From the UHGV virus genome UHGV-1578124: DNA of 16,995 bases. One strand, given 5' to 3'. Both the position numbers and the translations under genes were made by a program. Below the pieces are notes generated by a model. The model saw nothing but the letters and a program-made list of their open reading frames with translations. It searched no databases and had not been told where the DNA came from. Below are positions 1 through 16,995 of the stretch, one piece after another. The stretch comes from a virus. How positions within the stretch are numbered: the stretch's first letter is position 1; every line of letters starts with the position of its first letter.

Positions 1-50
1 ATCAAATCAACTAATATATAAGCCCATAACCCGAAAGGGAAGGGCAATCC

Positions 51-90
51 CTAAAACGCTCTATAACGCTCTATAACGCTCTATAACGGC
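51..90. repeat. four tandem 10-bp units CTA(A/T)AACG(C/G)(T/C)
   Basis: Read directly: ctaaaacgct ctataacgct ctataacgct ctataacggc, head to tail with 10-bp period. Confidence 0.75.
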
Positions 91-259
91 TTATCAACTC
101 AACTTAAGCAATCATATTAACCCACTCTTAAAAGCCCTTTATAGAGCTTACTATAGCCTTAAAAGAATCTTATAAGGGTATAAGCTTTATCATCTCGTTA
201 GTTATCTTGTGAACTACTAAAAAGGGCTTGATAGTGTCTATTAAGTATGTTATATGGGC

Positions 260-299
260 TATAAAGTTACGTAAAAGGAGTTATAAAGTTACGTAAAAG
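260..299. repeat. 18-bp direct repeat TATAAAGTTACGTAAAAG x2, each with the 8-bp palindrome TTACGTAA
   Basis: Identical copies at 260-277 and 282-299 (22-bp period); TTACGTAA is self-complementary. Confidence 0.75.
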
Positions 300-365
300 C
301 TAGCCCCCTTAACATTTCTTTAACAAAATCTTAACAATCCCTACATAGTTATGCTTATTAGCAAC

Positions 366-415
366 TTGTTAGCACCTTGTTAAATCTCTGTTAAGACTAC
401 GTTACAACCTTGTTA
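366..415. repeat. phased array of five (T/C)TGTTA-type hexamers at 11-bp spacing
   Basis: Hexamers start at 366, 377, 388, 399 (ACGTTA variant) and 410. Confidence 0.6.
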
Positions 416-608
416 GGCTCTTTGAAGTCCCTATATAAGCCCCTGTAAAGGTCTATAAAGAGCTATACAGACAGTTGGGGTATAGATACTGGGAAGAACC
501 TTAGAAGAGGCTACATAGAGCTATACAGGGCTTTTAAGAGGGCTGTTTAGAGAATCACTGAGAAAGGTAGGGAACTATAGACCAAGAGATAGTGACCATG
601 TTAATAGA

Positions 609-818
609 TTGTTAAACATGTTGAGAACTTAATAGACACTTGTTAATAATCTTAACAAAATAACTTTTAAATTTAACATGTTAGGGACTTGTTAGCATCT
701 TGTTATACCCTTGTAAGAACTGTTAAACTCTTGTTACATCCTTGTTAGAACTGTTAAGGGATTGTTAAGAACTATGGAGACTTGTTAGAGACTTGTTAGA
801 GTTGTAAAGAAATTGTTA
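609..818. repeat. helically phased array of at least 14 (T/C)TGTTA(R) hexamers, 9-11 bp apart
   Basis: Starts at 609, 619, 640, then 678, 689, 700, 711, 720, 731, 742, 751, 762, 782, 793, 802, 813 (TTGTTA, CTGTTA or TTGTAA variants). Confidence 0.7.
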
Positions 819-1416
819 ATGATATTTTAAGATTTTGCAAAGGGGATGTTACAGAGCTGTTAAGGGCTACCAAGCAGATATACACCCTTTGTAGATATTT
901 TTCAGATACTCCCAAGAACCTAAAAAGTGACCTACCTAGTCTATTTTATAAAAATTTTATAGAACTGAATAACTATCTATACACTATCTTCTATAAAACA
1001 GGTAATAACAGGCTTATAAGATATCTTGTTAGTAACGTGTTAGACCTTGTAGGATAAGCCTTTACAGGGAATACCTGTTTAGTGCTATATAACAGTCTAT
1101 ATAGAGGCTTAGTTGACCCTAGTGAACCATCTATAGAGGGTATCATCCTTAACATAGAGATTAAGATGGATATAGGGGCTTCTAAGGGGCTATGGAGGAG
1201 CTAGGAAGGTAATTGTATAGGTGTGGAAGAGGGCTTGTTAGAGAGCTTTATAGAGGGCTATTTAGAAGGAGCTATATAGTTTCACTAGATAGGGACTAAG
1301 AGGCTATATAGATACTATATAATACTATATAGAGAGTATGCTTAGATAGGTTGTTGAAGAGGGTATTGATATTTTATCACATGATATGGTGACCCAAGAT
1401 GAACGGAGTGAATCCA

Positions 1417-1453
1417 AATTTTATAAAAATTATAAAGCCCCAATTAAGGGGCT
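1417..1453 (-). terminator. intrinsic terminator for the minus-strand operon ending at 1463
   Basis: Hairpin AGCCCC (1436-1441) / GGGGCT (1448-1453), loop AATTAA; on the minus strand it is followed by a U-rich tract (plus 1417-1435 is A/T-rich). Confidence 0.55.
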
Positions 1454-1462
1454 GTGTAGTCC

Positions 1463-2134
1463 TTAGCAAAGGTTCTCTATAACAGCCTGAATAGCTGGTG
1501 TAGTTGTGTGAAAGAAGTGAGTGTCTCCGTTATGTGATTCTCGTATCTGTAACATGATAGCGTGACCCTTGATAGGGAAGCATTGAATGTGATAACGATT
1601 CCCGTTAAACACTGAACCAAACCCTGTACAGAAACTTTCCAAGTCAGCTTTAGAAAGAAACTCTTCTTTCCCTGTGATTTTTATACAGACACCTCTATTA
1701 ACTCGTGAAGGGTTTATATCTTCTGCAAAGAGCATCTGTTGACCACCTAAAGAGGCCATAGAGATTTCTTTACGGTTCTGCTGCTTAACATACATCTCAA
1801 GCTTCTTCAAAGTCTCTTCATAGAACGGATAAGATTTATTCACAAAGATACCTTCAAGTGGCTCTTTACCTGAGTCTTCTCGTTCCATCTTAAGTCGATT
1901 AACAAGTAATTCTAAAGACCACTTCTCACTTTCATCAAGATATGTATTGATATCATCTAGACTCAGTACCAGATACTTTCTTTCAAGTTCAAACTTTTTC
2001 ATCTCTACCAAATCCTTAAAACATTTCTTAGTAACTGCTTCCCATTCTTCGGAGTTCTTCCGCTTCCTCTTCAGATGGGGAACCATATCTGTTAAGTTCT
2101 TCCAACTCTTCTTCAGTAGGTGTCCCATAATCAC
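1463..2134 (-). CDS. hypothetical protein (223 aa)
   Basis: Long ORF. The annotated start is GTG overlapping the upstream stop; an ATG two codons in (2126-2128) is an alternative. Confidence 0.6.
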   Translation of the reverse strand: MIMGHLLKKSWKNLTDMVPHLKRKRKNSEEWEAVTKKCFKDLVEMKKFELERKYLVLSLDDINTYLDESEKWSLELLVNRLKMEREDSGKEPLEGIFVNKSYPFYEETLKKLEMYVKQQNRKEISMASLGGQQMLFAEDINPSRVNRGVCIKITGKEEFLSKADLESFCTGFGSVFNGNRYHIQCFPIKGHAIMLQIRESHNGDTHFFHTTTPAIQAVIENLC

Positions 2135-2565
2135 ATCTTAAGTTTGAAAGTATTTTTACCATTGACCTGAATATACCCATCATTTTCAACTATCCAGTGT
2201 GCGGTTGAGAATGCACTATATGCGTTTGCTTCACCATAACCAATAAACTTACCATTACACCCACTTTCAATAAGTATTGTACCTACTGGTTCACCTGTAC
2301 CAATGGTTTCTACAATATAGAGTGTGTTTAGCTTTATGGAGCTATCTTCAGTCTCTTCTTTGAATCGTTCAGGTAGAGACATATCAAGCCCTTCAGTTAT
2401 TACAGATTGCATGTAAGCTTCTGAACACTCCCAGATAAAGCTATGAAGAAGAACCTTTGCAGCATGTCTTGAACAACCAAATTCTGCAACGATATCTTTG
2501 TACATATCATCTTTAGTTCCATTGTTTAGTAAAGCTTTACGTACCACATCTTTAACATTCTTCAT
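2131..2565 (-). CDS. hypothetical protein
   Basis: The track ORF 2131-2616 begins with TTG. I place the start at the in-frame ATG (MKNVKDVV...) with an AGGA about 8 nt upstream, which cuts the overlap with the upstream gene to 14 nt. Confidence 0.55.
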   Translation of the reverse strand: MKNVKDVVRKALLNNGTKDDMYKDIVAEFGCSRHAAKVLLHSFIWECSEAYMQSVITEGLDMSLPERFKEETEDSSIKLNTLYIVETIGTGEPVGTILIESGCNGKFIGYGEANAYSAFSTAHWIVENDGYIQVNGKNTFKLKM

Positions 2566-2848
2566 CGTTCCAATCCTCATCTCTCTCGATTTGAAATTCT
2601 TCAGGTAACTCTGCAACTGCTTTCAAGTAATAAGCTTCTTGGATGCTGCAAAGGTCTTCGTAACCACCATTCATAAGCCAGTTATAACCTTGTGGCACAC
2701 CTTTTTCATCACAGAATCCAGTATAGAACATTGCTTTATGAATCATGTTAAGTGGTTTGTAAGCAACTTCCACAATATAGAAGGTATTGTCTTTCCAACC
2801 ACCTTCTGGTGGATGAATACCCTTCACGCCTCTACTTTCTGGTGTCAT
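2552..2848 (-). CDS. hypothetical protein (98 aa)
   Basis: ATG start with GAGGA 7 nt upstream on the minus strand. Confidence 0.6.
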   Translation of the reverse strand: MTPESRGVKGIHPPEGGWKDNTFYIVEVAYKPLNMIHKAMFYTGFCDEKGVPQGYNWLMNGGYEDLCSIQEAYYLKAVAELPEEFQIERDEDWNDEEC

Positions 2849-2889
2849 AAAATTTCCTCAATGAAAGGGGCTGTTACACCCCTTCGAAA

Positions 2890-3072
2890 TTACTCTTTAT
2901 CTTTCTTAGCAGATTTCTTCTTAGCCGTTGCTGCAATAGCAAGGTCTACAAGTTGTGCTAAGTCAGCTTTCAGAACCGTTACAGGTTGTTCGTTGTAGAA
3001 TCCTTTGTCAAGGTATTCTTTGAACTCTTCTAAGGTTTCAAATCCAAAAGGTTTGATAGGTGTTCTAATCAT
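2890..3072 (-). CDS. hypothetical small protein (60 aa), lysine-rich C-terminus
   Basis: ATG preceded by a strong GGAGGA Shine-Dalgarno. Confidence 0.55.
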   Translation of the reverse strand: MIRTPIKPFGFETLEEFKEYLDKGFYNEQPVTVLKADLAQLVDLAIAATAKKKSAKKDKE

Positions 3073-3142
3073 TTATCCTCCGAGATATCTTTTAAGATTT
3101 TCTGGTTAATCATTTCCGCAATAGCATAGCGGATACAAATTA

Positions 3143-3649
3143 CTAAAATTTTAGGTTGCATTCTTTACTTACCTCTCCAAACTTACTCTCAAACTCTACA
3201 ATCTTCTTCTTGTGAGTTATCATTCTCCAACATGAGAGGATGATACCAATTACAGGGATAACATACAAGAACCAAATCTCATAAATTTTCTTCTCAGCTT
3301 GGTTAAACGTTAAATCCTGCATGTACATGCCACTGAAGGATATTACACAAATCATGGCAAGGAATACAGATAACATAATTGCTATTCCTGCCCAACCTCT
3401 AGTATTATGTTCAGCATTTCTACGCTTATTTTCCAGATTGATAAGTTCGTTATAGTCGGCTGAGAAATCTCTGTAGAAAGCTTTCAGATACTCCCTGCTG
3501 TAACCTTCAAAGCATCCTGTACCAAACCAATTTTCACCACCGAAGTGTGAAATAGTTCCTTCGTCACCGTTTGCTTTCACAATCTTGAAAGATACATGGT
3601 GTCTTGACTTCTCATAAGAAATCTGGTCTCTTGAATCTTCATAACTCAT
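3143..3649 (-). CDS. predicted membrane protein (168 aa)
   Basis: ATG with AAGAGGA 7 nt upstream; two hydrophobic stretches (GWAGIAIMLSVFLAMICVISF and IWFLYVIPVIGIILSCW) look like transmembrane helices. Confidence 0.6.
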   Translation of the reverse strand: MSYEDSRDQISYEKSRHHVSFKIVKANGDEGTISHFGGENWFGTGCFEGYSREYLKAFYRDFSADYNELINLENKRRNAEHNTRGWAGIAIMLSVFLAMICVISFSGMYMQDLTFNQAEKKIYEIWFLYVIPVIGIILSCWRMITHKKKIVEFESKFGEVSKECNLKF

Positions 3650-3864
3650 TGTTTAGTCCTCTTTAATCGTGCATTCCACTCTCTGTCAATCATTCTCTGG
3701 AATGTCTTACCTCTTGGAGTAACGTTCTTAAGTGATTCTTCAGTACATACTAAGATATCACCTCTGGCAGACTTACCATAGCACTGTTTAATCTTCTTGG
3801 CTCGTCTGTACTGCTCAGAAATAGATAGCGTCCAGTATTCGCCTAGAGTTGTAAACTTTTTCAT
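3646..3864 (-). CDS. hypothetical protein (72 aa)
   Basis: ATGA start/stop overlap with both neighbours, consistent with translational coupling. Confidence 0.5.
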   Translation of the reverse strand: MKKFTTLGEYWTLSISEQYRRAKKIKQCYGKSARGDILVCTEESLKNVTPRGKTFQRMIDREWNARLKRTKQ

Positions 3865-4610
3865 TCTGTCACCATTGCGTTGTAGAATTGCCTTTGAATC
3901 TCTTCAGCAATCTGATAAGGTGTGAAACCAGCTTTTAACATCATCCTCACTGTGTACTCAATGTCATTCTTATTAACCACATGGTCTGTGACACTGATTG
4001 CTTCTTTTAACTCTTCCACATTCTTTTTAGCATCTTCACAAGCGCTGGTCAACATGGAGTTAAATTTCTTTTGTGGTGTAGTCCAAACATGGCTATGTGG
4101 ATTTGCATCACAGAAATACTTGAAGTAATCTCTGACATTATCTACAACCAGAGTTTGATGACCGACTTCTTTAGTTGTGTATCGAGACTCTTGCTCAGGT
4201 AAATCTGCAAGTCTGTGTGTAGGAGCCTCAATAGTAACATCAATCGCTCTAACCTTTGGAGTTACCTCTTTCTTCAGAGTCGGAGTTGCCTCAAAAGTTG
4301 CCTTTTCAGACTCTTCATAATCTTCATCTTTAACAATTCCAGTATCTACCAAAGCAATACCAAGGAGGTCTCTAAAGCTTCCTGTGAATACCAGATTTTC
4401 TATATCAGCAGTTGAATAAACTTTACCAGCCCACAAATGTCCTTCTGCAAGGTTTTGAGAATCTGGGTACAGCTTGAAGTGTATATTTTTCAAAGGTCTG
4501 AAGTACACCACACCACTATCAGAGACATGCGTGACCGTAGCTGCAACTCTACGCAATGGGTTTTCCTTGACATATATAAAAATTGTGTCTGATTCTTTAA
4601 CTTTGTTCAT
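3861..4610 (-). CDS. hypothetical protein (249 aa)
   Basis: ATG with GGAGA 6 nt upstream; first gene after the 4625-4654 terminator. Confidence 0.65.
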   Translation of the reverse strand: MNKVKESDTIFIYVKENPLRRVAATVTHVSDSGVVYFRPLKNIHFKLYPDSQNLAEGHLWAGKVYSTADIENLVFTGSFRDLLGIALVDTGIVKDEDYEESEKATFEATPTLKKEVTPKVRAIDVTIEAPTHRLADLPEQESRYTTKEVGHQTLVVDNVRDYFKYFCDANPHSHVWTTPQKKFNSMLTSACEDAKKNVEELKEAISVTDHVVNKNDIEYTVRMMLKAGFTPYQIAEEIQRQFYNAMVTE

Positions 4611-4624
4611 TTTATCTCTCCAAT

Positions 4625-4654
4625 AAAAAAGGGAACCACCTTTCGATAGCTCCC
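4625..4654 (-). terminator. intrinsic terminator (minus strand)
   Basis: Minus-strand hairpin GGGAGC...GGTTCCC followed by U6 (plus A-run 4625-4630), just downstream of the gene ending at 4681. Confidence 0.6.
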
Positions 4655-4680
4655 ATCATACAAAATTCTATATATTACTG

Positions 4681-5274
4681 TCAAGCATATCTTTTAGGCA
4701 GTAGTGTACTTTTTCTGCTTCGAACATCTTCAAGGATAGATATAAAGTCATCAGAAGCACCCTTCCAAGGGCTGAAGTTTGGGATGTGTTGACGAATAGC
4801 TTCAATAATCGTCTTCATACCTGTGTTCTTCATCCACCAATCTGAACTTGAGGCAGTCATAACAAAGAACTGCTCATCATCTGTTAAGATGACCTCTTTA
4901 GTGAATGGAGAAGTGTACGTAGTGATAATAGAACCACCATTCATATAATATGTACGCTTGTGAACTTTATCAAGCATATCATGCAGGTCACCAAACAGTT
5001 TCACAACCTCTTGGTGGTTAATGTCTTTCTCAAGGTCTAAACGGTACTTCAGAAGTGCTTCATCAACTTCTTTAGATGAGAACTTAAAGTACTGCACATC
5101 TTCAATGATACATGCAGAGATGTTGTTCACATCCATAGTCAATTTGGCAATTTTTGCTGGTGAGTTAATGTTTGGCTGGAACGCAGCAAGCACACCCTGA
5201 ACATTGCCGTAGTGTTGAACTAATGCAACTTGTGGAGAGTCAACTCCACCATTTTCTTTAATGTTTACACTCAT
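4681..5274 (-). CDS. hypothetical protein (197 aa)
   Basis: ATG with GAGGAA 8 nt upstream. Confidence 0.65.
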   Translation of the reverse strand: MSVNIKENGGVDSPQVALVQHYGNVQGVLAAFQPNINSPAKIAKLTMDVNNISACIIEDVQYFKFSSKEVDEALLKYRLDLEKDINHQEVVKLFGDLHDMLDKVHKRTYYMNGGSIITTYTSPFTKEVILTDDEQFFVMTASSSDWWMKNTGMKTIIEAIRQHIPNFSPWKGASDDFISILEDVRSRKSTLLPKRYA

Positions 5275-5275
5275 A

Positions 5276-5620
5276 CTATAGCTTCCTCACTAAATACTTT
5301 TTAAGTGGTGTCTTCGGTTTTTCAAAGACCTCAATAGAATTTATTTTAATACCCTCACCACGCATACCTGTGGATTGGTAGATATAGAACTCAAGCATCC
5401 CTATACTCTTAGCTGGCATATCATGCTTAACAAAAATGGTCACTGATTCTTTACTTTTCAGTATTACTGTACCATCTTTATACACAAGCTTATCAGGTTG
5501 TTTATAGTCAAGCATGTCGAACATCAGAAATAATCTTTGCTGACACATATCAAGTCTTGATGATAGGGATTCTTGTATATCTGCGAAATTCTTATAAACA
5601 ACTATGTGGAGCTTAAGCAT
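5276..5620 (-). CDS. hypothetical protein
   Basis: ORF 5276-5626; the second ATG (M3) has better Shine-Dalgarno spacing (AGAGA, 8 nt) than the first. Confidence 0.55.
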   Translation of the reverse strand: MLKLHIVVYKNFADIQESLSSRLDMCQQRLFLMFDMLDYKQPDKLVYKDGTVILKSKESVTIFVKHDMPAKSIGMLEFYIYQSTGMRGEGIKINSIEVFEKPKTPLKKYLVRKL

Positions 5621-5906
5621 CTGCATATTCTCTGACGAAGAAGTAGTTGATTTTGTTATCAGATATCAGAAGGTCATAGCAAGTAATCTCAAACTTACTC
5701 TTTTCAGCATCATAGCTTGTATATGGCTCAGAAACTTGCTTTATTGATACCTTCGGGTTATTAGGGTTTAAAAGGCCACCATAAAGTTTCTTAATGGCCT
5801 TTGTTACTACACCCCAGATAACATCATCAGTCAGTTCTTCGTACAGGTCAAAATCAGCTTCATAGCTGAAGTCATTAATTGGAAAGATAACCTGTACTCT
5901 ACTCAT
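5613..5906 (-). CDS. hypothetical protein (97 aa)
   Basis: ATG start; tightly packed in the operon. Confidence 0.55.
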   Translation of the reverse strand: MSRVQVIFPINDFSYEADFDLYEELTDDVIWGVVTKAIKKLYGGLLNPNNPKVSIKQVSEPYTSYDAEKSKFEITCYDLLISDNKINYFFVREYADA

Positions 5907-5907
5907 A

Positions 5908-6288
5908 TCAGATTACCTGTGTCACTTGCAGCGCTTCTGTTATAGAAATATCACCAACTTTCTCTTCTTTGATAAAGGTGAAGGTTAGTAAGGTATCTTG
6001 CAGTTCTTCTTCAAGTGGTACTCCGTTCAGTTCATCATAGATGGATTGGGTAGTCCAGCCTTCCTGACCATCTGGGTAGTAAATGGCATATTTCGGGAAG
6101 TCAATACCACACCAACCAAAGACAGGACAACCATCTTCATCGTTATATCGGTGATGTAGGACACTACCACTTTTCACAAAACGAAGTCGCAACTCACCGT
6201 TATGTTGGTACACAACTGCATTTGCTTCTTGCTCACCCATGTTTCCATGAGCAGAAACGTCAACAATTACTGGAATCTCTTTATTCAT
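5908..6288 (-). CDS. hypothetical protein (127 aa from the internal ATG)
   Basis: The track ORF extends to 6387, but ATG at 6286-6288 (MNKEIPV...) has AGAGG 6 nt upstream and makes an ATGAATAA overlap with the upstream stop. Confidence 0.6.
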   Translation of the reverse strand: MNKEIPVIVDVSAHGNMGEQEANAVVYQHNGELRLRFVKSGSVLHHRYNDEDGCPVFGWCGIDFPKYAIYYPDGQEGWTTQSIYDELNGVPLEEELQDTLLTFTFIKEEKVGDISITEALQVTQVI

Positions 6289-6679
6289 AATAACCTCTCT
6301 CAGCTTTCTCAATCTTATCCAGAAGTTTATTGCACTGGTCGTTGTGGTAAATAGCCTCACGATTGTGCATCGCTTTCTGTTTCTCAAGTAGAGTTTTATA
6401 GTAACCTGATAACTGTTCTCTTGTCAAGGGGTGTTCTGAAATAATATCTAAAGAACTTTCACCGAGAGAGCAGAAAAGGCCATCATCGTTCACGTCATAA
6501 AGTTCGTTTGTGTAGAACCCTTTGTTAGCCATTGTGATAGGTGAACGCTCAATGACCTCAACAATAAACTTGGTGACAACCTTACCTCCGTAAGTGATAA
6601 GTTTGCTTCCATAGACTCTGACCTTCATACCGCTTCTTGTGTACTTAAAAGTACCAACATCATCAGCCCAAAGTTTCAT
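6281..6679 (-). CDS. hypothetical protein (132 aa)
   Basis: ATG with AGGAGA 6 nt upstream. Confidence 0.65.
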   Translation of the reverse strand: MKLWADDVGTFKYTRSGMKVRVYGSKLITYGGKVVTKFIVEVIERSPITMANKGFYTNELYDVNDDGLFCSLGESSLDIISEHPLTREQLSGYYKTLLEKQKAMHNREAIYHNDQCNKLLDKIEKAERGYYE

Positions 6680-6696
6680 AGTTTTCTCCTTAGAAA

Positions 6697-6720
6697 ATAA
6701 AAAAGGCTCCCGAAGGAGCC
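6697..6720 (-). terminator. intrinsic terminator (minus strand)
   Basis: Hairpin GGCTCC-CGAA-GGAGCC; on the minus strand it is followed by a U-run (plus A-run 6697-6704), downstream of the lysozyme gene. Confidence 0.65.
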
Positions 6721-6730
6721 TATGAATATA

Positions 6731-7195
6731 TTACTTTGGATATACCGCGTCAAGATAAATCTTCGCTTCCATTCTACGTCTGTTTGTCAGACCTTTAGAA
6801 GCAACTTTCTGACCGTTGATGGTTACCTTATTCCACCACTGCATAGCTTCTGCACAGCCAACTTTGTTACCAGCATTGTGACGCTTCATGAAGGTTGATT
6901 CCTTCATAGCCCCAATACCGATGTTGTAGGTTTCAATAACCAGTGCGTCAAATTCATTCTGGGTAGTTGGAGCATTGATAGCTTTGTTCACAGCTACTAC
7001 AAACTTCTCAACATCAGCAAGTAGATAACTGTTAGCTTGGGCTTCAGTGATTTTCATACCCATCTTGACAGGTTGACCATTGATACGGATTGTACCATAA
7101 CCAATTGTAGGAATACCAGCAGAGTCTTTGTAGGCTTCTAAACGAAGCCCCTCAAAGAACTTGATAGCTTCCAATCCTTGAGGGGATAATTGCAT
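6731..7195 (-). CDS. endolysin, GH24 (T4/P22-type) lysozyme
   Basis: 154 aa; N-terminal FEGLRLEAYKDSAGIPTIGYGT block carries the E...D...T catalytic pattern and resembles P22 gp19-type lysozymes from memory; GGAGG 6 nt upstream of ATG. Confidence 0.85.
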   Translation of the reverse strand: MQLSPQGLEAIKFFEGLRLEAYKDSAGIPTIGYGTIRINGQPVKMGMKITEAQANSYLLADVEKFVVAVNKAINAPTTQNEFDALVIETYNIGIGAMKESTFMKRHNAGNKVGCAEAMQWWNKVTINGQKVASKGLTNRRRMEAKIYLDAVYPK

Positions 7196-7197
7196 TT

Positions 7198-8082
7198 TTA
7201 ACCTCCTACTGCGTTAACCACTACAGTAGCTGGGTTTGAAGTAACACTTCCACCTGCTCCAGTAACTACACATACATAGCTTCCTGCATCACCAGCAGTC
7301 GTAGTATTCTCTTTGGTGTAGGTTGCTGCTGTAGCACCAGAGATTTCTACATTATCTTTCTTCCACTGGTAACCTGTAGCTCCGGTTGCAACAATATCAA
7401 GAGTCAGTGTGTCACCTTCAGTGATTTCTTGGTTTGCTGGCTGTTTAGTGATTACTGGAAGTGCATTCACAGTAACTGTTGCAGCATCTGAAGTGACAGT
7501 TGCACCACCAGCACCAGTAACTACACAGGTGTAAGACCCAGCATCAGCAGGGGTTACGTTTGTTTTAGTGTATGTTGCAGAAGTTGCACCAGAGATGTTA
7601 GAAGCACCCTTCTTCCACTGGTAACCAGTTGCATTTGTAGCAACAACTGTCAAGGTTAGAGTACCACCCTCATTAACAGTTTGGTTAGTTGGCTGCGTAG
7701 TGATAGCTGGTGGCACAACTGCATCAATCAGTTTAGCATTCAGCATTGAGAAAGGTTTAACTCTTGCCAGCCATTCACAATAAACTGTATCAACGTCTTT
7801 ACCATTGATAATTGCATATTGTAAGTCCATGAAGAAGTCAGAAGTTCTCATTTGAGCACCTACAGAGTATAGGAGTTCTTCAGAGAATGGAACTGTGTAG
7901 CTTGGGGTGTAGTTGAAATCGGTAACCTCAGCAATGTCTGACTCAGGCCACGGAGAGCTATATGTCAGTGGTAGCACAGCTTCTTGATACGTTCTGAAGT
8001 CGTATCTCTTACCAGCTTTAACATTCGCAATAAAAACTTTTACGAACTCTTTAAAATCTGGATATGTTTTTGCTTTAATCAT
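7198..8082 (-). CDS. protein with ~120-aa N-terminal domain plus two tandem Ig-like domains
   Basis: Two ~90-aa repeats (TLTLTVVATNATGYQWKK...AGSYTCVVTGAGG and TLTLDIVATGATGYQWKK...AGSYVCVVTGAGG) typical of phage Ig-like domains; N-terminal domain is paralogous to 8079-8447. Confidence 0.7.
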   Translation of the reverse strand: MIKAKTYPDFKEFVKVFIANVKAGKRYDFRTYQEAVLPLTYSSPWPESDIAEVTDFNYTPSYTVPFSEELLYSVGAQMRTSDFFMDLQYAIINGKDVDTVYCEWLARVKPFSMLNAKLIDAVVPPAITTQPTNQTVNEGGTLTLTVVATNATGYQWKKGASNISGATSATYTKTNVTPADAGSYTCVVTGAGGATVTSDAATVTVNALPVITKQPANQEITEGDTLTLDIVATGATGYQWKKDNVEISGATAATYTKENTTTAGDAGSYVCVVTGAGGSVTSNPATVVVNAVGG

Positions 8083-8447
8083 TTATTAGCCTCTAATCTT
8101 GCGTTTAGTCTGAAATAACCTTTGTGTTGAGGTGATACATCACCAACTACAACACCTTCAATCTTATAACCCTTTCCCATTACATACTGAATGTCCATTA
8201 AGAACGTCCCTAGACCAACAATATGAAACATCGGATAAAGTAACTCTTCAGAATCTGGTAGGTCAGTTTTTGGGATGTATTTAACGGTAGCTGTAGTTGG
8301 GTTGATATCCTTCTCAGGCCATTTACTATCACGCCATGTTAAGGGTGTCGGAAGTACATCATCAAGATTATACCTTTCACCTTCTTGAACACTTTGGACA
8401 TAAGATTGTAGGAAGCAATAAAAGTCTTTTCTACTCTTTGCCTTCAT
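8079..8447 (-). CDS. hypothetical protein, paralog of the N-terminal domain of 7198-8082
   Basis: Shared blocks (M-KAK...DF, SEELLY, F-MD-QY); ATGA overlap with the downstream gene; AAGGA 7 nt upstream. Confidence 0.65.
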   Translation of the reverse strand: MKAKSRKDFYCFLQSYVQSVQEGERYNLDDVLPTPLTWRDSKWPEKDINPTTATVKYIPKTDLPDSEELLYPMFHIVGLGTFLMDIQYVMGKGYKIEGVVVGDVSPQHKGYFRLNARLEANK

Positions 8448-8463
8448 TATCTTTCCTTAACAA

Positions 8464-8484
8464 ATAAAAAGGGGCTTTCGCCCC
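8464..8484 (-). terminator. intrinsic terminator (minus strand)
   Basis: Hairpin GGGGC-TTTC-GCCCC; U-run on the minus strand (plus A-run 8466-8470). Confidence 0.6.
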
Positions 8485-8490
8485 AAAAAC

Positions 8491-9081
8491 TTAAGCCATC
8501 GTCTTAAGCATATTTTTAAGTTTTTTGAGATTCATTGTCTCGTCCAACTTAAATCCAAACCCATTGACGTAATCAATGAAATCAGATTTCTTACTCAGAG
8601 ATAAAGCATACGACATATCAAAGTCATTACTTGGGGTTGATTCTGGTGAAGTGTTCACATCAAAAGAAATCTCTGTAGCAATGCTTTCACGCTCTCTCAT
8701 ATTATCAATAAGATTACATGTGTAGTTTGCTGGATAGAATGATGTTGAGCCAGATACATAACTATACTTTGAGTTATGGATGAGGTTAGAGAACACTTTG
8801 AAGAATGTCTCTGAATCGTGACATACAAGCTTAAATTCACTATTAGCACCAAGAGCCATTAATGAATATGGGCTTTCACCATCAATTGTGTAGTCTGGAT
8901 TTCTGGATTGTACAGTCACGCGCATAAGGTTGTTTGCAATAGTCTTCTGCTTAAATGAGCTTGGAACATAGTGCATACCTCTTTCACACTGATTGACCAA
9001 TTCTTTTAGAAGGTCATCAGAATACGGTGAAGTAATTGATACAGAACCATCACCGTTGTAATTAAAACTCACGTTTAACAT
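8491..9081 (-). CDS. hypothetical protein (196 aa)
   Basis: Long ORF with ATG start, overlapping the upstream gene by 7 nt. Confidence 0.6.
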   Translation of the reverse strand: MLNVSFNYNGDGSVSITSPYSDDLLKELVNQCERGMHYVPSSFKQKTIANNLMRVTVQSRNPDYTIDGESPYSLMALGANSEFKLVCHDSETFFKVFSNLIHNSKYSYVSGSTSFYPANYTCNLIDNMRERESIATEISFDVNTSPESTPSNDFDMSYALSLSKKSDFIDYVNGFGFKLDETMNLKKLKNMLKTMA

Positions 9082-9308
9082 TTACCTGTTCTCCTGCGGT
9101 TAATAATCTTGCTGCAATAGAGAAATGAAGCAAATTCACTGGAAGAAACCATTAACACTTGTTCACTAGATTGAGCGATAGCTCTGAAATACATACCAGT
9201 TAAAGCATCATAGTGCTTATTCTTACCAATCGAAGCTATATACCCATGACTCTTTGCAGTTTGGTACAAATCAATAATATCTGTGATTTCTAATTGGGAG
9301 CTACACAT
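9075..9308 (-). CDS. hypothetical protein (77 aa), first gene of the minus-strand block
   Basis: ATG with AGAGGA 5 nt upstream; lies next to the divergent intergenic region. Confidence 0.55.
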   Translation of the reverse strand: MCSSQLEITDIIDLYQTAKSHGYIASIGKNKHYDALTGMYFRAIAQSSEQVLMVSSSEFASFLYCSKIINRRRTGKC

Positions 9309-9550
9309 AAGTAATCCTCTTGTCGTCTATAATTTTGAAAATATAGGTACAAACCAATTTCAGAGGATGTATAGTGGATTGCTTCCACACGTTTTGATTC
9401 CTTACAGTGATTGGTATTATTACCCTTTTTCTTCTTTGTTAGTTTTCTCATTTAGTCTCCTTTGTAGATAAAGCAGACCTACAGCTTTAAGTAAGATGGT
9501 ACAGTAATCCATACAACAAGTCAAGAACTATTGCAACCTAAAAATTTTAC

Positions 9551-9653
9551 TTGACAAGGGGATTGACAAGATGTAGTGTAATAAAACACTTAGAAGATAA
9601 CTTAAAAGACTCTTCTAAAAAGGCTATTTAAACAGATATCTTTCTGGATATCT
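9551..9653. promoter_or_regulatory. divergent control region with tandem TTGACA hexamers and a GATATC-containing inverted repeat
   Basis: TTGACA at 9551-9556 and 9563-9568; inverted repeat AGATATC (9634-9640) / GATATCT (9647-9653); sits between the minus-strand block and the plus-strand gene at 9703. Confidence 0.4.
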
Positions 9654-9702
9654 ATCTCTTATCTTAAAAGCCTTTTAAGAAGTCTTCATAGTAGGAGGTT
9701 GA

Positions 9703-10074
9703 ATGACCAAAAGAACAAACAAAGGCCAGTTTAAAAAAGGTCAATCTGGTAACCCTTCTGGGAGACCAAAAGGTTCACGTAACAAGAGTTCTCTTGTAAA
9801 AGCTCAACTAACCATTGACAACTCAGCAGAGTTTGCTGCAAAGTTATTTGAAGCAATTGTTACAAGGGATGCTACAAAGCTGGCAGAGTTTGGACTCAAG
9901 CCTGATGAAGTCAATTTGAAGTCGATGATGGAAGCTGGTAAAACTATCATGACTCACTCAGCAGGTGAGATGAAAGCAATTGCAGCAGATGTTAAAGGTG
10001 GTGGTGAAAAGGGTGGAGAGAAACCACAAGACAACAAACCAACGTTCTCTGCTGTAGCAACTCTGAAGAAATAA
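9703..10074 (+). CDS. phage protein with N-terminal GQSGNPSGRPKG motif
   Basis: GGAGG 6 nt upstream of ATG; the basic glycine-rich motif is one I associate with a conserved phage protein family (recalled as DUF5681), not verified. Confidence 0.7.
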   Translation: MTKRTNKGQFKKGQSGNPSGRPKGSRNKSSLVKAQLTIDNSAEFAAKLFEAIVTRDATKLAEFGLKPDEVNLKSMMEAGKTIMTHSAGEMKAIAADVKGGGEKGGEKPQDNKPTFSAVATLKK

Positions 10075-10085
10075 TTTAAAAAGGT

Positions 10086-10114
10086 GTTGACAGACTTTAT
10101 TGGTTACTTTAGAG
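10086..10114 (+). promoter_or_regulatory. sigma70-like promoter TTGACA-17-TAGAGT
   Basis: -35 TTGACA 10086-10091 and -10 TAGAGT 10109-10114; overlaps inverted repeat GACAGACT/AGTCTGTC (10089-10122). Confidence 0.45.
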
Positions 10115-10152
10115 TCTGTCTCATCAACAACAATGAGAGAAGAGAGAGTATT

Positions 10153-11568
10153 ATGAGCGAATTATTTAACCACGCAAAATTACATGCTGGTTTGACTGAA
10201 AATGGTGCTGTTAACCATCTGACCTCAATGTCTGCCTTGGTAGACTTTTATAAGGCTGCTGGTTCAAGCCGTAACTACCCAGAGACTCTACCAAATCTGT
10301 TTTACAAAGCTCTGCGAGAAGATATCGATGTAGCGGTTCGAATCTTACTTCATATGCGAGATGCACGAGAAGGTATGGGAGAACGTAAAGCATTCAGAAC
10401 TGTCCTCTCAGAATCTATCAGAACCAACATACTTGATGAGTTCCAAGTTCTGCGTATCATGGCTAAGATTTCTGAACTAGGTCGTTATGATGACTTCAAA
10501 ATCTTCGTAGGTACTCGTTACGAGACTGATGCTTTCAAGCACATTGAGCAAGGATTGTTAGACCCAAATACTTCAGCGTTAGCTGCTAAGTGGTTGCCAA
10601 GGGTTAAGAAGCGTCACATGAATTTTGTAAAGCGTTTCTGCAAGTTTGCAAATCTAAGCCAGAAAGAGTATCGTCTGATGTTATCAGCACTGTCAGATAC
10701 CGTAGAGCAAAAGATTTCTGCAAATGAGTTTGGTGAGATTGATTACAGCAAGCTTCCTTCACTGGCTGCTGCACGTTATCAGAAATTGTTCACACGAAAA
10801 GGTGGAGAACGTTATGCAGAGTATGTAAAAGCTCTGACAGAGGGTACTACCAAGATTAACGCTGGTGCTGTTTACCCATATGATATCACCAAAGCTGTGA
10901 AGTACGGTCGTAGTGAAGTGGCTAATGAGCAATGGAAAGCACTGCCAAACTGGATGAAGGATGGTGAAAACATTCTTTGCATGACTGACGTATCAGGCTC
11001 TATGACGTGTGAACGTCACGGTTCTGTAGACGCTCTTGATATTGGTGTATCTTTGGCGTTATACGTCGCAGAACGCAATACAGGGTGTTTTAAAGATGAG
11101 TTAATGGTTTACTCCACAAATCCATTCTTTATCACTCTAAGTGGCTCTCTGAAGAATCGTATGGCTCAGGTCATGTCACATGTAGAGTATGGTTCAACAA
11201 ACCTTCAAGCTGCTTTTGACAGGATTCTTGAAATTGGTAAAAGAAATAACTTGACTCAAGATGCAATGCCACGTAAGCTTATCATCTTCTCTGACATGCA
11301 GTTTAACTCTGTTGATGGTCAGCGTGGTAATACTAACTTCGAAGCAATTCGTCGTAAGTATGAAGAATCAGGTTATGAAATGCCTCAGTTGGTATTCTGG
11401 TATCTGGCAAATCGTGGTGGTAACTGCGAAGTGTCTATTAAGGATAACGGAGTAGCAATGGTTTCAGGGTTCTCTCCAGCTACATTAAAGGCTCTACTTG
11501 GTGGTGAGAAGTTTGACCCAATCAGCGTAATGCTAAAAGCAGTAATGTCTGAACGTTACGATTGGTAA
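10153..11568 (+). CDS. vWA-domain protein with ~270-aa N-terminal helical domain
   Basis: ATG (MSELFNH...) with GAGAGAG upstream; the track ORF starts earlier at 10084. MIDAS-like D-V-S-G-S-M near residue 280, then downstream T and D positions consistent with a vWA fold. Confidence 0.75.
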   Translation: MSELFNHAKLHAGLTENGAVNHLTSMSALVDFYKAAGSSRNYPETLPNLFYKALREDIDVAVRILLHMRDAREGMGERKAFRTVLSESIRTNILDEFQVLRIMAKISELGRYDDFKIFVGTRYETDAFKHIEQGLLDPNTSALAAKWLPRVKKRHMNFVKRFCKFANLSQKEYRLMLSALSDTVEQKISANEFGEIDYSKLPSLAAARYQKLFTRKGGERYAEYVKALTEGTTKINAGAVYPYDITKAVKYGRSEVANEQWKALPNWMKDGENILCMTDVSGSMTCERHGSVDALDIGVSLALYVAERNTGCFKDELMVYSTNPFFITLSGSLKNRMAQVMSHVEYGSTNLQAAFDRILEIGKRNNLTQDAMPRKLIIFSDMQFNSVDGQRGNTNFEAIRRKYEESGYEMPQLVFWYLANRGGNCEVSIKDNGVAMVSGFSPATLKALLGGEKFDPISVMLKAVMSERYDW

Positions 11569-11586
11569 AAAGTTTTAAAAAGGGTA

Positions 11587-11615
11587 TTGACAATGTTGTT
11601 GATACCCTGTAAGAT
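11587..11615 (+). promoter_or_regulatory. sigma70-like promoter TTGACA-17-TAAGAT
   Basis: Hexamers at 11587-11592 and 11610-11615; near-duplicate of the element at 13619. Confidence 0.5.
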
Positions 11616-11677
11616 GTTCTACATCGAAACGGAAAAGAGTTTTTCTAAAAGATTTTCAAAATGTTTTAAAAAACCTC

Positions 11678-11707
11678 TTGACAAACACTAAAAAATAATG
11701 TTATAGT
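11678..11707 (+). promoter_or_regulatory. sigma70-like promoter TTGACA-18-TATAGT, ~27 nt before the first tRNA
   Basis: Hexamers at 11678-11683 and 11702-11707. Confidence 0.55.
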
Positions 11708-11733
11708 GGTTTCATAGAGTTTAAAAAGATTAT

Positions 11734-11813
11734 CTCCGTTTAGCTCAGTTTGGTTTAGCAGCACTTGCTTTGGGAGCAAGGGGTCGAGGGTTCAAATCCT
11801 TCAACGGAGACCA
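11734..11813 (+). tRNA. tRNA-Pro (anticodon TGG)
   Basis: Acceptor CTCCGTT/AACGGAG; anticodon stem CTTGC/GCAAG, loop TTTGGGA; T-arm GAGGG-TTCAAAT-CCTTC; discriminator A; CCA encoded. Confidence 0.85.
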
Positions 11814-11819
11814 AATTAT

Positions 11820-11897
11820 GTTCCAGTAGACAAATTGGTAAAGTCACCACACTTTCAATGTGGAGTTTTGAGGGTTCAAGTCCCTTCTGGAACGCCA
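11820..11897 (+). tRNA. tRNA-Glu (anticodon TTC)
   Basis: Acceptor GTTCCAG/CTGGAAC; anticodon stem CCACA/TGTGG, loop CTTTCAA; T-loop TTCAAGT; discriminator G; CCA encoded. Confidence 0.8.
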
Positions 11898-11901
11898 AAT
11901 T

Positions 11902-11974
11902 TGACAGAAGACCAAATACAGCAAACAACTTTTACTTTTCGCGCATAGAAAACATAAAAAGCTTGGTCTGGTCA
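11902..11974 (+). ncRNA. structured spacer element E1 (bulged two-helix family)
   Basis: Outer helix TGAC (11902-05) / GTCA (11971-74); inner helix AGACCAA (11909-15) / TTGGTCT (11963-69); unpaired AGA opposite G. Confidence 0.55.
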
Positions 11975-11982
11975 TTAAGAAT

Positions 11983-12059
11983 CGCGGGTATAGAGAAAGG
12001 GCGTCTCACATGTCTCATTAGCATGGCAACGGTTGGTTCGACTCCAACACCCGCCTCCA
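11983..12059 (+). tRNA. tRNA with CAT anticodon (Met, Ile2 or initiator)
   Basis: Acceptor CGCGGGT/ACCCGCC with C1-C72 mismatch; D-stem GAGA/TCTC; anticodon stem CATGT/GCATG, loop CTCATTA; T-arm GTTGG-TTCGACT-CCAAC; discriminator U; CCA encoded. Confidence 0.65.
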
Positions 12060-12062
12060 AAT

Positions 12063-12130
12063 TTACAGAAGGCCGTTTACAGCAATTCAAACAATTTTAT
12101 CGGAAAATTAAAATGAATACGGTCTGGTAA
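12063..12130 (+). ncRNA. structured spacer element E2
   Basis: Outer TTAC (12063-66) / GTAA (12127-30); inner AGGCCGT (12070-76) / ACGGTCT (12119-25) with one G-U pair; AGA opposite G. Confidence 0.55.
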
Positions 12131-12140
12131 TGTTAAACAT

Positions 12141-12217
12141 GGTTAGGAAGCACATAAGGCATGTGCGGTCGGCTGTTAACCGAATGGCACAGGGTTCGAA
12201 TCCCTGACTAACCGCCA
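12141..12217 (+). tRNA. tRNA-Asn (anticodon GTT)
   Basis: Acceptor GGTTAGG/ACTAACC; D-stem GCAC/GTGC; anticodon loop CTGTTAA; T-arm CAGGG-TTCGAAT-CCCTG; discriminator G; CCA. Confidence 0.8.
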
Positions 12218-12284
12218 AATTTGGGAGAGAAGCGATTGCTCACCGATTTGTAAGGTGCAAGTCCTTAGCCTGAATAGAATAAAA

Positions 12285-12373
12285 TGCGTCGTTATCCCGT
12301 AGATGGAAGCGGTGGTGACTGTAAATCACTTGTCATTACGACTCGGTAGGTTCGACTCCTTCACGGCGCACCA
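12285..12373 (+). tRNA. tRNA-Tyr (anticodon GTA), type II
   Basis: Acceptor GCGTCGT/ACGGCGC; anticodon stem GGTGA/TCACT, loop CTGTAAA; long variable arm with GTC/GAC stem; T-loop TTCGACT; discriminator A; CCA. Confidence 0.8.
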
Positions 12374-12379
12374 AATAAA

Positions 12380-12456
12380 GGTTATGTAGTTTAACTGGTC
12401 AAAATACTCCCCTGTCACGGGAGATGATGAGGGTTCGAATCCCTTCGTAACCGCCA
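12380..12456 (+). tRNA. tRNA-Asp (anticodon GTC)
   Basis: Acceptor GGTTATG/CGTAACC; anticodon stem CTCCC/GGGAG, loop CTGTCAC; T-arm GAGGG-TTCGAAT-CCCTT; discriminator G; CCA. Confidence 0.85.
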
Positions 12457-12514
12457 AATTTGAGAGGGCTTTTTAGCCCCTCCCTTAAAGAGTTCTTTCG
12501 AGTATTCTTTAAAG

Positions 12515-12594
12515 GAGCAGAAGACCAAATTCAGCAAGCAACAAAAATATTTCAAGCCAATTTAATTTGAAAAATTTAAAACTTGGTCTGGTTC
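12515..12594 (+). ncRNA. structured spacer element E3
   Basis: Outer GAGC (12515-18) / GTTC (12591-94) with one G-U; inner AGACCAA (12522-28) / TTGGTCT (12583-89); AGA opposite G. Confidence 0.5.
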
Positions 12595-12602
12595 CAACAA
12601 TT

Positions 12603-12734
12603 TTACAGAAGACCGTTTACAGCAAACAATAAACAATCTATTTCTCTTATAAAGAAAAGGCGAAGGTTCGAATCCTTCACACGTTACGGCGTGTTGGTGT
12701 AATGGAAGCACTTAAGATAAATACGGTCTGGTAA
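12603..12734 (+). ncRNA. structured spacer element E4 with internal tRNA-like module
   Basis: Outer TTAC (12603-06) / GTAA (12731-34); inner AGACCGT (12610-16) / ACGGTCT (12723-29). Apical region 12662-12711 holds a canonical T-arm, an ACACG/CGTGT hairpin and a D-arm-like GTG-TAATGGAAG-CAC. Confidence 0.55.
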
Positions 12735-12738
12735 TCCT

Positions 12739-12871
12739 CTTTGCAGTGACTTATGGAGCTAATATGTCGTCCCATGAGTGCCGATGAGTTTCTTGAGCAT
12801 GATTCTAGATTAGCTTACTAAGAGACAACTCTACAAACCCTTTAGCAAGGTTTGCGTAGGTTACTGCAAAG
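12739..12871 (+). ncRNA. candidate structured RNA closed by a long-range helix
   Basis: CTTTGCAGTGAC (12739-50) pairs with GTTACTGCAAAG (12860-71). Interior holds two overlapping mini-ORFs (12764-12787 MSSHECR, 12784-12813 MSFLSMILD), the first with GGAG 6 nt upstream. Confidence 0.35.
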
Positions 12872-12881
12872 ATGATTTAAT

Positions 12882-12957
12882 GGAAGTGTAGCAGAATGGT
12901 GATGCGGCAGACTTTTAATCTGACAGGCGACGGGTTCGAATCCCTCCACTTCTACCA
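12882..12957 (+). tRNA. tRNA-Lys (anticodon TTT)
   Basis: Acceptor GGAAGTG/CACTTCT; anticodon stem CAGA/TCTG, loop CTTTTAA; weak T-arm (GACGG...CCCTC); discriminator A; CCA. Confidence 0.7.
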
Positions 12958-12962
12958 AATTC

Positions 12963-13029
12963 GCCCTTAACTGAAGAACACATGCGCGGCTGGAGACACC
13001 CACTCAATCAGTTCTTCTACAAAGGGCAA
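12963..13029 (+). ncRNA. large imperfect hairpin
   Basis: GCCCTT + GAAGAAC (12963-79) pair with GTTCTTC + AAGGGC (13011-29) around a 4x4 internal loop; ~31-nt apical loop; no U-tract follows. Confidence 0.4.
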
Positions 13030-13037
13030 CTTATTAC

Positions 13038-13114
13038 GGTTCAGTCGCAGATAAGGTAATGCAAGGGTTTCATAAGCCCTATGAATGTGGGTTCGATTCC
13101 CACTTGAACCTCCA
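13038..13114 (+). tRNA. tRNA-Met (anticodon CAT; could be Ile2 or initiator)
   Basis: Acceptor GGTTCAG/TTGAACC; anticodon stem AGGGT/GCCCT, loop TTCATAA; T-arm GTGGG-TTCGATT-CCCAC; discriminator U; CCA. Confidence 0.75.
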
Positions 13115-13116
13115 AT

Positions 13117-13191
13117 TGTGGGTTAGCATAAATGGTAATGCAAACGGCTGATAACCGTTAGAAGAGGGTTCGATACCCTCACCTACAACCA
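13117..13191 (+). tRNA. tRNA-Ile (anticodon GAT)
   Basis: Acceptor TGTGGGT/ACCTACA; D-stem GCAT/ATGC; anticodon stem AACGG/CCGTT, loop CTGATAA; T-arm GAGGG-TTCGATA-CCCTC; discriminator A; CCA. Confidence 0.8.
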
Positions 13192-13206
13192 AATTCAATA
13201 AAGTTG

Positions 13207-13235
13207 TTGATATTGAGATGTGACTACTTTATAGT
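13207..13235 (+). promoter_or_regulatory. sigma70-like promoter TTGATA-17-TATAGT
   Basis: Hexamers at 13207-13212 and 13230-13235; would drive the ~200-nt non-tRNA segment before tRNA-Arg(TCT). Confidence 0.5.
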
Positions 13236-13241
13236 AACCTT

Positions 13242-13403
13242 AGTTTTCGTTAGCGTAGCGTCTATTTTGCAAACTTAAAAATAAATGCAAACGATAATGT
13301 TTTTCTGGCAGTAGCTTAATAGGCTAAACACCAGTGAGGTCTTCCAACCCCTCATCAAAGAATTTGGCGTACTAGCCCACGGTATGATTAATAAGGTGGG
13401 CAT
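13242..13403 (+). ncRNA. candidate small RNA / transcribed spacer
   Basis: Lies downstream of the 13207 promoter; hairpins TAGC/GCTA (13312-26), TGAGG/CCTCA (13334-53), GCCCAC/GTGGGC (13375-13401); no tRNA fold and no ORF. Confidence 0.3.
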
Positions 13404-13440
13404 CTTTAAGGGCTTTCTAAGAGAGTCTTTAAAGATTAAT

Positions 13441-13517
13441 GCACCCTTAGTTCAATTGGATAGAGCAACGGTCTTCTAAATCGTTAGTTACAGGTTCGAA
13501 TCCTGTAGGGTGTGCCA
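13441..13517 (+). tRNA. tRNA-Arg (anticodon TCT)
   Basis: Acceptor GCACCCT/AGGGTGT; D-stem GTTC/GAGC; anticodon stem ACGGT/ATCGT, loop CTTCTAA; T-arm ACAGG-TTCGAAT-CCTGT; discriminator G; CCA. Confidence 0.85.
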
Positions 13518-13618
13518 ATTAGTTAGCAGATTACTTAGACGACCTTAGCGGGTCTTCCTGTAGGGAGGTGGTCTGTATCTCATGTTTTCCAGAACATGTA
13601 AATAATCTGAGAAGGGGC

Positions 13619-13647
13619 TTGACAGTGTTGTGATAATACGGTAAGCT
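13619..13647 (+). promoter_or_regulatory. sigma70-like promoter TTGACA-17-TAAGCT
   Basis: Hexamers at 13619-13624 and 13642-13647; the block TTGACAgTGTTGTGATA...TAAG matches the 11587 element. Confidence 0.45.
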
Positions 13648-13659
13648 TCGAATTATAGT

Positions 13660-13742
13660 ATGGGACGATGTTAAGACACTAAGGCATGTGCGTAAGCCTC
13701 CAAAACTTACTCAAAGGGGTTCGATTCCTCCGTCCCATGCCA
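13660..13742 (+). tRNA. tRNA-Trp (anticodon CCA), atypical 80 nt
   Basis: Acceptor ATGGGAC/GTCCCAT (perfect); anticodon loop CTCCAAA; T-loop TTCGATT; discriminator G; CCA. There are about 7 extra nt between the acceptor stem and the D-arm. Confidence 0.6.
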
Positions 13743-13755
13743 AAGTCTCATTAGG

Positions 13756-13843
13756 GGTAGGTAGCGGCTAATGGTAGCCAAACTGTCTTGAAAACAGTTG
13801 CCACTGTAGAGATACGGTGAGGGTTCGACTCCTTTACTTACCG
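13756..13843 (+). tRNA. tRNA-Ser (anticodon TGA), type II
   Basis: Acceptor GGTAGGT/ACTTACC; anticodon stem ACTGT/ACAGT, loop CTTGAAA; variable-arm hairpin CTGTA-GAGA-TACGG; T-loop TTCGACT; discriminator G; 3' tail reads CCT, not CCA. Confidence 0.75.
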
Positions 13844-13923
13844 CCTAATAAGATTTAATTCCCGCGCTCGTCGAACAAGCTCGGTTTTTACTCGTGTATT
13901 GGCGTACACGGCACGACTATAAA

Positions 13924-13938
13924 ACACCTAGTAGGTGT
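13924..13938. promoter_or_regulatory. 15-bp palindrome ACACCTA-g-TAGGTGT (candidate protein-binding site)
   Basis: Perfect 7-bp inverted arms around a central G, in the 250-nt tRNA-free spacer 13847-14093. Confidence 0.4.
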
Positions 13939-14093
13939 CACGGAGAAGAGATAGTATCAAGCTCTCCAAAGGTTCTAGTCACCGGATTGAATAAGACTAT
14001 ATAAAGACTGTTTAGGTCTTTTTAGAGAATTGCTGAGGCATTTGATACCATTGTTGCTTTGGCGTCTTAGCAGTTCTCTACAAAGATTTAATG

Positions 14094-14171
14094 GGAGATT
14101 GACGGTAATTGGTAAACCTACCATCCTTAGAAGTTGGTGTTTGAGGGTTCGAATCCCTTGTCTCCTACCAA
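14094..14171 (+). tRNA. tRNA with anticodon TAG (Leu codon CUA), type I
   Basis: Acceptor GGGAGAT/GTCTCCT (G-U pairs at both ends); anticodon stem CCATC/GTTGG, loop CTTAGAA; T-arm GAGGG-TTCGAAT-CCCTT; discriminator A; CCA; no long variable arm. Confidence 0.6.
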
Positions 14172-14178
14172 ATTAATG

Positions 14179-14254
14179 CAGGTGTAGCAAAATGGTTATG
14201 CGGCTGACTCTTAATCAGTAAGACGATGGGTTCAATTCCCTCCACCTGTACCAA
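14179..14254 (+). tRNA. tRNA-Lys (anticodon CTT)
   Basis: Acceptor GCAGGTG/CACCTGT; anticodon stem GCTGA/TCAGT, loop CTCTTAA; same weak T-arm as Lys(TTT); discriminator A; CCA. Confidence 0.7.
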
Positions 14255-14260
14255 ATATCG

Positions 14261-14336
14261 GGGATGTAGTTTACATGGTTAAAACATAAGTTTTGCAAAC
14301 TTAAGTACAGGGTTCAATTCCCTGCTTCTCCACCAA
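14261..14336 (+). tRNA. tRNA-Ala (anticodon TGC)
   Basis: Acceptor GGGGATG/CTTCTCC with a G3-U70 wobble (the known Ala identity pair); D-stem GTTT/AAAC; anticodon stem TAAGT/ACTTA, loop TTTGCAA; T-arm CAGGG-TTCAATT-CCCTG; discriminator A; CCA. Confidence 0.85.
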
Positions 14337-14342
14337 TTAGTG

Positions 14343-14417
14343 CATCCATAGTTTAAACGGGAAAATTACAGTCTTCCAAACTGAGGTTGAGGGTTCGATT
14401 CCCTCTGGATGCTCCAA
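14343..14417 (+). tRNA. tRNA-Gly (anticodon TCC)
   Basis: Acceptor GCATCCA/TGGATGC (perfect); anticodon loop CTTCCAA; T-arm GAGGG-TTCGATT-CCCTC; discriminator U (as in Gly tRNAs); CCA. Confidence 0.85.
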
Positions 14418-14423
14418 ATAATG

Positions 14424-14500
14424 CTGCTTTCGTATAATTGGCTATTACACATCCCTTGTAAGGATGGAGATGCGGGTTCAAGTCCTGTGAGCAGCACCAA
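14424..14500 (+). tRNA. tRNA-Thr (anticodon TGT)
   Basis: Acceptor GCTGCTT/GAGCAGC; anticodon stem CATCC/GGATG, loop CTTGTAA; T-loop TTCAAGT; discriminator A; CCA. Confidence 0.8.
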
Positions 14501-14504
14501 TTTG

Positions 14505-14588
14505 AGGTCAAGTGAAAGGCCGCTTGAGTCAACTGAGACCGTAGCAAATTCCACGGAGTTGAGTTAGCGGCACAACTTCAGACCTCTT
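14505..14588 (+). ncRNA. nested-helix structured element between tRNA-Thr and tRNA-Val
   Basis: Closing helix GAGGTC (14505-10) / GACCTC (14583-88), second helix GCCGC/GCGGC, internal direct repeat TTGAGT x2; followed by a CTTTTAAAG motif. Confidence 0.4.
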
Positions 14589-14594
14589 TTAAAG

Positions 14595-14669
14595 CTCGCT
14601 TAGTTTATACGGTAAAGCCCCATCCTTACAAGTTGGTGAAGAAGGTTCAAGTCCTTCAGCGAGTACCAA
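14595..14669 (+). tRNA. tRNA-Val (anticodon TAC)
   Basis: Acceptor GCTCGCT/AGCGAGT; D-stem GTTT/AAGC; anticodon stem CCATC/GTTGG, loop CTTACAA; T-arm GAAGG-TTCAAGT-CCTTC; discriminator A; CCA. Confidence 0.8.
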
Positions 14670-14670
14670 G

Positions 14671-14748
14671 TTCCAGTATCCCAATTGGCAGAGGATGCAA
14701 GCTCAAACCTTGTATTAGTGACGGTTCGAATCCGTCTTGGAACACCAA
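14671..14748 (+). tRNA. tRNA with anticodon CAA (Leu codon UUG), type I
   Basis: Acceptor GTTCCAG/TTGGAAC; anticodon stem GCAAG/CTTGT, loop CTCAAAC; T-arm GACGG-TTCGAAT-CCGTC; discriminator A; CCA; 75 nt. Confidence 0.6.
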
Positions 14749-14762
14749 ATTAGGAGATTCCT

Positions 14763-14975
14763 ATGAAGCCTTATGGTAGACATGGTAAAGTTGAAATTGC
14801 AAGTTGTGGTTGCTGTGCTTCTCACGATGGTGAAGAAGATTACTACAAGTGGCGTACAGACCATCGTAGACGCTTTCTCAGAAGAGATAAGAAGAAAGCT
14901 AGACAGGAATCTCAAAAGAATATTGCAGAATTAGTTCAAACGGATAGAGCAGCAGCCTACGAAGTTGTTTGTTAG
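14763..14975 (+). CDS. small basic cysteine-containing protein (70 aa)
   Basis: AGGAG 5 nt upstream of ATG; contains C-G-C-C; its last ~17 codons run through the 5' two-thirds of tRNA-Arg(ACG), so the true 3' end is uncertain. Confidence 0.45.
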   Translation: MKPYGRHGKVEIASCGCCASHDGEEDYYKWRTDHRRRFLRRDKKKARQESQKNIAELVQTDRAAAYEVVC

Positions 14976-15001
14976 GGGTTCGAATCCCTTATTCTGCACC
15001 A
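14925..15001 (+). tRNA. tRNA-Arg (anticodon ACG)
   Basis: Acceptor GCAGAAT/ATTCTGC (perfect); D-stem GTTC/GAGC; anticodon stem GCAGC/GTTGT, loop CTACGAA; T-arm AGGGG-TTCGAAT-CCCTT; discriminator A; CCA. Confidence 0.85.
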
Positions 15002-15019
15002 ATTTTAGAAGGTAATTAT

Positions 15020-15247
15020 ATGCGTAAACTCATTATTGAAAGGCATAAAGATGCTGACAAGATTGCAACAACACAAGTTGGGGACACTGACTTCATTCTT
15101 GTAGGTTGGAAATGTGACCCAATAGCAGTTATGAAGGTTGTTCATGGTTTTGCAGGAATTGAATTTAATCAAATCATATTTGAAACGCTATTACCAGAAA
15201 ATCAGGATACGTGTAATAACGCATATGTCCTGACAAGAGTTCGTTAG
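15020..15247 (+). CDS. small protein (75 aa), paralog of 15292-15519
   Basis: AGAAGG ~7 nt upstream of ATG (MRKLIIERH...); the track ORF starts earlier inside the tRNA. Shares blocks with the next gene (GDT-FI-VGWK-DP, FAG-E, QVIFET-LPEN-DTCNNAY-LTRV). Confidence 0.65.
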   Translation: MRKLIIERHKDADKIATTQVGDTDFILVGWKCDPIAVMKVVHGFAGIEFNQIIFETLLPENQDTCNNAYVLTRVR

Positions 15248-15273
15248 GGGTTCGAATCCCTTATTCTGCACCA
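15244..15273 (+). pseudogene. tRNA 3' fragment (T-arm + acceptor 3' strand + CCA)
   Basis: A 31-nt stretch (GTTAGGGGTTCGAATCCCTTATTCTGCACCA, from 15243) is identical to the 3' end of tRNA-Arg(ACG) at 14971-15001; no matching 5' acceptor strand, D-arm or anticodon arm upstream. Confidence 0.65.
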
Positions 15274-15291
15274 AATTTAAAAGGGTAACTT

Positions 15292-15519
15292 ATGTTTAAA
15301 CTCATAGTTGAAAAACACCCAGAAGATGACAAGCTTGAAACAGGGAGATTTGGAGATACTTTCTTTATCAGAGTTGGCTGGAAAGCTGACCCATTAGAAG
15401 TTAGAAAGATTGTCTACAACTTTGCTGGTTTGGAATTAAAGCAAGTCATCTTTGAAACAATGTTGCCAGAAAATAAAGATACATGCAATAACGCATATAT
15501 TCTTACAAGAGTTAGTTAG
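15292..15519 (+). CDS. small protein (75 aa), paralog of 15020-15247
   Basis: AAAGGG upstream of ATG; stop codon TAG (15517-19) overlaps the first nucleotides of tRNA-Gln(TTG). Confidence 0.65.
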   Translation: MFKLIVEKHPEDDKLETGRFGDTFFIRVGWKADPLEVRKIVYNFAGLELKQVIFETMLPENKDTCNNAYILTRVS

Positions 15520-15593
15520 GGGATTAGTTTACAAGGTTAAAACCTCGGTCTTTGAAATCGAAGAAGTTGGTTCAATTCCAACATCCCCCGCCA
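15518..15593 (+). tRNA. tRNA-Gln (anticodon TTG)
   Basis: Acceptor AGGGGAT/ATCCCCC with unpaired 1-72; D-stem GTTT/AAAC; anticodon stem TCGGT/ATCGA, loop CTTTGAA; T-arm GTTGG-TTCAATT-CCAAC; discriminator G; CCA. Confidence 0.75.
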
Positions 15594-15595
15594 AT

Positions 15596-15674
15596 GCTCC
15601 ATTACTCCAATTGGCAGAGAGGCCAGACTTAAAATCTGTGTTATGTATCGGTTCGAATCCGATATGGAGTACCA
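15596..15674 (+). tRNA. tRNA with anticodon TAA (Leu codon UUA), type I
   Basis: Acceptor GCTCCAT/ATGGAGT; anticodon stem CAGA/TCTG, loop CTTAAAA; T-arm ATCGG-TTCGAAT-CCGAT; discriminator A; CCA; 76 nt with a 7-nt variable region. Confidence 0.6.
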
Positions 15675-15680
15675 AATATT

Positions 15681-15756
15681 AGCAGTGTAGCATAACTGGC
15701 AATGCTCCAGCCTCTGAAGCTGAAAGATTAAGGTTCAAATCCTTACGCTGCTGCCA
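15681..15756 (+). tRNA. tRNA-Gln (anticodon CTG)
   Basis: Acceptor AGCAGTG/CGCTGCT; D-stem GCAT/ATGC; anticodon loop CTCTGAA; T-arm TAAGG-TTCAAAT-CCTTA; discriminator G; CCA. Confidence 0.75.
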
Positions 15757-15787
15757 CTTCTAAGGGTTCTTACGAGAGTCCTTAAAT

Positions 15788-15864
15788 GTGGCCTTATCAT
15801 AAACGGATAATGACCCATGCTGTGAACATGGTCTATACGGGTTCGATTCCCGTAGGTCACCCCA
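15788..15864 (+). tRNA. tRNA-His (anticodon GTG)
   Basis: Acceptor GTGGCCT/AGGTCAC; D-stem TCAT/ATGA; anticodon stem CCATG/CATGG, loop CTGTGAA; T-arm ACGGG-TTCGATT-CCCGT; discriminator C; CCA. Position -1 is T, not the usual encoded G. Confidence 0.8.
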
Positions 15865-15871
15865 ATTCAAT

Positions 15872-15947
15872 AGCTCAATTAGCTTATATGGTTAAAGCGC
15901 GTGTCTGAAAAACATGAGAACAGGGTTCAAATCCCGATGGGCTACCA
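15872..15947 (+). tRNA. tRNA-Phe (anticodon GAA)
   Basis: Acceptor AGCTCAA/ATGGGCT; anticodon stem CGTGT/ACATG, loop CTGAAAA; T-loop TTCAAAT with a weak 3-4 bp T-stem; discriminator A; CCA. Confidence 0.65.
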
Positions 15948-15963
15948 ATTTTATAGGTGCATA

Positions 15964-16698
15964 ATGAAAGAGATGACAGGACAAGGTAAAGAGATTTTCA
16001 GTCTCCTTAAATCCGGTAACGGGTTCTCTAACCCTCTTATTACTGGTGCAGCAGTTCTTGGTGGTACAGTTGCCGCTTCTCAGTCATTAGTAACTTCTAT
16101 TGGTTCTGTATCAGACCCAGCTACCCAGCAAATTCTTATTGCTGCTGGCTTGACAACTGCCTTACTAAGCAGCTTTACAACAAGCCTTGGTAGCACCACT
16201 TCAACGACAACCACTTTAACTGACTATGGACAGAAGTCTGTAGATGAGTTTTCACAACGTATGCAAGTAGCTAAAGGTTACTCTAACGTTATGGGAGCAG
16301 CAGGTGAACAAGTCGGTTGTACACCGTTTAGTGGAATCATGGGAGTTGCTACAGAGTACGGTAACAAAGCTATGGATTTGATTAATACATCCATAGACGC
16401 TGTAAATGGCGTTCTAAGCGATTTACAAGATGCGATTGATAAAGGACTAGACACCATCTCTGAACTCGCTACACAGGCTGTTACAGTGATTAATGAGGGT
16501 ATGGCAAAGATTACCGCCTACGCTAATGAAGTGGCTCAGATGATTGCAGATGAAGCAGCCCTGATTGCTGACTACCTTAAAACGAATATTAATGGTTTTC
16601 TTGCTAATGTCTTACCAGATTGGTTTGATGATGCTTGTAAAACTGGTGTGATTGATACAATCGCAACTCCAGAGATGAAAGATGCTCTAAACAAATAA
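15964..16698 (+). CDS. hypothetical Ser/Thr/Ala/Gly-rich protein (244 aa)
   Basis: The track ORF starts at 15901 inside tRNA-Phe. First ATG after the tRNA (MKEMTGQ...) has AGGTG 4 nt upstream. Confidence 0.6.
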   Translation: MKEMTGQGKEIFSLLKSGNGFSNPLITGAAVLGGTVAASQSLVTSIGSVSDPATQQILIAAGLTTALLSSFTTSLGSTTSTTTTLTDYGQKSVDEFSQRMQVAKGYSNVMGAAGEQVGCTPFSGIMGVATEYGNKAMDLINTSIDAVNGVLSDLQDAIDKGLDTISELATQAVTVINEGMAKITAYANEVAQMIADEAALIADYLKTNINGFLANVLPDWFDDACKTGVIDTIATPEMKDALNK

Positions 16699-16701
16699 TT
16701 T

Positions 16702-16794
16702 GGAAGATTAACCCTAAAAGGTAAGGGAGTAGTTTGCTAAACTGCCAGTAACCGAGAAATCGGCGTACCAGTTCAAGTCTGGTATCTTCCTCCA
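16702..16794 (+). tRNA. tRNA-Ser (anticodon GCT), type II
   Basis: Acceptor GGAAGAT/ATCTTCC (perfect); D-stem CCC/GGG; anticodon stem GTAGT/ACTGC, loop TTGCTAA; variable-arm hairpin CCGA-GAAA-TCGG; T-arm ACCAG-TTCAAGT-CTGGT; discriminator U; CCA. Confidence 0.8.
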
Positions 16795-16801
16795 AATTAA
16801 T

Positions 16802-16878
16802 GTGTCGGTGGCAGAAATGGATTATGCGCCTGTCTGCAAAACAGGTATATAAGGGTTCAAGTCCCTTCCGATACTCCA
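16802..16878 (+). tRNA. tRNA-Cys (anticodon GCA)
   Basis: Acceptor GTGTCGG/CCGATAC; anticodon stem CCTGT/ACAGG, loop CTGCAAA; T-arm AAGGG-TTCAAGT-CCCTT; discriminator U (as in Cys tRNAs); CCA. Confidence 0.8.
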
Positions 16879-16911
16879 ATTTAAATAATATCTCTCTCAA
16901 AGTTATTATAT

Positions 16912-16970
16912 GCCCTGCTATGAGTATTCTCCCTTTCGCTACCGGAGAGTATTTTTAGACAGGGCTTTTT
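16912..16970 (+). terminator. candidate intrinsic terminator closing the tRNA array
   Basis: Outer stem GCCCTG (16912-17) / CAGGGC (16959-64), inner stem TCTCC/GGAGA, followed by TTTTTT (16965-70). Confidence 0.5.
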
Positions 16971-16995
16971 TGTAGAGTTATACTTTATGGGAAGA

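Follow-up and report, generated by a model that had tools for sequence, protein, structure and literature searches.

A probable phage tRNA-Trp built on a non-canonical plan in a Felix O1-like tRNA cluster

In the tRNA cluster of a Felix O1-like myovirus (Ounavirinae), a gene that escapes the standard tRNA finders very probably encodes a functional tRNA-Trp built on a non-canonical plan, a reading to which its sequence and those of its relatives lead us to give a probability of about 0.85. The gene lies at 13660-13742, plus strand, of the 16,995-nucleotide stretch of viral DNA analysed here (UHGV virus genome UHGV-1578124, referred to throughout as the window), and the seven nucleotides that appear superfluous in it are part of a conserved fold. 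In this fold G8 pairs with C65, giving an 8-bp acceptor stem on a 4-bp T-stem and thus 12 stacked pairs, as in a normal 7/5 tRNA; one unpaired A follows, and U10-G11-U12 would then pair with variable-loop positions 47-45 as a short extra helix, here termed helix X. Since helix X encloses both the D hairpin and the anticodon arm, the usual four-way junction would become two three-way junctions, with a conserved U-A-A connector leading into the D hairpin, whose GG normally docks on the T-loop. Base triples already bring bases 10-13 and 45-46 together in canonical tRNA, so that helix X could plausibly substitute for those contacts with the L-shape kept, which would be a geometrically reasonable arrangement.

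Such a tRNA would share a transcript with the tRNA genes around it, have its ends matured by RNase P and 3' nucleases of the host (its CCA being encoded), and be charged by the host TrpRS through the anticodon CCA, G73 and A1-U72, after which it would read UGG. Once charged, it would complete a phage tRNA set for all 20 amino acids. As to why the design should have been selected, the leading guess is that the remodelled core and hinge evade a host factor acting on canonical tRNA-Trp, or else change decoding kinetics.

The gene, its detection and its neighbours

Read on the plus strand, 13660-13742 is ATGGGAC-G-A-TGT-TAAGA-CAC-TAAGGCAT-GTG-CG-TAAGC-CTCCAAA-ACTTA-C-TCA-A-A-GGGG-TTCGATT-CCTC-C-GTCCCAT-G-CCA, which amounts to 83 nt with the encoded CCA or 80 nt counted to position 73 (Table 1). 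In bacteria the tRNA-Trp identity set, after E. coli and B. subtilis work, consists of the discriminator G73 and the A1-U72 first pair, and the anticodon loop of E. coli tRNA-Trp, CUCCAAA, is identical to that of the window gene. Direct reading confirms the perfect 7-bp acceptor stem ATGGGAC/GTCCCAT, the A1-U72 pair, G73, the CTCCAAA loop and the 80-nt length given in the original prediction, and the tRNA-Trp identity proposed there is borne out by the anticodon CCA at 13700-13702, G73 at 13739 and A1-U72. The surplus of about seven nucleotides ahead of the D-stem is likewise real, as 38 nt rather than the canonical 31 separate position 1 from position 32, and ten nucleotides (13667-13676) lie between acceptor position 7 and the D-stem. 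The canonical two-nucleotide connector (U8, N9) and the 10-13/22-25 D-stem are absent, as is the canonical 7/5 acceptor/T stack with its 49:65 pair, A49 standing opposite C65. Canonical loop features are present, namely the T-loop UUCGAUU, the GG in the D loop, and a 7-nt anticodon loop with U33 and a purine at 37; the variable region is 5 nt long.

Table 1. Layout of the gene in window coordinates (A3, the ungapped 22-sequence alignment described below)
Feature	Coordinates	Strand	Observation
Acceptor stem 5' strand, positions 1-7, AUGGGAC	13660-13666	+	Pairs perfectly with 13732-13738; double-sided changes at all 7 pairs class-wide
G8	13667	+	Pairs with C65 (13731), giving an 8-bp acceptor stem; also formed in the MFE fold of the window sequence
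A9, conserved unpaired base at the acceptor stem/helix X boundary	13668	+	Invariant in A3; A in 59/81 members
Helix X 5' strand, U10 G11 U12	13669-13671	+	Predicted pairing with 13711-13713: U10-A47, G11-C46, U12.U45
Single-stranded connector UAAGA (class consensus U-A-A)	13672-13676	+	U13 A14 A15 invariant in A3
D hairpin: 3-bp stem CAC (13677-13679)/GUG (13688-13690), 8-nt loop UAAGGCAU with GG	13677-13690	+	Stem covaries in relatives
C, G26	13691-13692	+	G26 pairs with C44 (13710); G:C here, A:U in Felix O1
Anticodon arm: UAAGC/ACUUA, C31.A39 mismatch, loop CUCCAAA, anticodon CCA (13700-13702)	13693-13709	+	Stem covaries
Variable region: C44, helix X 3' strand U45 C46 A47 (13711-13713), A48, A49 (13714-13715)	13710-13715	+	
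T arm: 4-bp stem GGGG/CCUC, loop UUCGAUU; stem directly adjoins C65	13716-13730	+	G-C, against U-A in Sf13
C65 (13731), acceptor 3' strand GUCCCAU (13732-13738), G73 (13739), encoded CCA (13740-13742)	13731-13742	+	

Standard tools pass over this gene. The 25 tRNA calls that ARAGORN makes in the window, spread over 11.7-16.9 kb, include none at 13660-13742 and none for Trp, and the Rfam tRNA model (RF00005) at its gathering threshold gives no match at 13660-13742; a permissive Rfam search yields only a tRNA-Sec (RF01852) match of 20.1 bits (E=0.097), against a threshold of 47 bits. The gene is likewise missing from the tRNAscan-SE-based annotation of Shigella phage ESh21 (ON528731), to which the window is 99.5% identical over the tested stretch. 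ARAGORN and Rfam, searched for a canonical 73-76-nt fold with a different 5' end, returned none, and the insertion reading stands. In the 60 phage records listed the element is never annotated as a tRNA. Over 55 loci carrying a long member of the class, ARAGORN called hundreds of tRNAs, just two of them for Trp, each being the long gene itself cut down to 73 nt, and in the fetched flanks of those 55 loci, with clusters of up to 38 tRNAs, no separate canonical tRNA-Trp was called. Because ARAGORN, tRNAscan-SE and Rfam all miss the class, tRNA-Trp may well be systematically under-annotated in phage genomes.

The remaining tRNA complement of the phage is close to comprehensive. ARAGORN finds tRNAs for 19 amino acids, and none for Trp, in the whole 86-kb ESh21 genome; the 19, among them a Tyr tRNA with a homologue in the window, and the candidate gene together mean that the cluster covers all 20 amino acids. 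The tRNA-Tyr(GTA) of the window, at 12286-12373 (+), is itself uncalled by ARAGORN and by Rfam at the gathering threshold; relative to its tRNA-Tyr homologue in ESh21 (44370-44457), which ARAGORN does call, one anticodon-stem pair has changed in compensatory fashion from C-G to T-A.

Several other tRNA-like features of the window may be recorded here. Between tRNA-Asn and tRNA-Tyr, a 58-nt segment at 12220-12277 (+) that is absent from ESh21 includes AAGGTGCAAGTCCTT, which resembles a T-arm, and may be what is left of a tRNA. At 12612-12686 (+) a weak Rfam tRNA match (30.9 bits, just over threshold), on which ARAGORN is silent, has a good T-arm, GAAGGTTCGAATCCTTC, with a poor acceptor and no clear anticodon arm, and may be a degenerate or non-canonical tRNA. 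A tRNA-like match at 15202-15273 (+), which scores 20.3 bits with the class model R1 introduced below, has a 3' half, TAGGGGTTCGAATCCCTTATTCTGCACCA, that duplicates the 3' half of tRNA-Arg(ACG) (14925-15001) and a 5' half that forms no acceptor stem; it is probably a remnant. Finally, the tRNA-Pro(UGG) at 11734-11813 (+) is 80 nt long, with its anticodon at position 38 and extra D-region bases, and is detected by ARAGORN and Rfam.

Fold and covariation

Two alignments carry the evidence for the fold. A2 is a mixed alignment of 28 sequences, hand-segmented and N-padded with registers chosen by hand, and A3 comprises 22 equal-length ungapped sequences, so that it is without alignment freedom. 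Position 8 pairs with position 65 in standard fashion in 65 of 81 class members (GC 32, UA 22, UG 5, CG 4, AU 2) and in all 22 sequences of A3, where four Watson-Crick types (GC, UA, CG and AU) are represented; position 49 is always an unpaired A and never pairs with 65 in the class. With the register of helix X fixed, full complementarity is seen in 20 of 36 distinct triplet combinations, among them AGC/GCT, AAC/GTT, GGG/CCC, GCA/TGC, GTT/AAC and GCG/CGC, where permutation gives a mean of 4.3 and a maximum of 13, with 0 of 10000 permutations reaching 20. The full structure is 90.6% paired in A2 against 65.7% when shuffled (0/500), and helix X alone is 84.5% paired against 54.1% (0/500), falling to 16-39% when slid; the D-stem cells of A2 are 100% paired and the T-stem is 99-100% paired in both alignments. 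In A3 pairing amounts to 92.3% for the full structure, whose covariation score is 0.88 versus 0.25, and to 92.4% for helix X, each of whose three pairs shows double-sided changes. Run unguided on A3, RNAalifold returns an 8-bp acceptor stem, helix X, a 6-bp D-stem, an open 31.39 and a 4-bp T-stem, with compensatory changes at 21 of its 25 pairs. The single-stranded elements are conserved too: A9 and U13-A14-A15 are invariant in A3 though absent from the search pattern, and across the class helix X is followed by TAA in 47 of 81 members and by TTA in 19.

How the window gene fits this class is a separate matter. A covariance model (R1) was built from the 22 sequences of A3, which are unrelated metagenomic sequences with no Felix-type member among them. 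It matches the window gene over its full length (model positions 1-82) at 71.0 bits (E=4.3e-22), against 39.9 bits for the best of the window's canonical tRNAs. The window gene belongs to this long-connector phage tRNA-Trp class. Its predicted helix X consists of U-A, G-C and U.U, the last of which also occurs in 5 of the 22 A3 members, and because these bases are essentially invariant within the Felix type, helix X in the window is supported by homology to the class. Folded as a single sequence, the window gene gains no stability over its shuffles (z = -0.81). Most class members have a 6-7-bp D-stem with a UGG-centred loop, on account of which the Felix-type D hairpin, with 3 bp and an 8-nt loop, is to be regarded as derived. 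Other ways of pairing the D-arm (ATG/CAT and TGT/ACA for the window gene, CTTA/TAAG for the Bacillus type described below) were tried and rejected, as they are not conserved in relatives.

The C31.A39 mismatch is a class trait. Positions 31 and 39 form C.A, A.C or C.C in 50 of 81 members and are unpaired in 19 of the 22 A3 sequences, and the occurrence of both C.A and A.C orientations suggests either a selected A.C pair or what would effectively be a 9-nt loop (CCUCCAAAA). A phage tRNA-Trp of canonical length, found at another locus (L153), has the same loop CCUCCAAAA; the corresponding positions 31 and 39 of the window gene are 13697 and 13705.

Occurrence of the design in phages

The element is found in 245 phage records, in 231 of them at a coverage of at least 80% (about 230 Felix O1-like genomes). 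Ten representatives from the Ounavirinae, drawn from Felixounavirus, Mooglevirus, Suspvirus and the distant Pectobacterium phage Arno18, were aligned, and the stems covary among them: in the D-stem CAC/GUG becomes CUC/GAG in Felix O1 and UAC/GUG in Arno18, in the anticodon stem GUAAG/CUUAC alternates with AACGG/CCGUU and GUAGG/CCUAC, and in the T-stem G-C becomes U-A in Sf13. The 26:44 pair similarly changes from G:C in the window to A:U in Felix O1. The linker CGAUGUUAAG (DNA CGATGTTAAG) is invariant, even in Arno18, with the sole exception of one U-to-C (T-to-C) change in PC79-13, where U10 is C and one helix X pair is broken. That the linker is near-invariant while the stems covary means that this is not a decaying pseudogene, and the covariation of the partners of the extra bases across the wider class places those bases in the mature fold. 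Hence, of the three options originally offered for the insertion, functional expansion finds support and a processing feature and a pseudogene do not, the extra bases being invariant in Ounavirinae and their partners covarying class-wide. In Arno18 (locus L002, 606-691) and Yersinia phage P778 (locus L126, 509-594) the acceptor 3' strand reads GTCC-T-CGC, with one bulged T opposite GCGGGAC. The linker 15-mer GGGACGAYGTTAAGA has 114 matches in IMG/VR, mostly due to chance, 83 of them being without a T-loop; the tRNA-like matches are all Ounavirinae.

Beyond this subfamily, a partial BLAST match led to Bacillus phages, in which an uncalled gap between tRNA-Leu and tRNA-Met holds the same plan: GGGGGAG-A-GA-AGC-TTAAA-GAC-GAGAGGTAA-GTC-A-GTGGT-CTCCAAA-ACCAC-C-GCT-A-A-GAGG-TTCGATT-CCTC-C-CTCCCCT-G-CCA. 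This Bacillus type has A8.C65, which is not a standard pair, and two unpaired bases before helix X instead of one. Some GenBank records annotate it as an 84-nt tRNA-Trp(cca), and other Bacillus-phage records omit it, one of them annotated with tRNAscan-SE 1.21. Directly after the long tRNA-Trp of Bacillus phage BCP8-2 (locus L127) lies a second uncalled tRNA-like gene, at 447-531 (+), which reads GCGGAAT...AATCCGC-G-CCA with a normal T-arm and in which a 7-bp CTATCAG/CTGATAG closing a 14-nt loop replaces the anticodon arm.

Pattern scans of IMG/VR, of the genomes of 185,579 species and of JGI/ENA metagenomes extend the class further. A pattern requiring TTAA-R-GAC finds the Bacillus type and misses the Felix type; the sampling patterns required A48-A49 and a GGTTCRANTCC T-arm, and the largest scan also G73-CCA. 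More than 90 distinct relatives with the same plan were recovered from phage, metagenome and IMG/VR contigs. Among 109 unique Trp-like sequences, 92 have a 1-to-32 distance of at least 36, the 5' half having been unconstrained and the A48-A49 requirement favouring the class, and class frequencies in general are biased because the sample was drawn with these sequence patterns. Further members come from Vequintavirinae (Av-05, where the gene is unannotated), from contigs the size of jumbo phages and from numerous uncultured contigs. The 185,579 species' genomes yielded just three convincing members (a Dependentiae MAG, Paenibacillus and an Uhrbacteria MAG), and the class is thus almost confined to phages and rare in cellular genomes. 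In three uncultured phage clusters a tRNA that ARAGORN calls 'tRNA-Pyl' (anticodon CTA, amber-suppressor-type) stands beside the long tRNA-Trp (L311, 222-297; L403, 187-260; L395, 9301-9375), and another locus, L406, additionally encodes a tmRNA.

The design is also nearly Trp-specific. The first pair, 1:72, is AU in 50, GU in 23 and GC in 8 of 81 class members, and every long member recovered by a pattern that required neither G73 nor CCA has both. An anticodon-agnostic descriptor search over 418 fetched loci and the window gave 39 unique matches, 37 of them with the anticodon CCA; of the other two, the ordinary tRNA-Pro of the window is a false positive and a tRNA-Gly(UCC) with U73 is genuine, by virtue of which the architecture is not strictly limited to Trp. 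This tRNA-Gly(UCC) is located at 9828-9910 (+) of L410 (IMGVR_UViG_3300035698_004752), about 280 nt downstream of the same contig's long tRNA-Trp, and has a GCG... acceptor and an 8/4 stack with helix X (GCT/AGC).

Known designs, alternatives and implications

Compared with canonical class I tRNA-Trp (RF00005), the window gene shares the CUCCAAA loop, A1-U72, G73, CCA, the T-loop UUCGAUU, the D-loop GG, a 5-nt variable region and 12 stacked pairs, but it is 8/4 rather than 7/5, lacks U8, has a connector of 9-10 nt where 2 is usual, appears to pair its bases 10-12 with 45-47 instead of 22-25, leaves A48 and A49 unpaired and carries the 31.39 mismatch. The (8/4) tRNAs and allo-tRNAs (Mukai et al. 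2017, PMC5389517) likewise combine an 8-bp acceptor with a 4-bp T-stem and occur in phage tRNA clusters, and most class members resemble allo-tRNAs in having a long D-stem with a very small D-loop, in contrast to the 3-bp D-stem and 8-nt D-loop of the window gene. Those tRNAs belong to the Ser and His (and Cys/Sec-like) species, with long variable arms in the allo-tRNAs (PMC5389517, PMC7609411), whereas the window gene has neither a long variable arm nor Ser/His identity, its variable region being 5 nt, its anticodon CCA and its discriminator G73. Trp, a long acceptor-to-D connector and a connector/variable-loop helix are unmentioned in PMC5389517 and PMC7609411. Similarly, tRNA-Sec (RF01852) shares with the window gene an extended acceptor, a 4-bp T-stem (in the eukaryotic/archaeal type) and a 26:44-type extra pair on the anticodon stem, and with most class members a 6-bp D-stem, but differs in its 13 acceptor/T pairs (12 in the window), its UCA anticodon (CCA in the window), its long variable arm and its want of helix X. 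The Hirsh UGA-suppressor and hinge mutants are also tRNA-Trp forms with a D-arm or hinge unlike wild type, but they are single-base laboratory mutants with a canonical fold, whereas in the window class the entire core has been rebuilt and is conserved in nature. Among described tRNAs the closest are the (8/4) tRNAs/allo-tRNAs of Mukai et al. and tRNA-Sec.

No description of this tRNA design was found in the accessible full-text literature, subscription-only literature lying outside the scope of the search. What is already known is a Bacillus-phage gene annotated as tRNA-Trp in some records, and the architecture is apparently undescribed. A paper on retron Eco2, which lists tRNA-Trp as one of several host tRNAs that are cleaved and reports that most Felixounavirus species escape restriction, was considered as a lead and set aside as uninformative on both counts.

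Whether the gene is a decaying tRNA-Trp in which an insertion disrupted the D-arm region and drift has followed might be asked in view of its rejection by ARAGORN and Rfam, its absence from the tRNAscan-SE annotation of ESh21, its short D-stem, C31.A39 mismatch and weak fold z-score, and the tRNA remnants in the same cluster. This is very improbable, given the near-invariant linker amid covarying stems across Ounavirinae, a plan kept by compensatory changes in more than 90 diverse sequences, the class-model score of 71 bits and, by the ARAGORN scan of ESh21, the status of sole Trp gene in the genome. More remote still is the proposal that the stretch encodes a small protein, contains a promoter or is a mere spacer: a few GenBank records do annotate a 'hypothetical protein' or 'promoter' there, and TTGACA occurs at 13619 with a weak promoter-like match at 13630-13659, but the substitution pattern is that of paired RNA stems rather than codons, the annotated ORFs lie on different strands and frames between records, and promoter-like matches in the region number 11 against 12.2 in shuffles.

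Two further alternatives grant the fold and dispute its use. A tRNA-shaped RNA acting outside translation, as a regulatory RNA or as a sponge or decoy drawing off TrpRS, a host nuclease that attacks tRNAs or some other factor that binds tRNA, would suit the remodelled core, the near-confinement to phages and the unusually frequent 31.39 mismatch; it is nonetheless unlikely, since U33, the CCA anticodon, A37, the 7-nt loop, the T-loop, the GG, G73, the CCA end and 12 stacked pairs are all kept and the gene supplies precisely the single amino acid that large phage tRNA sets otherwise lack. Moreover, the plan is shared by a tRNA-Gly(UCC) that has U73 and an acceptor of Gly type, a finding more in keeping with a scaffold for translation in general than with a decoy specific to Trp. 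The Hirsh suppressor, a tRNA-Trp with G24A, reportedly lets a CCA anticodon read UGA, and an altered hinge might likewise make the phage product a stop-codon readthrough or recoding tRNA, a doubtful reading. The class rebuilds exactly the D-arm/hinge region and is nearly Trp-specific, and hinge mutations in tRNA-Trp and tRNA-Leu alter decoding fidelity and speed (PMC11805395). Against this, stop usage in ESh21 is ordinary (TAA 57, TGA 19 and TAG 10 in 86 long ORFs), reading frames in that genome do not run on far past TGA, the median being 4 codons to the next stop, and its stop-codon usage over those 86 ORFs shows no sign of TGA avoidance or recoding.

A functional tRNA-Trp on a non-canonical plan thus remains the preferred reading of the window gene. 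Taken with its relatives, it leads us to a broader interpretation that we hold to be slightly favoured on balance, namely that these genes make up an undescribed class of phage elongator tRNA, nearly always Trp and once Gly, in which two three-way junctions are joined by a 3-bp helix (10-12/45-47) on an 8/4 stack, often with an A.C closing the anticodon stem; that tRNA-Trp is consequently under-annotated in phages; and that the design may escape a host factor or retune UGG/UGA decoding.

The L-shaped four-way-junction cloverleaf is among the most conserved RNA architectures, and its natural exceptions (tRNA-Sec, tRNA-Pyl, allo-tRNAs and mitochondrial tRNAs) have taught what synthetases, EF-Tu and the ribosome tolerate. 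If the interpretation is correct, the phage class would add a covariation-supported tRNA scaffold with an extra helix, apparently working in E. coli, Salmonella, Shigella and Bacillus, that would be useful to tRNA structural biology and to orthogonal tRNA engineering. Likewise, it would explain the apparent lack of tRNA-Trp in many phage tRNA clusters and expose a blind spot of annotation tools. More broadly, the near-restriction of the design to phages and to Trp would suggest that some pressure specific to Trp, for instance a host defence or decoding kinetics, has gone unrecognised, and this would be testable in Felix O1-type phages.

Follow-up and report, generated by a model that had tools for sequence, protein, structure and literature searches.

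How would a host enzyme load leucine onto tRNAs that have leucine anticodons and no long variable arm? According to a review, leucine tRNAs carry such an arm everywhere but in animal mitochondria (PMC9976931), and the type I tRNA-Leu of Streptomyces has been presented as a rare exception (PMC6614811). The question is raised in testable form by three short phage tRNA-Leu genes in the stretch of DNA analysed here (16,995 nucleotides of UHGV virus genome UHGV-1578124, hereafter the window), which is an Ounavirinae (Felix O1-like) tRNA cluster. A first-pass annotation allowed two options, either type I Leu isoacceptors encoded by the phage or anticodon-switched derivatives of other tRNAs. Judged from their sequences, the three are most likely genuine Leu isoacceptors rather than switched copies.

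Structures of the three leucine tRNA genes

Genes were called by ARAGORN and checked with the Rfam tRNA covariance model (RF00005; gathering score 29 bits). The three Leu tRNAs, designated below by their DNA anticodons, are as follows.

14093..14170, plus strand: tRNA-Leu(UAG), type I (ARAGORN; Rfam 40.0 bits)
14670..14747, plus strand: tRNA-Leu(CAA), type I (ARAGORN; Rfam 44.0 bits)
15596..15674, plus strand: tRNA-Leu(UAA), type I (ARAGORN; Rfam 47.5 bits)

Both programs bear out the initial description of three short tRNAs with Leu anticodons (TAG, CAA, TAA), 75–76 nt in length, with variable regions of 5–7 nt and A73. The first of them had been placed at 14094; the gene is real, but its start is off by one, and we keep 14093 although the Rfam model prefers 14094, because the latter register displaces the encoded CCA. 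By the ARAGORN calls, Leu(TAG) and Leu(CAA) each consist of 75 nt plus an encoded CCA (78 nt in total), and Leu(TAA) of 76 nt plus CCA (79 nt in total).

The three cloverleaves are complete, and each matches the Rfam model over its full length (positions 1–71 of 71). All have the T-loop UUCGAAU, an encoded CCA and a 7-nt anticodon loop with U33 (CUUAGAA, CUCAAAC and CUUAAAA, respectively). The variable regions are TGTTT (14138–14142), ATTAGT (14714–14719) and GTTATGT (15640–15646), or 5, 6 and 7 nt, which places all three outside type II (more than 10 nt, forming a stem-loop). Refolding with the covariance model revealed neither a long arm nor a different anticodon frame in any of them, and the type I form stands. 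The short arm is specific to Leu, since both tRNA-Ser of the window (90 and 93 nt) have long arms, of 19–21 nt.

Leu(CAA) and Leu(TAA) (anticodons at 14704–14706 and 15630–15632) are closest to one another, with Leu(CAA) being the nearest paralogue of Leu(TAA) in an all-against-all comparison within the window (75% identity). Both have a 3-bp D stem, the same 11-nt D-loop (CAAUUGGCAGA), A9, C13 and discriminator A73; Leu(TAA) has in addition a G1·U72 pair. Leu(TAG) (anticodon at 14128–14130) also has G1·U72 and A73, and its D arm is irregular: the D-loop is UAAUUGGUAAA, the stem is formed by pairs 11-24, 12-23 and 13-22 with a C10·U25 mismatch, and one extra nucleotide follows position 9, between the acceptor and D stems. 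Its anticodon stem contains a U30·U40 mismatch.

Identity elements and isotype assignment

E. coli LeuRS makes no use of the anticodon or of the long arm (PMC9976931); its determinants are A73, A14, A15:U48, G18G19 at fixed spacing, A20a and U54:A58 (PMC9976931, PMC6614811). Every one of these that can be read from sequence is carried by all three Leu tRNAs. U8, A14, A15 and U48 are present in each, with a predicted A15:U48 pair, as are U54:A58 and the elbow of G18G19 with U55C56, and the D arm is of the Leu type (3-bp stem, 11-nt loop, A14 A15 N N G18 G19 N A20a). None of the three has an unpaired nucleotide 47n at the foot of a long arm, an element that is impossible in its known form where that arm is missing. 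The combined signature (A14 A15 NN G18 G19, U48, A73) occurs in 90% of Leu tRNAs and in 6.6% of non-Leu tRNAs, among them the Thr(TGT) and Arg(ACG) tRNAs of the window. We therefore dropped it as a diagnostic classifier, and consider it necessary for a Leu reading rather than discriminating.

For the sister phage Sf14, isotype scores from tRNAscan-SE have been published, and in these Leu ranks first for all three anticodons (TAG, 67.4, with Ile2 at 65.7; CAA, 49.1; TAA, 60.2). We also built an isotype classifier in which the anticodon and variable region were stripped and the Leu model was trained on type II Leu tRNAs only; on cross-validation it recovered 280 of 283 Leu tRNAs (99%) and called 16 of 1601 non-Leu tRNAs Leu. 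Here Leu is first for CAA (20.8 vs 17.6 bits) and TAA (32.0 vs 29.8 bits), by small margins, and for TAG it is tied with Gly (28.8 and 29.1 bits), the top three models being Gly, Leu and Glu, without Val. With these margins and this tie, our classifier is not decisive for the three tRNAs. Among short Leu tRNAs from outside this phage family, it assigned 130 of 176 to Leu. The isotype comparison proposed in the first-pass annotation thus ranks Leu first for CAA and TAA in both sets of scores, and for TAG it does so in the Sf14 scores and ends in a tie in ours. Short Leu genes like these will score low in annotation pipelines and in isotype models whose training set was type II Leu.

An anticodon arm shared with a neighbouring tRNA-Val

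Two further genes of the cluster share segments with the Leu tRNAs:

14594..14668, plus strand: tRNA-Val(UAC), the putative partner of Leu(TAG) in an arm exchange
11820..11897, plus strand: tRNA-Glu(UUC), with acceptor stem and D-loop resembling those of Leu(CAA)

Over its 17 nt, the anticodon arm of Leu(TAG) repeats that of Val(TAC) at every position but 36, and this is the only one of 300 tRNA pairs in the window to match at 10/10 stem positions (the runner-up matches at 8/10). Such a likeness could mean that the three genes are anticodon-switched derivatives, for example Leu(UAG) from Val(UAC), which are still charged with the ancestral amino acid, so that Leu codons are partly mistranslated or recoded. 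It fits this idea that full-length Leu(TAG) is nearest to Arg(ACG) (73%) and Val(TAC) (67%) rather than to the other Leu tRNAs, that Gly ties with Leu for it in our classifier, and that Leu(CAA) and Glu(TTC) have an acceptor stem in common. Outside the anticodon arm, however, Leu(TAG) and Val(TAC) differ in every region, namely the acceptor stem, D arm (11-nt vs 8-nt loop), variable loop and T arm. Nor is the common arm constant in relatives. In Felix O1 an unchanged Leu(TAG) body carries a completely different, fully paired anticodon stem, the Val gene of Felix O1 and FG1m carries another stem, and the stem with the U30·U40 mismatch is native to the Leu(TAG) homologues of BF23 and of a Seunavirus.

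A35 and C36 are major identity determinants for E. coli ValRS, and Leu(TAG) has G36 in place of C36, so the UAG anticodon should abolish valylation. Further, A73 and U48 occur together in 99% of the short Leu tRNAs listed in the phage scan described below, which would not be expected from mixed ancestries; Felix O1-type genomes have no other tRNA-Leu; and leucine makes up 7.6% of codons in the window ORFs, so that systematic mistranslation would be costly. We give hardly any credence to anticodon switching as a general reading of these genes.

The domain-wise comparison and the variation of the arm among relatives speak against a Val origin for Leu(TAG). Because only the arm is common, and relatives vary in it, the evidence points to a module exchanged between neighbouring genes and not to descent from Val. 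Since LeuRS ignores the anticodon arm, such an arm would be swappable between neighbours, which would explain the arm common to Leu(UAG) and Val(UAC). The earlier observation of a shared stem and a single differing loop base is correct, and the derivation from Val that it had suggested is not supported. On sequence grounds, Glu(TTC) and Leu(CAA) are a second case of a module common to two tRNA genes of the cluster: their acceptor stems agree at 13 of 14 positions and their D-loops are similar (AAAUUGGUAAA in Glu(TTC)), with the discriminator of Glu(TTC) being G73. The Leu model of our classifier gives Glu(TTC) 34.3 bits, more than it gives any of the three Leu tRNAs. Swapping of whole arms among tRNA genes in phage clusters makes it harder to infer the ancestry of a tRNA from a single domain. 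Compared by blastn with 5,426 E. coli genomes, Leu(TAG) had no hit at E ≤ 1, and no host gene thus suggests itself as its source.

Conservation and coding context

More than 250 phage genomes have the three Leu genes in conserved form. Exact copies of Leu(TAG) occur in Mooglevirus, Suspvirus and some Felixounavirus genomes, and exact copies of Leu(CAA) in Felix O1, Mijalis, phiSUSP1 and the IMG/VR locus L062. For Leu(TAA), 216 of 264 phage records have precisely this sequence, with flanking DNA that is 90–95% identical; this identity, and the fully paired replacement stem of Leu(TAG) in Felix O1, we read as evidence for purifying selection. The phage has no type II Leu alongside its three type I isoacceptors, and a large and well-studied group of E. 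coli and Salmonella phages thus has no tRNA-Leu but the short form.

This conservation bears on whether the tRNAs are used in translation at all. They might instead be pseudogenes in decay, or tRNA-like RNAs that serve another purpose, for instance as decoys, processing signals or recombination sites, as could be suspected from Rfam scores that are among the lowest in the cluster (40–47.5 bits), from the irregular D arm and anticodon-stem mismatch of Leu(TAG), and from the company of degenerate tRNA-like elements, a tRNA remnant and, in Felix O1, two other tRNAs labelled as pseudogenes. We find this very improbable in view of the extreme conservation of the Leu genes and the compensatory swap of a whole anticodon stem in Felix O1. 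The complete cloverleaves with U33, 7-nt loop, T-loop UUCGAAU and encoded CCA argue against it as well, as do the recurrence of the same three anticodons on short tRNA-Leu of unrelated phages and a BF23 homologue that works on the ribosome as a suppressor.

Comparison with known leucine tRNAs

The type II Leu tRNAs of E. coli K-12 (leuZ, leuW, leuX, leuQPV), T4 and T5 are 85–87 nt long with variable arms of 12–15 nt. They have the anticodons UAA, CAA and UAG, A73, U48 and the type of T-loop in common with the window tRNAs, and their D arm (3-bp stem and 11-nt loop, NAAUYGGYAGA; [G/A]AAU[U/C]GGUAGA in E. coli, T4 and T5) is also that of Leu(CAA) and Leu(TAA). The difference in the core lies at positions 9 and 13, which are G9 (following U8) and a purine in these type II Leu tRNAs, and A9 and C13 in Leu(CAA) and Leu(TAA).

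The closest counterpart of Leu(UAG) is tRNAL1 of BF23 (Leu, UAG; AJ604530), a type I tRNA of 77 nt that is 84% identical to it, with the same T arm, anticodon loop (CUUAGAA) and U30·U40 mismatch. BF23 infects E. coli and belongs to another family (Demerecviridae), and the D arm of its tRNA is regular (UG AUG GAAUUGGCAUA CAU). According to the AJ604530 annotation, tRNAL1 with a CUA anticodon is an “effective amber suppressor”, the inserted amino acid being unstated there; on that evidence, E. coli charges tRNAL1 whichever anticodon it bears.

The type I tRNA-Leu(CAA) of Streptomyces coelicolor resembles the phage tRNAs in having a short variable loop and a Leu anticodon. For good charging its loop must have at least 5 nt (Fan et al. 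2019, PMC6614811), a length that the phage loops (5–7 nt) reach or exceed. It has C48, and its A73 is no identity element for its LeuRS, whereas the phage tRNAs have U48 and A73. The phage tRNAs must work with an enterobacterial LeuRS. The LeuRS of E. coli, in which the leucine-specific domain reportedly prefers a variable loop of large size, does not leucylate the S. coelicolor tRNA (PMC6614811). That tRNA, having C48, may lack the A15:U48 element.

[quoted passage not shown] They have a reduced and often unstable core, a dedicated mitochondrial LeuRS and no sequence kinship to the phage tRNAs, which, unlike them, retain a canonical G18G19/U55C56 elbow. In the account that PMC9976931 gives of Larkin et al. 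2002, a minimal E. coli tRNA-Leu without variable and anticodon arms is leucylated by E. coli LeuRS, provided that A73 and the D-loop/T-loop interactions are intact. Those minimal tRNAs are laboratory constructs assayed in vitro, and the phage tRNAs are natural, full decoding tRNAs.

Predicted charging and decoding

The LeuRS determinants, the first or tied rank of Leu among isotypes, the BF23 suppressor and the invariance of A73 and U48 all favour the first of the two original options, and we regard it as probable that the three genes are working leucine isoacceptors without a long variable arm. They would be transcribed within the phage tRNA operon, with CCA already encoded, and the host leucyl-tRNA synthetase would load leucine by way of A73 and the D-loop/T-loop core. 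The UAA and CAA tRNAs would read UUA and UUG, and the UAG tRNA CUN, so that together they could cover all leucine codons. The phage, with a G+C content of 39%, uses CUA, CUU and UUA heavily (Leu codon use in window ORFs: CTT 0.28, TTA 0.19, CTG 0.19, CTA 0.14, TTG 0.13, CTC 0.06). These tRNAs offer a natural test of arm-free substrate recognition by LeuRS, in a host whose LeuRS reportedly rejects a type I tRNA-Leu. Because charging should not depend on the anticodon, they may also be of use to suppressor and genetic-code engineering, as compact tRNA-Leu scaffolds shaped by natural evolution.

Short leucine tRNAs across phages and a probable loss of the arm

IMG/VR was scanned with a pattern independent of A73 and U48, and the sequences were selected for the cloverleaf by ARAGORN. 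We found at least 170 short tRNA-Leu (160 of them unique among the matches listed) in at least about 110 contigs. Among the matches listed, A73 is present in 170/170 and U48 in 169/170, which is as invariant as in type II tRNA-Leu; the two occur together in 99% of the 170–201 short Leu-anticodon tRNAs listed and in 16% of non-Leu tRNAs. In the same contigs, again among the matches listed, 101 of 102 Ser and 37 of 40 Tyr tRNAs keep the long form, and 81 of the roughly 110 contigs with a type I Leu have no type II Leu in the fetched stretch. With a pattern independent of arm length, the short form accounted for 23 of the first 120 viral contigs matched, or about one fifth of the viral tRNA-Leu genes sampled (among the matches listed), vs 5 of the 120 matches from the first 120 bacterial contigs. 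The core A9 and C13 marks a subclass (61/183 short vs 0/283 type II Leu).

Type I tRNA-Leu occur in at least four phage groups (Ounavirinae, Demerecviridae, Herelleviridae and Vequintavirinae), with carriers including BF23, an Aeromonas Demerecviridae phage, a Lactobacillus Herelleviridae phage and a Seunavirus, and the anticodons UAG, CAA and UAA recur among them. T4 and T5 thus conform to the premise of type II tRNA-Leu in known phages, but BF23, the Aeromonas and Lactobacillus phages and the Seunavirus do not. Searches of open-access full texts turned up no account of phage tRNA-Leu of type I.

As to origin, dispensability for leucylation is the probable reason why the long arm was lost. 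Ser tRNAs need theirs, and the Ser and Tyr tRNAs of these clusters keep it. The short form would then have spread among phages. An adaptive alternative differs from the preferred reading of working type I isoacceptors only in the reason for the loss: Leu acceptors with a short arm would escape host or competitor factors (nucleases, nucleotidyltransferase toxins) that recognise the type II arm, and phage leucine decoding would survive an attack on the host tRNA-Leu pool. The frequency and recurrence of the short form, its presence in all four groups, the many contigs without a type II Leu and the A9/C13 subclass are as would be expected on this account. [quoted passage not shown] We nevertheless think it unlikely. 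The literature searched yielded no bacterial defence that attacks tRNA-Leu by way of the variable arm, the Ser and Tyr tRNAs of the same clusters keep their arms, simple dispensability for LeuRS fits equally well, T4 and T5 thrive with type II Leu, and the authors of the Sf14 study deem nuclease evasion unlikely for this phage group. Equally doubtful is the wider proposal that phage type I tRNA-Leu form a distinct, horizontally spreading lineage, marked in part by the A9/C13 core, in which arm loss was selected as a structural counter-defence that may be likened to the anticodon-loop variants. If true, it would require enterobacterial LeuRS to accept type I tRNAs, against the view that E. coli LeuRS charges only type II.

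The window cluster also contains degenerate tRNA-like elements and one tRNA remnant, and two other tRNAs of Felix O1 are labelled pseudogenes by its annotators.

Three short tRNA-Leu in the window

The window carries 25 tRNA genes (ARAGORN), on the + strand between 11.7 and 16.9 kb, and three of these are tRNA-Leu with a short variable region (type I).

tRNA-Leu genes called by ARAGORN, lengths including the encoded CCA, with scores from the Rfam tRNA model (gathering score 29; full-length match for each)
14093-14170, + strand, tRNA-Leu(TAG), 78 nt, 40.0 bits
14670-14747, + strand, tRNA-Leu(CAA), 78 nt, 44.0 bits
15596-15674, + strand, tRNA-Leu(TAA), 79 nt, 47.5 bits

[quoted passage not shown] The ARAGORN calls and full-length Rfam matches thus bear out the first-pass annotation, which had described three short tRNA-Leu with these anticodons and a discriminator A in each (found in 3/3). 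Because the variable gap is 5-7 nt and the frames are fixed, refolding with the covariance model, a check proposed in that annotation, reveals neither a long arm nor another anticodon frame in any of the three. The window's two tRNA-Ser (90 and 93 nt) keep arms of 19-21 nt, showing the short arm to be Leu-specific. For the first tRNA-Leu, the Rfam model favours a start at 14094, in which case a U would precede ACCA; the ARAGORN register gives G1.U72, A73 and CCA, and agrees with the Felix O1 counterpart, a 78-nt tRNAscan-SE tRNA-Leu call (Cove score 52.24).

Conservation among Felix O1-like phages

A 2.3-kb stretch around the three genes is matched by 258 phage records at 80-96% identity, nearly all from Felix O1-like myoviruses (Ounavirinae) of Escherichia, Salmonella, Shigella and Citrobacter; the top matches are Citrobacter phage BSwM KMM4 and Shigella phage ESh21 (~96%). 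Of 264 records, 216 match Leu(TAA) at 100% identity, although the adjoining DNA is at 90-95%, and Felix O1, Mijalis, phiSUSP1 and one IMG/VR contig have an identical Leu(CAA). The Leu(TAG) of Felix O1 has the same body as that of the window and a wholly different, fully paired anticodon stem (UCUCG/CGAGA), while Citrobacter phage Mijalis has a different, unrelated type I Leu(TAG) in its place. The tRNA-Leu complement of Felix O1 consists of these three genes only.

Two further observations concern individual relatives. Salmonella phage FG1m (locus L002, 5999-6076) has a fusion tRNA, composed of the 5' part of Leu(CAA) and the 3' end of Leu(TAA) and with an unpaired acceptor stem, which arose by a deletion between the paralogous T arms; Arg(ACG), Gln(TTG) and the intervening ORFs are gone. 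The annotated tRNA coordinates of Mijalis (locus L348, KY654690.2) are 58 nt off the gene positions given by ARAGORN and BLAST.

Leucine identity elements and isotype scores

As a type II (long-arm) reference we used E. coli K-12 leuZ, leuW, leuX and leuQPV and the tRNA regions of T4 and T5. These tRNA-Leu are all 85-87 nt with variable arms of 12-15 nt, and have U8 G9, a 3-bp D stem, an 11-nt D-loop [G/A]AAU[U/C]GGUAGA, U48 and A73. The window's Leu(CAA) and Leu(TAA) have the same 3-bp D stem and the 11-nt D-loop CAAUUGGCAGA, whereas in Leu(TAG) the D-loop is UAAUUGGUAAA, position 9 is followed by one additional nucleotide, and C10 and U25 are mismatched. Each of the three carries the sequence determinants of E. 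coli LeuRS (PMC9976931; PMC6614811): U8, A14, A15, G18G19 with Leu spacing, A20a, U48, a UUCGAAU T-loop and A73. For that enzyme the anticodon and the long arm are reportedly dispensable, and variants without both arms are still active (PMC9976931; PMC6614811). The combined signature (A14 A15 NN G18 G19, U48, A73) is carried by 90% of type I tRNA-Leu and 91.5% of type II tRNA-Leu, but also by 6.6% of non-Leu tRNAs, the window's Thr(TGT) and Arg(ACG) among them.

The isotype-score comparison suggested in the first-pass annotation is already published for the sister phage Sf14 of Shigella, and it ranks Leu first for all three (PMC12482277). The tRNAscan-SE 2.0 scores are Leu 67.4, Ile2 65.7 and Lys 63.4 for the TAG tRNA, Leu 49.1 versus Lys 36.1 for CAA, and Leu 60.2 versus Lys 54.2 for TAA; the variable arm is nowhere mentioned in that paper, and its score table omits the Glu column, on the ground of low Glu scores across all of the phage's tRNAs (PMC12482277). 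Our own, stricter classifier was built from ~2,280 ARAGORN-called tRNAs of viral and bacterial loci, leaving out relatives of the window, with the anticodon and variable region removed and the Leu profile taken from type II Leu only. Two-fold cross-validation gave a Leu recall of 280/283, with 16 of 1,601 non-Leu tRNAs called Leu. Leu comes first for Leu(CAA) (20.8 versus 17.6 bits) and Leu(TAA) (32.0 versus 29.8 bits) and ties with Gly for Leu(TAG) (Leu 28.8, Gly 29.1 bits), all by small margins, and the same type II-trained profile gives the window's tRNA-Glu(TTC) 34.3 bits, more than any of the three. The tRNA bodies are consistent with Leu, although for this phage family such evidence is not decisive by itself.

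Arms and stems shared between tRNA genes

The first-pass annotation had weighed the possibility that these are anticodon-switched derivatives of other tRNAs, pointing to an anticodon stem common to Leu(TAG) and the neighbouring Val(TAC). The likeness is confirmed (10/10 stem positions, the sole such pair among 300 in the window; the next reaches 8/10), but every domain other than the anticodon arm differs between the two genes, which argues against Leu(TAG) being a switched Val(TAC). In Felix O1 and FG1m, Val has an anticodon stem unlike that of the window's Val(TAC), and the Leu(TAG) of BF23 and of a Seunavirus have in common the stem type with a U30.U40 mismatch. The simplest reading is an exchange of the arm between genes ~500 bp apart, tolerated because LeuRS is blind to the anticodon arm. 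The acceptor stems of Leu(CAA) (14670-14747) and Glu(TTC) (11820-11897) form a second shared module: they agree at 13/14 positions, the sole outlier among 300 pairs.

Type I tRNA-Leu in other phages and in bacteria

An IMG/VR scan with a pattern permitting none but a short variable region matched at least 120 contigs. Among the matches listed, ARAGORN called 170 tRNA-Leu of no more than 80 nt (160 unique) and 47 long ones; on these contigs with short Leu, nearly all Ser (101 of 102) and Tyr (37 of 40) tRNAs are long. All 170 of the short Leu tRNAs listed have A73 and 169 have U48, neither being part of the search pattern; the D-loop is 11 nt in 139 of the 170 and the variable loop 5 nt in 145. 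The 58 short Leu tRNAs that fall outside the pattern share this architecture. With a pattern independent of arm length, the 120 viral contigs listed comprise 23 type I and 97 type II, and the 120 bacterial contigs listed comprise 5 type I and 115 type II matches. The bacterial type I matches listed are from high-G+C Actinobacteria and one Planctomycete, and ARAGORN found a few further short Leu tRNAs on the listed bacterial contigs, some of them in tandem Leu clusters.

Type I and type II bodies tend to separate: for 147 of 183 type I sequences, the nearest neighbour is likewise type I. The combination A9 and C13, seen in the window's Leu(CAA) and Leu(TAA), occurs in 61 of 183 type I sequences and 0 of 283 type II.

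Across loci L010-L129 and others (IMG/VR and genome contigs), at least two core types of short tRNA-Leu can be distinguished: A9/C13, with the D-loop CAAUUGGYAGA, and G9/G13, with GAAUUGGYAUA. Similar A9/C13 genes also occur in the Gordonia and Herbiconiux genomes and in the Planctomycetota genome, where three lie in tandem.

Beyond Ounavirinae, a sensitive search found Leu(TAG) homologues at 81-84% identity in many T5-like phages and a Seunavirus. One, tRNAL1 in the BF23 tRNA-region record, is a 77-nt type I tRNA that shares with the window's Leu(TAG) the T arm, the anticodon loop and the U30.U40 stem mismatch. Its annotation states that 'replacement of the anticodon with CUA sequence converts this tRNA into effective amber suppressor', so this close relative is aminoacylated in E. 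coli and serves on the ribosome irrespective of its anticodon. The annotation names no inserted amino acid; such anticodon-independent charging would be possible with a synthetase that ignores the anticodon, as LeuRS does.

T5 (locus L004, 11625-11709) has an 85-nt type II Leu(UAG) beside the HNH endonuclease gene hegC, and at the equivalent position BF23 (locus L350, 3997-4073) has a 77-nt type I Leu(UAG), the slot in both lying between tRNA-Ala and tRNA-Ser. This is an allelic replacement inside one genus. tRNA-Leu of 74-77 nt with the same three anticodons are found in Aeromonas phage AhP_Mru1 (Demerecviridae) and Lactobacillus phage LpeD (Herelleviridae). In LpeD (locus L003, 4296-4387 and 5574-5645) ARAGORN also calls a tRNA-Ile(TAT) of 92 nt whose variable arm is long, and another tRNA whose anticodon loop has 8 nt (four-base anticodon TTTG).

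Proposed function

Given the structure, anticodons, conservation and LeuRS determinants observed for the three tRNA-Leu, we infer that the host LeuRS would charge them through A73 and the core. Leu(UAA) and Leu(CAA) would then read UUR, and Leu(UAG) CUN, which would serve the phage's leucine codon use (CTT 0.28, TTA 0.19, CTG 0.19, CTA 0.14). The arm was probably lost because LeuRS does not need it, whereas SerRS does need the arm of its own tRNAs.

The chief caveat is that S. coelicolor type I tRNA-Leu(CAA) was not charged by E. coli LeuRS, an enzyme described as type II-only (PMC6614811). That tRNA has C48, so that the A15:U48 element may be absent from it, whereas the phage tRNAs keep A15:U48. 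A short arm might also add an advantage, such as evasion of factors that anchor on the long arm in the way MenT3 does on that of tRNA-Ser (PMC11541572).

Genes of the window's type are already annotated as tRNA-Leu in hundreds of records, and type I tRNA-Leu are known from animal mitochondria and S. coelicolor (PMC9976931; PMC6614811). A 2023 review gives tRNA-Leu a long arm everywhere save animal mitochondria (PMC9976931), and a full-text search of open-access literature found no paper noting phage tRNA-Leu of type I. What is added here is that tRNA-Leu of this kind are common in phages.

Other elements of the tRNA cluster

Positions 14967-15238 and 15239-15510 form a tandem 272-nt duplication (74% identity). 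In each unit a small ORF follows the 3' half of tRNA-Arg(ACG), which comprises the T arm, the 3' strand of the acceptor and CCA; the two ORFs, with starts near 15031 and 15293, are paralogous, and their presence varies among relatives. The orphan 3' half at 15238-15274 is 95% identical to that of the intact gene. The duplication resembles the trace left by a small insertion element that targets the 3' end of a tRNA and restores it.

Positions 12286-12372 and 12612-12686 hold a type II tRNA-Tyr(GTA)-like gene, missed by ARAGORN (Rfam 22.8 bits) and marked as a pseudogene in Felix O1, and a degenerate tRNA remnant in which only the T arm is still good (30.9 bits). At 13658-13741 is a tRNA-like element, called by no tRNA finder. 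Its acceptor-like stem of 10 bp ends in GCCA, its T arm is GGGGUUCGAUUCCUC, and a 5-bp stem (GUAAG/CUUAC) carries a loop of 9 nt. The T5 and BF23 tRNA-region records annotate 'tRNA-like stable RNAs with unknown functions'. Finally, the ORF-free inter-tRNA stretches 14504-14586, 14012-14091 and 13305-13437 form long hairpins that are stabler than shuffled controls (z-scores of -4.2 for 14500-14593, -3.1 for 13960-14092 and -3.4 for 13300-13440), and could be processing signals, terminators or small stable RNAs.

Follow-up and report, generated by a model that had tools for sequence, protein, structure and literature searches.

A tandem of diverged small genes around an orphan tRNA-Arg fragment in a Mooglevirus tRNA array, probably assembled by unequal exchange between phages

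Phage genomes evolve as mosaics when co-infecting relatives recombine illegitimately or at short homologies, and tRNA clusters of the T5 type are interspersed with small ORFs and homing endonuclease genes. Contact between protein genes and tRNAs is familiar from mitochondria, where tRNAs punctuate the transcript, protein genes may overlap them, and stop codons are lost or shortened upon tRNA excision. The tRNA cluster of phage T4 carries the homing endonuclease gene segB (PMC2330249). Phage T6 undergoes SegB-driven segmental amplification within its tRNA region (Chihara et al. 2026, PMC13096335): many identical copies of a 718-bp unit are found within one genome, selected by a defence system; the process needs the GIY-YIG homing endonuclease encoded inside the unit; and the reported SegB cleavage motif is RAWTSGAAC (PMC13096335).

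We analysed a stretch of 16,995 nucleotides (hereafter, the window), which spans a 25-tRNA array of an Ounavirinae/Mooglevirus (FelixO1-like) phage and is 99% identical to Citrobacter phage KMM4. Three small ORFs lie within the array, arranged with their neighboring tRNAs as follows:

14670..14747, + strand: tRNA-Leu(CAA), called by ARAGORN; upstream boundary of the ORF1 slot
14763..14975, + strand: ORF1, 70 aa, phrog_10765, with Shine-Dalgarno AGGAG; C-terminally truncated form of an 80-aa gene
14925..15001, + strand: tRNA-Arg(ACG), intact, called by ARAGORN; matches the Rfam tRNA model at full length, 58.3 bits
14971..14978, + strand: GTTAGGGG copy 1, tRNA-Arg variable loop and T-stem 5' strand; contains the ORF1 TAG
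15020..15247, + strand: ORF2, 75 aa, phrog_14202, 'A' allele (ESh21 type); stop TAG inside the tRNA fragment
15243..15273, + strand: orphan tRNA-Arg(ACG) 3' fragment: T-arm, acceptor 3' strand and CCA
15243..15514, + strand: putatively inserted 'B' unit, 272 nt: fragment, SFPB-type spacer and ORF3, with GTTAGGGG repeats at its ends
15292..15519, + strand: ORF3, 75 aa, phrog_14202, 'B' allele (SFPB/ESh19/HP1 type)
15515..15522, + strand: GTTAGGGG copy 3, where the ORF3 end is joined to the 5' end of tRNA-Gln
15518..15593, + strand: tRNA-Gln(TTG), intact, with an A1/C72 mismatch; called by ARAGORN, Rfam 56.6 bits

A literature search found no publication on this locus or on DUF7338. Among relatives the content of the slot differs, being empty, one ORF, two ORFs, or an arrangement with a DUF7338 gene, and the ORF1–ORF3 locus is probably a variable cargo slot within the polycistronic Mooglevirus tRNA operon. 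The + strand from 13660 to 16880 showed no promoter-like site, the strong candidate being located ahead of the array, at 11678-11707; the small genes are presumably co-transcribed with the array tRNAs. In this respect the locus resembles the T4- and T5-type clusters, where protein genes likewise lie on the tRNA strand within the cluster, are presumably co-transcribed, and occupy a hot spot of exchange during mixed infection. It differs in that the gene families of those clusters are unrelated to phrog_10765 and phrog_14202, and in that the stop codons here lie inside tRNA sequence.

The T6 system is similar in having a tandem in a phage tRNA array, a microhomology joint between a tRNA and the 3' end of a neighboring gene, and a truncated gene. 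The T-loop sequence GTTCGAATC, found directly 3' of the joint in the window, has as its reverse complement the SegB motif RAWTSGAAC, but nearly all tRNAs of the array contain this motif. Unlike the many identical copies in T6, the window has two copies, already 28% diverged. A homing endonuclease was considered as the driver of the tandem and rejected, as no such gene was present among the window ORFs scanned: Pfam detected no HNH, GIY-YIG or LAGLIDADG domain in the 19 larger ORFs, and the three small ORFs matched no family. In phage SFPB, an HNH gene adjoins tRNA-Thr, ~0.5 kb upstream of tRNA-Arg; we regard this gene as a lead only, because in the window the region between the HNH position and the slot is ESh21-like. 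The locus is an evolutionary scar rather than a new kind of system.

ORF2 and ORF3 lie within a 272-nt tandem, in which head-to-tail units of equal length are both bounded and joined by one short motif. The 17-kb window contains this motif, GTTAGGGG, in exactly three places (14971, 15243 and 15515), with 272-nt spacing; shuffled sequences gave an expectation of 0.26 copies, and three copies were reached in none of 200 shuffles. The exact ends of the B unit are ambiguous within these 8 nt. A preliminary description of this DNA had reported a motif shared by all three junctions, which is borne out, as are its statements that ORF1 reads through tRNA-Arg(ACG) for about its last 17 codons (16 sense codons and the TAG), that ORF2 and ORF3 are paralogs (64% aa and 72% nt identity), that ORF2 is followed by a 31-nt tRNA-Arg 3' end lacking a 5' half, and that the ORF3 stop lies within the first bases of tRNA-Gln (the TAG at 15517-15519, split T/AG, overlaps the first 2 nt). 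At the first junction, GTTAGGGG is merely native tRNA-Arg sequence.

The alignment suggested there as a check identifies the fragment as a true orphan tRNA-Arg 3' end: it is identical to 14971-15001 at 31 of 31 positions and at one further base (35 of 37 over 37 nt). ARAGORN called no tRNA between 15001 and 15518, and at the fragment neither ARAGORN nor Rfam detected a complete tRNA or its 5' half; a permissive Rfam scan returned only a 13-nt T-loop match (15248-15260). We considered whether the piece could be part of a full tRNA and rejected this possibility, as the fragment is preceded by the conserved ORF2 3' end, and ARAGORN and Rfam detected no cloverleaf. The fragment supplies the stop codon of ORF2, and the spacer 3' of it is of the type that follows tRNA-Arg in SFPB.

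Genomes of both parental types were identified among relatives. In phage ESh21 the order is tRNA-Arg, allele A, tRNA-Gln, with no second unit; its flanks are 98.5-100% identical to those of the window on both sides, and its single-copy allele matches ORF2 at 99% nt identity with 0 synonymous differences. The A allele alone is likewise found in L027, L029 and L030, and the B allele alone in SFPB, ESh19 and Sf17. ORF3 shares 84-91% nt identity with the single B alleles of SFPB, ESh19, Sf17 and HP1, the best match being that of SFPB (91%); taken as a whole, the 272-nt unit is also 91% identical to SFPB. At the joint, the sequence to the left of GTTAGGGG aligns with the ORF end of ESh21, and that to the right with the 3' end of tRNA-Arg followed by an SFPB/ESh19-type spacer; single-unit genomes exist for each side (ESh21 and L027/L029/L030 for the one; SFPB, ESh19 and Sf17 for the other). 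Because ORF2 is ESh21-like, and ORF3 and its spacer are SFPB-type, it appears that an ESh21-like genome gained the 272-nt unit from a diverged relative. We consider it likely that ORF2 and ORF3 are two pre-existing, diverged alleles of one slot, which were put in tandem by unequal crossover between genomes.

In such an event, an ESh21-like genome carrying A and a diverged relative carrying B would have paired out of register at GTTnGTTAGGGG, a sequence common to (i) the variable loop and T-stem of tRNA-Arg and (ii) the boundary between the ORF end and tRNA-Gln. Copy 1 of GTTAGGGG would then, in all probability, correspond to the donor-side microhomology and copy 3 to that of the recipient. The exchange would yield the order tRNA-Arg, A, a unit consisting of the 31-nt 3' end of tRNA-Arg, the B-type spacer and B, and then tRNA-Gln; the orphan piece would be the scar of the unequal joint. 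The setting of the exchange was presumably co-infection. As in phage mosaicism generally, a foreign segment is joined at gene boundaries that happen to share a few bases, and the recipient flanks are kept; what differs is that the donor here would be an allele of the same slot, out of register, so that the recipient allele is not replaced but ends up in tandem with the new one, beside a partial tRNA. The DNA downstream of ORF3 is ESh21-like and not SFPB-like, and the model therefore requires either that a second crossover, a homologous one, took place or that the donor was an unsampled mosaic.

The tandem is present in six independent sequences (the window, KMM4, an IMG/VR UViG, CP164854.1 and two metagenome contigs), and a scan of genome contigs for the joint returned no match. 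ORF3 is identical or nearly identical in all six, and the tandem therefore traces to one event. A Logan contig carries a single chimeric copy, A-type for ~45 nt and thereafter exactly ORF3; it is the tandem collapsed back into one ORF2/ORF3 copy.

The preliminary description had proposed that the paralogs arose by duplication through recombination within the T-arm. The joint does lie in a T-arm motif, GTTAGGGG, but the part of the claim in which one gene was copied in place does not hold up well. We think it unlikely that a single gene underwent tandem duplication within this lineage and then diverged to 72% nt identity. Unequal exchange between sister strands would also produce a 272-nt unit with GTTAGGGG at three boundaries; however, ORF2 and ORF3 are not each other's closest relatives, as recent in situ duplicates would be, since each is closest to the single copy of another phage (99% for ORF2 and 91% for ORF3, against 72% between them). 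Similarly, ESh21 lacks a second unit despite its nearly identical flanks, and the non-coding fragment has remained identical to the tRNA at every position, whereas the synonymous sites of the two ORFs are near saturation (dS about 1.0, pS 0.55). Further, the B allele of HP1 is still joined to DUF7338, with no tRNA fragment present, and the tandem itself is confined to closely clustered, near-identical genomes. Less probably, the gene was duplicated long ago, and reciprocal losses and gene conversion of the fragment came later.

It is less likely still that the fragment has been kept as an RNA element, whether as a tRNA-like processing site or as a T-arm hairpin guarding the ORF2 message at its 3' end. 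The fragment is identical in five of the six tandem genomes, but the close kinship of the carriers makes this conservation weigh little, and in L028 a single G>A change disrupts its T-stem. In the minimum free energy fold, the fragment's acceptor 3' strand pairs with GCAGGA in ORF2, beside the T hairpin; nevertheless, the z-score of the fold is only -1.5, and GCAGGA already occurs in ESh21, which has no fragment, and we took the long-range tRNA-like fold to be a chance pairing. The fragment would give ORF2 a stop codon beyond removal by RNase P; Rfam and ARAGORN detected no whole tRNA-like structure there.

Integration into tRNA genes classically leaves a repeat that extends from the T-arm to CCA, and the duplicated tRNA 3' end could in principle be an att-type direct repeat, left by integrase-mediated, site-specific insertion of a small cassette of spacer and ORF2 into tRNA-Arg. 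The variation of slot content between relatives would be in keeping with this. We regard this origin as very improbable, however: the repeat covers the whole 272-nt unit, with the spacer and ORF after the fragment homologous to those after the intact tRNA; no integrase or recombinase gene was found among the scanned ORFs of the window; and on its left side the joint matches the native boundary between ORF end and tRNA-Gln in single-copy phages.

All three small ORFs look like real genes, because of their third-position excess, low dN/dS, membership in phrog families and, for the 75-aa protein, a confident AlphaFold2 (AF2) fold. In ORF1, codon 55 is the exact point of entry into tRNA-Arg(ACG); codons 55-70 are tRNA-encoded, and the stop (TAG, 14973-14975) is tRNA-Arg sequence. 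ORF1 matches phrog_10765 over its full length (profile match, E=8.2e-50, positions 1-70/70), and the profile includes the tRNA-encoded tail. Among nine unique truncated alleles, variable sites are distributed 3/3/13 by codon position (p=0.002), pN/pS is 0.04-0.47, and the truncated form is under purifying selection across ~40 genomes. Silverhawkium and L027-L030 have full-length, 80-aa forms whose own stop codon ends 1 nt short of tRNA-Arg, and comparison with Silverhawkium maps the deletion to 82 nt, with TGC microhomology. Loss of these 82 nt from the 80-aa gene would have placed codon 54 against base 1 of tRNA-Arg, from where the frame runs through 16 tRNA codons until it reaches the TAG where the T-stem begins. 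No homologs of ORF1 were found beyond the Mooglevirus group, its Pfam scan matched no family, and its AF2 model, a single long helix (pLDDT 65), is uninformative.

The matches of ORF2 and ORF3 to phrog_14202 span the whole profile (E=2.7e-33 and E=1.2e-37, respectively), and dN/dS for the 75-aa genes is 0.05-0.25 (0.06-0.19 for ORF3 against B alleles). Homologs with conserved length and 33-47% aa identity are present in Felixounavirus and Vequintavirinae. The AF2 model of ORF3 is confident (pLDDT 92.8); Pfam gave no match to the protein, and a Foldseek search of the model against the PDB gave nothing better than E>0.1 (TM about 0.3). An exhaustive HMMER search of 1.84 billion proteins recovered only five representative clusters of this family and no fusion to a known domain. 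The ancestral module of 75-aa gene and DUF7338 gene is present in HP1, EC6, wV8 and Av-05; in it, the 75-aa gene would at first have stood upstream of its partner, joined by an ATGA start/stop overlap, and after loss of the DUF7338 gene it would have come to end ...GTT CGT T/AG on the first bases of tRNA-Gln. More generally, small accessory genes packed between tRNAs have probably had their 3' ends removed by short-homology deletions, and so have taken their TAG from tRNA sequence. The ORF–tRNA fusions noted in the preliminary description are thus real, but not part of the duplication with which it grouped them: those of ORF1 and ORF3 are separate, older deletions. In related phages, whose synteny it had put forward as a check, the ORFs are conserved and under purifying selection. 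ORF–tRNA overlaps are mostly annotation noise, and several GenBank records leave ORF1 or ORF3 unannotated, but it is scarcely credible that the small ORFs are spurious frames over spacer and tRNA, or the tandem an assembly artefact, given the third-position excess and low dN/dS of both families, the length-conserved homologs and confident model of the 75-aa protein, and the recurrence of the arrangement in six independent assemblies and a collapse derivative.

RNase P is predicted to cut ORF1 behind codon 54 and ORF3 behind the T of its TAG, which would strip both genes of their stops. It is conceivable, though we think it doubtful, that ORF1, ORF3 and the single-copy 75-aa alleles of the genus are properly terminated only on transcripts that RNase P has left uncut, so that their expression is coupled to, or competes with, tRNA maturation. 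If so, processed ORF1 and ORF3 messages would lack stops and call for ribosome rescue, and the layout of this phage tRNA operon would itself couple accessory-protein output to the maturation of tRNAs, or set the two in competition; the purifying selection on ORF1 would then mean that the coupling is tolerated, or even used, by the phage. As in mitochondria, the frames adjoin or overlap tRNAs, and ORF3 would end in ...U after the predicted cut, which an A-tail could restore to UAA; the comparison is with another domain of life, however, and ORF1 would keep no partial stop.

The remodelling of this phage tRNA array is unusually legible: the sampled sequences include the two parental types, their product with its microhomology, and a derivative that later collapsed, and therefore the mechanism can be read directly. 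One accessory slot can hold two diverged alleles of a single gene, and 'ORF overlaps tRNA' calls are not always noise, as here they include two conserved families without a stop codon of their own. For annotation, the orphan piece should not be labelled a tRNA or a functional pseudogene, ORF1 and ORF3 deserve entries, and the 75-aa gene should be tied to the DUF7338 gene that usually accompanies it. How much this matters biologically hinges on the roles of the small proteins. In L028, there is also a 163-nt tandem at tRNA-Ala/Gly whose copies are 100% identical, a contrast case that illustrates how a recent in situ duplication appears in this array.

The array comprises 25 tRNA genes on the + strand (11734-16878 of the window; ARAGORN). 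The region of three small ORFs within it matches Citrobacter phage BSwM KMM4 at 99% identity and many Ounavirinae/Mooglevirus phages of Shigella, Citrobacter, and Escherichia at 89-93%. A strong sigma-70-like site (11678-11707; TTGACA-18-TATAGT with TG) lies directly upstream of the first tRNA, and no promoter-like site was found on the + strand near the ORFs; this layout fits a single polycistronic tRNA/mRNA transcript for the array. The features concerned are as follows.

14763-14975, + strand, ORF1
14925-15001, + strand, tRNA-Arg(ACG)
15020-15247, + strand, ORF2
15243-15273, + strand, orphan 3' fragment of tRNA-Arg(ACG)
15292-15519, + strand, ORF3
15518-15593, + strand, tRNA-Gln(TTG)

The anatomy proposed in the preliminary description was borne out. 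ORF1 runs into tRNA-Arg(ACG), entering exactly at codon 55; ORF2 and ORF3 are paralogous (64% amino-acid identity) and form a tandem with a 272-nt unit; the fragment is the last 31 nt of tRNA-Arg, with no 5' half detected by either ARAGORN or a permissive Rfam scan; and the TAG of ORF3 overlaps tRNA-Gln(TTG) by 2 nt. The motif GTTAGGGG occurs at all three junctions (14971, 15243, and 15515) and nowhere else in the window, a count of three against 0.26 expected that was reached in 0 of 200 shuffles.

On the evidence available, all three ORFs are genes, and the protein families at the locus (phrog_14202 and phrog_10765) are already catalogued. Full-length matches to phrog_14202 were obtained for ORF2 and ORF3, and homologs of this 75-aa protein (33-49% amino-acid identity) occur in Felixounavirus EC6, wV8, and UAB_Phi87 and in the Vequintavirinae phage Av-05. 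The 75-aa genes show dN/dS of 0.05-0.25, with dS of about 1 between the ESh21-like A type (ORF2) and the SFPB-like B type (ORF3), and a confident AlphaFold model of the protein (pLDDT 92.8) has the order strand-strand-strand-helix-strand-helix. ORF1 matches phrog_10765 and, even as truncated (discussed later), is still under coding constraint: across nine distinct truncated alleles, variable sites in its first 54 codons number 3, 3, and 13 at codon positions 1, 2, and 3 (p=0.002), and pN/pS is 0.04-0.47. The corresponding counts in its tRNA-encoded tail are 3, 2, and 2, indicating that the tail evolves as tRNA, not as protein. Readings of the tandem as an artefact or of the ORFs as spurious were rejected.

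The tandem had been attributed to duplication by recombination within tRNA T-arm sequence. This interpretation was partly right: the joint does lie at GTTAGGGG, but duplication in situ is disfavoured by the pattern of nearest relatives. ORF2 shares 99% nucleotide identity, with no synonymous difference, with the single-copy ORF of ESh21, while ORF3 is closest to those of SFPB (91%), ESh19 (90%), HP1 (89%), and Sf17 (84%); ORF2 and ORF3 themselves are only 72% identical. In addition, the window and ESh21 agree at 98.5-100% both between tRNA-Thr and the end of ORF2 and between tRNA-Gln and a point past tRNA-Phe, with ESh21 lacking the 272 nt, and the B allele of HP1 is still attached to a DUF7338 gene; both observations likewise speak against a copy made in place that later diverged. 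At the aligned junction, the ESh21 ORF end lies to the left of GTTAGGGG, and to its right come, in this order, the 3' end of tRNA-Arg, an SFPB/ESh19-type spacer (AAATTTAAAAGGGTAACTT), and the B allele. In full, the shared motif is GTTnGTTAGGGG, over which tRNA-Arg of the B type (GTTAGTTAGGGG) and the ORF end of the A type (GTTCGTTAGGGG) agree at 11 of 12 positions. Read most simply, the tandem is the product of one unequal exchange between an A-type and a B-type genome. The fragment would then have belonged until recently to a working tRNA-Arg of the donor, which would account for its complete identity to the tRNA over 31 non-coding nt, against near-saturation of the ORFs at synonymous sites. 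An att-type integration footprint at tRNA-Arg is also disfavoured: it is the entire unit that is repeated, and the window ORFs scanned yielded no integrase. A role for the fragment as a functional RNA is improbable and without support: its fold scores z = -1.5, and GCAGGA, the complementary stretch, is present also where the fragment is absent. Overall, the locus is a well-documented case of a phage tRNA array shaped by deletions at short homologies and by a single unequal crossover between genomes.

The tandem is present in six independent sequences (the window, KMM4, IMGVR_UViG_3300045988_004299, CP164854.1, OIWQ01001088.1, and ULRN01024863.1); in a set of 50,697 GenBank phage records, a second copy was seen in KMM4 alone. 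ORF3 is 100% identical in nucleotide sequence to that of the window in four scored carriers and nearly so in KMM4, where the final codon differs, which indicates one event. A Logan contig (L013) has a single chimeric copy, A-type for ~45 nt and then exactly ORF3, including its terminal AGT, so that here ORF2 and ORF3 have recombined and the tandem has collapsed. In CP164854.1, the T-stem of the fragment has a G>A change, which suggests that the fragment is not constrained. The CP164854.1 record bears the label of an E. coli plasmid but represents a phage genome of 88 kb, which carries the tandem and full-length ORF1; its perfect 163-nt tandem of tRNA-Ala(TGC) and tRNA-Gly(TCC) (L028 534-859; 163/163 identical) exemplifies a true, recent duplication in place within this array. 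Alleles of the 75-aa gene (P0002, P0004, P0006, and P0007 in alignment A2) are themselves mosaics of A-type and B-type segments; P0004, for instance, is of B type around an A-type block, KVVHGFAG..EF.QIIFET. Recombination within the ORF thus seems frequent.

[quoted passage not shown] The joint in the window directly adjoins such a T-loop. Unlike in T6, where identical units are amplified, the copies in the window are diverged alleles, and no endonuclease gene turned up among the window ORFs scanned. In SFPB, tRNA-Thr is abutted by an HNH gene (L006 1-301; Pfam HNH E=1.9e-5; annotated 'endonuclease VII'), which may encode a homing endonuclease driving exchange in the region; the DNA between that position and the slot holding the 75-aa genes is ESh21-like in the window. 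Endonuclease involvement in forming the tandem is only a lead. The HNH gene of SFPB is one of the protein genes that in some relatives end 1-2 nt before tRNA-Thr within the array; another is that of pEC-M719 (L004 1-126).

ORF1 has a different history. An 80-aa version (...NIAKDFRESVLSRRDTNEELKLYGVLIG) is found in phage Silverhawkium and four other sequences (L027-L030), with its own TAA 1 nt before tRNA-Arg. By alignment, the window type lacks 82 nt, the break falling at a TGC common to codons 54/55 and to the tRNA boundary, where it consists of the last base upstream of the tRNA and tRNA bases 1 and 2. Because a 35-aa ORF that occupies this slot in Felixounavirus EC6 is homologous to the lost tail, the 80-aa form is the older, and the ORF1 of the window a truncated derivative without its own stop codon. 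The truncated form predominates: at least 38 of 42 GenBank records with ORF1 match essentially full-length as the 70-aa form. The EC6 ORF (L009 693-815) lies in the tRNA-Leu(CAA)/tRNA-Arg gap behind an AGGAG site, has a tail (...KLYGVLVG) homologous to the C-terminus of the Silverhawkium protein, and stops on a TAG at tRNA-Arg positions 8-10, so that this gene, too, takes its stop codon from a tRNA.

Mature 5' ends of tRNAs are made by RNase P, whose cut would end the ORF1 message after codon 54 and that of ORF3 after the T of its TAG. The proteins may come from transcripts not yet processed, be freed by ribosome rescue, or rely on some other route; their release despite RNase P is the sole part of the locus that could amount to more than an evolutionary scar.

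The slot upstream of tRNA-Gln(TTG) varies among relatives. In HP1, EC6, wV8, and Av-05, a 75-80-aa gene is followed, with an ATGA-type start/stop overlap, by a DUF7338/phrog_2143 gene (~185 aa); pEC-M719 has the DUF7338 gene alone, and in Michonne the slot is empty, the tRNAs being only 9 nt apart. ESh21, SFPB, ESh19, and Sf17 have the 75-aa gene alone, ending ...AGA GTT CGT T|AG GGG, with the AG of the stop codon serving as the first bases of tRNA-Gln. The C-terminus TRVR is encoded in HP1 by different codons, so the protein end was kept while the DNA junction changed. The pair in Av-05 is likewise within a tRNA array. DUF7338 proteins, which are the usual downstream partners of the 75-aa gene product (L003 951-1511, L004 731-1288, and L011 1116-1658) and are absent from the window, have an N-terminal hydrophobic helix, and the HP1 protein is annotated 'holin'. 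DUF7338/phrog_2143 is found across 555 phage records, T4-like phages of 170-180 kb among them, whereas the 75-aa family is much less common, with 76 records and 5 clusters in 1.84 billion representatives.

The acceptor stem of the window's tRNA-Gln(TTG) is topped by an A1/C72 mismatch, kept in all examined relatives except SFPB and KMM4, which start one G shorter (GGG vs GGGG at L001 1223 in KMM4, whose record leaves ORF3 unannotated). KMM4 also departs from the window and other relatives at L001 300-374, where its anticodon is TAT (called tRNA-Ile) in place of tRNA-Val(TAC). What the long gaps between tRNAs contain seems to be not ORFs but tRNAs that are decayed or atypical. Three such stretches are uncalled by ARAGORN: tRNA-like remnants at 12612-12686 (Rfam tRNA model, 30.9 bits, barely over the gathering score) and 12288-12368 (22.8 bits), and an orphan T-arm, GGTTCGATTCC, at 13718-13728 within a stretch (~13660-13746) with GGGACG...CGTCCCATGCCA ends. 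Another protein gene tightly packed into the array, encoding a 244-aa DUF7217 protein (15964-16698), occupies the tRNA-Phe/tRNA-Ser(GCT) gap and stops 3 nt short of the next tRNA.
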